Shown: positions 1-64,000 of the stretch, one piece after another
How positions within the stretch are numbered: the first letter of the stretch is position 1
How the letters are laid out: the number at the start of each line of letters is the position of its first letter
Assembly: GCF_002854065.1 (NCBI RefSeq)
Contig: NZ_CP024147.1
DNA: 64,000 nt
Strand: one strand, 5' to 3'
From: Escherichia coli
GTDB lineage: Bacteria > Pseudomonadota > Gammaproteobacteria > Enterobacterales > Enterobacteriaceae
Notes under the pieces: model-generated
Seen by the model: only the letters and a program-made list of their open reading frames with translations
What the model was told of the DNA's origin: nothing
Database searches by the model: none
Position numbers and translations under genes: made by a program

Positions 1-158
1 GCCGTGCCGATAAACACCCACTGCCAACGGATGTCTGAAGCCGTGTCGACCACCAGTTTGGTGCCATCCAGCTCCAGTTGTACGCCCATAAAGACGCCCG
101 CCAGGACAAAAAACATCGCGGCAGAGAACAACGCCATTGCAATATGCATCGGTTTCAT
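1..158 (-). CDS. livM: Branched-chain amino acid ABC transporter permease LivM, N-terminal end only (gene runs off window start)
   Basis: Minus-strand frame begins MKPMHIAMA; start codon overlaps livH stop (ATGA); synteny with livH/livK. Confidence 0.8.
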   Translation of the reverse strand, partial: MKPMHIAMALFSAAMFFVLAGVFMGVQLELDGTKLVVDTASDIRWQWVFIGT

Positions 159-1081
159 ACTTTCTCTACCTCCGGGCGACCCAGAATACCGGTAGGCATC
201 ACCAGCAGCACCAGAATCAGCAGGGCGAATGAGACCACATCTTTATATTCCGTACTCAGATAGGCAGAAGAGAGCGCCTCCGCAATCCCCAGAATCAGCC
301 CGCCAATCATCGCTCCCGGAATGCTGCCAATCCCACCGAGCACCGCCGCGGTAAAGGCTTTCATCCCGGCCATAAAGCCGATGTAGGGGTTAATTACGCC
401 GTAGAACTGGCCGAGCAGTACGCCCGCCACCGCCGCCATCGCCGCACCAATCACAAAGGTCAGCGCAATCACCCGGTCGGTGTTAATGCCAAGCAGACTC
501 GCCATTTTCAGATCTTCCGCACAGGCACGACACGCGCGCCCCATACGGGAATAACGAATGAAAATCGTCAGCGCCAGCATGGCGAGGAAAGTAACAATCC
601 AGATCACCGCCTGCATGGTAGTAATAGAGGCAGAGAAGTTTTCGCTATGGCCCACCACCCACTGACCGTTAAACAGGCTCGGCAGCGCCACGTCGCGCGA
701 ACCTTCGGTCAGGCTGACGTAGTTTTGCAGGAAGATGGACATACCGATTGCCGAGATGAGTGCAATCAGGCGCTTGGAGTTACGCACCGGGCGATAGGCC
801 ACCCGTTCGATACTCCAGCCGTAGGCGCTGGCAATGACGATTGCGCCGACGAATCCCGCCGCCACCAGCAGCCAGCCGGTATCAATGCCCAGCATCATCA
901 GCGCGGCGATGATCATAAAAGAGACGTAGCTGCCAATCATGTAAACCTCGCCGTGGGCGAAGTTGATCATGCCGATAATGCCGTAAACCATGGTGTAGCC
1001 GATGGCTATCAGCGCGTAGGTACTGCCCAGCGTGACGCCGTTAAACATCTGCTGCAAGAAATATAAAAACTGCTCAGACAT
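155..1081 (-). CDS. livH: Branched-chain amino acid ABC transporter permease LivH
   Basis: 308-aa polytopic membrane protein MSEQFLYFLQQMFNGVTLGSTYALIAIGYTMVYG...; recognised LivH sequence; operon context. Confidence 0.95.
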   Translation of the reverse strand: MSEQFLYFLQQMFNGVTLGSTYALIAIGYTMVYGIIGMINFAHGEVYMIGSYVSFMIIAALMMLGIDTGWLLVAAGFVGAIVIASAYGWSIERVAYRPVRNSKRLIALISAIGMSIFLQNYVSLTEGSRDVALPSLFNGQWVVGHSENFSASITTMQAVIWIVTFLAMLALTIFIRYSRMGRACRACAEDLKMASLLGINTDRVIALTFVIGAAMAAVAGVLLGQFYGVINPYIGFMAGMKAFTAAVLGGIGSIPGAMIGGLILGIAEALSSAYLSTEYKDVVSFALLILVLLVMPTGILGRPEVEKV

Positions 1082-1128
1082 AAGGTAACCTTTCTAAACC
1101 CGCCCGCATTTCACGGGCGGTGGGATTT

Positions 1129-2238
1129 TCACTTGGCTGCCGTGGATGAACCGTCGGCGTGCCACTGGAAGACACCAAAATCAAATCCCTTAAGATCGCC
1201 TTTTTCATCCCAGTTCAGCGGCCCAATCACGGTGTTTGCACCGTTAGCTTTTAAATCTTTCACCAGCGCCAGCGGCTCATCGCTGCCGGTACGTTCAAGG
1301 GCAGTTGCCAGAGATTGCACCGCCGCGTAGGTGATCCAGACATAAGGCCCGGACGGATCTTTCTTGTCTGCTTTCAGCGCATCAACGATGCCCTGGTTTG
1401 CCGGATCCTGGTCATAGCGTTTTGGCATAGTGACCAACATGCCTTCGGCGGCATCACCGGCAATGTTCGACAACGACGCATTACCCACACCTTCCGGCCC
1501 CATAAACTGGGTTTTCAGGCCAACGGAACGGGCCTGGCGCAGCATCTGCCCCATTTCCGGGTAGTAACCGCCGTAGTAAACGAAGTCGATGTTTTCTTTT
1601 TTCAGGCGGGCGATCAGCGCGGAGAAATCTTTCTCCCCGGCGGTAATACCGTCGAAGAAGACGACGTTGGCGTTAGCCGCTTTCAGCCCGTTCTGCACCG
1701 AACGCGCCAGCCCTTCGCCATACTGTTGTTTGTCGTGAATGATGGCGATGCGCTGGGGCTTCACCGTCTCAAGAATGTATTTTGCCGCCGTTGGTCCCTG
1801 GGAAGAGTCCAGCCCGGCAGTACGCATAATGTGTTGATAACCGCGTTGGGTCAGCTCCGGGTTGGTCGCTCCCGGCGAGATCATCAGAATACCTTCGTCT
1901 TCATAGATATCTGACGCAGGCTGGGTAGAAGAAGAACACAGATGACCAATAACGTATTTAATGCCGTCATTAACGATTTTGTTGGCGACCGCAACGGCTT
2001 GTTTCGGGTCGCAGGCGTCGTCATATTCCACGCCAACCAGCTTATCGCCTTTAATTCCCCCTTTGGCATTAATGTCTTTAATCGCCTGACGCGCGCCGTT
2101 AAATTCCATATCGCCCCACTGGGCAATCGGGCCGGACATCGCGCCGACAACGGCAACTTTAATATCGTCGGCTAAAGCGGTGTGTGAAATTGCCAGTGCA
2201 ATCATCCCTGCGATGATAGTTTTCGCATTCCGTTTCAT
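1129..2238 (-). CDS. livK: Leucine-specific periplasmic binding protein LivK
   Basis: ORF 1129..2292 trimmed to internal start [23 protein letters not shown] (signal peptide), giving 369 aa; paralog of the livJ product downstream. Confidence 0.9.
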
Positions 2239-2661
2239 AGTCAAAAATCCCCATTCGTGATGTTGTGTTGCTTTGTTTTTATGTGTTAACAAATCAGACT
2301 GTTCTTTTTTTATACTGCACTGTTTTTGCCTGTCTGATTAAGGGTTTAGCGCAGTATTTTGTGATAATAGCGATTAAAGTCCCTATTTTTCAGTCGATTA
2401 AGAACAGATAATATTCTGAATTTATTGATAGATAAACAGAAAAAAGCGCCTTTGTCAGCATAAAATAACGGCACAAAGGGCGGAATAATTCACTACCATT
2501 CAGGGGATTATGCTGGGTATTTTTCATTCTCTAATGTTTTAACTTTGTAATTATTGCTGTTAAAAAATTAATCACCTGCCAAAAGAAATAAAAAAGAGAA
2601 AGCCTCCGATTAAATTATTTCGCTACACTGGTTCCACTTTTGTGATTTACACGGGTTCCCC

Positions 2662-3045
2662 ATGAAGCTGACCATCATTCGATTAGAAAACTTTAGCGAC
2701 CAGGACCGGATTGACCTGCAAAAGATCTGGCCGGAGTATTCCCCTTCCTCTTTACAGGTTGACGATAACCACCGTATCTACGCCGCGCGTTTTAACGAGC
2801 GCCTGCTCGCGGCCGTGCGGGTAACCTTAAGCTGCACGGAGGGCGCACTGGATTCCCTGCGCGTGCGGGAAGTCACCCGCCGTCGCGGTGTGGGGCAATA
2901 TCTGCTGGAAGAGGTTTTGCGTGATAATGCCAGCGTTTCATCCTGGTGGATGGCGGATGCAGGCGTGGAAGATCGCGGCGTGATGGCGGCGTTTATGCAG
3001 GCACTGGGATTTACGGCACAACAGGGCGGCTGGGAAAAGCGTTAA
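2662..3045 (+). CDS. panZ: PanD maturation factor PanZ (YhhK), GNAT-fold
   Basis: 127-aa ORF MKLTIIRLENFSDQDRIDLQKIWPEY...; sits between livK and livJ as in K-12. Confidence 0.9.
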   Translation: MKLTIIRLENFSDQDRIDLQKIWPEYSPSSLQVDDNHRIYAARFNERLLAAVRVTLSCTEGALDSLRVREVTRRRGVGQYLLEEVLRDNASVSSWWMADAGVEDRGVMAAFMQALGFTAQQGGWEKR

Positions 3046-3084
3046 TCGTCAAGTTTGATTTCAAAAGTGATGACCAACGAGAAA

Positions 3085-3192
<108 letters not shown>

Positions 3193-3244
3193 AACGTACT
3201 CGATATTAGCAATTTGGCGGCAACCCAAAGTTGCCGATTAATGA

Positions 3245-4348
3245 TTACTTCGCATCGGTCGCCGTGCCGTTGGCGTGCCAGTCAAACACACCGAACTCAA
3301 AGCCTTTCAGATCACCTTTCTCATCCCACGTCAGCGGACCCATCACGGTATCAACCGAGTTCGCTTTCAGGTATTTGGCGATCTCAGCCGGATCGTCAGA
3401 CTGATTCAGGCCCGCCTGCAAAGATTGCAGCGCGGCGTAGGTGGTCCAGACGAATGCGCCGCTTGGGTCCTGTTTTTTCGCTTTGATCGCATCAACAATG
3501 GGTTTGTTCGCCGGAACCTGATCGTAGTTCTTCGGCTTGGTCACCAGCAGCCCTTCCGCTGATTCGCCCGCAATGTTAGACAGCGAAACGTTAGCCACGC
3601 CTTCCGGCCCCATAAACTGAGTTTTCAGCCCTGCCGCGCGTGCCTGACGCAGGATTTGCCCCATTTCCGGGTGATAACCGCCGTAGTAAACGAAGTCGAT
3701 ATTCTCTTTTTTCAGACGCGCCACCAGCGTTGAGAAATCTTTTTCCCCGGCGGTGATACCATCAAAGAACACCACGTTAGCATTGCCTTTCTTCAGGCCG
3801 TCCTGCACCGCTCGCGCCAGACCTTCGCCGTATTGCTGTTTGTCGTGAACGATAGCAATACGCTGCGGTTTCACTTTCTCAAGAATATATTTCGCCGCCG
3901 TCGGCCCCTGGTCGGAGTCCAGGCCGGTAGTGCGCAGGATCAGCTGATAGCCACGGGCGGTCAGCTCCGGCGCGGTTGCCGCTGGGGTGATCATTAAAAT
4001 GCCTTCGTCTTCGTAGATGTCAGACGCAGGCTGCGTTGATGAAGAACAGAGGTGACCAATCACATATTTAATGCCGTCGTTAACGACTTTGTTCGCCACC
4101 GCAACCGCCTGTTTCGGGTCACAGGCATCGTCATATTTTACGATTTGCAGTTTGTTGCCTTTAATGCCGCCTTTAGCGTTGATATCCGCAACCGCCTGCT
4201 CTGCGCCGGTAAACTCCTGGTCACCGTACTGCGCAACCGGACCGGACATTGCGCCCACGACCGCGACTTTAATATCTTCTGCCAGAGCCATATTACTGAA
4301 TGCCAGCGCGATACATCCTGCCAGTAACGCTTTACCCTTTATGTTCAT
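3245..4348 (-). CDS. livJ: Leu/Ile/Val periplasmic binding protein LivJ
   Basis: ORF 3245..4405 trimmed to [23 protein letters not shown] (signal peptide), 367 aa. Confidence 0.9.
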
Positions 4349-4561
4349 CCTGAGAATCCCCATTCTTCTGGTTATTACGTGTGTTGTGATGTTGTTGTTC
4401 AGCACTTTATTTCGTTTTATGCATGACTACCCGTGCTTTAGCAGCATACTCTGCTAAAACATACCCGATTTTTATGATATTGGAATAGCTATTTTGACAG
4501 TTTATTAACAATCTGCGTGGGGATTGGCGTTTTGCCGGAGGGGAAATTGATTATTGTAGAG

Positions 4562-4602
4562 GCCCAAAAAACAAAAACCCCGGACTCGCATCCAGGGTTC
4601 TC
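4562..4602 (-). terminator. Probable intrinsic terminator of rpoH
   Basis: On the minus strand a GC stem (cccugg...ccgggg, one G-U pair) is followed by a U-run, immediately after the rpoH stop. Confidence 0.5.
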
Positions 4603-4618
4603 TGCTTAATAGCGGAAA

Positions 4619-5473
4619 TTACGCTTCTATAGCAGCGCGCAGTTTTTTCATCGCGTTCTTTTCCAGCTGGCGTACACGTTCAGCGGAAACACCGTAACGG
4701 TCAGCCAGTTCCTGCAACGTGGACTTGTTGTCTTCGTCCAGCCAGCGCGCGCGGATGATGTCCTGGCTGCGTTCGTCCAGACCCTGCATCGCGTCGGTCA
4801 GACGGTTTGCTGCCTGCTCTTCCCAGTTATCATCTTCAATGCCGTCGGCAAAGTTAGATGATTTATCCTGCAGATAGAGCACCGGTGCCATCGGTTGGCT
4901 GTCGGAATCGTCGTCGGAAGACAGGTCAAAGGTCATGTCCTGTGCCGCCATACGTGATTCCATCTCACGTACGTCTTTGCTGGTTACGCCCAGTTCACGG
5001 GCCACCATTTCGACTTCATCCTGGTTAAACCAGCCCAAACGCTGCTTGGTTTTACGCAGGTTGAAGAACAGTTTGCGCTGCGCTTTGGTGGTCGCAACTT
5101 TGACGATACGCCAGTTACGCAGAACGTATTCGTGGATCTCTGCTTTGATCCAGTGAACGGCGAAGGAGACCAGGCGCACACCCACTTCCGGGTTAAAACG
5201 GCGCACTGCTTTCATCAGGCCGATGTTACCTTCCTGAATCAAATCCGCCTGTGGCAGGCCATAGCCCGCATAATTACGAGCAATATGAACAACAAACCGC
5301 AGGTGAGACAGGATCAGCGTTTTAGCTGCTTCCAGATCGCCATGGTAATGCAGCTTTTCAGCCAGCGCCCGCTCCTCGTCAGCCGACAACATCGGCCACG
5401 CGTTAGCTGCCCGGATGTAGGAATCCAGGTTGCCAACTGGGGCTAAAGCTAAACTTTGCATTTTGTCAGTCAT
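4619..5473 (-). CDS. rpoH: RNA polymerase sigma-32 (heat-shock sigma factor)
   Basis: 284-aa [54 protein letters not shown]...; recognised RpoH. Confidence 0.97.
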
Positions 5474-5560
5474 TCAAATCCTCTCAATCGATATCTTCTG
5501 GCGCTTCAGTGGTAGCAACAACTGTGCCAGAGCTTAAGAGCAACGAGGTTATCATTCACT

Positions 5561-5596
5561 GTTTTATCAGACCGTGATTTTATCCACAAGTTCAAT
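5561..5596 (-). promoter_or_regulatory. rpoH sigma-E dependent promoter (P3)
   Basis: Minus strand reads tGAACTTgtggataaaatcacggTCTGAtaaaac: sigma-E -35 GAACTT and -10 TCTGA with ~16-nt spacer, ~100 nt upstream of rpoH ATG. Confidence 0.6.
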
Positions 5597-5717
5597 GCAA
5601 GCTTGTGAATAAATTACGCACAAAATGTGACATAGAGATGAAATACCGGGAAGAGACAACGGGGTCTCTTTCCCTACTACGGAACCCATTGCAGGGAAAG
5701 AGTATAACACGCTTTTA

Positions 5718-6776
5718 TTATTCAGGCGTAAAGTGGCGTAAATGTTGTACCGTGGCAAGCCACGCTGCCACCCAGCCAATCATCGAGCATACCAGCAGCA
5801 ATAGCAGGCATTCATCGAACGATAAGCCATTGATATCAAACTTCGTTCCGAAAACCTGTGCCACTTCCGCAACCGCCGATGACAATCGCAGTACCAGAAT
5901 TTCTGACAAAATTAGTGACAACAATGCGCCAGAAAACCCCAGCAATGCGCCACCGTACAGGAACGGGCGCAGGATGAAACCATCCGTTGCACCAATCAGT
6001 TTCTGCACGTTAATGGAGTCACGACGAGCAAAGATACTCAGGCGTACACTGTTACCGATGACGAGGAACACTGCCGCCACCATCAACACGCCGATCATCG
6101 CCGAAACGCGCCCGACCAGCCCGGTCAACGCCGCCAGACGAGCAAACCAGCTGTCATCCATCCGCACTTCGTCAATGCCGTTAATCTGCGTGATACGATC
6201 GCGCAGCGTATTCAGTGATTCCGTCCCCTGAAAATCGAGTTTCGGGATCACCACCGCCACTGCCGGAAGCGGGTTTTCTTCCAGCATATCCAGCGCACCA
6301 CCAAAACCAGACCAGTTACGGAACTCACCCAGTGCGTCTTCACGAGAAAGATAATTCACTTTCTCCACGCCTTGCTCGGCCTGCAACTGTGCCACCACGC
6401 CCGCAGCAGCGTCATCGTCCAGCGTTTTTTGCAGATAAACAGTGATTTGCGGTGACGGATAATATTGCGTCGCCGCCTGGTTAACGTTTTTGTACACCAT
6501 ATAACAGACGCTGGGCAGCGTCAGGGAGATGGCGATAACCATCACCGTTAAAAACGTGGCGAACGGTTTGCTTTTCAGATCCTGCAATGCGCCGTGGAAG
6601 GCATAGCGCACCTGTTCGTTGAAAACGTTGGTTTTGCGATTTACCGGTTTTGGCGAGGATTTCGCGCGTTTCGGTGCGTTACGACCGCCGTCGCCTGAGC
6701 CGCCGACCGATTTACGGAAGCGATCAAGACGCCCGCCAAACTGCCGAATATGATTGATTGCATCGCGCTTATTCAT
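5718..6776 (-). CDS. ftsX: Cell division ABC-type permease-like protein FtsX
   Basis: ORF 5718..6803 trimmed to [15 protein letters not shown]... (352 aa); overlaps ftsE stop; ftsYEX operon order. Confidence 0.9.
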
Positions 6777-7437
6777 GGCCCACGCCTCCATGCAAGTGAC
6801 CATCGCTCAGGGTGAGCATGCGATAGGAACGCCGCGAAATCAGGTTGATGTCGTGCGTTGCCATCAATACGGTTACCCCAACGCGGTTAAACTCTTCAAA
6901 CAGACGTAGAATCCCTTCCGACAACGCGTCGTCCAGGTTACCAGTCGGTTCGTCCGCCAGCAGTACCGCGGGCTTATTCACCACCGCGCGGGCAATGCCA
7001 ACACGCTGTTGTTCACCGCCGGAAAGCTGAATAGGAAAGTTCTTCGCTTTGTCCAGTAGCCCGACTTTATCCAGCGCCGCCGACACCCGGCGACGAATAT
7101 CGTCACCGCTGGCACCGGCGATAATCAGCGGGATCGCCACGTTATCGTAGACAGTACGGTCCATCAGTAGATGGTGATCCTGGAAAATCATGCCAATCTG
7201 GCGGCGCAGAAACGGAACTTCACGGTTTTTCAGACGCGTGATGTCATGGCCGCTAAACCAGATTTTCCCGGCGCTGGGCCGCTCAATCCCACAGATCAGC
7301 TTCAGGAGGGTACTTTTCCCTGCGCCGGAATGACCGGTCAGAAACGCCATCTCACCCGGCTGCATATGGAACGTAACGCCCTGCAGCGCCTGTCTCCCAC
7401 CGAGATAAGCCTTGCTGACATGTTCAAAGCGAATCAT
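6769..7437 (-). CDS. ftsE: Cell division ATP-binding protein FtsE
   Basis: 222 aa, Walker [13 protein letters not shown] signature LSGGEQQR, Walker [12 protein letters not shown]. Confidence 0.95.
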
Positions 7438-7439
7438 TG

Positions 7440-8936
7440 TTAATCCTCTCGGGCAAAAAGTGCCTCTATAAAGTCGTCCGCCTTAAACGGACGCAAATCC
7501 TCAATACGTTCGCCGACACCAATGTAGCGGATAGGGATACCAAACTGGTCAGCCACCGAGAAAATTACCCCGCCTTTCGCCGTGCCGTCCAGTTTCGTTA
7601 GCGTGATGCCGGTTAAGCCAACAGCTTCGTGGAACAGTTTGGCCTGGCTTACCGCGTTCTGCCCGGTGCTGGCATCAATAGTCAGCATAACTTCATGCGG
7701 CGCTTCAACGTCGAGTTTCTTCATCACGCGGACGATTTTCTTCAACTCTTCCATCAGATGCGATTTGTTCTGCAGACGTCCGGCGGTATCGGCAATCAGG
7801 ACGTCGATATTACGCGCTTTAGCTGCCTGAATGGCGTCGAAGATAACAGAGGCGGAATCCGCACCGGTATGCTGGGCAATCACCGGAATATTGTTGCGCT
7901 GACCCCAGACCTGAAGCTGTTCAACCGCTGCTGCACGGAAAGTATCGCCCGCCGCCAGCATCACCGATTTACCCTGCTGCTCAAACTGACGCGCCAGCTT
8001 ACCAATCGTCGTGGTTTTACCCACACCGTTGACGCCCACCATCAGGATCACGAACGGCGTTTTACCTTCAACATTCAGCGGCTCATCGACTTTCGCCAGA
8101 ATCTCGCCCATCTCTTCTTTCAGCAGGCCATAGAGCGCCTCGGCATCACGAAGCTGCTTGCGGGATGCGCCTTCCGTCAGATTGGTGATAATTTTACGTG
8201 TGGTTTCCACGCCCACATCGGCGATCAACAGCTGTTCTTCCAGCTCTTCAAAAAGATCATCGTCGATTTTTTTACCGCGGAACAGGCTGATAAATCCGGA
8301 ACCGAGGTTTTCTTTGGTTTTTAACAGGCTGCGTTTCAGGCGCGCGAAGAAACCTTCTTTGGTCGGCTTTTCCTGCTCCTGAGCAATTTCTCCCACCGGC
8401 TGCTCTTCTTCTGCCGGAGGAACCACCATCACCGCCTCTTCTGCCGCTTCGGCAGCCAGCGCCTGTGTTTCCAGCTCTTCGTCGGTGATTTCTTCTTTAG
8501 CCGCTTCTTCTTCCGCCGCTTCGACAATCTCTACGGTTTCCGCTTCAGCCTGCCACTCTTTTGGCGAAACCTCTTCGGCGTTGACGTCTTCCGGCAACGG
8601 CAGTTCTTCACGTTCGATAGCCACTGGCTCCGGCGTTTCTTCTACGACCGGTTCCGGCTGTGCAACGACTTCCGCTTCAGGCTGCGCTTTTTCACTTTCA
8701 GCTACCTGTTCAGTGACTTCCACAACTTCGGCAGCAAAAGTTTCCGCCTCGGCTTCAGTATGCGCCTGCGGCTGCTCTTCAACGGCTTGTTCAGAAGCCT
8801 TCACAGGCTCTTGCGCCTGAACGATTTCTTCTACAACCGGTTGTTCATTCTGAACTTCTGTCTCTTTTTCCGGGGTCTGCTCTTTTTGACCAAAGCCCAG
8901 CCAGGAAAAAAAGCCACGTTTTTTTTCTTTCGCCAT
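7440..8936 (-). CDS. ftsY: SRP receptor FtsY
   Basis: 498-aa ORF with acidic E/A/Q-rich N-terminal domain and C-terminal SRP-GTPase NG domain (GVNGVGKTTTIGKLA, DTAGR). Confidence 0.95.
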   Translation of the reverse strand: MAKEKKRGFFSWLGFGQKEQTPEKETEVQNEQPVVEEIVQAQEPVKASEQAVEEQPQAHTEAEAETFAAEVVEVTEQVAESEKAQPEAEVVAQPEPVVEETPEPVAIEREELPLPEDVNAEEVSPKEWQAEAETVEIVEAAEEEAAKEEITDEELETQALAAEAAEEAVMVVPPAEEEQPVGEIAQEQEKPTKEGFFARLKRSLLKTKENLGSGFISLFRGKKIDDDLFEELEEQLLIADVGVETTRKIITNLTEGASRKQLRDAEALYGLLKEEMGEILAKVDEPLNVEGKTPFVILMVGVNGVGKTTTIGKLARQFEQQGKSVMLAAGDTFRAAAVEQLQVWGQRNNIPVIAQHTGADSASVIFDAIQAAKARNIDVLIADTAGRLQNKSHLMEELKKIVRVMKKLDVEAPHEVMLTIDASTGQNAVSQAKLFHEAVGLTGITLTKLDGTAKGGVIFSVADQFGIPIRYIGVGERIEDLRPFKADDFIEALFARED

Positions 8937-9085
8937 TTGCGACTACACTCCTCGCTGTTGCTTCATGGCACAGCGTTAACGCTATGTACATAGCAGCTAA
9001 AAAAATGATGAAATAGTCTATCACTTAACTTAATTCACATCACCGCCTGCAAGTATGTGTTATCTGGCGGATTGAGCAATTTATC

Positions 9086-9682
9086 ATGAAAAAACCGAAT
9101 CATTCCGGCAGCGGCCAAATCCGCATTATTGGCGGGCAGTGGCGAGGCCGTAAACTCCCGGTTCCTGATAGCCCAGGTCTGCGCCCCACCACCGACCGCG
9201 TACGCGAAACGTTATTTAACTGGCTGGCTCCGGTCATTGTTGACGCCCAATGTCTGGATTGCTTCGCCGGAAGCGGCGCACTGGGGCTGGAAGCGTTATC
9301 ACGCTACGCTGCGGGGGCCACGTTGATTGAGATGGATCGTGCAGTTTCTCAGCAGTTAATTAAGAACCTGGCGACACTAAAAGCAGGCAATGCACGCGTG
9401 GTGAACAGCAACGCAATGTCATTCCTGGCGCAAAAAGGCACACCGCATAATATCGTGTTTGTCGATCCACCGTTCCGCCGTGGCTTGTTAGAAGAGACGA
9501 TAAATTTACTGGAAGATAACGGCTGGCTGGCTGATGAAGCCCTGATTTATGTCGAAAGCGAAGTCGAAAACGGTCTGCCCACTGTTCCGGCAAACTGGTC
9601 ATTACATCGGGAAAAAGTGGCGGGTCAGGTGGCTTATCGGCTGTATCAACGCGAAGCACAAGGAGAAAGTGATGCTGATTAA
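9086..9682 (+). CDS. rsmD: 16S rRNA m2G966 methyltransferase RsmD
   Basis: 198 aa, MKKPNHSGSGQIRIIGGQWRGRKL..., SAM-MTase motifs (LDCFAGSGALGLEA, VFVDPPF). Confidence 0.93.
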   Translation: MKKPNHSGSGQIRIIGGQWRGRKLPVPDSPGLRPTTDRVRETLFNWLAPVIVDAQCLDCFAGSGALGLEALSRYAAGATLIEMDRAVSQQLIKNLATLKAGNARVVNSNAMSFLAQKGTPHNIVFVDPPFRRGLLEETINLLEDNGWLADEALIYVESEVENGLPTVPANWSLHREKVAGQVAYRLYQREAQGESDAD

Positions 9683-9941
9683 TATTGGACGTTTGTTAAT
9701 GCTCTGCGTTTGGGGATTTTTAATCCTCAACCTGGTGCATCCCTTCCCGCGTCCGCTGAATATTTTCGTTAACGTGGCGCTGATTTTTACCGTGCTGATG
9801 CATGGTATGCAGCTGGCGCTGTTGAAATCGACCTTGCCGAAAGATGGCCCGCAGATGACCACCGCCGAAAAGGTGCGGATTTTCCTTTTCGGCGTGTTTG
9901 AACTGCTGGTCTGGCAGAAGAAATTTAAAGTTAAAAAATAA
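9672..9941 (+). CDS. yhhL: Small inner-membrane protein YhhL (DUF1145)
   Basis: ORF 9549..9941 trimmed to MLINIGRLLMLCVWGFLILNL... (89 aa); start overlaps rsmD 3' end by ~11 nt. Confidence 0.8.
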   Translation: MLINIGRLLMLCVWGFLILNLVHPFPRPLNIFVNVALIFTVLMHGMQLALLKSTLPKDGPQMTTAEKVRIFLFGVFELLVWQKKFKVKK

Positions 9942-9943
9942 CC

Positions 9944-10303
9944 TTATTGTTTGCCTACAAAGCTGACAAAGCGCGTTCCTTTATAGCTCAGCGTACCTTT
10001 ATCGCCCACTGTCAGGGCGTGGTACTGCTGGGCGTCGAGGCGAAACGTTTGCTCCATTCCTCCGCTTTGCGGTTTGAAGCTTGCCTCATAGCGTATACTG
10101 GTGCCTGCCGGAGTCACTTCTTGCTGGCGCGAACGGCGATCGTTAATCGGTTTTTCCCGCTTGTTGCTCACCACCACCAGCTTTTGCTGGAGCGGAGCCA
10201 TATCATTATCAGCTTTTTCCCGTCGCTGTTGCATAAAACGAAACGATGCGGCGACGACAATTAAGCCAATGATAACAATAAAGAAAAGAGGTGGTTTGCT
10301 CAT
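9944..10303 (-). CDS. yhhM: Uncharacterised membrane-anchored protein YhhM
   Basis: 119 aa, N-terminal TM helix MSKPPLFFIVIIGLIVVAASF; convergent with yhhL with only ~2 bp between stops. Confidence 0.85.
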   Translation of the reverse strand: MSKPPLFFIVIIGLIVVAASFRFMQQRREKADNDMAPLQQKLVVVSNKREKPINDRRSRQQEVTPAGTSIRYEASFKPQSGGMEQTFRLDAQQYHALTVGDKGTLSYKGTRFVSFVGKQ

Positions 10304-10443
10304 CTTTATCCCTCATCGGAAAATGCGGAATTAAGCATACCCTGCCAGTTATGGTGTTGTCATCCGTCCACCCTCGCCACTAAACTGGAAGCAAGACCGT
10401 AGGCATTCCGCCTACGAAAAAATAACGAATTCAAGGAACTAAG

Positions 10444-11070
10444 ATGCTTTGGTCGTTTATCGCTGTCTGTCTTTCCGCATGGCTATCTGTGGATGCATCG
10501 TATCGTGGGCCAACCTGGCAACGCTGGGTGTTTAAACCGTTAACCCTTCTTCTCCTGCTGTTACTGGCCTGGCAAGCGCCGATGTTCGACGCCATTAGCT
10601 ATCTGGTGCTGGCAGGGCTGTGCGCCTCACTGCTGGGCGATGCGCTAACCCTGTTGCCACGTCAACGTCTGATGTACGCCATCGGCGCGTTTTTCCTCTC
10701 GCACCTGCTGTACACCATCTATTTCGCCAGTCAGATGACGCTCTCTTTCTTCTGGCCTCTGCCACTGGTGTTGCTGGTTCTGGGCGCGCTGTTACTGGCG
10801 ATTATCTGGACGCGGCTGGAAGAGTATCGTTGGCCCATCTGCACGTTTATCGGCATGACGCTGGTGATGGTGTGGCTGGCAGGTGAACTGTGGTTCTTCC
10901 GTCCGACCGCTCCGGCACTCTCTGCGTTTGTCGGCGCTTCGTTGCTGTTTATCAGTAACTTTGTCTGGCTGGGTAGCCACTATCGCCGACGCTTCCGTGC
11001 GGATAACGCGATTGCTGCGGCCTGCTACTTTGCCGGTCACTTCCTCATCGTCCGCTCGCTGTATCTCTGA
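10444..11070 (+). CDS. yhhN: Inner membrane protein YhhN (TMEM86 / lysoplasmalogenase family)
   Basis: 208-aa polytopic membrane ORF; position between yhhM and zntA. Confidence 0.88.
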
Positions 11071-11075
11071 TAAAA

Positions 11076-11109
11076 CTTGACTCTGGAGTCGACTCCAGAG
11101 TGTATCCTT
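11076..11109 (+). promoter_or_regulatory. zntA promoter with ZntR (MerR-family) operator
   Basis: TTGACT -35, then perfect 22-bp palindrome actctggagtcgactccagagt inside a ~20-bp spacer, then TATCCT -10; ~35 nt upstream of zntA ATG. Confidence 0.8.
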
Positions 11110-11143
11110 CGGTTAATGAGAAAAAACTTAACCGGAGGATGCC

Positions 11144-13342
11144 ATGTCGACTCCTGACAATCACGGCAAGAAAGCCCCTCAATTTGCTGCGTTCAAACCG
11201 CTAACCACGGTACAGAACGCCAACGACTGTTGCTGCGACGGCGCATGTTCCAGCACGCCAACGCTCTCTGAAAACGTCTCCGGCACCCGCTATAGCTGGA
11301 AAGTCAGCGGCATGGACTGCGCCGCCTGTGCGCGCAAGGTAGAAAATGCCGTGCGCCAGCTTGCAGGCGTGAATCAGGTGCAGGTACTGTTCGCCACCGA
11401 AAAACTGGTGGTCGATGCCGACAATGACATCCGTGCACAAGTTGAATCTGCGGTGCAAAAAGCGGGCTATTCCCTGCGCGATGAACAGTCCGCCGAAGAA
11501 CCGCAAGCATCACGCCTGAAAGAGAATTTGTCGCTGATTACGCTAATCGTGATGATGGTAATCAGCTGGGGTCTGGAGCAGTTCAATCATCCGTTTGGGC
11601 AACTGGCGTTTATCGCGACCACGCTGGTTGGGCTGTACCCGATTGCTCGTCAGGCATTACGGCTGATCAAATCAGGCAGTTACTTCGCCATTGAAACGTT
11701 AATGAGCGTAGCTGCTATTGGTGCGCTGTTTATTGGCGCAACGGCTGAAGCTGCGATGGTGTTGCTGCTGTTTTTGATTGGTGAACGACTGGAAGGCTGG
11801 GCCGCCAGCCGCGCGCGTCAGGGCGTTAGCGCGTTAATGGCGCTGAAACCAGAAACCGCCACGCGCCTGCGTAACGGTGAGCGGGAAGAGGTGGCGATTA
11901 ACAGCCTGCGCCCTGGCGATGTGATTGAAGTCGCCGCAGGTGGACGTTTGCCTGCCGACGGTAAACTGCTCTCACCGTTTGCCAGTTTTGATGAAAGCGC
12001 CCTGACCGGCGAATCCATTCCGGTGGAGCGCGCAACGGGCGATAAAGTCCCTGCTGGTGCCACCAGCGTAGACCGTCTGGTGACGTTGGAAGTATTGTCA
12101 GAACCGGGAGCCAGCGCCATTGACCGGATTCTGAAACTGATCGAAGAAGCCGAAGAGCGTCGCGCTCCCATTGAGCGGTTTATCGACCGTTTCAGCCGTA
12201 TTTACACGCCAGCGATTATGGCCGTCGCCCTGCTGGTAACGCTGGTGCCGCCGCTGCTGTTTGCCGCCAGCTGGCAAGAGTGGATTTATAAAGGCCTGAC
12301 GCTGCTGCTGATTGGCTGCCCATGTGCGTTAGTTATCTCCACGCCCGCGGCGATTACCTCCGGGCTGGCAGCAGCGGCACGTCGTGGGGCGTTAATTAAA
12401 GGCGGTGCGGCGCTGGAGCAGCTAGGTCGTGTTACCCAGGTGGCGTTTGATAAAACCGGTACGCTGACCGTCGGTAAACCGCGCGTTACCGCGATTCATC
12501 CGGCAACGGGTATTAGTGAATCTGAACTGCTGACACTGGCGGCGGCGGTCGAGCAAGGCGCGACGCATCCACTGGCGCAGGCCATCGTGCGCGAAGCACA
12601 GGTTGCTGCACTCGCCATTCCCGCCGCCGAATCACAGCGGGCGCTGGTCGGGTCTGGCATTGAAGCGCAGGTTAACGGTGAGCGCGTATTGATTTGCGCT
12701 GCCGGGAAACATCCCGCTGATGCATTTGCTGGTTTAATTAACGAACTGGAAAGCGCCGGGCAAACGGTAGTGCTGGTAGTACGTAACGATGACGTGCTTG
12801 GTGTCATTGCGTTACAGGATACCCTGCGCGCCGATGCTGCAACTGCCATCAGTGAACTGAACGCGCTGGGCGTCAAAGGGGTGATCCTCACCGGCGATAA
12901 TCCACGCGCAGCGGCGGCAATTGCCGGGGAGCTGGGGCTGGAGTTTAAAGCGGGCCTGTTGCCGGAAGATAAAGTCAAAGCGGTGACCGAGCTGAATCAA
13001 CATGCGCCGCTGGCGATGGTCGGTGACGGTATTAACGACGCGCCAGCGATGAAAGCTGCCGCCATCGGGATTGCTATGGGTAGCGGCACAGACGTGGCGC
13101 TGGAAACCGCCGACGCAGCATTAACCCATAACCACCTGCGCGGTCTGGTGCAAATGATTGAACTGGCACGTGCAACTCACGCCAATATCCGCCAGAACAT
13201 CACTATTGCGCTGGGGCTGAAAGGGATCTTCCTCGTCACCACGCTGTTAGGAATGACCGGACTATGGCTGGCGGTGCTGGCAGATACGGGTGCGACGGTG
13301 CTGGTGACAGCGAATGCGTTAAGATTGTTGCGCAGGAGATAA
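11144..13342 (+). CDS. zntA: Zn(II)/Cd(II)/Pb(II)-translocating P1B-type ATPase ZntA
   Basis: 732 aa; N-terminal metal-binding GMDCAACARKVE, CPC transmembrane motif, DKTGTLT phosphorylation site, GDGINDAP hinge. Confidence 0.97.
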   Translation: MSTPDNHGKKAPQFAAFKPLTTVQNANDCCCDGACSSTPTLSENVSGTRYSWKVSGMDCAACARKVENAVRQLAGVNQVQVLFATEKLVVDADNDIRAQVESAVQKAGYSLRDEQSAEEPQASRLKENLSLITLIVMMVISWGLEQFNHPFGQLAFIATTLVGLYPIARQALRLIKSGSYFAIETLMSVAAIGALFIGATAEAAMVLLLFLIGERLEGWAASRARQGVSALMALKPETATRLRNGEREEVAINSLRPGDVIEVAAGGRLPADGKLLSPFASFDESALTGESIPVERATGDKVPAGATSVDRLVTLEVLSEPGASAIDRILKLIEEAEERRAPIERFIDRFSRIYTPAIMAVALLVTLVPPLLFAASWQEWIYKGLTLLLIGCPCALVISTPAAITSGLAAAARRGALIKGGAALEQLGRVTQVAFDKTGTLTVGKPRVTAIHPATGISESELLTLAAAVEQGATHPLAQAIVREAQVAALAIPAAESQRALVGSGIEAQVNGERVLICAAGKHPADAFAGLINELESAGQTVVLVVRNDDVLGVIALQDTLRADAATAISELNALGVKGVILTGDNPRAAAAIAGELGLEFKAGLLPEDKVKAVTELNQHAPLAMVGDGINDAPAMKAAAIGIAMGSGTDVALETADAALTHNHLRGLVQMIELARATHANIRQNITIALGLKGIFLVTTLLGMTGLWLAVLADTGATVLVTANALRLLRRR

Positions 13343-13347
13343 GGCAA

Positions 13348-13425
13348 ACCGATCGCAACATTGAGCGCGATCGGTCCCCTCGCTCCTCTGGGGAGAGGGT
13401 TAGGGTGAGGGGAAAAGGCGGCATC
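13348..13425. terminator. Stem-loop plus G-rich palindromic element between convergent zntA and tusA
   Basis: 8-bp stem ccgatcgc/gcgatcgg directly after zntA stop, followed by cccctcgctcctctggggagagggttagggtgagggg. Confidence 0.4.
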
Positions 13426-13443
13426 GAAGCCAATCTGCCCCCA

Positions 13444-13689
13444 TCAACCACCTTTACGAATCAAATAACGATAAGGCAGTCCATCCGTCTCTTTGGCAAC
13501 CAGTTCGTGTTCCATAAAGGTACAAAACCCAGGGATATCGCGGGTCGTCGCCGGATCGTCAGCAATAATCAGCAACGTTTCACCTGGCTGCATATTGCGC
13601 ACTGTTTTGCGCACCATCATTACTGGTTCCGGGCAGCGCAGGCCAAGTGCGTCGAGTGTGTGGTCAGGGCTGGAAAAGAGATCGGTCAT
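13444..13689 (-). CDS. tusA: Sulfur carrier protein TusA
   Basis: 81 aa, [33 protein letters not shown]..., conserved CPxP motif. Confidence 0.95.
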
Positions 13690-13867
13690 TTTCTTCTCAT
13701 CACATAAAAAAACGGCGCTAGTTTACGCCCTGTGAGTCCGTAAGCAAACCAGGTTAACGATTGCGTAAAAATTAACCATTGCATTGTCAACGTAAAGCAG
13801 TATCATGCGGCGGCTCGAAAAAAGGGTAAGCACGTTATTATGTTAAGGTAACAGACGTGTCGTACGT

Positions 13868-13904
13868 ATTGGGTTCCCTCACCCCAATGGTTAATCAAAA
13901 AGGT
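13868..13904 (+). ncRNA. Candidate preQ1-I riboswitch aptamer in the yhhQ 5' leader
   Basis: UUGGG-UUCCCUCAC-CCCAA-UGGUUAAUCAAAAAGG: 5-bp P1 stem, C immediately 5' of the P1 3' strand, A-rich tail ending in AAGG that doubles as the yhhQ SD; near-collinear with the Thermoanaerobacter preQ1-I aptamer as I recall it (CUGGGUCGCAGUAACCCCAGUUAACAAAACAAGG). Confidence 0.45.
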
Positions 13905-13909
13905 ACAAT

Positions 13910-14575
13910 ATGAACGTTTTCTCGCAAACTCAACGCTATAAAGCGTTGTTCTGGTTATCGTTATTTCATCTGCTGGTGATCACCTCCAGTAACTATCTGG
14001 TTCAGCTTCCCGTCTCCATTTTTGGTTTCCATACCACCTGGGGCGCGTTTAGCTTTCCGTTTATCTTTCTCGCTACCGACCTGACCGTACGTATTTTTGG
14101 CGCACCGCTGGCCCGTCGTATCATCTTTGCGGTGATGATCCCGGCATTGCTGATCTCCTACGTCATCTCGTCGCTATTCTATATGGGTTCATGGCAGGGA
14201 TTCGGCGCACTCGCCCACTTCAACCTGTTTGTCGCCCGTATCGCCACCGCCAGTTTCATGGCCTACGCGCTGGGACAGATCCTCGACGTGCACGTTTTTA
14301 ACCGCCTGCGTCAGAGTCGCCGCTGGTGGCTGGCACCGACAGCGTCCACACTGTTCGGTAACGTCAGCGACACGCTGGCCTTTTTCTTCATTGCCTTCTG
14401 GCGTAGCCCGGATGCCTTTATGGCTGAACACTGGATGGAAATCGCGCTGGTCGATTACTGTTTCAAAGTGTTAATCAGTATCGTTTTCTTCCTGCCAATG
14501 TATGGCGTATTACTCAATATGCTGTTGAAAAGACTGGCAGATAAATCCGAAATCAACGCTTTGCAGGCGAGTTAA
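13910..14575 (+). CDS. yhhQ: Queuosine-precursor (preQ0/preQ1) transporter YhhQ, COG1738
   Basis: 221-aa membrane ORF MNVFSQTQRYKALFWLSLFHLLVITSSNYLVQLPV... Confidence 0.95.
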   Translation: MNVFSQTQRYKALFWLSLFHLLVITSSNYLVQLPVSIFGFHTTWGAFSFPFIFLATDLTVRIFGAPLARRIIFAVMIPALLISYVISSLFYMGSWQGFGALAHFNLFVARIATASFMAYALGQILDVHVFNRLRQSRRWWLAPTASTLFGNVSDTLAFFFIAFWRSPDAFMAEHWMEIALVDYCFKVLISIVFFLPMYGVLLNMLLKRLADKSEINALQAS

Positions 14576-14647
14576 AGGTTCGTTATCAGAGTTGTGATAA
14601 GATGGATGAATGAGCCGTTATGGCCGTTTATCGAAAGGAAGAAGTCA

Positions 14648-15205
14648 ATGCGCAATCTGGTTAAATATGTCGGAATTGGCCTGCTGGTTATGGGGCTTGC
14701 GGCCTGTGATGATAAAGACACTAACGCTACGGCGCAGGGTTCGGTCGCGGAAAGTAACGCTACCGGGAATCCCGTCAACCTGCTTGATGGCAAGTTAAGT
14801 TTCTCGCTGCCAGCGGATATGACCGACCAGAGCGGTAAGCTGGGAACGCAGGCCAATAACATGCATGTCTGGTCCGACGCCACCGGTCAGAAAGCAGTCA
14901 TCGTCATCATGGGCGATGATCCGAAAGAAGATCTGGCGGTGCTGGCGAAGCGTCTGGAAGATCAGCAACGTAGCCGCGATCCGCAGCTGCAAGTGGTAAC
15001 CAATAAAGCCATTGAGCTGAAAGGTCACAAAATGCAGCAGTTAGACAGTATTATCTCCGCGAAAGGCCAGACGGCGTACTCTTCCGTTATTCTGGGTAAC
15101 GTGGGTAATCAACTGCTAACCATGCAAATTACGCTGCCAGCTGACGATCAGCAAAAAGCGCAGACAACCGCAGAAAACATCATTAATACGCTGGTTATTC
15201 AGTAA
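14648..15205 (+). CDS. dcrB: Periplasmic lipoprotein DcrB
   Basis: ORF 14594..15205 trimmed to [22 protein letters not shown] (lipobox), 185 aa. Confidence 0.85.
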
Positions 15206-15208
15206 GTT

Positions 15209-16426
15209 TTAAGATGATGAGGCGGCCTCAGGGACGTGTTCCGGAGGCCGTTTTTTTAATCGCCACGTCAGTAATAACGCGATTGCGACCAGTCCCGCCG
15301 CCGCCAGATAAATCACCGGTACGCCCGCCCAGCTCATCACCAGCCCAGCCAGTGGTCCGGTCACGCCAAGCGATAAATCCATAAATACGGTGTAAGTTGC
15401 CAGCGCCGCCCCCTGATTTTGCTGCGGAACCGCTTTTACCGCCACTACACCCAATGCCGGGAACACCAGCGAAAACCCGGCCCCCGCCAGTAAGACGCCG
15501 ATTTTCGCCATCCACGGCATAGTCGCCACGCCAACCAGTAGCAGGCCGATTATCTCAACGCTAAAGCAAATCATCGCTACGTTTAAGCCGCCGATACGGT
15601 TAATGCCGTTAGGGAATAACAAACGCGTACCGACAAACGCACAGCTAAACAGCGTCAGCGCGAAAGCCGCACCGTCCCAACCTTTAGCGTCATAAAACAG
15701 CGTGATAAAGGTGGCGATGACGCCAAATCCGGCGGAAGCCAACGCCAGCGCCATACCGTATAGCCAGACGCGCCCAAGCACCGCGCGAAACGGCAGCGGT
15801 TTGCCTTTACTGGCTTTTACCGTCGGACGCGGGATCGCCAACAAAATGGCCACCAGCGCCACGGCCATAATGATTAACGCTAACGCCTGCAAGCCGCCCC
15901 AGTGATAAAACACGACACCTAACGGCGCACCCATCGCCATCGCCCCATAAGTGACAATACCGTTCCACGAAATCACCCGTCCGATATGCAGCGAGCCAAC
16001 CACGCCAACGCCCCACAGGGTCGATCCCGTTCCGGCAAAACTTTGCCCAATCCCAAGGATGACGCGTCCCAGGCAAAGTAATAACAGGCTGATGACGGGC
16101 AGACTGGCGGTTAATCCTGCCGTCAGATATCCCAGACCGCTCAAAAAGCAGCCGCATAAACCGAAGACGACAATCTTTTTGGGGCCCAGCAAATCGGCGT
16201 AACGTCCGGCATGAGGACGGCTCAGCAAGGTGGCAAAATATTGCAGGCTGATAACCAATCCTGCCCAGAAAGCGCTAAAGCCCATCACATCATGGACATA
16301 GCCCGGTAATACAGCGAGCGGCAACCCGATGGTGAGGTAGCTGGCGAAGTTAAACATGACAATGGAGACAATGCGCAAATTCAGGCGCAATCCGTTTAGC
16401 GCGGGTTCGGCTACGGGTTCGGGCAT
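15209..16426 (-). CDS. yhhS: MFS transporter YhhS
   Basis: ORF 15209..16468 trimmed to MPEPVAEPALNGLRLNLRIVSIVMFNF... (405 aa), 12-TM MFS-like. Confidence 0.85.
   Translation of the reverse strand: MPEPVAEPALNGLRLNLRIVSIVMFNFASYLTIGLPLAVLPGYVHDVMGFSAFWAGLVISLQYFATLLSRPHAGRYADLLGPKKIVVFGLCGCFLSGLGYLTAGLTASLPVISLLLLCLGRVILGIGQSFAGTGSTLWGVGVVGSLHIGRVISWNGIVTYGAMAMGAPLGVVFYHWGGLQALALIIMAVALVAILLAIPRPTVKASKGKPLPFRAVLGRVWLYGMALALASAGFGVIATFITLFYDAKGWDGAAFALTLFSCAFVGTRLLFPNGINRIGGLNVAMICFSVEIIGLLLVGVATMPWMAKIGVLLAGAGFSLVFPALGVVAVKAVPQQNQGAALATYTVFMDLSLGVTGPLAGLVMSWAGVPVIYLAAAGLVAIALLLTWRLKKRPPEHVPEAASSS
15224..15262 (+). terminator. Intrinsic terminator of dcrB (overlaps yhhS 3' end on the other strand)
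   Basis: gaggcggcctc...ggaggccg stem followed by ttttttt. Confidence 0.55.
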
Positions 16427-16557
16427 GAGGATCACCACATTTTTACAACAGTGTTTCATTTTTACCACGTGCTGACGTGAAAATCAGCAGTAAGAATCAG
16501 AATATTGCTGGCGTGACTCCCGCTACACTTAATACAAAAAGTCACAAGGAAGCCCCA

Positions 16558-17607
16558 ATGGAAACCCCTCAACCCGATAAAACGGGCATGCACATTCTGC
16601 TCAAGCTGGCCTCGCTGGTAGTGATCCTGGCGGGCATTCACGCAGCGGCAGATATCATTGTGCAGCTGTTACTGGCGCTGTTTTTTGCCATCGTCCTCAA
16701 CCCGCTCGTCACCTGGTTTATTCGTCGGGGAGTACAACGCCCCGTTGCCATTACGATTGTAGTGGTGGTGATGCTGATCGCACTAACCGCGCTGGTCGGC
16801 GTACTGGCGGCATCGTTTAACGAATTTATCTCTATGCTGCCGAAGTTTAATAAGGAGCTGACGCGCAAACTTTTTAAATTGCAGGAGATGTTGCCTTTTC
16901 TTAATTTGCATATGTCGCCGGAGCGAATGCTGCAGCGGATGGACTCGGAAAAAGTGGTTACCTTCACCACGGCGCTAATGACCGGGCTTTCCGGGGCAAT
17001 GGCGAGCGTGCTTTTGCTGGTGATGACCGTAGTTTTTATGCTGTTTGAAGTGCGCCACGTCCCTTACAAAATGCGTTTTGCGCTGAATAACCCACAGATT
17101 CACATCGCAGGATTACACCGCGCACTTAAAGGCGTTTCGCATTATCTGGCGTTAAAGACGCTACTCAGTTTATGGACAGGTGTCATCGTCTGGCTGGGGC
17201 TGGAGCTGATGGGGGTGCAGTTTGCGCTGATGTGGGCAGTACTGGCGTTTTTGCTTAACTACGTGCCCAATATCGGCGCGGTAATTTCCGCCGTACCGCC
17301 AATGATTCAGGTGCTGCTGTTTAATGGTATTTACGAATGTATTCTGGTCGGCGCATTGTTTTTAGTTGTCCATATGGTCATCGGCAATATTTTAGAGCCA
17401 CGGATGATGGGCCATCGCCTGGGGATGTCCACCATGGTGGTATTTCTTTCATTGTTAATTTGGGGATGGCTGCTCGGCCCGGTAGGGATGCTACTTTCGG
17501 TGCCATTAACCAGCGTGTGTAAAATCTGGATGGAAACGACGAAAGGCGGTAGCAAACTGGCGATTTTACTGGGGCCGGGCAGACCGAAAAGTCGGTTACC
17601 GGGTTAA
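16558..17607 (+). CDS. yhhT: AI-2E/PerM-family inner membrane transporter YhhT
   Basis: ORF 16477..17607 trimmed to METPQPDKTGMHILLKLASL... (349 aa). Confidence 0.85.
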   Translation: METPQPDKTGMHILLKLASLVVILAGIHAAADIIVQLLLALFFAIVLNPLVTWFIRRGVQRPVAITIVVVVMLIALTALVGVLAASFNEFISMLPKFNKELTRKLFKLQEMLPFLNLHMSPERMLQRMDSEKVVTFTTALMTGLSGAMASVLLLVMTVVFMLFEVRHVPYKMRFALNNPQIHIAGLHRALKGVSHYLALKTLLSLWTGVIVWLGLELMGVQFALMWAVLAFLLNYVPNIGAVISAVPPMIQVLLFNGIYECILVGALFLVVHMVIGNILEPRMMGHRLGMSTMVVFLSLLIWGWLLGPVGMLLSVPLTSVCKIWMETTKGGSKLAILLGPGRPKSRLPG

Positions 17608-17624
17608 TAGCACCTCCTGAGCAG

Positions 17625-17665
17625 GCAATGGCCACCGTTTATCTAACAGTGGCCATTTGATTTGA
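17625..17665 (+). terminator. Hairpin downstream of yhhT (possible terminator) at the edge of the AT-rich junction
   Basis: aatggccac...gtggccatt inverted repeat followed by tttgattt. Confidence 0.4.
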
Positions 17666-17986
17666 GGAAATGATGAAACATTATTCAGAAAATTAATTTA
17701 AAAAAACCATTCCTTAAGTCAAATATATATAAACGCCGAATAGCGATTAAATCCTTCTCAAAGAATGCACTGATAACATTGTGTTATTTTTATTGCCTCA
17801 TTTTTCTCACTCACTTATAGTTGGTCCCTGCTGGCAGTAATTTAGTCATTTCAGAGATTTTTACTCTGATGTGCACTTACTGACTTATCTCACAAGTAAT
17901 TTTTTCTCTAAATAAAGAATAGTGATGCCAGCAATTACAGTTAAATCTTGCTTTACTCGTAAAAACAATACTTTAATGGGGTTCTA

Positions 17987-18376
17987 ATGAGACATTACAT
18001 GAAGTGGTTTGCGGCTATTGCTGTTGTGGGTGCTTTAGCAGGTTGCGCGCGTACTGCGCCAATTGATCAGGTTCACTCAACCGTCAGCGCTGGTCATACC
18101 CAGGAACAAGTGAAAAAAGCGATTCTGAAAGCTGGCGTTGAACGCAAATGGATTATGTCCGAAGCCGGACAAGGCATAATTAAAGCACGTCAACAGTCAC
18201 GCGATCATTCAGCGGAAATACGCATTAACTACACGGCATCCAGCTACGATATCAATTATGAAAATAGCCAGAACCTACAAGCGTCAGGCGGACAAATTCA
18301 TAAAAACTACAATCGCTGGGTCCGCAATCTCGACAAAGATATTCAACTGAATTTGTCAGCGGGCGCAGATTTATAA
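17987..18376 (+). CDS. Putative lipoprotein of unknown function; first ORF of the accessory insert
   Basis: 129-aa ORF with signal peptide and lipobox (VGALAGC); preceded by GGGG RBS; alternative start 12 nt downstream (MKWFAA...). Confidence 0.5.
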   Translation: MRHYMKWFAAIAVVGALAGCARTAPIDQVHSTVSAGHTQEQVKKAILKAGVERKWIMSEAGQGIIKARQQSRDHSAEIRINYTASSYDINYENSQNLQASGGQIHKNYNRWVRNLDKDIQLNLSAGADL

Positions 18377-18435
18377 TTCTTCCTAAAGTCGGGCCGTTGC
18401 GGTCCGATAATAATTTAATTCCCTCTTAACAGGTT

Positions 18436-19503
18436 GTGCCCAACATGTACGAACAGGATTCTCTTAGCGCACTGGATGCGATTACCGAAGCTCAACGCAT
18501 TGCCTTTGCCCCTATGCTTTTTCAAACAGCACTCTGCCTACGTAATGCGGGTGTACTTTCATATCTGGATCGGCAAGGCAAACATGGCGCAACGCTGGCT
18601 GATATCACCGAACATAGCCATATCAACGAATATGCTGCCAGCGTTCTGTTAGATATGGGCTTAAGCGGGCGAATTATTACCTGTAAAGAGGGAATTTATT
18701 ACCTGGCGAAAATCGGTCATTACCTCCTGCATGACACTATGACTCGCGTGAATATGGATTTCACCCAGGATGTCTGTTACCAGGGGCTCTTCTTCCTCGC
18801 CGATTCACTCAATGAAGGAAAACCTTCCGGGTTAAAAGTATTTGGCGACTGGTCGACGATATATCCGGCACTTTCGCAATTACCAGACGCCGCTCGTGAA
18901 AGCTGGTTTGCGTTTGATCATTACTATTCAGATGGCGCATTTAACGCCGTACTGCCTTATGTATTCGCCAACAACCCCACAACATTGTACGATGTAGGCG
19001 GCAATACGGGTAAGTGGGCTTTGCGTTGCTGCAAATACAATGAAAACATCGCCGTGACGTTATTAGATCTGCCACAACAAATCGTACTAGCGAAAGAAAA
19101 TATCGCGAATGCAGGTTTTTCTGATCGCATAGATTTCCATGCGGTGGATATGCTAAGCGATGCCCCATTACCGGGCGAGGCTGATATCTGGTGGATGAGC
19201 CAATTTTTAGACTGTTTTTCACCCGAACAAATAATTAGCATACTCAGCAAAATTGCCAGCGTAATGAAGCCTGGCGCAAAAGTTTGCATCATGGAGTTGT
19301 TCTGGGATGCGCAGCGGTTTGAAGCAGCATCGTTTAGCCTGAACGCGTCCTCACTTTATTTTACCTGCATGGCAAACGGTAACAGCCGTTTCTATAGTGC
19401 AGAGAAATTTTACGACTATCTGAATAAAGCAGGATTCCAGGTAGCAGAGCGCCACGATAATTTAGGCGTTGGGCATACACTTTTGATATGCCAAAAGAAA
19501 TAA
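18436..19503 (+). CDS. apeB: SAM-dependent O-methyltransferase (class I), ApeB-like
   Basis: 355-aa ORF with SAM-binding motif YDVGGNTG and LLDLP; track start appears to be GTG, ATG 9 nt downstream (MYEQDSL...). Confidence 0.75.
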   Translation: MPNMYEQDSLSALDAITEAQRIAFAPMLFQTALCLRNAGVLSYLDRQGKHGATLADITEHSHINEYAASVLLDMGLSGRIITCKEGIYYLAKIGHYLLHDTMTRVNMDFTQDVCYQGLFFLADSLNEGKPSGLKVFGDWSTIYPALSQLPDAARESWFAFDHYYSDGAFNAVLPYVFANNPTTLYDVGGNTGKWALRCCKYNENIAVTLLDLPQQIVLAKENIANAGFSDRIDFHAVDMLSDAPLPGEADIWWMSQFLDCFSPEQIISILSKIASVMKPGAKVCIMELFWDAQRFEAASFSLNASSLYFTCMANGNSRFYSAEKFYDYLNKAGFQVAERHDNLGVGHTLLICQKK

Positions 19504-19543
19504 TCGTCACTTAATAATTTTGGTTTACCGCGGGCGCGCGTTG

Positions 19544-20266
19544 ATGAAATTTACATTAAATATTACCGACTGGCAGGCACTGGCGCCTGGACTTAGCGAA
19601 GCGCAGCAATGGCAAGCATGGTCGCGCCAGCCGTGGGCGATTGACCCTGCCGCGCCGTTGGCAAAATTAAGTGAACTGCCAATGATGACCGCCCGCCGCC
19701 TCAGTTCAGGCAGCAAACTGGCTGTTGAATGCGGTCTGGCAATGCTACGCCGCCATCAGCCAGACGCCGTTTTGTATACCAGTCGTCATGGCGAACTGGA
19801 GCGCAATTACCGCATTGTTCATGCACTGGCAACCGAACAGGCGCTTTCTCCGACGGACTTCGCGCTCTCCGTACACAACTCTTCCGTGGGTAACCTGACC
19901 ATTGCGGCCAAACAGCCGATCGTTTCGTCATCGCTTTCGGCTGGTCGCGACACTTTCCAGCAAGGTTTGTGTGAAGTGCTTAGTCTGTTACAGGCGGGCT
20001 ACCAGCGCGTGTTGATGGTCGATTTTGATGGCTTTCTGCCTGAGTTCTATCATCCACAACTGCCCGCAGAAATGCCGACCTGGCCGTACGCCGTCGCGCT
20101 GGTGATTGAAGCTGGCGATGAGTGGCAATGTGGAACGCAGTCAGCCATTGCGGGTAATGAAACAACACTGCCGCAAAGCATGTTGTTTTTACAGCACTAT
20201 TTACAAAATGCGGACACATTTTCACTGCCTGGCGAGCGCGTACAGTGGCGCTGGAGCCGTGGATGA
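19544..20266 (+). CDS. apeC: Ketosynthase-like chain-length-factor protein (KS-beta without active-site Cys), ApeC-like
   Basis: ORF 19520..20266 trimmed to ATG (MKFTLNITDWQ...); KS-like N-terminal fold but SSSLSAG where KS carries the catalytic Cys. Confidence 0.65.
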   Translation: MKFTLNITDWQALAPGLSEAQQWQAWSRQPWAIDPAAPLAKLSELPMMTARRLSSGSKLAVECGLAMLRRHQPDAVLYTSRHGELERNYRIVHALATEQALSPTDFALSVHNSSVGNLTIAAKQPIVSSSLSAGRDTFQQGLCEVLSLLQAGYQRVLMVDFDGFLPEFYHPQLPAEMPTWPYAVALVIEAGDEWQCGTQSAIAGNETTLPQSMLFLQHYLQNADTFSLPGERVQWRWSRG

Positions 20267-21084
20267 GTAAGCTGCTGTCACGTCTGGAGTGGACCTGGCG
20301 ACTGGTCATGACCGGGTTATGTTTTGCCCTGTTTGGTCTCGGCGGCCTGCTGCTTTCTGTCGTGTGGTTTAACATATTGTTAGTTTTGGTGTGGGATACT
20401 TCCCGCCGCCGTCGTTTGGCGCGTCGCAGCATTGCCGCCAGTTTTCGCCTGTTTTTAACTGTCGCGAAAGGGCTTGGCGTGCTGGATTATCGTATTGATG
20501 GCGCTGAAATTTTACGTCAGGAACGCGGTTGCCTCGTCGTAGCCAATCATCCCACGCTGATCGATTACGTGCTGCTGGCGTCAGTCATGCCAGAAACTGA
20601 CTGCCTGGTGAAAAGCGCGCTGTTAAAAAATCCTTTTCTTGGCGGCGTCGTGCGGGCGGCAGATTATTTAATCAACAGCGAAGCTGAAACCCTGTTACCC
20701 CGCTGCCAACAGCGACTGGCACAGGGTGACACTATCCTGATTTTCCCCGAAGGCACGCGAACGAAGCCCGGTGAAAAAATGACGCTGCAGCGCGGGGCGG
20801 CGAATATTGCCGTGCGCTGTGCCAGCGATTTACGCATCGTGACGATCGGCTGTAGCGAGCATCTGCTGGATAAACAAAGTAAATGGTATGACGTTCCACC
20901 TGACCGGCCGTTTTTTACGGTTGCAGTCCATGGTCGGGTTGAAATCAATAAATTTTACGATGCAACTTCACAAGAACCGGCGCTGGCAGCAAGGCAGTTA
21001 AACCGGCATCTTTTGCTTCAATTACAACAAGGTTGTTTACCTCTCTCAGGAATAAATAATGCAAGCGCTTTATCTGGAAATTAA
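20263..21084 (+). CDS. apeD: Lysophospholipid/1-acylglycerol-3-phosphate acyltransferase family protein, ApeD-like
   Basis: HX4D motif (NHPTLIDY), FPEGTR motif, N-terminal TM helix; ATG overlaps upstream stop (ATGA). Confidence 0.8.
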   Translation: MSKLLSRLEWTWRLVMTGLCFALFGLGGLLLSVVWFNILLVLVWDTSRRRRLARRSIAASFRLFLTVAKGLGVLDYRIDGAEILRQERGCLVVANHPTLIDYVLLASVMPETDCLVKSALLKNPFLGGVVRAADYLINSEAETLLPRCQQRLAQGDTILIFPEGTRTKPGEKMTLQRGAANIAVRCASDLRIVTIGCSEHLLDKQSKWYDVPPDRPFFTVAVHGRVEINKFYDATSQEPALAARQLNRHLLLQLQQGCLPLSGINNASALSGN

Positions 21085-21316
21085 AAACCTCATCATCAGC
21101 ACCCTCAATCTGGACGAGTTGACGCCTGATGATATCGATACCGACGCGCCGCTGTTTGGCGACGGTTTAGGGCTGGACTCTATCGATGCCCTGGAACTGG
21201 GACTGGCAGTAAAAAATGAGTACGGCATCGTGCTCTCTGCGGAAAGCGAAGAGATGCGTCAGCACTTTTTCTCCGTCGCCACTCTGGCCTCTTTCATTGC
21301 TGCGCAACGTGCCTGA
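21059..21316 (+). CDS. apeE: Acyl carrier protein 1, ApeE-like
   Basis: 85 aa, phosphopantetheine attachment motif GLDSIDALEL. Confidence 0.85.
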   Translation: MQALYLEIKNLIISTLNLDELTPDDIDTDAPLFGDGLGLDSIDALELGLAVKNEYGIVLSAESEEMRQHFFSVATLASFIAAQRA

Positions 21317-21327
21317 GGAAAGCCATC

Positions 21328-21579
21328 ATGACAGAACAACAAACCGTCTATCAGGAAGTCTCAGCCCTGCTGGTTAAGCTGTTTGAAATCGATCCGCAGG
21401 ACATCAAACCTGAAGCGCGCCTGTACGAAGATCTGGAACTGGACAGCATCGACGCCGTTGACATGATTGTGCACCTGCAAAAGAAAACCGGTAAGAAAAT
21501 CAAGCCGGAAGAGTTTAAAGCAGTGCGTACAGTCCAGGATGTCGTCGAGGCTGTAGAACGCCTGCTACAAGAAGCCTGA
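21328..21579 (+). CDS. apeF: Acyl carrier protein 2, ApeF-like
   Basis: 83 aa, attachment motif LELDSIDAVDMI; GAGGAA RBS. Confidence 0.85.
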   Translation: MTEQQTVYQEVSALLVKLFEIDPQDIKPEARLYEDLELDSIDAVDMIVHLQKKTGKKIKPEEFKAVRTVQDVVEAVERLLQEA

Positions 21580-21583
21580 TCTG

Positions 21584-22165
21584 ATGTCGGGCATTCGCTC
21601 GCTACCGATGATTAAGCTGCTGACTGGATTATTGCTGCTCGCCTGGCCGTTTGTGATTTGGTTTGGCTTAGCGCATAACGGCCTGCACTGGCTGTTGCCG
21701 CTAATAGCGTTGCTGCTTTTGTTGCGCCTGCGCCAGACCCGTCGCCAGGCGGGGCCGCTCCAGGTCGTCACACAAATCGTCGCTGTCGTGGGCATCGCAT
21801 TATGTGTCGCCAGCGTTCTGTTGAAAACACACCAGCTACTGCTGTTTTACCCGGTAGTGGTTAACGCGGTCATGCTGGCGGTTTTTGGCGGTTCGCTGTG
21901 GTCGGCAATGCCGATAGTTGAGCGGCTGGCGCGTTTGCAGGAGCCAGATCTGCCGGAAAAGGGCATGCGCTATACCCGCCGCGTCACGCAAATCTGGTGC
22001 GGCTTTTTCATCATCAACGGTGGAATTGCCCTCTTTACCGCGCTTTATGCCGATATGTCGTTATGGACCGCCTGGAACGGCATGATTGCTTATTTGTTGA
22101 TGGGAACATTAATGGCTGGTGAATGGCTGGTGCGCCGTCAGGTGATGAAAAGAGATCGCGCATGA
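21584..22165 (+). CDS. apeG: Integral membrane protein of unknown function, ApeG-like
   Basis: 193 aa with ~5 hydrophobic helices; translationally coupled to neighbours. Confidence 0.6.
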   Translation: MSGIRSLPMIKLLTGLLLLAWPFVIWFGLAHNGLHWLLPLIALLLLLRLRQTRRQAGPLQVVTQIVAVVGIALCVASVLLKTHQLLLFYPVVVNAVMLAVFGGSLWSAMPIVERLARLQEPDLPEKGMRYTRRVTQIWCGFFIINGGIALFTALYADMSLWTAWNGMIAYLLMGTLMAGEWLVRRQVMKRDRA

Positions 22166-23523
22166 AGCAGACCTTACCGCTTGCACGCTGGCTGACTGCG
22201 CCACGCTCTGATGACACACCCATTGCGTGGCTGGACGAAAGCTTCTGGACGCTGGGCGATTTGCGTCACGATGTCGCGCAACTTATCTGCCGCTTGCAGC
22301 AACAGCCGGGTGAACGCTGGGCGCTGTGCTTTGAGAACAGCTATCTGTTTATCGTTGCCCTGCTCGCCACGCTACACGCCGGAAAAACGCCGGTGCTTCC
22401 GGGGCATAACCGTGTTATCCAGCTTAACGAGCAACGTGAACTTTTTGATGGTGTGCTTAGCGACAGCGAACTTAACTGGCAAGGTTCATTGCTGTTGGTA
22501 GCAAGTTCCCCACAAATCGCGACACAATCCTTCACCTTTGCCGCTATAGCGCCAGAGGCTTTTATCGAGCTGTTTACCTCCGGTTCCACGGGACAGCCGA
22601 AACGGGTGATTAAACCTGTTCATTTGCTGGATCGTGAAGCAGAACTGCTGGCTGAACGATTAGGCGCACGTCTGGCGGGTTGTCGTGTCGTCGGTTCCGT
22701 ATTGCCGCAGCATTTGTACGGCCTGACTTTTCGCGTTTTCCTGCCCATGGCGTTGGGATTACCGCTGCACGCCGCCATGCTCTGGTATGTCGAACAGTTT
22801 GCCGCGTTGAGTCATCAGCATCGCTATATCTTCATCAGCAGCCCGGCATTTTTGAAGCGCCTGGATACCCAGCTTTCTCCGCCACCCGTTCAGGTGCTTC
22901 TCTCTGCTGGCGGTGAGCTGCCGTGGCAGGATGTACAACACACCGCAAGCTGGCTGCGCGTCTGGCCTGATGAAATCTACGGCAGCACGGAAACCGGTGT
23001 CATCGCCTGGCGTTACCGCGAACAAGAGCAACGCCGCTGGCTACCCTTCCCTGGTATGCAGTTCCAGGCCGAAGGTGATTCTTTTCGTCTCTTTTCACCG
23101 CTGATGGCGGAAGATAACGGCCTGTTACTCGACGATCTCTTGCAGTTTAGCCAGGACGGTCAGTTCCATCTGATGGGGCGTCGTGGGCGCATCGTTAAGA
23201 TTGAAGAAAAACGTATTTCACTCCAGGAAGTAGAACAACGTCTGCTGGCGCTGGACGGTATTCGCGAGGCGGCGGCAGTTCCCGTTACGCGCGGCGGGCG
23301 TCAGAGCATAGGCGTTTTGCTGGTGCTGGATGACGAAGCTCATCTGCAATGGCAGAACGGCGGCGGGCATAGCCAGGAAATGACCTGGCGGCGTTTACTG
23401 CGCCCGACGCTGGAGCCAGTTGCTATTCCGCGTTACTGGCGCGTTATTGATGAAATGCCAGTAAACAGTATGAACAAGCGTGTCTATGCGCAATTACAGG
23501 AGTTATTTCATGAAGCCCCATGA
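22162..23523 (+). CDS. apeH: AMP-dependent synthetase/ligase (aryl/acyl adenylating enzyme), ApeH-like
   Basis: ORF 22123..23523 trimmed to ATG overlapping upstream stop (MKQTLPLARWL...); adenylation P-loop FTSGSTGQPKRV. Confidence 0.8.
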   Translation: MKQTLPLARWLTAPRSDDTPIAWLDESFWTLGDLRHDVAQLICRLQQQPGERWALCFENSYLFIVALLATLHAGKTPVLPGHNRVIQLNEQRELFDGVLSDSELNWQGSLLLVASSPQIATQSFTFAAIAPEAFIELFTSGSTGQPKRVIKPVHLLDREAELLAERLGARLAGCRVVGSVLPQHLYGLTFRVFLPMALGLPLHAAMLWYVEQFAALSHQHRYIFISSPAFLKRLDTQLSPPPVQVLLSAGGELPWQDVQHTASWLRVWPDEIYGSTETGVIAWRYREQEQRRWLPFPGMQFQAEGDSFRLFSPLMAEDNGLLLDDLLQFSQDGQFHLMGRRGRIVKIEEKRISLQEVEQRLLALDGIREAAAVPVTRGGRQSIGVLLVLDDEAHLQWQNGGGHSQEMTWRRLLRPTLEPVAIPRYWRVIDEMPVNSMNKRVYAQLQELFHEAP

Positions 23524-23863
23524 AATCGAGCGCCATCAGGCACAAACGAATCACCTTGAAATTGTTCTGCATCTCAGGGCGGATCTGTTCTGGTTTCGCG
23601 GTCATTTTGCCGTGCAACCATTACTCCCAGGAGTTGCGCAAATCGACTGGGCGATGAGCTACGCGCTCAATCTGCTCGCGCCTGGCTGGCGTTTTCACTC
23701 CATTCAGAACATAAAATTCCAGTCTCCGTTGCTGCCGGAAAACCGCGTCACGCTCGCGCTTAACTGGCAGGAAGAACGCCAGATTCTGAGCTTTAGCTAT
23801 CAGCGTCACGACGGTGACGCCCGCCACACCGCCAGTAGCGGGAAGATCCGCCTATGTCGGTAA
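23510..23863 (+). CDS. apeI: Hotdog-fold 3-hydroxyacyl-ACP dehydratase (FabA/FabZ-like), ApeI-like
   Basis: ~117 aa from MKPHEIERHQ...; hotdog-size protein in FAS-like context; start overlaps apeH end. Confidence 0.65.
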   Translation: MKPHEIERHQAQTNHLEIVLHLRADLFWFRGHFAVQPLLPGVAQIDWAMSYALNLLAPGWRFHSIQNIKFQSPLLPENRVTLALNWQEERQILSFSYQRHDGDARHTASSGKIRLCR

Positions 23864-25530
23864 ACTTTTCTCCCTGCGTGTTGATTCCCTGCTATAACCA
23901 CGGCGCGATGATGCCGGGCGTGCTGGCGCGTCTTAAGCCATTTAATCTCCCCTGTATTGTGGTGGACGACGGCAGCGATGCCGCCACGCAACAGCAACTG
24001 GATAATCTGGTTAGCGAACAGCCTGGCGTGACCTTAATTCGCTTAGCAGAAAACGCAGGTAAAGGCGCGGCAGTGATGCGTGGCTTACAGGCAGCGGCAG
24101 ACGCAGGGTTCAGCCATGCGGTGCAGGTGGATGCTGACGGTCAACATGCGATTGAAGATATCCCCAAACTGCTGGCACTCGCTGAACGACACCCTGCGGC
24201 GCTGATCTCCGGCCAGCCAATTTACGATGACTCCATCCCCCGCTCACGGCTTTACGGGCGCTGGGTCACCCACGTCTGGGTATGGATCGAAACGCTCTCC
24301 CTGCAACTGAAAGACAGCATGTGCGGCTTTCGCGTTTATCCGGTTGCGCCAACGCTGCAACTGGCAAAACACGCCACCATCGGCAAGCGGATGGATTTCG
24401 ACACTGAAGTGATGGTGCGCCTCTACTGGCAGGGAAACACCAGCTATTTCGTGCCGACCCGCGTCACCTATCCACTGGACGGGCTTTCGCATTTTGATGC
24501 CCTGAAAGATAACGTCCGCATCTCGCTCATGCACACGCGTCTGTTTTTCGGCATGTTACCGCGTATTCCTTCACTGCTGATGCGCCGCTCTTCCAGCCAC
24601 TGGGCGCGGCAGAGTGAAGTGAAAGGATTATGGGGAATGCGCCTGATGCTGCTGGTCTGGCGTCTGCTGGGAAGAACGGCGTTTAGCGCGCTGCTTTACC
24701 CGGTGGTGGGCGTCTACTGGCTCACTGCTTCTCGTGCGCGCAAAGCGTCGCAAGACTGGCTCGCCCGTGTACGACAGCATCAACCACAGGCGGCAAAACT
24801 CAACAGCTATCAGCACTTTCTACGTTTCGGTAATGCCATGCTCGACAAAATCGCCAGTTGGCGCGGCGAGCTGCAACTGGGGCGCGATGTGCTGTTTGCG
24901 CCAGGCGCAGAAGCGGCACTTAACGTCAGCGATCCGCGCGGCAAATTGCTGCTGGCCTCGCATCTTGGCGATGTGGAAGTGTGCCGGGCGCTGGCAAAAA
25001 TTCAGGGCTACAAAACCATTAACGCGCTGGTGTTTAGCGAAAACGCCCAACGCTTTAAACAGATAATGCAGGAGATGGCCCCGCAGGCCGGCATCAACCT
25101 GATGCCGGTAACGGATATCGGCCCGGAAACCGCCATCCTGCTCAAAGAGAAGCTGGATAACGGCGAATGGGTGGCGATTGTCGGTGACCGCATCGCCGTC
25201 AACCCGCAACGCGGCGGCGACTGGCGCGTCTGCTGGAGTCCGTTTATGGGCCAGCCTGCGCCCTTCCCACAGGGGCCGTTTATTCTCGCGTCTATTTTGC
25301 GCTGCCCGGTGAATCTGATTTTCGCCCTGCGCCAGCACGGCAAGCTGCATATTCACTGCGAAACCTTTGCCGACCCGCTGCTGTTGCCGCGTGGCGAACG
25401 CCAACAGGCGCTGCAAAACGCTATCGACCACTACGCCGCGCGTCTGGAACATTACGCGCTCCAGTCGCCCCTCGACTGGTTTAATTTTTTCGATTTCTGG
25501 CAACTGCCGGAAATTCAGGACAAGGAGTAA
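23854..25530 (+). CDS. apeJ: Two-domain protein: N-terminal family-2 glycosyltransferase fused to a C-terminal domain of unresolved (possibly acyltransferase-like) function, ApeJ-like
   Basis: 558 aa; GT-A signatures CYNHGAMMP, VVDDGSDA, QVDADGQH in the first ~230 aa; remainder has no motif I can assign. Confidence 0.75.
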   Translation: MSVNFSPCVLIPCYNHGAMMPGVLARLKPFNLPCIVVDDGSDAATQQQLDNLVSEQPGVTLIRLAENAGKGAAVMRGLQAAADAGFSHAVQVDADGQHAIEDIPKLLALAERHPAALISGQPIYDDSIPRSRLYGRWVTHVWVWIETLSLQLKDSMCGFRVYPVAPTLQLAKHATIGKRMDFDTEVMVRLYWQGNTSYFVPTRVTYPLDGLSHFDALKDNVRISLMHTRLFFGMLPRIPSLLMRRSSSHWARQSEVKGLWGMRLMLLVWRLLGRTAFSALLYPVVGVYWLTASRARKASQDWLARVRQHQPQAAKLNSYQHFLRFGNAMLDKIASWRGELQLGRDVLFAPGAEAALNVSDPRGKLLLASHLGDVEVCRALAKIQGYKTINALVFSENAQRFKQIMQEMAPQAGINLMPVTDIGPETAILLKEKLDNGEWVAIVGDRIAVNPQRGGDWRVCWSPFMGQPAPFPQGPFILASILRCPVNLIFALRQHGKLHIHCETFADPLLLPRGERQQALQNAIDHYAARLEHYALQSPLDWFNFFDFWQLPEIQDKE

Positions 25531-25533
25531 AGG

Positions 25534-25956
25534 GTGCTTAACGATCCCCGATTTACCGCTGAAGTCGAGCTGACCATTCCCTTTCACGACGTCGATATGA
25601 TGGGCGTGGCCTGGCACGGTAACTATTTTCGCTACTTTGAAGTGGCCCGCGAGGCGCTGCTCAACCAGTTCAATTACGGCTATCGGCAGATGAAAGAGTC
25701 CGGTTATTTGTGGCCAGTGGTCGATGCGCGGGTGAAATATCGCCACGCCCTCACCTTTGAGCAACGCATCCGCGTGCGTGCGCATATCGAAGAGTTCGAA
25801 AACCGTCTGCGGATTGGCTATCAGATTTTCGATGCCGAAACGGGCAAACGCGCCACCACCGGATACACCATTCAGGTCGCGGTCGACGAGCAAAGTCGCG
25901 AACTGTGCTTTGTCAGCCCCGATATTCTGTTTGAACGCATGGGAGTCAAACCATGA
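25534..25956 (+). CDS. apeK: 4HBT/YbgC-type hotdog acyl thioesterase, ApeK-like
   Basis: 140 aa; apparent GTG start after AAGGAG RBS; hotdog thioesterase-like N-terminus (FHDVDMMGVAWHGNYFRYFE). Confidence 0.7.
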   Translation: MLNDPRFTAEVELTIPFHDVDMMGVAWHGNYFRYFEVAREALLNQFNYGYRQMKESGYLWPVVDARVKYRHALTFEQRIRVRAHIEEFENRLRIGYQIFDAETGKRATTGYTIQVAVDEQSRELCFVSPDILFERMGVKP

Positions 25957-26558
25957 AATTTTTACCGCTACTGGCGCTGCTGATTAGCCCGTTTGTGAGC
26001 GCCCTGACCCTGGACGATCTTCAGCAACGCTTTACCGAACAATCGGTGATCCGCGCCCATTTCGATCAAACCCGGACGATTAAAGATCTGCCGCAGCCGC
26101 TGCGATCTCAGGGCCAGATGTTGATCGCCCGCGACCAGGGGCTGTTGTGGGATCAAACCTCACCGTTCCCCATGCAACTATTACTGGACGATAAACGCAT
26201 GGTGCAGGTGATCAACGGTCAGCCGCCGCAAATCATCACGGCAGAAAACAACCCGCAGATGTTTCAGTTTAACCACCTGCTGCGCGCGCTGTTCCAGGCC
26301 GATCGCAAAGTGCTGGAACAAAACTTCCGCGTCGAATTTACCGACAAAGGCGAAGGCCGCTGGACGCTGCGCCTGACCCCAACCACCACGCCGCTGGATA
26401 AAATTTTCAACACCATCGATCTCGCCGGGCAAACCTATCTGGAGAGCATTCAACTTAATGATAAACAGGGCGATCGCACCGATATTGCTCTTACCCAACA
26501 TCAACTGACGCCAGCGCAACTGACCGATGACGAACGCCAACGTTTTGCCGCCCAGTAA
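25953..26558 (+). CDS. apeL: LolA-like periplasmic lipid/lipoprotein carrier, ApeL-like
   Basis: 201 aa with signal peptide MKFLPLLALLISPFVSA; ATGA overlap with upstream gene. Confidence 0.65.
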   Translation: MKFLPLLALLISPFVSALTLDDLQQRFTEQSVIRAHFDQTRTIKDLPQPLRSQGQMLIARDQGLLWDQTSPFPMQLLLDDKRMVQVINGQPPQIITAENNPQMFQFNHLLRALFQADRKVLEQNFRVEFTDKGEGRWTLRLTPTTTPLDKIFNTIDLAGQTYLESIQLNDKQGDRTDIALTQHQLTPAQLTDDERQRFAAQ

Positions 26559-28845
26559 ACGCCCCGCGCTGTTATGGGGGCTAGTCTGCCTGGTCATGGC
26601 GGCGGCGTTGCTGATCCTGCTGCCGCAATCACGGCTGAACAGTAGCGTGCTGGCTATGTTACCCAAACAGGCGATGGGCGATATTCCCCCAGCGCTGAAT
26701 GACGGCTTTATGCAGCGTCTGGACCGCCAACTGGTGTGGCTGGTCAGCCCCGGTAAAGAGGCTAATCCCAGGGTGGCTCAGGAGTGGCTGACGCTGCTGC
26801 AAAAATCCGCTGCGCTCGGCGACGTTAAAGGGCCAATGGATGCCGCCAGCCAGCAAGCGTGGGGCGCGTTTTTCTGGCAGCACCGCAACGGCCTGATTGA
26901 CCCCGACACCCGCGCCCGCCTGCAAAACGGCGGCGAAGCGCAGGCGCAGTGGATCCTCTCCCAGCTTTATTCTGCATTCTCCGGGGTAAGCGGCAAGGAG
27001 CTGCAAAACGATCCGCTGATGTTAATGCGCGGCTCGCAGCTGGCGATGGCAAAAAATGGCCAGCGTTTGCGGCTGATGGACGGCTGGCTGGTGACGCAGG
27101 ATCCCCAGGGCAACTACTGGTATCTGCTGCACGGCGAACTGGCGGGATCGTCGTTTGATATGCAGCAAACCCACCAGCTCATCACGACCCTGAATACGCT
27201 GGAAAAGGATCTGAAAACGCGTTACCCACAGGCGCAGTTGCTCTCGCGCGGCACGGTATTTTACAGCGATTACGCCAGTCAACAGGCGAAGCAGGATATC
27301 TCAACCCTGGGCGTGGCAACGCTGCTGGGGGTGATATTACTGATTGTGGCGGTGTTCCGCTCTTTGCGCCCATTGTTGCTTTGCGTGATTTCCATCGGCA
27401 TCGGCGCGCTGGCGGGAACGGTCGCCACTTTATTGATTTTCGGTGAATTACACCTGATGACGCTGGTGATGAGCATGAGCGTTATCGGCATTTCCGCTGA
27501 CTACACGCTCTATTATCTCACCGAGCGGATGGTGCACGGCAACGACGTTTCGCCGTGGCAAAGCCTGGCGAAAGTACGCAATGCCCTGCTGCTGGCGCTG
27601 CTCACCACCGTGGCGGCATATCTGATTATGATGCTCGCCCCCTTCCCCGGCATTCGCCAGATGGCGATTTTTGCCGCCGTCGGGTTGAGCGCCTCCTGTC
27701 TGACCGTCCTGTTCTGGCATCCGTGGCTGTGCCGTGGCCTGCCGGTGCGTCCGGTTCCGGCGATGGCGCTGATGCTGCGCTGGCTGGCAGCGTGGCGGCG
27801 CAATAAAAAACTGTCGCTGGGTCTGCCCGTCGCGCTGGCGCTGTTTTCGCTGGCGGGGATGTCAATGCTGCGCGTCGATGACGATATCTCGCAGTTACAG
27901 GCGCTGCCGCAGCATATTCTGGCGCAGGAGAAAGCCATTACCGCCCTGACCGGACAAAGCGTCGATCAAAAATGGTTTGTGGTTTACGGCGATTCGCCAC
28001 AGCAAACATTGCGGCGACTGGAGAAATATACCGCCTCACTTGAGTATGCGAAAAAAGAGGGGCTTATCAGCAACTACCGCACCATTCCGCTGAACTCCCT
28101 TGCGCGGCAGGAGGAAGATTTACAACTGCTGAAAACGGCGGCCCCGACAGTAACAAAAGCGCTGCAAAATGCCGGGCTGACGGCAGTGAACCCGGATCTC
28201 AACGCCATGCCAGTGAACGTTGATGAATGGCTGGCAAGCCCTGCCAGTGAAGGCTGGCGTCTGCTGTGGCTGACGCTGGAAAACGGCGAAAGCGGCGTAC
28301 TGGTGCCGGTTGAAGGGGTTAAAAGTAGCGCGTTGATGCAGGAAATCGCCACATATTACCCTTGCGGCATTGCCTGGGTTGATCGCAAAAGCACCTTTGA
28401 TGAGTTGTTCGCGCTTTACCGTTATGTCTTAACCGGCTTGTTGCTGGTGGCGCTGGCGGTGATTGCCTGCGGCGCAGTGGCCCGTCTCGGCTGGCGCAAA
28501 GGGCTTATCAGCCTTGTACCTTCGGTGCTTTCGCTGGGTTGTGGTCTGGCGGTGCTGGCGATGAGCGGGCAGGCGGTGAATCTCTTTTCGCTGCTGGCGC
28601 TGGTGCTGGTGCTTGGCATCGGCATCAACTACACGCTGTTTTTCAGTAATCCGCGCGGCACACCATTAACTTCGCTACTGGCGATCACGCTGGCAATGCT
28701 CACCACCTTGCTGACGCTGGGAATGCTGATATTCAGCGCCACCCAGGCCATCAGCAGTTTTGGCATTGTGCTGGTGAGCGGTATTTTCACCGCCTTCCTG
28801 CTTTCGCCGCTGGCGATGCCCGATAAAAAGAGAACAAAAAAATGA
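26527..28845 (+). CDS. apeM: MMPL/RND-superfamily membrane exporter, ApeM-like
   Basis: 772 aa, two hydrophobic TM bundles separated by soluble domains; start ambiguous (ATG 26527 overlapping apeL, or in-frame start further down). Confidence 0.75.
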   Translation: MTNANVLPPSKRPALLWGLVCLVMAAALLILLPQSRLNSSVLAMLPKQAMGDIPPALNDGFMQRLDRQLVWLVSPGKEANPRVAQEWLTLLQKSAALGDVKGPMDAASQQAWGAFFWQHRNGLIDPDTRARLQNGGEAQAQWILSQLYSAFSGVSGKELQNDPLMLMRGSQLAMAKNGQRLRLMDGWLVTQDPQGNYWYLLHGELAGSSFDMQQTHQLITTLNTLEKDLKTRYPQAQLLSRGTVFYSDYASQQAKQDISTLGVATLLGVILLIVAVFRSLRPLLLCVISIGIGALAGTVATLLIFGELHLMTLVMSMSVIGISADYTLYYLTERMVHGNDVSPWQSLAKVRNALLLALLTTVAAYLIMMLAPFPGIRQMAIFAAVGLSASCLTVLFWHPWLCRGLPVRPVPAMALMLRWLAAWRRNKKLSLGLPVALALFSLAGMSMLRVDDDISQLQALPQHILAQEKAITALTGQSVDQKWFVVYGDSPQQTLRRLEKYTASLEYAKKEGLISNYRTIPLNSLARQEEDLQLLKTAAPTVTKALQNAGLTAVNPDLNAMPVNVDEWLASPASEGWRLLWLTLENGESGVLVPVEGVKSSALMQEIATYYPCGIAWVDRKSTFDELFALYRYVLTGLLLVALAVIACGAVARLGWRKGLISLVPSVLSLGCGLAVLAMSGQAVNLFSLLALVLVLGIGINYTLFFSNPRGTPLTSLLAITLAMLTTLLTLGMLIFSATQAISSFGIVLVSGIFTAFLLSPLAMPDKKRTKK

Positions 28846-29426
28846 TCAAATCCACATTCTGGCGAGCGTTCGCCCTGACCGCTACGCTTATCCTCACCGG
28901 CTGTAGCCACTCGCAACCAGAACAGGAAGGCCGCCCGCAGGCGTGGCTGCAACCTGGCACGCGCATCACGCTGCCGGCACCAGGGATTTCACCCGCAGTC
29001 AATTCGCAGCAACTGTTGACCGGCAGCTTCAACGGCAAAACCCAGTCGCTGTTAGTGATGCTTAACGCCGACGATCAGAAAATCACCCTTGCCGGGCTGT
29101 CGTCGGTCGGCATTCGCCTGTTTCTGGTGACCTACGATGCGCAAGGGCTACGCGCCGAGCAATCCATCGTCGTCCCACAGTTACCGCCCGCAAGTCAGGT
29201 ACTGGCTGACGTGATGCTCAGCCACTGGCCGATTAGCGCCTGGCAACCGCAACTTCCCGCAGGATGGACACTTCGCGACAACGGTGACAAACGCGAGCTG
29301 CGTAACGCCAGCGGCAAACTGGTCACGGAAATCACCTATCTGAATCGCAAGGGCAAACGCGTGCCAATCAGCATTGAGCAGCATGTCTTTAAATACCACA
29401 TCACCATTCAATACTTAGGTGACTGA
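28842..29426 (+). CDS. apeN: Lipoprotein of unknown function, ApeN-like
   Basis: 194 aa, signal peptide plus lipobox LTGC; ATGA overlap with apeM stop. Confidence 0.6.
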   Translation: MIKSTFWRAFALTATLILTGCSHSQPEQEGRPQAWLQPGTRITLPAPGISPAVNSQQLLTGSFNGKTQSLLVMLNADDQKITLAGLSSVGIRLFLVTYDAQGLRAEQSIVVPQLPPASQVLADVMLSHWPISAWQPQLPAGWTLRDNGDKRELRNASGKLVTEITYLNRKGKRVPISIEQHVFKYHITIQYLGD

Positions 29427-29427
29427 T

Positions 29428-30597
29428 ATGATTTATATTTCCGCCGTCGGCATGATCAACGCCCTGGGAAATAACCTTGACGAAATCGCAACCAACCTGA
29501 CTCGCGGTGTTGCTCCCGGCATGCGCCCGCGCGCAGGCTGGTTGCAGGGGCATCCGCAGGCGGTCCTGGCTGGCGTGGATGGCGAGCTTCCGCTTATCCC
29601 GGAAAAATTCGCTGCGCACCGCTCGCGCAACAATCAGATCCTGCTGGCGGCGCTGGCGCAGATCCAGCCGCAGGTTGATGACGCTATCGCGAAATATGGT
29701 CGCGAGCGCATCGCGATTGTACTTGGCACCAGCACCTCCGGCCTGCATGAAGGCGACACGCACGTTAACCTGCGCACCCACGGGCAGCCGAGCACCACAT
29801 GGCACTACGCGCAACAGGAACTCGGCGATCCGTCGCGTTTTCTCAGCCACTGGCTGGCGCTCGACGGCCCGGCCTATACCCTTTCAACCGCCTGCTCTTC
29901 CAGCGCCAGAGCGATAATCAGCGGGCGCAGGCTTATCGAAGCGGGGCTGGTCGATGCCGCCATTGTGGGTGGCGCAGACACCCTGAGCCGGATGCCGATT
30001 AACGGTTTTCACAGCCTCGAATCGCTGTCGCCAACCTTATGTCAGCCGTTTGGTCGTGACCGCGCAGGTATCACCATTGGTGAAGGGGCGGGGCTAATGC
30101 TGCTGACCCGGGAACCGCAGCCCATCGCGTTGCTGGGCGTTGGTGAATCGAGCGACGCTTACCATATTTCGGCCCCGCATCCGCAGGGCGAAGGGGCGAT
30201 CCGCGCCATTAATCAGGCACTGACCGATGCGCAGCTTACGCCAGATGACGTCGGCTATATCAACCTGCACGGCACCGCCACGCAACTCAACGACCAGATT
30301 GAATCGATGGTGCTTAACGCCCTGTTTGGCGAACGCGTACCGTGCAGCTCCACCAAACATTTGACCGGCCACACGCTGGGCGCGGCGGGCATTACCGAAG
30401 CAGCAATCAGTATGTTGATCTTACAGCGTGATTTACCGCTGCCCGCCCAAGATTTCAGCCTGTCGCCACGCGATCCCACGCTGCCACCCTGCGGCATTAT
30501 CGAAAAACCGCAGCCGCTGGCTCGTCCGGTGATCCTGTCCAATTCCTTCGCCTTTGGCGGCAATAACGCCAGCATTCTGCTCGGGAGGGTTTCGTGA
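29428..30597 (+). CDS. apeO: Beta-ketoacyl-ACP synthase (KAS I/II-like), ApeO-like
   Basis: ORF 29419..30597 trimmed to ATG after AGGTGA RBS; catalytic Cys (LSTACSSSA), His (NLHGTAT), GHTLGAAG. Confidence 0.85.
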   Translation: MIYISAVGMINALGNNLDEIATNLTRGVAPGMRPRAGWLQGHPQAVLAGVDGELPLIPEKFAAHRSRNNQILLAALAQIQPQVDDAIAKYGRERIAIVLGTSTSGLHEGDTHVNLRTHGQPSTTWHYAQQELGDPSRFLSHWLALDGPAYTLSTACSSSARAIISGRRLIEAGLVDAAIVGGADTLSRMPINGFHSLESLSPTLCQPFGRDRAGITIGEGAGLMLLTREPQPIALLGVGESSDAYHISAPHPQGEGAIRAINQALTDAQLTPDDVGYINLHGTATQLNDQIESMVLNALFGERVPCSSTKHLTGHTLGAAGITEAAISMLILQRDLPLPAQDFSLSPRDPTLPPCGIIEKPQPLARPVILSNSFAFGGNNASILLGRVS

Positions 30598-31058
30598 GCC
30601 ACTATTTATCCCCCGGCGCTTATCTGCCCCACGACGCGCCCATGTTACTGCTGGAAGACGTGGTGAGCGTCAGCGATGACAGCGCGGTGTGCCGCGTGAC
30701 GGTTTCGCCCAGTGGCGTACTGGCACCGTTTCTCGACCCGGACGGCAATCTCCCCGGCTGGTTTGCCCTTGAACTGATGGCGCAAACCGTCGGCGTCTGG
30801 TCTGGCTGGCATCGCCACCAGCAGGGCAAAAACAGTATTGAGTTAGGGATGATACTGGGCGCGCGTGAATTGCTTTGCGCCGCTGGCATTCTGCCCGCAG
30901 GCCAGACGCTGACCATTACCGTCAAACTGCTGATGCAGGACGATCGCTTCGGCAGTTTTGAGTGCAGCATCAACGACGGCGAGGCGACGGGCCGCATTAA
31001 CACCTTCCAGCCGACCGCGGAAGAACTTACCACCCTGTTTCAACAAGGAGCGTCCTGA
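30594..31058 (+). CDS. apeP: Hotdog-fold dehydratase, ApeP-like
   Basis: 154 aa; apparent GTG start after GGGAGGG RBS, overlapping apeO stop. Confidence 0.65.
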   Translation: MSHYLSPGAYLPHDAPMLLLEDVVSVSDDSAVCRVTVSPSGVLAPFLDPDGNLPGWFALELMAQTVGVWSGWHRHQQGKNSIELGMILGARELLCAAGILPAGQTLTITVKLLMQDDRFGSFECSINDGEATGRINTFQPTAEELTTLFQQGAS

Positions 31059-31789
31059 TGAGTCGTTCAGTTCTGGTTACTGGTGCCAGCAAAGGCATTG
31101 GTCGCGCCATCGCCTGCCAACTGGCGGCAGACGGCTTTAACATTGGCGTTCACTATCACCGTGACGCCACAGGCGCTCAGGAAACGCTGAATGCCATTGT
31201 CGCCAACGGGGGTAACGGGCGTTTGCTCAGTTTCGACGTCGCAAACCGCGAACAGTGTCGGGAAGTGCTGGAGCATGAGATCGCGCAACACGGTGCCTGG
31301 TACGGCGTGGTCAGTAACGCCGGGATCGCCCGCGATGCCGCTTTTCCGGCTTTAAGCGATGACGACTGGGATGCGGTGATCCACACCAACCTCGACAGTT
31401 TCTACAACGTCATTCAGCCGTGCATTATGCCAATGATCGGCGCGCGCCAGGGTGGGCGCATCATCACGCTGTCCTCGGTTTCCGGCGTAATGGGCAATCG
31501 CGGCCAGGTGAATTACAGCGCAGCCAAAGCCGGAATTATCGGCGCAACTAAAGCGCTGGCTATCGAACTCGCGAAGCGCAAAATCACCGTCAACTGCATC
31601 GCGCCGGGGCTTATTGATACCGGGATGATCGAAATGGAAGAGAGCGCTCTGAAAGAGGCAATGTCGATGATCCCCATGAAACGTATGGGCCAGGCGGAAG
31701 AAGTTGCCGGGCTTGCCAGTTATTTAATGTCTGATATTGCGGGTTACGTCACCCGCCAGGTTATTTCCATCAACGGAGGGATGTTATGA
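31058..31789 (+). CDS. apeQ: SDR-family 3-oxoacyl-ACP reductase (FabG-like), ApeQ-like
   Basis: 243 aa; TGASKGIGRAI cofactor motif, catalytic YSAAKAG. Confidence 0.9.
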   Translation: MSRSVLVTGASKGIGRAIACQLAADGFNIGVHYHRDATGAQETLNAIVANGGNGRLLSFDVANREQCREVLEHEIAQHGAWYGVVSNAGIARDAAFPALSDDDWDAVIHTNLDSFYNVIQPCIMPMIGARQGGRIITLSSVSGVMGNRGQVNYSAAKAGIIGATKALAIELAKRKITVNCIAPGLIDTGMIEMEESALKEAMSMIPMKRMGQAEEVAGLASYLMSDIAGYVTRQVISINGGML

Positions 31790-33015
31790 CACGTCGCGTA
31801 GTGATTACAGGAATGGGCGGCGTGACTGCCTTTGGTGAAAACTGGCAGGACGTTTCTGCACGCTTACTGGCGTATGAAAATGCGGTGCGCAAAATGCCGG
31901 AGTGGCAGGTCTACGATGGCCTGCACACCCTGCTTGGCGCGCCTGTTGATGATTTCACGCTACCGGAGCACTATACCCGCAAGCGTATCCGTGCGATGGG
32001 CCGCGTATCGCAAATGTCGACCCGTGCCAGCGAGCTGGCGTTAGAGCAGGCAGGGTTGATTGGCGATCCGATATTAACCAGCGGCGAAACGGGCATTGCG
32101 TACGGTTCATCGACCGGCAGTACCGGCCCGGTAAGCGAGTTCGCCACCATGCTGACGGAAAAGCACACCAATAACATCACTGGCACCACCTATGTGCAGA
32201 TGATGCCGCACACCACCGCCGTTAATACTGGCCTCTTTTTCGGCCTGCGCGGGCGGGTGATCCCAACCTCCAGCGCCTGTACTTCCGGCAGCCAGGCAAT
32301 CGGTTATGCGTGGGAAGCCATTCGCCACGGTTATCAAACGGTGATGGTTGCTGGTGGTGCCGAAGAGTTATGTCCTTCAGAAGCAGCGGTATTTGATACG
32401 CTTTTCGCCACCAGCCAGCACAATGATGCGCCGAAAACCACACCTTCACCGTTCGATGAAAACCGCGACGGGCTGGTGATTGGTGAAGGCGCAGGTACGC
32501 TCATTCTCGAAGAACTGGAGCACGCCAAAGCGCGCGGCGCGACCATTTACGGTGAAATCGTCGGCTTTGCGACTAACTGCGACGCGGCACATATTACCCA
32601 GCCGCAGCGCGAAACCATGCAGTATTGTATGGAGCAATCGCTGAAAATCGCCGGGTTAAGCGCACAAGATATCGGCTATATTTCAGCGCATGGTACGGCG
32701 ACCGATCGCGGTGATATGGCAGAAAGTCTGGCGACAGCAACCATTTACGGTGATAATGTGCCGCTCTCCTCGCTGAAAAGTTATTTTGGTCATACGCTTG
32801 GTGCCTGTGGCGCGCTCGAAGCCTGGATGAGTCTGCAAATGATGCGCGAAGGTTGGTTTGCGCCTACGCTAAACCTGAATAAACCAGACCCGAATTGTGG
32901 CGCGCTGGATTACATCATGCATGAAGCCCGCAAGGTTGATTGTGAGTTTTTGCAGAGTAACAACTTTGCCTTTGGCGGCATTAATACATCCATCATCATT
33001 AAACGTTGGCCCTGA
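31786..33015 (+). CDS. apeR: Beta-ketoacyl-ACP synthase II-like, ApeR-like
   Basis: 409 aa; MTRRVVITGMGG N-terminus, catalytic Cys (SSACTSGS), His (SAHGTAT), GHTLGACG. Confidence 0.9.
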   Translation: MTRRVVITGMGGVTAFGENWQDVSARLLAYENAVRKMPEWQVYDGLHTLLGAPVDDFTLPEHYTRKRIRAMGRVSQMSTRASELALEQAGLIGDPILTSGETGIAYGSSTGSTGPVSEFATMLTEKHTNNITGTTYVQMMPHTTAVNTGLFFGLRGRVIPTSSACTSGSQAIGYAWEAIRHGYQTVMVAGGAEELCPSEAAVFDTLFATSQHNDAPKTTPSPFDENRDGLVIGEGAGTLILEELEHAKARGATIYGEIVGFATNCDAAHITQPQRETMQYCMEQSLKIAGLSAQDIGYISAHGTATDRGDMAESLATATIYGDNVPLSSLKSYFGHTLGACGALEAWMSLQMMREGWFAPTLNLNKPDPNCGALDYIMHEARKVDCEFLQSNNFAFGGINTSIIIKRWP

Positions 33016-33016
33016 T

Positions 33017-33604
33017 ATGTATCGGATAGTTCTGGGGAAAGTTTCGACCTTAAGCGCAGCTCCACTGCCACCGGGTTTACGCGAGCAAGCACCGCAAGGT
33101 CCACGACGCGAACGCTGGCTGGCGGGGCGTGCATTGCTTTCGCACACGCTTTCCCCGCTACCGGAGATCATCTATGGCGAACAAGGCAAACCTGCATTCG
33201 CGCCGGAAACGCCGCTATGGTTCAACTTAAGCCATAGCGGTGACGATATCGCCCTGCTGTTGAGTGATGAAGGCGAAGTCGGCTGCGATATCGAAGTGAT
33301 TCGCCCGCGCGCCAACTGGCGCTGGCTGGCGAACGCCGTGTTCAGCCTCGGGGAACACGCTGAAATGGACGCCGTGCATCCTGATCAGCAACTGGAAATG
33401 TTCTGGCGCATCTGGACGCGCAAAGAAGCCATCGTTAAACAGCGTGGCGGCAGCGCCTGGCAAATCGTCAGCGTAGACAGCACCTATCACTCCTCGCTGT
33501 CAGTCAGCCATTGTCAGCTAGAAAATTTAAGCCTTGCGATCTGCACCCCCACCCCCTTTACGCTCACCGCCGACAGTGTGCAATGGATCGATTCAGTTAA
33601 CTGA
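33017..33604 (+). CDS. acpT: 4'-phosphopantetheinyl transferase AcpT
   Basis: ORF 32897..33604 trimmed to MYRIVLGKVSTLSAAPLPPGL... (195 aa); starts ~1 bp after apeR stop. Confidence 0.9.
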   Translation: MYRIVLGKVSTLSAAPLPPGLREQAPQGPRRERWLAGRALLSHTLSPLPEIIYGEQGKPAFAPETPLWFNLSHSGDDIALLLSDEGEVGCDIEVIRPRANWRWLANAVFSLGEHAEMDAVHPDQQLEMFWRIWTRKEAIVKQRGGSAWQIVSVDSTYHSSLSVSHCQLENLSLAICTPTPFTLTADSVQWIDSVN

Positions 33605-33649
33605 TCCCGCCCACCCGACTGCCCATCTATTGATCCAGAACAGGTAATC

Positions 33650-33679
33650 AGTATGACGAATACTTAAAATCGTCATACT
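33650..33679 (+). promoter_or_regulatory. NikR operator in the nikA promoter
   Basis: GTATGA-N16-TCATAC dyad ~40 nt upstream of nikA ATG; a possible FNR half-site (TTGATccagAACAG) lies just upstream. Confidence 0.8.
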
Positions 33680-33715
33680 TATTTCCGCCATCTATTTTAA
33701 TCCATTGGGGTTACC

Positions 33716-35290
33716 ATGCTCTCCACACTCCGCCGCACTCTATTTGCGCTGCTGGCTTGTGCGTCTTTTATCGTCCATGCCGCTGCACCAGATGAAATCA
33801 CCACCGCCTGGCCGGTGAATGTCGGGCCACTAAACCCGCACCTTTACACGCCTAACCAGATGTTCGCCCAGAGCATGGTTTATGAACCGCTGGTGAAATA
33901 TCAGGCTGATGGTTCGGTGATCCCGTGGCTGGCAAAAAGCTGGACTCATTCAGAAGATGGTAAAACCTGGACCTTCACCCTGCGTGATGACGTGAAATTC
34001 TCCAACGGCGAACCGTTTGATGCAGAGGCGGCGGCAGAAAACTTCCGCGCAGTGCTCGATAACCGTCAACGTCACGCCTGGCTGGAGCTGGCAAACCAGA
34101 TTGTTGATGTTAAAGCACTCAGTAAAACAGAGCTGCAAATCACCCTGAAAAGCGCCTACTATCCTTTCCTGCAAGAACTGGCCCTGCCGCGCCCTTTCCG
34201 CTTTATCGCCCCCTCGCAGTTTAAAAACCATGAAACCATGAACGGGATTAAAGCGCCGATTGGCACCGGGCCGTGGGTTTTGCAGGAATCGAAACTGAAT
34301 CAGTACGATGTCTTCGTCCGTAACGAAAACTACTGGGGCGAAAAGCCGGCAATTAAGAAGATCACTTTTAACGTCATCCCGGACCCGACTACCCGCGCGG
34401 TGGCGTTTGAAACTGGCGATATCGACCTGCTGTACGGAAACGAAGGGTTATTACCGCTCGATACCTTCGCCCGCTTTAGCCAGAACCCGGCTTACCACAC
34501 CCAACTGTCACAGCCGATCGAAACCGTGATGCTGGCGCTCAATACCGCCAAAGCCCCCACCAACGAGCTGGCAGTACGTGAAGCTCTTAATTACGCGGTA
34601 AACAAAAAATCGCTGATTGATAACGCGTTATATGGCACCCAGCAGGTCGCCGACACTCTGTTTGCCCCTTCTGTGCCTTACGCTAATCTCGGCCTGAAAC
34701 CGCGCCAGTACGATCCGCAGAAAGCGAAAGCGTTGCTGGAAAAAGCCGGTTGGACGCTGCCTGCGGGCAAAGACATCCGCGAGAAAAATGGTCAGCCGCT
34801 GCGCATTGAACTGTCGTTCATCGGCACCGATGCGTTAAGCAAATCGATGGCGGAAATCATTCAGGCTGATATGCGCCAGATTGGCGCAGATGTCTCGCTG
34901 ATTGGCGAAGAAGAGAGCAGTATCTATGCTCGTCAGCGCGACGGTCGTTTTGGCATGATTTTCCACCGCACCTGGGGCGCGCCATATGATCCACACGCCT
35001 TCCTGAGTTCAATGCGCGTACCGTCACACGCTGACTTCCAGGCACAGCAAGGATTAGCCGACAAACCGCTGATTGATAAAGAGATCGGCGAAGTGCTGGC
35101 GACCCATGACGAAACGCAACGTCAGGCGCTGTATCGCGACATTCTGACCCGTCTGCATGACGAGGCGGTTTATCTGCCTATCAGTTACATCTCAATGATG
35201 GTGGTATCAAAACCGGAGCTGGGTAACATCCCCTACGCGCCGATCGCCACCGAAATTCCGTTCGAACAGATTAAACCGGTGAAACCTTAA
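33716..35290 (+). CDS. nikA: Nickel ABC transporter periplasmic binding protein NikA
   Basis: 524 aa with signal peptide; recognised NikA. Confidence 0.95.
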
Positions 35291-36230
35291 TGTTGCGTTA
35301 CGTATTACGCCGCTTTCTGCTGCTGCTCCCCATGGTGCTCGCCGCCTCGGTGATCATTTTTCTGATGCTGCGTCTCGGTACCGGCGACCCGGCGCTCGAT
35401 TATTTGCGTCTGTCTAACCTGCCGCCGACGCCGGAGATGCTGGCCTCTACCCGCACCATGCTGGGACTGGATCAGCCGCTGTACGTCCAGTACGGTACCT
35501 GGTTGTGGAAGGCGCTGCATCTTGACTTTGGTATCTCATTCGCCAGCCAACGCCCGGTGCTGGACGATATGCTGAACTTCCTGCCCGCCACGCTGGAACT
35601 TGCAGGTGCCGCGCTGGTATTAATTCTGCTCACTTCTGTGCCGCTCGGTATCTGGGCGGCGCGCCATCGCGATCGTCTGCCGGATTTCGCCGTACGTTTC
35701 ATCGCGTTTCTCGGCGTGTCGATGCCCAACTTCTGGCTGGCATTTTTACTGGTGATGGCGTTTTCGGTGTATCTGCAATGGCTACCCGCGATGGGCTACG
35801 GCGGCTGGCAGCACATCATTTTGCCTGCGGTTTCCATTGCCTTTATGTCGCTGGCGATTAACGCACGGCTGCTGCGCGCCAGTATGCTGGACGTCGCCGG
35901 TCAGCGTCACGTCACCTGGGCGCGGCTACGCGGCCTGAATGACAAACAGACCGAGCGTCGTCATATTCTGCGCAATGCCTCGCTGCCGATGATCACCGCC
36001 GTGGGGATGCACATTGGCGAACTGATTGGCGGGACGATGATTATCGAAAACATCTTTGCCTGGCCCGGCGTCGGGCGCTATGCGGTGTCGGCGATTTTTA
36101 ACCGTGACTATCCGGTGATCCAGTGCTTTACGCTGATGATGGTGGTGGTTTTTGTGGTCTGTAATTTGATTGTCGATTTGCTCAACGCCGCGCTGGACCC
36201 ACGCATTCGTCGTCATGAAGGAGCGCACGC

Positions 36231-36234
<4 letters not shown>
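35290..36234 (+). CDS. nikB: Nickel ABC transporter permease NikB
   Basis: 314 aa; operon position and permease topology. Confidence 0.93.
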
Positions 36235-39038
<2,804 letters not shown>

Positions 39039-39067
39039 GTTATTTCTGAAACGAGGAAAGAAAAGAT

Positions 39068-39104
39068 ATTAACTGAACTTAATTTATAAAATTAAGTTCA
39101 GTTG
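39068..39104. terminator. Perfect 13-bp inverted repeat between convergent nikR and hicB-like gene
   Basis: aactgaacttaat-N7-attaagttcagtt; T-rich flank on the minus-strand side. Confidence 0.5.
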
Positions 39105-39157
39105 CATAGATAGATCCTGTAAAGGCAGATATTCTGCGTAATGTACGCCGCTAAAAT

Positions 39158-39517
39158 TTATAAATGATTCAAACGCTCATTCAGTGTTTCAATAATATAG
39201 GTATTAACAGAGACTTGTTGCTGCGCAGCCGCATTATTAAGGCGTTCACTCAGCGATTCTGGATAGCGTAACGTAAAGGTCTTAATCTTTTCTGTACGCG
39301 CATACGGCTCAATACCCGCAGCTTTACAATCCTCAAGATACTCTCGCAGAGAAAGTTCCCCTTCTTTTTGCAGCCCCTGAATGCTGTCAGAGACAAAATC
39401 ACAATAACCTGACAAGCCCAGGAATTTGCCACGAAATGCATTCAGTTCTGGCACGTAAGTGATAACAGCAGGTTGCCCGGCAATCTCCATAGAGTTTGGC
39501 GTCTTCAGTTTGATCAT
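39158..39517 (-). CDS. HicB-family antitoxin (HicB-like N-domain + C-terminal ribbon-helix-helix)
   Basis: 119 aa; central FRGKFLGLSGYCDFVSDSIQGL...EPYARTEKIKTFTLRYPESL and C-terminal LSERLNNAAAQQQVSVNTYIIETLNERL fit the HicB pattern; overlaps toxin gene by 4 nt. Confidence 0.65.
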   Translation of the reverse strand: MIKLKTPNSMEIAGQPAVITYVPELNAFRGKFLGLSGYCDFVSDSIQGLQKEGELSLREYLEDCKAAGIEPYARTEKIKTFTLRYPESLSERLNNAAAQQQVSVNTYIIETLNERLNHL

Positions 39518-39789
39518 GGTTTTACCCCTATACTTAGTAACCAGTCACGCACGCTTTCTACAGCGCCTTTGTCGGTATCTGGCGACGGATGAGGCCGATG
39601 GAAACACGCAACGCTCATATTTAGTATGAACTTACAACGCGAACCTCTTCCTTCCTTAATTTCTCCGCCTAATGCTTTAACCAGTGACTCTATATCAGAC
39701 CACTTGATCCCTTGAGGAACAGGAGATTTAAATATTTGATCCAATGTATTTTTTTGTTTCTTCCGTAAAGCCTGTACCTTGGTTCTCAT
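39514..39789 (-). CDS. HicA-family mRNA-interferase toxin (YcfA-like)
   Basis: 91 aa; C-terminal ...GSRCKFILNMSVACFHRPHP...VESVRDWLLSIGV resembles HicA (KGSHxxF...P.HP...I...LG); N-terminal extension means the real start may be internal. Confidence 0.6.
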   Translation of the reverse strand: MRTKVQALRKKQKNTLDQIFKSPVPQGIKWSDIESLVKALGGEIKEGRGSRCKFILNMSVACFHRPHPSPDTDKGAVESVRDWLLSIGVKP

Positions 39790-39797
39790 GGCATGTC

Positions 39798-39851
39798 CTT
39801 ATGACTTCACTTTATGACATCAATAGTATGACATCACAGTATGAAGTCAAG
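39798..39851 (-). promoter_or_regulatory. Putative hicAB promoter/operator: four tandem ~13-bp repeats
   Basis: tatgacttca / tatgacatca / tatgacatca / tatgaagtca at ~13-bp periodicity in the 72-bp gap between yhhJ stop and hicA start. Confidence 0.4.
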
Positions 39852-39861
39852 TTTCCCTTCC

Positions 39862-40986
39862 TCACGCCATTGTCCCAATCGTCTTCCTGAATCGCAGCAG
39901 TGCGATGGTGAAAAACGCGCCGCCAATTGCCATCAGCGTCAGGAACTGCGGCCAGACGATTTCGAATCCGGCACCCCGGTAGAGAATGGCCTGCGCGAGG
40001 CTAACAAAGTGTGTCGTCGGCATGGTCAGCATAATGTCCTGCACCATCTGCGGCATACTTTCGCGCGGCGTGGAGCCACCGGAAAGCATTTGCAGCGGCA
40101 GCAGCACCAGAATCACCAGCAGCCCCAGTTGCGGCATTGAACGCGCTATCGTCCCCATAAAAATGCCGATTGACGTGGTGGCAAACAGACTGAGCGCCAC
40201 GCCCAGCATAAACAGCGGGATCGAGCCTTCAATCGGTACGCCCAGCACGCCTTTCACCATCAGCACCAGCGATAATCCCGATACCACCAGCACCACCAGC
40301 CCCATCGACCAGACCTTAGCCATCATGATCTCAAACGGCGTTATCGGCATCACCAGTAAATGTTCCACCGTGCCGTGTTCACGCTCGCGGATCAGCGCCG
40401 ATCCGGTCAATACAATCGCCAGCATGGTAATGTTGTTGATGATTGCCATCACCCCGCCAAACCACGCGGGATCAAGGTTCGGGTTAAAGCGCATCCGGGT
40501 TTCCAGCGATACCAACGGTTCGCTGTTATCGCGGTAGCGCGCGACAAAGCTGTTCACTTCACCGTTGATAATATTCTGGATATACCCGTTGCCGGTAAAT
40601 GCCTGGCTCATGCGCGTGGCATCGACGTTCACCTGAATATCTGGCTGGCGTCCAGCGAGGACATCACGCTGAAAATTAGGCGGAATATTTATCGCGAAGG
40701 TATAGCGTCCGGCGTCCAGTCCGGCATCCATCTCATCGGCGGTGATCATCTCCGGTGGCAAAAACCACGGGCGATAGAAGCTGTTAACGATCCGATTCGA
40801 TAACTGCGATTGATCCATATCGGCAATGGCGATCGGTGCCAGGTTCAACGATCCTGGCGTAACGGTCGCTGACGAATACACCGACACCGTAAACGAGAAG
40901 ACAATCAATGTCAGCATCGCTTTATCACCGAGTAGACTGCGCAACTCTTTGATACCCAGATTAAAAATATTGCGTAAATGGCGCAT
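39862..40986 (-). CDS. yhhJ: ABC-2 type transporter permease YhhJ
   Basis: ORF 39862..41070 trimmed to [30 protein letters not shown]...; start overlaps rbbA stop. Confidence 0.85.
   Translation of the reverse strand: MRHLRNIFNLGIKELRSLLGDKAMLTLIVFSFTVSVYSSATVTPGSLNLAPIAIADMDQSQLSNRIVNSFYRPWFLPPEMITADEMDAGLDAGRYTFAINIPPNFQRDVLAGRQPDIQVNVDATRMSQAFTGNGYIQNIINGEVNSFVARYRDNSEPLVSLETRMRFNPNLDPAWFGGVMAIINNITMLAIVLTGSALIREREHGTVEHLLVMPITPFEIMMAKVWSMGLVVLVVSGLSLVLMVKGVLGVPIEGSIPLFMLGVALSLFATTSIGIFMGTIARSMPQLGLLVILVLLPLQMLSGGSTPRESMPQMVQDIMLTMPTTHFVSLAQAILYRGAGFEIVWPQFLTLMAIGGAFFTIALLRFRKTIGTMA

Positions 40987-64000: not shown

Follow-up and report, generated by a model that had tools for sequence, protein, structure and literature searches.

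The best structural matches to the toxin-antitoxin pair described here are HicAB of Burkholderia pseudomallei (6G26, with an NMR structure of HicA, 4C26) and HicA3B3 of Yersinia pestis (4P78 and 4P7D). Both are class 4 systems with an RHH HicB and the same gene order as our pair, and both share with its predicted structures a partial RNase-H-like HicB, a dsRBD-like HicA, and a glycine between beta1 and beta2 of the toxin. In class 4 hicAB operons, hicA lies upstream of hicB and HicB carries a C-terminal RHH domain (Gerdes 2024, PMC10865869). In characterized HicAs, toxicity or RNase activity depends on a histidine that belongs to a G-x-H motif and lies at the start of beta2; this residue is His24 in B. 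pseudomallei and Neisseria gonorrhoeae, His28 in Y. pestis, His36 in Streptococcus pneumoniae, and His23 in Escherichia coli, and four canonical HicAs, namely YpHicA3, BpsHicA, StpHicA, and gonococcal HicA, have been shown by mutagenesis to require it (PMC11594946, PMC12297915). The pair between nikR and yhhJ of E. coli belongs to the same class of operon, and its toxin carries an arginine at the position of this histidine.

The operon between nikR and yhhJ

In the window, by which we mean the whole 64-kb stretch of E. coli DNA analyzed, the end of nikR at 39038 and the first position of the yhhJ stop codon at 39862 are separated by 823 bp. A first-pass annotation had placed two overlapping minus-strand reading frames of 91 and 119 amino acids within about 0.8 kb at this junction, and both are reproduced: hicA, the gene for a 91-aa "long HicA" toxin, occupies 39514..39789, and hicB, the gene for a 119-aa antitoxin, occupies 39158..39517, both on the minus strand. 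The two genes overlap by 4 bp in the sequence ATGA (39514..39517, minus strand), which joins the hicA stop to the hicB start and is also present in the Citrobacter, Serratia, and Azospirillum loci; such an overlap is a signature of translational coupling, which may well be its function here. By BLAST, homology to K-12 breaks off at 39044/39045 and 39863/39864, which defines an 819-bp segment specific to this strain relative to K-12 (39045..39863), and further BLAST breakpoints delimit a hicBA sub-block (39147-39863) that is common to the window and O157:H7. The description of the segment as AT-rich relative to its neighbors is borne out by its GC content, which is 0.35-0.49 per 200-bp window compared with 0.52-0.62 in the flanks, and 0.43 and 0.44 in hicA and hicB compared with 0.555 in nikR and 0.545 in yhhJ.

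The 72-bp spacer between yhhJ and hicA contains both a promoter and a Shine-Dalgarno sequence. The promoter, recognized by consensus scan (9/12), is sigma-70-like and lies at 39823..39850 on the minus strand, with a -35 element TTGACT at 39850-39845, a 16-nt spacer, and a -10 element TACTAT at 39828-39823; these near-consensus elements would be expected to drive hicAB. The Shine-Dalgarno sequence AAGGA (39796..39800, minus strand), evident from the sequence itself, precedes the hicA ATG by 6 nt. Overlapping the -35 and -10 elements is a putative HicB operator (39802..39849) of four TGAnnTCA boxes, which lie at 39802, 39815, 39829, and 39842, are spaced 13, 14, and 13 bp apart, and include an outer pair that forms an inverted repeat. 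TGAnnTCA occurs 15 times in the whole 64-kb window against a chance expectation of 14.3, and because four of these occurrences fall within 48 bp, their clustering is not a matter of chance. Between E. coli and Citrobacter, conservation sets in exactly at the -35 box and extends to the ATG, boxes included, and the sequences further upstream are unrelated.

On the other side of the operon, a hairpin with a perfect 15-bp stem, a 3-nt loop, and a U-rich tail (39071..39103, minus strand; fold z = -4.16) lies 55 bp after the hicB stop and is the probable hicAB terminator. The spacer that contains it (39037-39146) is swapped for a 5.85-kb island in O157, and no Rfam family matches the hicAB segment. 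Promoter, boxes, and terminator together fit a self-contained, autoregulated operon in which HicB is the putative operator-binding protein.

The assignment of the 119-aa product as a HicB-like antitoxin with an RHH-like tail holds at the level of both sequence and predicted structure. PF05534 (HicB) matches residues 60-112 with 56.8 bits against a gathering cut-off of 21, the tail gives sub-threshold matches to the Pfam RHH families Arc, CopG, and FitA, and the HicB family profile also matches Arc and AmrZ. The AlphaFold2 model (pLDDT 86.7) consists of strands at residues 9-12, 15-22, 27-32, and 40-43, a helix at 46-67, and a C-terminal part with two helices at 87-99 and 104-118. Its top Foldseek matches are the HicB chains 6g26_B, 6u0i_B, 4p7d_B, and 4p78_A, with probability 1.00 and a modest E of 0.016 for 6g26_B and probability 1.0 and a TM of 0.59 for 4p78_A, while the tail matches the RHH domains of Arc (1par, TM 0.70), KacA, and AtaR with TM values up to 0.71. 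In the model, the N-terminal fold is partially RNase-H-like, and HicA is predicted to be bound by it. By gene order and by the RHH tail of its HicB, the nikR-yhhJ pair is a class 4 hicAB operon.

Long HicAs and the position of the catalytic histidine

The 91-aa product is matched by PF07927 (HicA_toxin) over residues 30-80 with 37.7 bits (cut-off 27), so that the HicA_toxin and HicB models both pass their gathering cut-offs at this locus, and homologues of the toxin also have precomputed PF07927 matches. Its AlphaFold2 model (pLDDT 93.4) has a dsRBD-like core spanning residues 30-86, with the order alpha(30-39)-beta(43-46)-beta(51-56)-beta(59-64)-alpha(74-86), preceded by an added N-terminal helix at residues 10-19. 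This predicted fold matches solved HicA structures, with dsRBD-like matches also listed, at Foldseek E-values that are all above 0.6. At the sequence level, phmmer of HicA against the PDB gave no match at E<=10, and the HicA family profile gave a weak HMMER match to 9svk (E 0.27). No NCBIfam model matches HicA or HicB, and neither protein matches the defense-system models of PADLOC-DB 2.0 at E<=0.01. Among the PHROGs, HicA matches phrog_8887, annotated "toxin" (92.5 bits), and HicB corresponds to phrog_9151, annotated "HicB-like antitoxin"; both are classed as morons.

The long HicAs, to which the toxin belongs, are 84-91 aa in length and form a large family, which at the 50%-identity level comprises 998 representatives at E<=1e-10 and 2420 at E<=1e-3. 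Residue conservation, counted over 148 diverse representatives, picks out two signatures, G49-S50-R51 and H64-R65-P66-H67. In the first, G49 is kept in 146 of the 148, S50 in 145, and R51 in 144, with histidine replacing the arginine in only one. In the second, H64, P66, and H67 are each kept in 144 and R65 in 129; outside the signatures, W30 is kept in 140 and K74 in 115. The FHRPHP string quoted in the first-pass annotation belongs to the family signature, which goes along with the loss of the histidine that is catalytic in canonical HicAs.

Two alignments place R51 opposite that histidine. In the HMMER alignment, the family profile "eGSRvkv" lies over "rGSHyqw" of 9svk, and in an hhalign profile-profile alignment to the canonical GSH HicA family (probability 81%, E 1.2e-5, 53 columns), R51 again falls opposite the histidine of GSH. 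In the HicA model, G49 and S50 form the beta1-beta2 turn and R51 is the first residue of beta2; G49 aligns with the glycine of GSH and is the counterpart of Gly22 in BpsHicA and gonococcal HicA. Thus, the canonical catalytic histidine position is occupied by an arginine that is near-invariant across the long-HicA family. Because the substitution is so uniform, we regard it as a family character under selection and not as decay. The 91-aa protein is therefore HicA-like, as first proposed, in its PF07927 match and its fold, but not in its catalytic residue, where GSH has become GSR.

The remaining histidines of the signature differ in their relation to canonical toxins. H67 aligns with the histidine of a canonical HicA "P-H" motif near the catalytic histidine, a residue that is dispensable in gonococcal HicA (PMC12297915). 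H64 is the last residue of beta3 and has no canonical HicA counterpart; from the strand register of the hairpin, it may be the cross-strand partner of R51. Neither the literature nor the PDB yielded experiments on a long-HicA member or a solved structure of one, and literature searches by accession, by locus tag, and by nikR/yhhJ with TA terms returned nothing relevant to the pair.

Distribution and alleles in E. coli

The pair is not new, as RefSeq/PGAP already annotates it as a HicA-family toxin and a HicB-family antitoxin in thousands of genomes. Of 5426 complete E. coli genomes, 2073 (~38%) carry it on the chromosome, and ~1488 of these carriers have the compact nikR-hicBA-yhhJ arrangement of the window. 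The window locus is identical over 1.1-1.3 kb to strains XJ34, XJ6-3, 100416, and CUWW06.

The nikR-yhhJ junction exists in at least five states among E. coli. The window has hicBA alone; O157:H7 and O103 (~585 genomes) have hicBA together with the 5.85-kb island, which encodes GntR, PTS, FGGY-kinase, HPr, and aldolase functions; the B2 strain NU14 has the GntR/PTS/FGGY-kinase/HPr/aldolase island without hicBA; K-12 has the rhsB element, with its junction present in 2111 genomes; and strain 21KM1392 has an empty junction with 8 bp between the nikR and yhhJ stops. On the empty nikR-yhhJ site, we found nothing in the literature on RhsB and ECOR. K-12 does carry the rhsB element here, as the first-pass annotation stated, the order being nikR-rhsB-yhhH-yrhC-yhhI-yhhJ over ~6.7 kb, without hicAB there. 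Nevertheless, hicBA is not a simple substitute for rhsB; it alternates with a ~100-bp REP/hairpin segment that adjoins yhhJ, at the hicBA position, in both K-12 and NU14. The polymorphism of the junction is modular, with either hicBA or REP on the yhhJ side and, independently, a spacer, the island, or rhsB on the nikR side. Direct displacement of hicAB by the K-12 rhsB is thus too simple a scheme given the B2 and O157 junction states.

In Citrobacter, the order yhhJ-hicA-hicB-nikR is the same, with 85% protein identity, and the module therefore appears to be old at this site. Relative to Citrobacter, pS is 0.84 for hicA and 0.80 for hicB, far above the 0.49 and 0.57 of nikR and yhhJ, and this excess synonymous divergence may reflect allele replacement or faster evolution. 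The corresponding pN/pS values are 0.10 for hicA and 0.15 for hicB, which indicates purifying selection; these are raw ratios, as synonymous sites are saturated and Jukes-Cantor dS is not computable. Elsewhere the family is mobile. One member lies in a Serratia P2-like prophage, with gpA plus a methylase on one side and ogr/portal on the other, and an Azospirillum MAG carries another beside a phage portal gene and a resolvase. Further members are found in ~49 Ralstonia phage records, in Burkholderia phage ST79, and on 231 plasmid records. The hicAB family thus travels on prophages, temperate phages, and plasmids, and the E. coli copy is resident at the nikR-yhhJ hotspot.

Within E. coli, several alleles carry lesions in the toxin gene. 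One of them, a start-lost mosaic hicA found in ~790 complete genomes (38% of carriers), has TAA as codon 2 (ATG-TAA) and has lost one 14-bp unit of the operator that contains the -10 element; the 5' half of its hicA is strongly diverged and the 3' half is identical, and what PGAP recovers from it is a 76-aa product with an internal CTG as its start. A frameshift allele with its lesion in the Ser50 codon of G-S-R is present in only 7 complete genomes and is widespread in drafts, and IS66 insertions disrupt hicA in further E. coli. The antitoxin, WP_000593555.1, is identical in the four alleles examined, namely those of the window, O157, FORC_043, whose promoter has the 14-bp deletion, and an IS66-disrupted strain. 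Lesions confined to the toxin alongside an intact HicB are the pattern expected if unopposed HicA is harmful, and they also fit a module that is drifting toward loss. That 38% of carriers have an apparently dead toxin gene suggests that E. coli may not need the module, or that the module may be decaying there. The window allele is intact in all respects examined and, judged from its sequence, is probably functional.

Proposed mode of action and comparison with known HicAB systems

We consider it fairly probable that the pair is a classical autoregulated TA system with a toxin that uses a non-canonical center to attack RNA. The single promoter (TTGACT-16-TACTAT) would give a bicistronic mRNA on which ATGA couples translation of hicB to that of hicA; this layout is observed, and the function is what it would suggest. 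A HicB dimer bound through its RHH tail to the four TGAnnTCA boxes would then repress its own operon, which we infer because of the RHH domain, the architecture of the repeats, and their conservation across genera. The partial RNase-H-like N-terminal domain of HicB would cap and neutralize HicA, as in the homologous solved complexes. Free HicA would bind RNA through its dsRBD-like core and cause growth arrest, most likely by RNA cleavage. Because the canonical beta2 histidine is an arginine (R51), a non-canonical center would be required, and H64 and H67 of the H-R-P-H motif are the best candidates for its acid and base; the substitution is observed, the chemistry we infer. A broader proposal, that long HicAs form a mechanistically distinct branch with either a rebuilt R51/H64/H67 center or RNA binding without catalysis, is one we put forward tentatively and with somewhat less than even confidence.

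The absence of the catalytic histidine could instead mean that this is a genuine TA system with a non-catalytic HicA, one that binds RNA, the ribosome, or some other partner stoichiometrically instead of cleaving. R51 does replace a histidine that is essential in YpHicA3, BpsHicA, StpHicA, and gonococcal HicA, the dsRBD is primarily an RNA-binding fold, and W30 and the N-terminal helix, both conserved, point to an extra interaction surface. However, the near-invariant H64-R65-P66-H67...D73-K74 residues beside R51 resemble a catalytic constellation, and RelE and other RNase toxins function without a catalytic histidine. We therefore regard purely stoichiometric action as unlikely. An entirely non-coding explanation, in which both frames arose by chance in an AT-rich spacer, would draw on the small size of the ORFs and the base composition of the segment, but it is refuted by Pfam matches above curated thresholds, confident fold predictions, hundreds of homologues with conserved pairing, and purifying selection.

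A different concern is whether the E. coli locus still functions as a toxin-antitoxin pair at all, or is a decaying or domesticated remnant in which the toxin has lost its relevance and HicB has been kept, with intact copies serving phage defense or the stabilization of mobile elements and not the physiology of the host. Under such a scenario, HicB could be retained as an anti-addiction factor or a stand-alone repressor. The start-lost allele, with its early stop and deleted operator/-10 unit in ~790 of ~2070 carriers, is consistent with decay, as are the frameshift and IS66 alleles beside a HicB that is 100% identical in the four alleles examined, and the frequent absence of the whole module, as at junctions of the rhsB, B2, and empty-site kinds. 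A role on mobile elements would likewise agree with the relatives in a P2-like prophage moron slot, temperate phages, and plasmids. Against these points, the window allele is intact with promoter, Shine-Dalgarno sequence, coupling overlap, and terminator, ~62% of carriers match it across the G-S-R region, and hicA is under purifying selection relative to Citrobacter (pN/pS 0.10), while the lack of a PADLOC match argues against defense. On balance, we find the remnant scenario quite improbable and favor an active, autoregulated TA pair.

In kind, the nikR-yhhJ locus is ordinary, an annotated class 4 HicAB in a known variable junction, and by itself it matters little, being a further chromosomal type II TA pair. 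Its toxin is noteworthy as a representative of a very large, uncharacterized branch of HicAs without the canonical catalytic histidine. Every mechanistically probed HicA depends on one histidine, and the long HicAs have replaced it under selection while remaining paired with HicB, so establishing how they act would test the generality of the accepted HicA mechanism. If long HicAs do form a distinct branch, their substrate range and their neutralization by HicB would differ from those of the HicAs studied so far, and the nikR-yhhJ copy, with both intact and toxin-dead alleles, would be a ready model for them. Furthermore, the allelic series at this one hotspot, which includes intact, start-lost, frameshifted, IS-disrupted, and deleted forms as well as replacement by rhsB or the sugar island, is well suited to the question of why antitoxins are retained when chromosomal toxins decay.

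Two published observations on proteins of the same name give no evidence on this pair. A paper on "HicA/HicB" expression in O157:H7 (PMC5854682) cites the K-12 system and offers no link to the nikR-yhhJ pair, and the non-toxic HicA of Erwinia amylovora (PMC6521040) belongs to a 59/136-aa pair of a different subfamily, which we do not take as evidence here.

The toxin described here also differs from its best structural matches. HicA is 91 aa long with an N-terminal helix, compared with ~60-66 aa in B. pseudomallei and Y. pestis, and the identity of its core to their proteins is ~16-24%. The catalytic His24 and His28 of those toxins correspond to Arg51, and His64 and the H-R-P-H motif are additional. 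HicBA of S. pneumoniae (5YRZ) and TTHA1913 of Thermus thermophilus (1WHZ) likewise have canonical histidine HicAs (His36 in StpHicA), without GSR or H-R-P-H.

The HicAB system of K-12 (b4532/b1438; 6HPB) shares with the nikR-yhhJ pair its superfamily, its toxin-first operon, and its species, but it is a class 3 system at another locus, with an HTH HicB and a 58-aa HicA that carries His23, whereas the pair described here has an RHH HicB and R51. Alignment by hhalign of the family profiles to the single sequences of K-12 HicA and HicB gave only a spurious 12-column match, and the only phmmer match of K-12 HicA was itself; the single-sequence comparison was replaced by the profile-profile alignment to the canonical GSH HicA family described above. 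The initial view that this pair is distinct from K-12 hicAB is upheld, as the two have no detectable sequence relation, different DNA-binding folds in HicB (RHH versus HTH), and different loci.

The phage morons PHROG 8887/9151, as in Burkholderia phage ST79 and Ralstonia phage Dina, belong to the same long-HicA subfamily with ~50% identity over 92% of the length and have an adjacent HicB-like antitoxin. These morons are carried on temperate phages, whereas the E. coli copy is flanked by core genes and has no genes for mobility close by.

Alternative occupants of the nikR–yhhJ junction

In strain 21KM1392 the nikR–yhhJ junction is "empty": the convergent stop codons of the two genes lie only 8 bp apart (TTAACCCCGTAATCA; comparison locus L015, 1739-1748), and hicBA, the REP segment, the island and any rhs element are all absent. 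In the hicBA-less genomes K-12 and NU14, a REP-like element of ~100 bp with a GATGCGTAG...CTTACGCATC hairpin adjoins the yhhJ stop, lying 3' of yhhI in K-12 (L001, 8580-8681) and 3' of the aldolase gene in the B2 strain NU14 (L016, 13900-13998). Because this segment is common to both genomes, it is what alternates with hicBA at the yhhJ end of the junction. The yhhJ ORF itself (window 39862-41070) is 402 aa when called mechanically from GTG and 374 aa (1125 nt) in RefSeq, which is a start-codon ambiguity only.

Directly 3' of nikR, O157:H7 493/89 (L002, 3153-9000) and NU14 (L016, 8091-13998) carry a 5.85-kb cassette that takes the place of window 39037-39146. It encodes a GntR regulator, galactitol-type PTS IIA/IIB/IIC components, an FGGY kinase, HPr and a class II aldolase, and its two copies are 96.6% identical.

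Divergence and mosaicism of hicA and hicB

Between E. coli (window 39158-39789) and Citrobacter (L004, 6001-6632), raw synonymous divergence is saturated in hicA and hicB (pS 0.84 and 0.80, respectively), far above that of nikR (0.49) and yhhJ (0.57), although synteny is identical. In the Citrobacter locus a GC-rich REP-like palindrome (CCGGCCTGCGGTCGCGAACTGCGCCAGGCCGG; L004, 5877-5925) separates the yhhJ stop from the -35 box of hicA; E. coli does not have this palindrome. Within E. coli, the FORC_043-type hicA allele is a mosaic (L011, 1905-2240): over 145 bp, its promoter and the 5' half of hicA share ~80% identity with the window, whereas identity is ~100% in the 3' half of hicA and in hicB. 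This pattern suggests an old recombination breakpoint within hicA.

Relatives in databases and in a Serratia prophage

Members of this HicA family are entered as "hexulose-6-phosphate synthase" in several database records, and some relatives of HicB as "DNA repair protein"; these names (e.g., in P0052, P0057, P0060 and P0079, and in NZ_CP045209.1) are evidently propagated misannotations. Five PLSDB matches (H61, H62, H65, H91 and H92; 4.8-4.9 Mb) are complete E. coli chromosomes labelled as plasmids, and plasmid counts of chromosomal genes are therefore inflated.

A hicAB pair of the same family, with 75% identity, lies inside a P2-like prophage of Serratia proteamaculans (CP045913.1; L007, 1747-5934), flanked by gpA and a Dam-like methyltransferase gene on one side and by ogr, portal and terminase genes on the other. 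This slot in P2-like prophages is a typical site of accessory or defence cargo.

Follow-up and report, generated by a model that had tools for sequence, protein, structure and literature searches.

A perfect palindrome of 33 bases lies at positions 39071–39103 of the window (the whole stretch of Escherichia coli DNA that was analysed, 64,000 nucleotides), between the convergent genes nikR and hicB. Our preferred interpretation, which we hold with roughly even confidence, is that it is an intergenic stem-loop of an ordinary kind, restricted to the Escherichia lineage, which would act at the RNA level and mainly on the hicAB transcript, its perfect symmetry coming from fold-back or template-switch copying. 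Documented here are the structure of the element, the asymmetry between its strands, the strains in which it occurs and the ancestral gene adjacency at the locus; from these we infer that it terminates or stabilises the transcript, and how its perfect symmetry arose. The hairpin travels with neither nikR nor the toxin–antitoxin (TA) module, being absent both from strains without the TA pair and from island-bearing strains that carry it. In itself, as another intergenic stem-loop at a convergent gene pair, it is of little importance; the useful outcome is a corrected reading of the locus, in which HicAB beside nikR is an old, conserved neighbour in the Enterobacteriaceae and not a recent insertion.

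The genes that flank the palindrome and the parts of the palindrome are as follows.
38637–39038, plus strand: nikR, the last gene of the nikABCDE-R cluster (gene calls and annotation).
39055–39070, minus strand: U-rich tail after the stem, AAUAUCUUUUCUUUCC (match of a terminator-like scan on the minus strand, and sequence).
39071–39085, no strand assigned: left arm, AACTGAACTTAATTT, 15 nt, 100% complementary (sequence and inverted-repeat search).
39086–39088, no strand assigned: centre or loop, ATA (sequence, inverted-repeat search and folding).
39089–39103, no strand assigned: right arm, AAATTAAGTTCAGTT, 15 nt, 100% complementary (sequence and inverted-repeat search).
39158–39517, minus strand: HicB-family antitoxin gene (Pfam PF05534, E 2e-15).
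39514–39789, minus strand: HicA-family toxin gene (Pfam PF07927, E 2e-9).

The nikR–hicB spacer is 119 bp long and lies between two convergent transcription units, with yhhJ and rbbA preceding hicA-hicB in the same orientation on the minus strand; the palindrome is found 32 nt past the nikR stop codon and 54 nt past that of hicB. As read from the sequence, it consists of two 15-nt arms and a 3-nt centre (39060–39110 reads gaaaagatat taactgaact taatttataa aattaagttc agttgcatag), and an inverted-repeat search returned it as the longest perfect inverted repeat of 22 in the 64-kb window. The original prediction had described an AT-rich hairpin with perfect 13-bp arms and a 7-nt spacer, aactgaacttaat-ttataaa-attaagttcagtt, between nikR and a convergent hicB-like gene. 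These arms are present as described, with pairing running 2 bp further inward on each side, and the gene coordinates and Pfam matches bear out the context; the span given, 39068–39104, encloses the palindrome but begins 3 nt early and ends 1 nt late. Folded as RNA, the palindrome reached −16.2 (plus strand) and −15.3 kcal/mol (minus strand), while shuffled sequences gave means of −3.6 and −2.9 kcal/mol, respectively (z −5.9 and −6.3). With z at about −6 and none of the 200 shuffles as stable, the stem-loop is more than a product of chance. An Rfam covariance-model scan of 38600–40000 gave chance-level matches only (E 3.6–7.2, far under the gathering scores).

Intrinsic terminators of E. coli have a short G+C-rich stem with a run of U directly after it. 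The stem of the palindrome departs from this composition, having G-C pairs at 3 of 15 positions and A-U/A-U at its base. A terminator consensus scan, run with lenient criteria, called a site on the minus strand only, where the stem is followed by AATATCTTTT; although the tail AAUAUCUUUUCUUUCC passes this lenient scan, its U-run is interrupted and offset, starting after AAUAUC. On the plus strand, the nikR sense, the sequence after the stem is GCATAGATAGATCC and no T-run was found there, and the A-rich tract on the 5′ side of the stem is the complement of the minus-strand U-rich tail. Since the pattern of a stem followed by a T-rich tail occurs on the minus strand only, the element appears to be oriented for the hicAB transcript. 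With three G-C pairs in 15 and a U-run that is interrupted and offset, it would be at best a weak, mainly one-directional terminator, or a stem protecting the 3′ end, for yhhJ-hicAB. By the norms of intrinsic terminators, an AT-rich stem with an interrupted tail would make a poor terminator, which counts against our preferred interpretation.

Compared with the intrinsic terminators found between convergent E. coli genes, the palindrome is similar in forming a stem-loop soon after both stop codons, in having a U-rich tract on one strand and in its stability (about −15 to −16 kcal/mol for the palindrome), while it differs in its unusually long (15 bp), perfect and AT-rich stem and in a U-tract that is interrupted, offset and absent in the nikR sense. 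According to our preferred interpretation, the minus-strand transcript (yhiI-rbbA-)yhhJ-hicA-hicB would form the 15-bp stem and then the U-rich tail, and the stem-loop may serve the hicAB message as a weak factor-independent terminator, as a barrier to 3′ exonucleases or as both. In the other direction, the same stem could cap nikR read-through transcripts, there without a U-tract. Should the stem-loop indeed terminate or stabilise the hicAB mRNA, expression of the TA pair might differ among strains according to their spacers.

The 3′ end of nikR was present in 5425 of the 5426 complete E. coli genomes and the spacer with the hairpin in 1490 of them, about a quarter, and the idea that the hairpin is nikR's own terminator, accompanying nikR everywhere, was rejected on these counts. 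At least four forms of the nikR–yhhJ interval exist in E. coli.
Form A: nikR, the 119-bp spacer, hicB-hicA, yhhJ (for example this window, 55989 and XJ34).
Form B: nikR, an island of roughly 6 kb (GntR, PTS, FGGY kinase, HPr, aldolase), hicB-hicA, yhhJ (for example O157:H7).
Form B′: the island as in form B, followed by REP sequences and yhhJ, without hicBA (for example TUM2830).
Form C: nikR, rhsB-yhhH-ISEc1(yhhI), REP, yhhJ, without hicBA (for example K-12 J53).
The nikR/island junction was found in 1638 genomes and the nikR/rhsB junction in 2126. The interval was already known to be variable, since it is listed (rhs locus 9) among the eleven rhs loci of E. coli by Jackson et al. (PMC2935791).

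What all forms share reaches no further than 0–2 nt from the nikR stop codon at one end of the interval and the yhhJ stop codon itself at the other, and the K-12-type and island-type sequences likewise diverge 0–2 nt from the nikR stop codon. Forms A and B have in common the stretch that begins at the yhhJ stop codon, takes in hicA and hicB and ends 11 nt beyond hicB's own stop codon, homology to O157 resuming at 39147, so that the segment 39039–39146, palindrome included, is unique to form A. A comparison with K-12 and other strains had been proposed, an ordinary nikR terminator being expected downstream of nikR also where the TA pair is lacking. The hairpin is indeed absent from the TA-less K-12-type and B2-type strains, but with hicBA in 2074 genomes and the spacer in 1490, it is also absent from about 580 TA-bearing strains, those with the PTS island; because of these the hairpin is not a marker of the edge of the TA module. 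One assembly labelled E. coli DH5alpha (NZ_CM135829.1, 4.83 Mb) has the hairpin; K-12 derivatives have rhsB at this place, and the label looks doubtful.

The adjacency of nikR and hicBA extends beyond E. coli. In K. aerogenes and K. pneumoniae a convergent hicB (hicB-hicA in K. aerogenes) begins 27 bp after nikR, with a HicB protein identity of 82%, and the nikR/hicB-hicA adjacency was also found in an uncultured Klebsiella genome, in Enterobacter sp. JUb54 and in Citrobacter sedlakii, the last having the order yhhJ-hicA-hicB/nikR, which is that of form A. Because this adjacency is shared with Klebsiella, Enterobacter and C. sedlakii, the comparison of gene orders indicates that form A has the ancestral order and that K-12 and the island-bearing strains are derived, through later replacements by rhsB and, in O157 and B2, by the PTS sugar island. 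An ancestral TA pair next to nikR takes away the premise of the original prediction that the hairpin stands at the edge of a TA insertion and could be its scar. In the plasmid collection, K. pneumoniae pC17KP0052-1 has hicA absent or unannotated beside hicB, and several records with nik-hicBA resemble chromosomal fragments or whole chromosomes (‘plasmids’ of 4.8–4.9 Mb; also the 791-kb ‘plasmid 4’ of K. aerogenes).

Among 26 loci from species-representative genomes, the hairpin was confined to Escherichia, within which it also occurs in a separate GTDB species-level representative (L011). The spacers of Klebsiella, Enterobacter and C. sedlakii show no homology to that of E. coli, and the palindrome is absent from them. 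That of Klebsiella, 27 bp, contains no inverted repeat beyond a weak, imperfect one and folds at −9.7 kcal/mol (z −1.8), and a spacer with no convincing hairpin counts against our preferred interpretation of a role at the RNA level. The spacer of Enterobacter sp. JUb54 has a stable REP-like, G+C-rich stem of 12–13 bp, the whole spacer folding at −22.5 kcal/mol (nikR sense) to −27.6 kcal/mol (hicB sense), while that of C. sedlakii is REP-like and G+C-rich but folds no better than its shuffles (z 0.08).

Three further features of the E. coli spacer are as follows.
39039–39146, no strand assigned: form-A-specific spacer segment, 108 bp, single-copy (searches of the other forms, other genera, plasmids and viral contigs).
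39125–39137 and 39136–39148, no strand assigned: two overlapping small palindromes with a 5-bp stem and a 3-nt loop, GCAGAtatTCTGC and GCGTAatgTACGC, respectively (sequence).
39147–39157, no strand assigned: 11 nt, GCCGCTAAAAT, separating the form-A-specific segment from the hicB stop codon; they are homologous to GCCGCTATA, the right arm of the hicAB terminator of island strains.
The small palindromes vary among strains, the first in its loop and the second in its stem. In form B, hicB is followed by the hairpin TATAGCGGC-[CAACA...TGTTG]-GCCGCTATA, G+C-rich and with a folding energy of −19.6 kcal/mol, after which the minus strand reads TTTTTGTGG; by its sequence this is predicted to be the canonical hicAB terminator. 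The same canonical G+C-rich terminator was seen in O157:H7 Z1767 (L002, 3975–4010) and in Escherichia sp. E1V33. The 11 nt beside hicB in the window, GCCGCTAAAAT, are homologous to GCCGCTATAAG of form B, which means that only the right arm of the form B terminator survives here (39147–39157), as an orphan arm. Since a 9-bp arm match is unlikely by chance, the form B type of hicAB terminator is probably the older one, and the A-specific segment would have replaced its left arm and left the orphan arm behind. In one metagenome contig (L056), the A spacer is joined to B-type bases beside hicB.

With the canonical hicAB terminator reduced to an orphan arm, the AT-rich stem is the sole sizeable hairpin left downstream of hicB in form A. 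The O157:H7-type terminator (TATAGCGGC...GCCGCTATA followed by TTTTT) stands in the same place with respect to hicB, presumably with the same role, but it differs from the palindrome in being G+C-rich, with a branched stem of 9+5 bp, a canonical U-run and an unrelated sequence. Most of the arrangements examined have a hairpin of their own, unrelated in sequence, after nikR, after hicB or after both: in form B, GCGCCGUUA...UGACGGCGC after nikR (−18 kcal/mol) and the hairpin plus TTTTT after hicB (−19.6 kcal/mol), and in form C (K-12) a hairpin after nikR (−16 kcal/mol), with Klebsiella and C. sedlakii as the exceptions. This recurrence points to what may be a generic need for a stem-loop at this place and not to a sequence-specific function.

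The perfection of the arms may be explained without any such function. E. coli has an excess of perfect inverted repeats, which are also conserved beyond expectation, the proposed cause being correction by template switching (PMC5941160), and template switching, a mechanism experimentally established in E. coli, turns imperfect palindromes into perfect ones (PMC7202029). A single fold-back copying event would likewise yield a perfect palindrome with a 3-nt centre. Since template switching or fold-back can explain the perfection, no special function is required, and according to our preferred interpretation the symmetry would have come from the copying of one arm and not from selection. The palindrome resembles the perfected quasipalindromes of these studies (PMC7202029, PMC5941160) in being a short perfect inverted repeat with a minimal loop, to which the variant G39104A adds one pair; it differs from them in that template switching is here deduced with no imperfect precursor, none having been found for this palindrome.

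If the copying explains the symmetry, it might also explain the whole element. A tentative alternative, possible but less probable than a role in the hicAB message, is that the palindrome is a functionless by-product of fold-back (snap-back) synthesis or template switching during remodelling of the spacer, kept as young and harmless. Its perfect arms and 3-nt centre would be expected from fold-back copying (mechanism in PMC7202029), and it sits in a known variable site, rhs locus 9 (PMC2935791). The segment that holds it, 39039–39146, has no homologue anywhere searched: in a remote-homology test by short-word blastn and by Smith–Waterman alignment with shuffles, it was compared with the PTS-island flanks, with the rhsB junction and with the other genera's spacers, and nothing rose above chance (p 0.24–0.96), except for the 11 nt beside hicB. 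At its right boundary the segment cuts the older terminator hairpin, leaving the orphan arm, and the palindrome matches a canonical terminator poorly.

The low diversity of the spacer is consistent with a recent origin too. Among copies, differences amount to 0–4 of 119 nt in the spacer and 1–12 of 360 nt in hicB, against 7–23 of 402 nt in nikR and 26–57 of 807 nt in nikE. This mosaic of divergence implies, on the aligned copies, that recombination breakpoints probably flank the spacer–hicB block, and the uniformity of spacer and hicB indicates mosaic recombination and what appears to be a comparatively young spacer haplotype. In the same comparison (window 38637–40986 with L037–L069, L008 and L011), hicA differs at 19 of 262 positions in many contigs and hicB often at 1–3 of 360. 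Of about 1495 carrier genomes, 1486 have the 33-mer with 100% identity and about 10 have changes at one to three of its positions, while the common polymorphisms of the spacer fall at 39048 (G/A), 39055 (A/C), 39104 (G/A), 39131–39132 and 39144 (T/C/A). Statistically, the 33-mer is no more than marginally less variable than the remainder of the spacer, and the metagenome contigs had been chosen on exact arms. Since the whole of the spacer and hicB is unusually uniform, the invariance of the hairpin is not readable as selection on the hairpin; low spacer diversity would be expected of a young recombining haplotype no less than under selection. The RS571 haplotype has arms of 16 bp, its G39104A being complementary to T39070. 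In the same strain, E. coli RS571 (L008, 3476–3751), hicB is intact and hicA has an internal stop, its annotation being that of a pseudogene. Against a by-product stand the recurrence of some hairpin here in most arrangements and genera examined, the orientation of the U-rich tail, which fits the hicAB sense, and the retention of the palindrome in 1490 genomes of diverse lineages, including the GTDB species-level representative L011.

A true bidirectional terminator, ending transcription of both nikR and hicAB, was the simplest reading offered in the original prediction, and we now consider it unlikely. The hairpin is about equally stable on both strands and lies between convergent genes, with an A-rich tract upstream and a T-rich tract on the complementary side, and a terminator is plausible on the minus strand. 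The bidirectional part did not hold: a bidirectional terminator has an A-tract before and a U-tract after its stem, while here the A-rich tract is on the 5′ side only, the plus strand continues into GCATAGATAGATCC without a T-run, the scan matched the minus strand alone and the stem is AT-rich, with 3 G-C pairs of 15.

That a dimeric DNA-binding protein (HicB, NikR or a nucleoid protein, for example) recognises the palindrome found no support and is very improbable, although the perfect two-fold symmetry and AT-richness of the palindrome would suit such a protein. The hicB product has a HicB/Arc-like domain of the ribbon-helix-helix type (Pfam), and NikR is a DNA binder of the same type. The palindrome is located where the two genes end, without an adjacent promoter, and it has no GTATGA/TCATAC half-sites, unlike the region upstream of the nik operon, where the inverted repeat GGTAATCAGTATGACGA/TCGTCATACTTATTTCC ahead of nikA (33643–33686) contains GTATGA-N16-TCATAC, which we take to be a match to the NikR operator. 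It is also unlike the TATGAC(A/T)TCA repeats of the hicA promoter region, and it is present in a single copy per genome and lacking from the island strains with hicBA and from all other genera. In that region (39790–39861, minus strand, upstream of hicA), a promoter-like TTGACT-16-TACTAT at 39850..39823 is overlapped by three TATGAC(A/T)TCA repeats and by the inverted pair TGACTTCA/TGAAGTCA; these repeats are probably the autoregulatory operator of HicB.

At the DNA level, an AT-rich palindrome might be a fragile or extrusion-prone site, forming a cruciform or a hairpin in replication, that helps to make the nikR–yhhJ interval a hotspot of insertion and replacement (rhsB, the PTS island, IS1), an explanation that we consider highly unlikely. 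The only direct hint comes from one strain, E. coli A30 (L007, NZ_CP092500.1, 4046–4060), in which IS1A has inserted at, or right beside, the palindrome's centre, after ...CTTAATT (39084), and the stretch from the right arm through hicBA, yhhJ and rbbA up to yhiN is deleted. No half-palindrome is retained at the rhsB or PTS-island junctions, so neither arose by insertion into the palindrome.

That the palindrome is a scar or terminal structure of hicAB insertion, or the end of another mobile element, is scarcely credible and already largely refuted: it does lie in strain-variable DNA beside the TA pair, and the 7-nt direct repeat AGATATT occurs at 39064–39070 and 39127–39133, but the nikR/hicBA adjacency common to Klebsiella, Enterobacter and C. 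sedlakii leaves no recent TA insertion to be scarred, the sequence common to all hicBA-bearing E. coli stops 11 nt past the hicB stop codon, short of the hairpin, terminal inverted repeats are lacking, no genome has a second copy, and plasmids and viral contigs gave no match. As a target-site duplication AGATATT was rejected, there being no inverted termini and a 7-nt repeat being expected by chance in 119 AT-rich bases.

A repeated or mobile element (REP/BIME, MITE) was also rejected, only one locus having been found across the 5426 E. coli genomes, plasmids, viral contigs and metagenome contigs. By blastn, the 33-mer and the 119-bp spacer occurred at one locus per genome in 1496 genomes, an apparent second place of the 33-mer in some of them being the palindrome matching itself on the opposite strand. 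Neither spacer nor 33-mer matched any viral contig, and the full-length spacer matches in the plasmid collection were two E. coli records of chromosome size (4.8–4.9 Mb). All 33 of the 33 metagenome contigs with the arms had them in the nikR–hicB context. Like REP/BIME sequences, the palindrome is an intergenic palindromic element filling a spacer after convergent genes, and REP-type sequences occupy the equivalent spacers of C. sedlakii and Enterobacter sp. JUb54 and, in K-12 and B2 strains, the DNA downstream of yhhJ. Unlike the palindrome, which is AT-rich, perfect and single-copy, REP elements have G+C-rich, imperfect sequences and number hundreds of copies. Elsewhere in the spacer, 39128–39140 matches the nikR coding sequence at 38736–38748 exactly over 13 nt (GATATTCTGCGTA; E 0.2 in a small database), probably by chance.

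Follow-up and report, generated by a model that had tools for sequence, protein, structure and literature searches.

The 64,000-nt stretch of Escherichia coli DNA that we analysed (hereafter, the window) carries nikD-nikE-nikR on the plus strand, followed by three minus-strand open reading frames (hicB, hicA, and yhhJ) and then by rbbA. The hicA gene (39514..39789, minus strand), recognised from its open reading frame, Pfam, and the RefSeq annotation of identical loci, encodes a 91-aa protein of the HicA toxin family (PF07927 HicA_toxin, E 2.3e-9, 37.7 bits against a cut-off of 27, residues 30-80). It overlaps by 4 nt (39514-39517) with hicB (39158..39517, minus strand), whose 119-aa product matches Pfam PF05534 (56.8 bits against a cut-off of 21) and is the presumed binder of the repeats described below. 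RefSeq names the products of identical loci HicA-family toxin and HicB-family antitoxin; some UniRef entries carry them as "Hexulose-6-phosphate synthase" (HicA) and "DNA repair protein" (HicB), which are evidently propagated misannotations. NCBIfam held no model matching either protein, and a search of the PDB with the HicA sequence gave no match. The HicA subfamily represented in the window (39514-39789) and at loci L010-L089 is atypical, with a length of 84-92 aa, a basic N-terminal extension (LRKKQKNTL...), and a conserved GSR...FHRPHPSPDTDKGAV motif in place of the usual GSH. Downstream of hicB, a terminator scan located an AT-rich 15-pair hairpin with a T-run (39071..39103, minus strand) between the convergent nikR and hicB. 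This is likely the terminator of the hicAB operon and is probably bidirectional.

A phmmer search of the PDB with the HicB sequence returned nothing significant, the best match being Arc (E 0.27). The C-terminus of the protein (residues 76-116) gave two Pfam matches, Arc (E 0.0077; 16.5 bits against a cut-off of 20.4) and CopG_antitoxin (E 0.016), both of them sub-threshold, and the phmmer alignment with Arc spans HicB residues 76-114. We also built an AlphaFold2 model of the HicB monomer from a 47-sequence alignment (pLDDT 89.8). The model has strands at residues 8-12, 15-22, 27-32, and 40-43, a helix at 46-67, and then a linker that leads to an extended segment followed by helices at 87-99 and 104-117. 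The C-terminal β-strand is unformed in the monomer; the β-ribbon of ribbon-helix-helix proteins forms only in the dimer. When the model was compared to the PDB with Foldseek, the top matches were all HicB structures: B. pseudomallei HicB (6g26_B, E 3.2e-3, probability 1.00), Y. pestis HicB3 (4p7d_A, E 3.7e-2, probability 0.99), Y. pestis HicB3 in complex with HicA3 (4p78_A, E 4.2e-2, probability 1.00), and E. coli HicB (6u0i and 6hpb, E 8e-2 to 3e-1, probability 0.82-0.96). The E-values are modest (from 3e-3) because the two HicB domains are oriented differently, and the relation to known HicB structures came from this fold search alone, not from the sequence search. The C-terminal part matched Arc (1b28, E 1.0, probability 0.96) with a TM score of 0.69 and an rmsd of 2.5 Å over 44 columns. 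The model thus has a partial RNase-H-like HicB fold at its N-terminus and, going by the sub-threshold Pfam matches together with the monomer model, a predicted Arc-like ribbon-helix-helix domain at its C-terminus, in keeping with the suggestion of an earlier note on this DNA that a ribbon-helix-helix antitoxin is encoded downstream of the repeats. With the HicA match, the HicB fold, and the modelled C-terminal domain, the locus is classed as a HicAB type II toxin-antitoxin system of Gerdes class 4 (hicA-hicB order, ribbon-helix-helix HicB).

The 72-bp gap between yhhJ and hicA (39790-39861) is bounded by the yhhJ stop codon (39862-39864, minus strand) and the hicA start codon (39787-39789, minus strand) and reads, 5' to 3' on the hicA strand, cTTGACTTCAtactgTGATGTCAtactatTGATGTCAtaaagTGAAGTCAtaAGGAcatgccATG. 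The earlier note had described four tandem 10-bp repeats spaced ~13 bp apart in a 72-bp gap upstream of hicA, and the four copies are real: on the plus strand they read tatgacttca (39800-39809), tatgacatca (39813-39822), tatgacatca (39827-39836), and tatgaagtca (39840-39849), successive starts being 13, 14, and 13 bp apart. As had been claimed, the cores of the two outermost copies (TGACTTCA and TGAAGTCA) are reverse complements of each other. The proposed consensus, TATGAC[A/T]TCA, fits three of the four copies but not the fourth, TATGAAGTCA, which the note had itself listed correctly. The 10-bp unit also needs revision, since an 8-bp near-palindrome, TGAnnTCA, recurring with a period of 13-14 bp, is a better description of the functional unit; in the strain studied here, each of these boxes carries TA directly after it. 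Tandem Repeats Finder gave the array a period of 13, 3.4 copies, and a score of 53, and a repeat finder recognised in it both a family of direct repeats and an overall inverted symmetry of 21 nt.

A chance origin of the four repeats is excluded on several counts. A pattern search of the 64-kb window with TATGAMNTCA returned four matches where 0.76 were expected, and all four (beginning at 39800, 39813, 39827, and 39840) are in the yhhJ-hicA gap. A motif-free test, in which the highest copy number of any word of the form xxxNNxxx was recorded over 200,000 shuffles of the 72-nt gap, reached four copies in 20 of the 200,000, and in the window four copies were found at the yhhJ-hicA gap only. Finally, the window has two copies of the paired element TGANNTCA-N5-TGANNTCA against an expectation of 0.10, and both are in this gap.

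A promoter scan of the hicA strand identified a sigma-70-like promoter, TTGACT-16 nt-TACTAT, which is a consensus match only (9 of 12 positions). Its predicted -35 (TTGACT, 39845..39850, minus strand) and -10 (TACTAT, 39823..39828, minus strand) hexamers would place the transcription start near 39816 on the minus strand, and a Shine-Dalgarno sequence, AGGA (39796..39799, minus strand), can be read from the sequence 6 nt before the hicA ATG. The boxes cover this promoter from end to end. On the hicA strand, box 1 (TGACTTCA, 39842..39849) is the distal one and overlaps the -35, box 2 (TGATGTCA, 39829..39836) occupies the -35/-10 spacer, box 3 (TGATGTCA, 39815..39822) directly follows the -10 and lies over the expected transcription start, and box 4 (TGAAGTCA, 39802..39809) is in the 5' leader, where it ends 2 nt from the Shine-Dalgarno sequence. 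The same overlap of boxes with the -35, spacer, predicted start, and leader was found in ~40 homologous promoters. No Rfam match (E up to 1) was obtained in 39000-40000, and a structured RNA in the gap or leader was rejected as an explanation.

To place the array in a wider context, HicB homologs were collected from plasmids by tblastn and from one genome per species (80 loci). A tblastn search showed that phages hold HicB homologs too; the box comparison covers the plasmid and genome loci. In a set of 47 distinct Enterobacterales loci with HicB proteins at least 45-50% identical, TGAnnTCA reached a density of 17.3 per kb over the 165 nt preceding hicA versus 0.33 per kb elsewhere (~52-fold enrichment), and 34 of the 47 loci had three or four exact boxes. 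Of 92 distances between adjacent boxes in this set, 51 were 13 bp and a further 25 were 26-27 bp. Two variants were the most frequent among the 134 exact boxes, TGACTTCA (n=56) and TGACGTCA (n=40), with TGAAGTCA, TGACATCA, TGATATCA, TGATGTCA, and TGAGTTCA accounting for 3-9 boxes each. Across 89 fetched loci, the 21-bp element TGANNTCA-N5-TGANNTCA was found upstream of hicA only, or of hicB where hicA is deleted. The boxes accompany hicAB across genera, on plasmids, and in unrelated genomic contexts. They also outlast the toxin gene: in Buttiauxella gaviniae (L032 1079-1200), hicA is almost wholly deleted (~5 codons left), and the promoter with its four boxes stands directly upstream of an intact hicB, making a solo antitoxin with its putative operator.

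When the homologous promoters were aligned, the usual layout was two pairs of boxes in 13-bp register flanking the -10. In most loci, A2 of the distal pair (A1 + A2) forms, with the preceding T, the TTGAC of the -35; a stretch of ~18 nt then leads from A2 to B1 and ends in a -10-like hexamer; and the proximal pair (B1 + B2) is followed by the Shine-Dalgarno sequence and the ATG. The TA of the -10-like hexamer just upstream of B1 played no part in the anchoring, yet its two bases are conserved at 70% and 92% among 37 distinct family promoters, and this conservation beside B1 provides independent support for the promoter. In terms of this plan, boxes 1, 3, and 4 of E. coli occupy positions A2, B1, and B2, and box 2 is extra relative to most other genera. 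The E. coli array therefore differs from the family plan in having an additional box in the spacer, which gives a contiguous run of four, and in having no box at the most distal position, since that is where the island ends.

More distant HicB proteins (~40-46% identity; Geobacter, Methylococcales, Acetobacteraceae, and others) have, instead of TGAnnTCA boxes, two palindromes with a GTAC core (GGTACT, GGTACC, or AGTACT), again 13 bp apart from core to core, that sit between a TTGACA -35 and the -10, ~250-300 nt upstream of hicB (L056-L089, L008-L009). The 13-bp register is thus kept when the box sequence switches from the TGACGTCA type to the GGTACC type. In the alignment of HicB with Arc, T80, T82, and R84 of HicB fall at the positions of Arc Q9, N11, and R13, which are the base-contacting residues of the Arc β-strand. 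R84 is invariant in 47 HicB sequences, and the triplet as a whole follows the class of box: TGAnnTCA boxes lie upstream at 40 of 43 distinct loci with the triplet x-T-R, while GTAC cores 13 bp apart are present at 22 of 24 loci with K/R-N-R and TGAnnTCA boxes at none of them. A few distant loci have GATAC-type inverted repeats instead, and these go with rarer triplets. The box sequence therefore appears to covary with the residues predicted to read DNA, which fits HicB as the reader of the boxes. Since the two main specificity classes correspond to two clades, few independent changes lie behind this covariation.

Within E. coli, the hicAB cassette was present in 2070 of 5426 complete genomes (~38%), always between nikR and yhhJ. 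The spot is variable (window 39040-39864), other E. coli strains having rhsB-yhhH-ISEc1 there. Two alleles of the promoter are common. The four-box allele was found in ~1258 genomes, O157:H7 among them, and a three-box allele, shorter by exactly one 14-bp unit, in ~787. Strain E6 and Escherichia sp. E1V33 lack this unit, which contains one TGATGTCA box (box 2). In E. coli E6 (L001 2160-2330), the three boxes are followed by ATG-TAA, i.e., a stop at hicA codon 2, with the HicB protein unchanged; PGAP still annotates a 76-aa "HicA" at this nonsense locus by starting from a CTG. The codon-2 nonsense allele occurs in 793 genomes, approximately equal to the three-box count (787), so that the three-box allele appears to go with a dead hicA, judging from the matching counts rather than genome by genome. 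Escherichia sp. E1V33 has three boxes and an intact hicA. A different lesion is seen in E. coli UID2309220033 (L002 1960-2241), where HicA is truncated at its C-terminus, ending ...RDW and lacking LLSIGVKP, and all four boxes are intact; the distance from the truncated hicA to hicB is ~20 nt. Nonsense or truncating changes in hicA, with HicB intact, have therefore occurred in several E. coli lineages, which is the pattern that a harmful toxin gene would be expected to show, although as evidence of toxicity it is indirect. In K. aerogenes, the hicAB promoter shows the 13/14/13 layout and its second box (TGCTATCA) is degenerate, which suggests four ancestral positions in the clade and an origin of the three-box form by deletion. 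The K. aerogenes hicAB also adjoins nikR, with a magnesium-transporter gene on its other flank.

These alleles bear on the possibility that the repeats were left behind by replication slippage or duplication at an island edge and are ordinary promoter DNA with no specific protein partner. Since homology to strains without hicAB resumes at ~39864, the array lies within ~14 bp of the island boundary, and a difference of exactly one 14-bp unit between alleles is what slippage might produce. However, conservation of the TGA/TCA arms extends to loci whose HicB is as little as 45% identical, in contrast to the variable spacers between boxes, and the register persists where the box sequence itself differs. 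Conservation of the boxes across genera means that slippage alone cannot explain them, and we regard this explanation as very improbable.

A slightly smaller chance can be given to the proposal that the boxes are sites for another host factor, NikR or CRP, which would put hicAB under nickel or catabolite control in place of autoregulation. The nikR gene, which encodes a ribbon-helix-helix regulator, is ~750 bp from the array, and the NikR half-site GTATGA occurs twice on the plus strand (39826-39831 and 39839-39844). The array also holds TGTGA, a CRP half-site, and other hicAB promoters are reported to have CRP-type sites (PMC11594946). However, the full CRP dyad is absent from the array, and the NikR dyad, GTATGA-N16-TCATAC, has no match with up to two mismatches overlapping 39798-39851, so binding of the array by NikR was rejected. 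Moreover, the unit that is conserved in other genera is TGAnnTCA rather than GTATGA, and the boxes accompany hicAB on plasmids and in genomes that have no nikR nearby. A perfect NikR dyad does exist elsewhere in the window, at 33651-33678, presumably in the nikA promoter. The idea that the repeats are arm-type end sites for recombination or transposition of a mobile cassette that brought hicAB between nikR and yhhJ is scarcely credible: the site is indeed variable and the repeats abut the island junction, but the cassette has no integrase or transposase, its other end (near 39040-39157) has no matching repeat, for which reason we rejected the idea, and the boxes always lie between the promoter and hicA, whatever the flanking DNA.

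We therefore return to the reading in which the four repeats are the operator boxes of the hicAB toxin-antitoxin operon and would be bound by HicB, to which we assign a probability of roughly 85% on the strength of the sequence comparisons. This autoregulated-operator reading is well supported, because in the comparative evidence every prediction that could be computed holds. The proposal in the earlier note of an autoregulated toxin-antitoxin promoter is likewise borne out as far as sequence can take it: the boxes lie over a sigma-70-like promoter, travel with hicAB, covary with HicB, and are retained after hicA deletion. Its description of the boxes as operator half-sites for the antitoxin holds in part. 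An operator array is supported by the enrichment, the 13-bp register, and the covariation, but the term half-site is not, since the box is itself a near-palindrome; a single box would more likely serve as the complete site of one ribbon-helix-helix dimer.

A plausible mechanism would run as follows. Each box would be read by one ribbon-helix-helix dimer, made from the C-terminal domains of two HicB chains, whose β-ribbon would enter the major groove at the box. HicB multimers or HicA-HicB complexes assembled on the array would then exclude RNA polymerase, which would be blocked at the -35, the spacer, the start site, and the leader, and the operon would repress itself. By analogy with HicAB systems that have been studied, an excess of free HicA would probably loosen HicB from the DNA and so lead to derepression. 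At the hicAB locus described here, we infer the binding itself, its stoichiometry and cooperativity, the repression, and the effect of HicA.

Autorepression through promoter binding is known for HicB antitoxins with a ribbon-helix-helix domain from Y. pestis, B. pseudomallei, and S. meliloti (PMC11594946; PMC6327479; 10.1101/2023.12.08.570793). According to a review, Y. pestis HicB3 recognises two 15-bp inverted repeats (BS1 and BS2) on either side of the promoter, of which the repeat over the -10 dominates (PMC11594946). The Y. pestis HicA3-HicB3 system resembles ours in its gene order (hicA, then hicB), in having repeated operators that flank or overlap the -35 and -10 of one single promoter upstream of hicA, and in repression by the antitoxin (PMC11594946), and HicB3 (4p7d, 4p78) is among the best structural matches to our HicB model. 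It differs in having two 15-bp inverted repeats rather than 8-bp near-palindromes in 13-bp register and a hicA3-hicB3 gap of 174 bp rather than a 4-nt overlap; in addition, HicB3 has no sequence similarity to the HicB studied here that was detectable by phmmer against the PDB. The HicB of B. pseudomallei (6g26, 6g1n), the best structural match (Foldseek probability 1.00), binds as a ribbon-helix-helix tetramer to one palindrome that extends over the -10, and excess HicA releases it (PMC11594946; PMC6327479; 10.1101/2023.12.08.570793). Its reported operator is a single palindromic region, in contrast to four boxes extending from the -35 into the leader, and the identity between the proteins is ~10%. 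The ribbon-helix-helix domain of S. meliloti HicB binds a promoter fragment (PMC11594946; PMC6327479; 10.1101/2023.12.08.570793).

The HicAB system of E. coli K-12 (hicO, P1, P2) belongs to the same species and superfamily, and its HicB represses via an inverted repeat. However, that HicB has a helix-turn-helix domain (Gerdes class 3) and the operon has two promoters, whereas the locus described here is a separate accessory cassette of class 4. Gonococcal HicB is also unlike the present case in that its footprinted 14-bp site bears no resemblance to the TGAnnTCA boxes. Outside the HicAB family, phage P22 Arc is the best match in both sequence and structure for the HicB C-terminus, and two Arc dimers occupy a 21-bp operator, the length of one pair of boxes here (8 + 5 + 8). 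The half-sites of Arc share one face of the helix, at a distance of 11 bp, whereas a centre-to-centre spacing of 13 bp would put neighbouring boxes ~85 degrees apart around the helix and not on the same face. MetJ, another ribbon-helix-helix protein, reads tandem arrays of two to five copies of an 8-bp palindrome, AGACGTCT, which shares a GACGTC core with the family consensus TGACGTCA; this likeness should be taken as a lead only. The met boxes are contiguous, with an 8-bp period, and MetJ binding requires S-adenosylmethionine. A met-box array of the MetJ type was rejected here, since the period is 13-14 bp rather than a contiguous 8 bp, and the presumed binding protein is the antitoxin of a toxin-antitoxin system.

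The 13-bp register may reflect the geometry of the HicB oligomer. A stronger version, in which the oligomer acts as a rigid "ruler" that fixes the 13-bp register of the 8-bp palindromes, sets successive ribbon-helix-helix dimers ~85 degrees apart around the helix, and wraps or distorts the promoter, is put forward here only tentatively and is, in our estimation, rather unlikely; it would amount to an operator grammar undescribed for HicAB. If it were true, E. coli would carry an unusual, contiguous four-box version, and the three-box allele would be one that appears to accompany toxin loss.

Autoregulated toxin-antitoxin operators are textbook knowledge, the genes at this locus are already annotated as HicA and HicB, and the general picture of toxin-antitoxin autoregulation is unchanged by the hicAB boxes. 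The literature we searched contained no description of an operator for the hicAB locus between nikR and yhhJ, of the TGAnnTCA/13-bp rule, or of the two E. coli alleles. For an uncharacterised cassette carried by ~38% of complete E. coli genomes, including O157:H7, we thus predict an operator, a promoter, and a family-wide rule, namely TGAnnTCA boxes in a 13-bp register with a specificity that tracks two β-strand residues. The predicted site rule is a ready design for footprinting and reporter work, and E. coli itself offers a natural comparison of operator number with toxin activity, four boxes versus three with an apparently dead toxin gene.

The boxes may also be of practical use in annotation. 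The ATGACTTCA box reads Met-Thr-Ser, so that longest-ORF calls extend hicA into its own putative operator, producing N-termini such as MTSLFDF...MTSIFEV (L012, L020, L023, L028, L029, L035, L036). The annotated start codon of hicA in this family is therefore probably often wrong, and the boxes provide a simple sequence signature for locating the true one.
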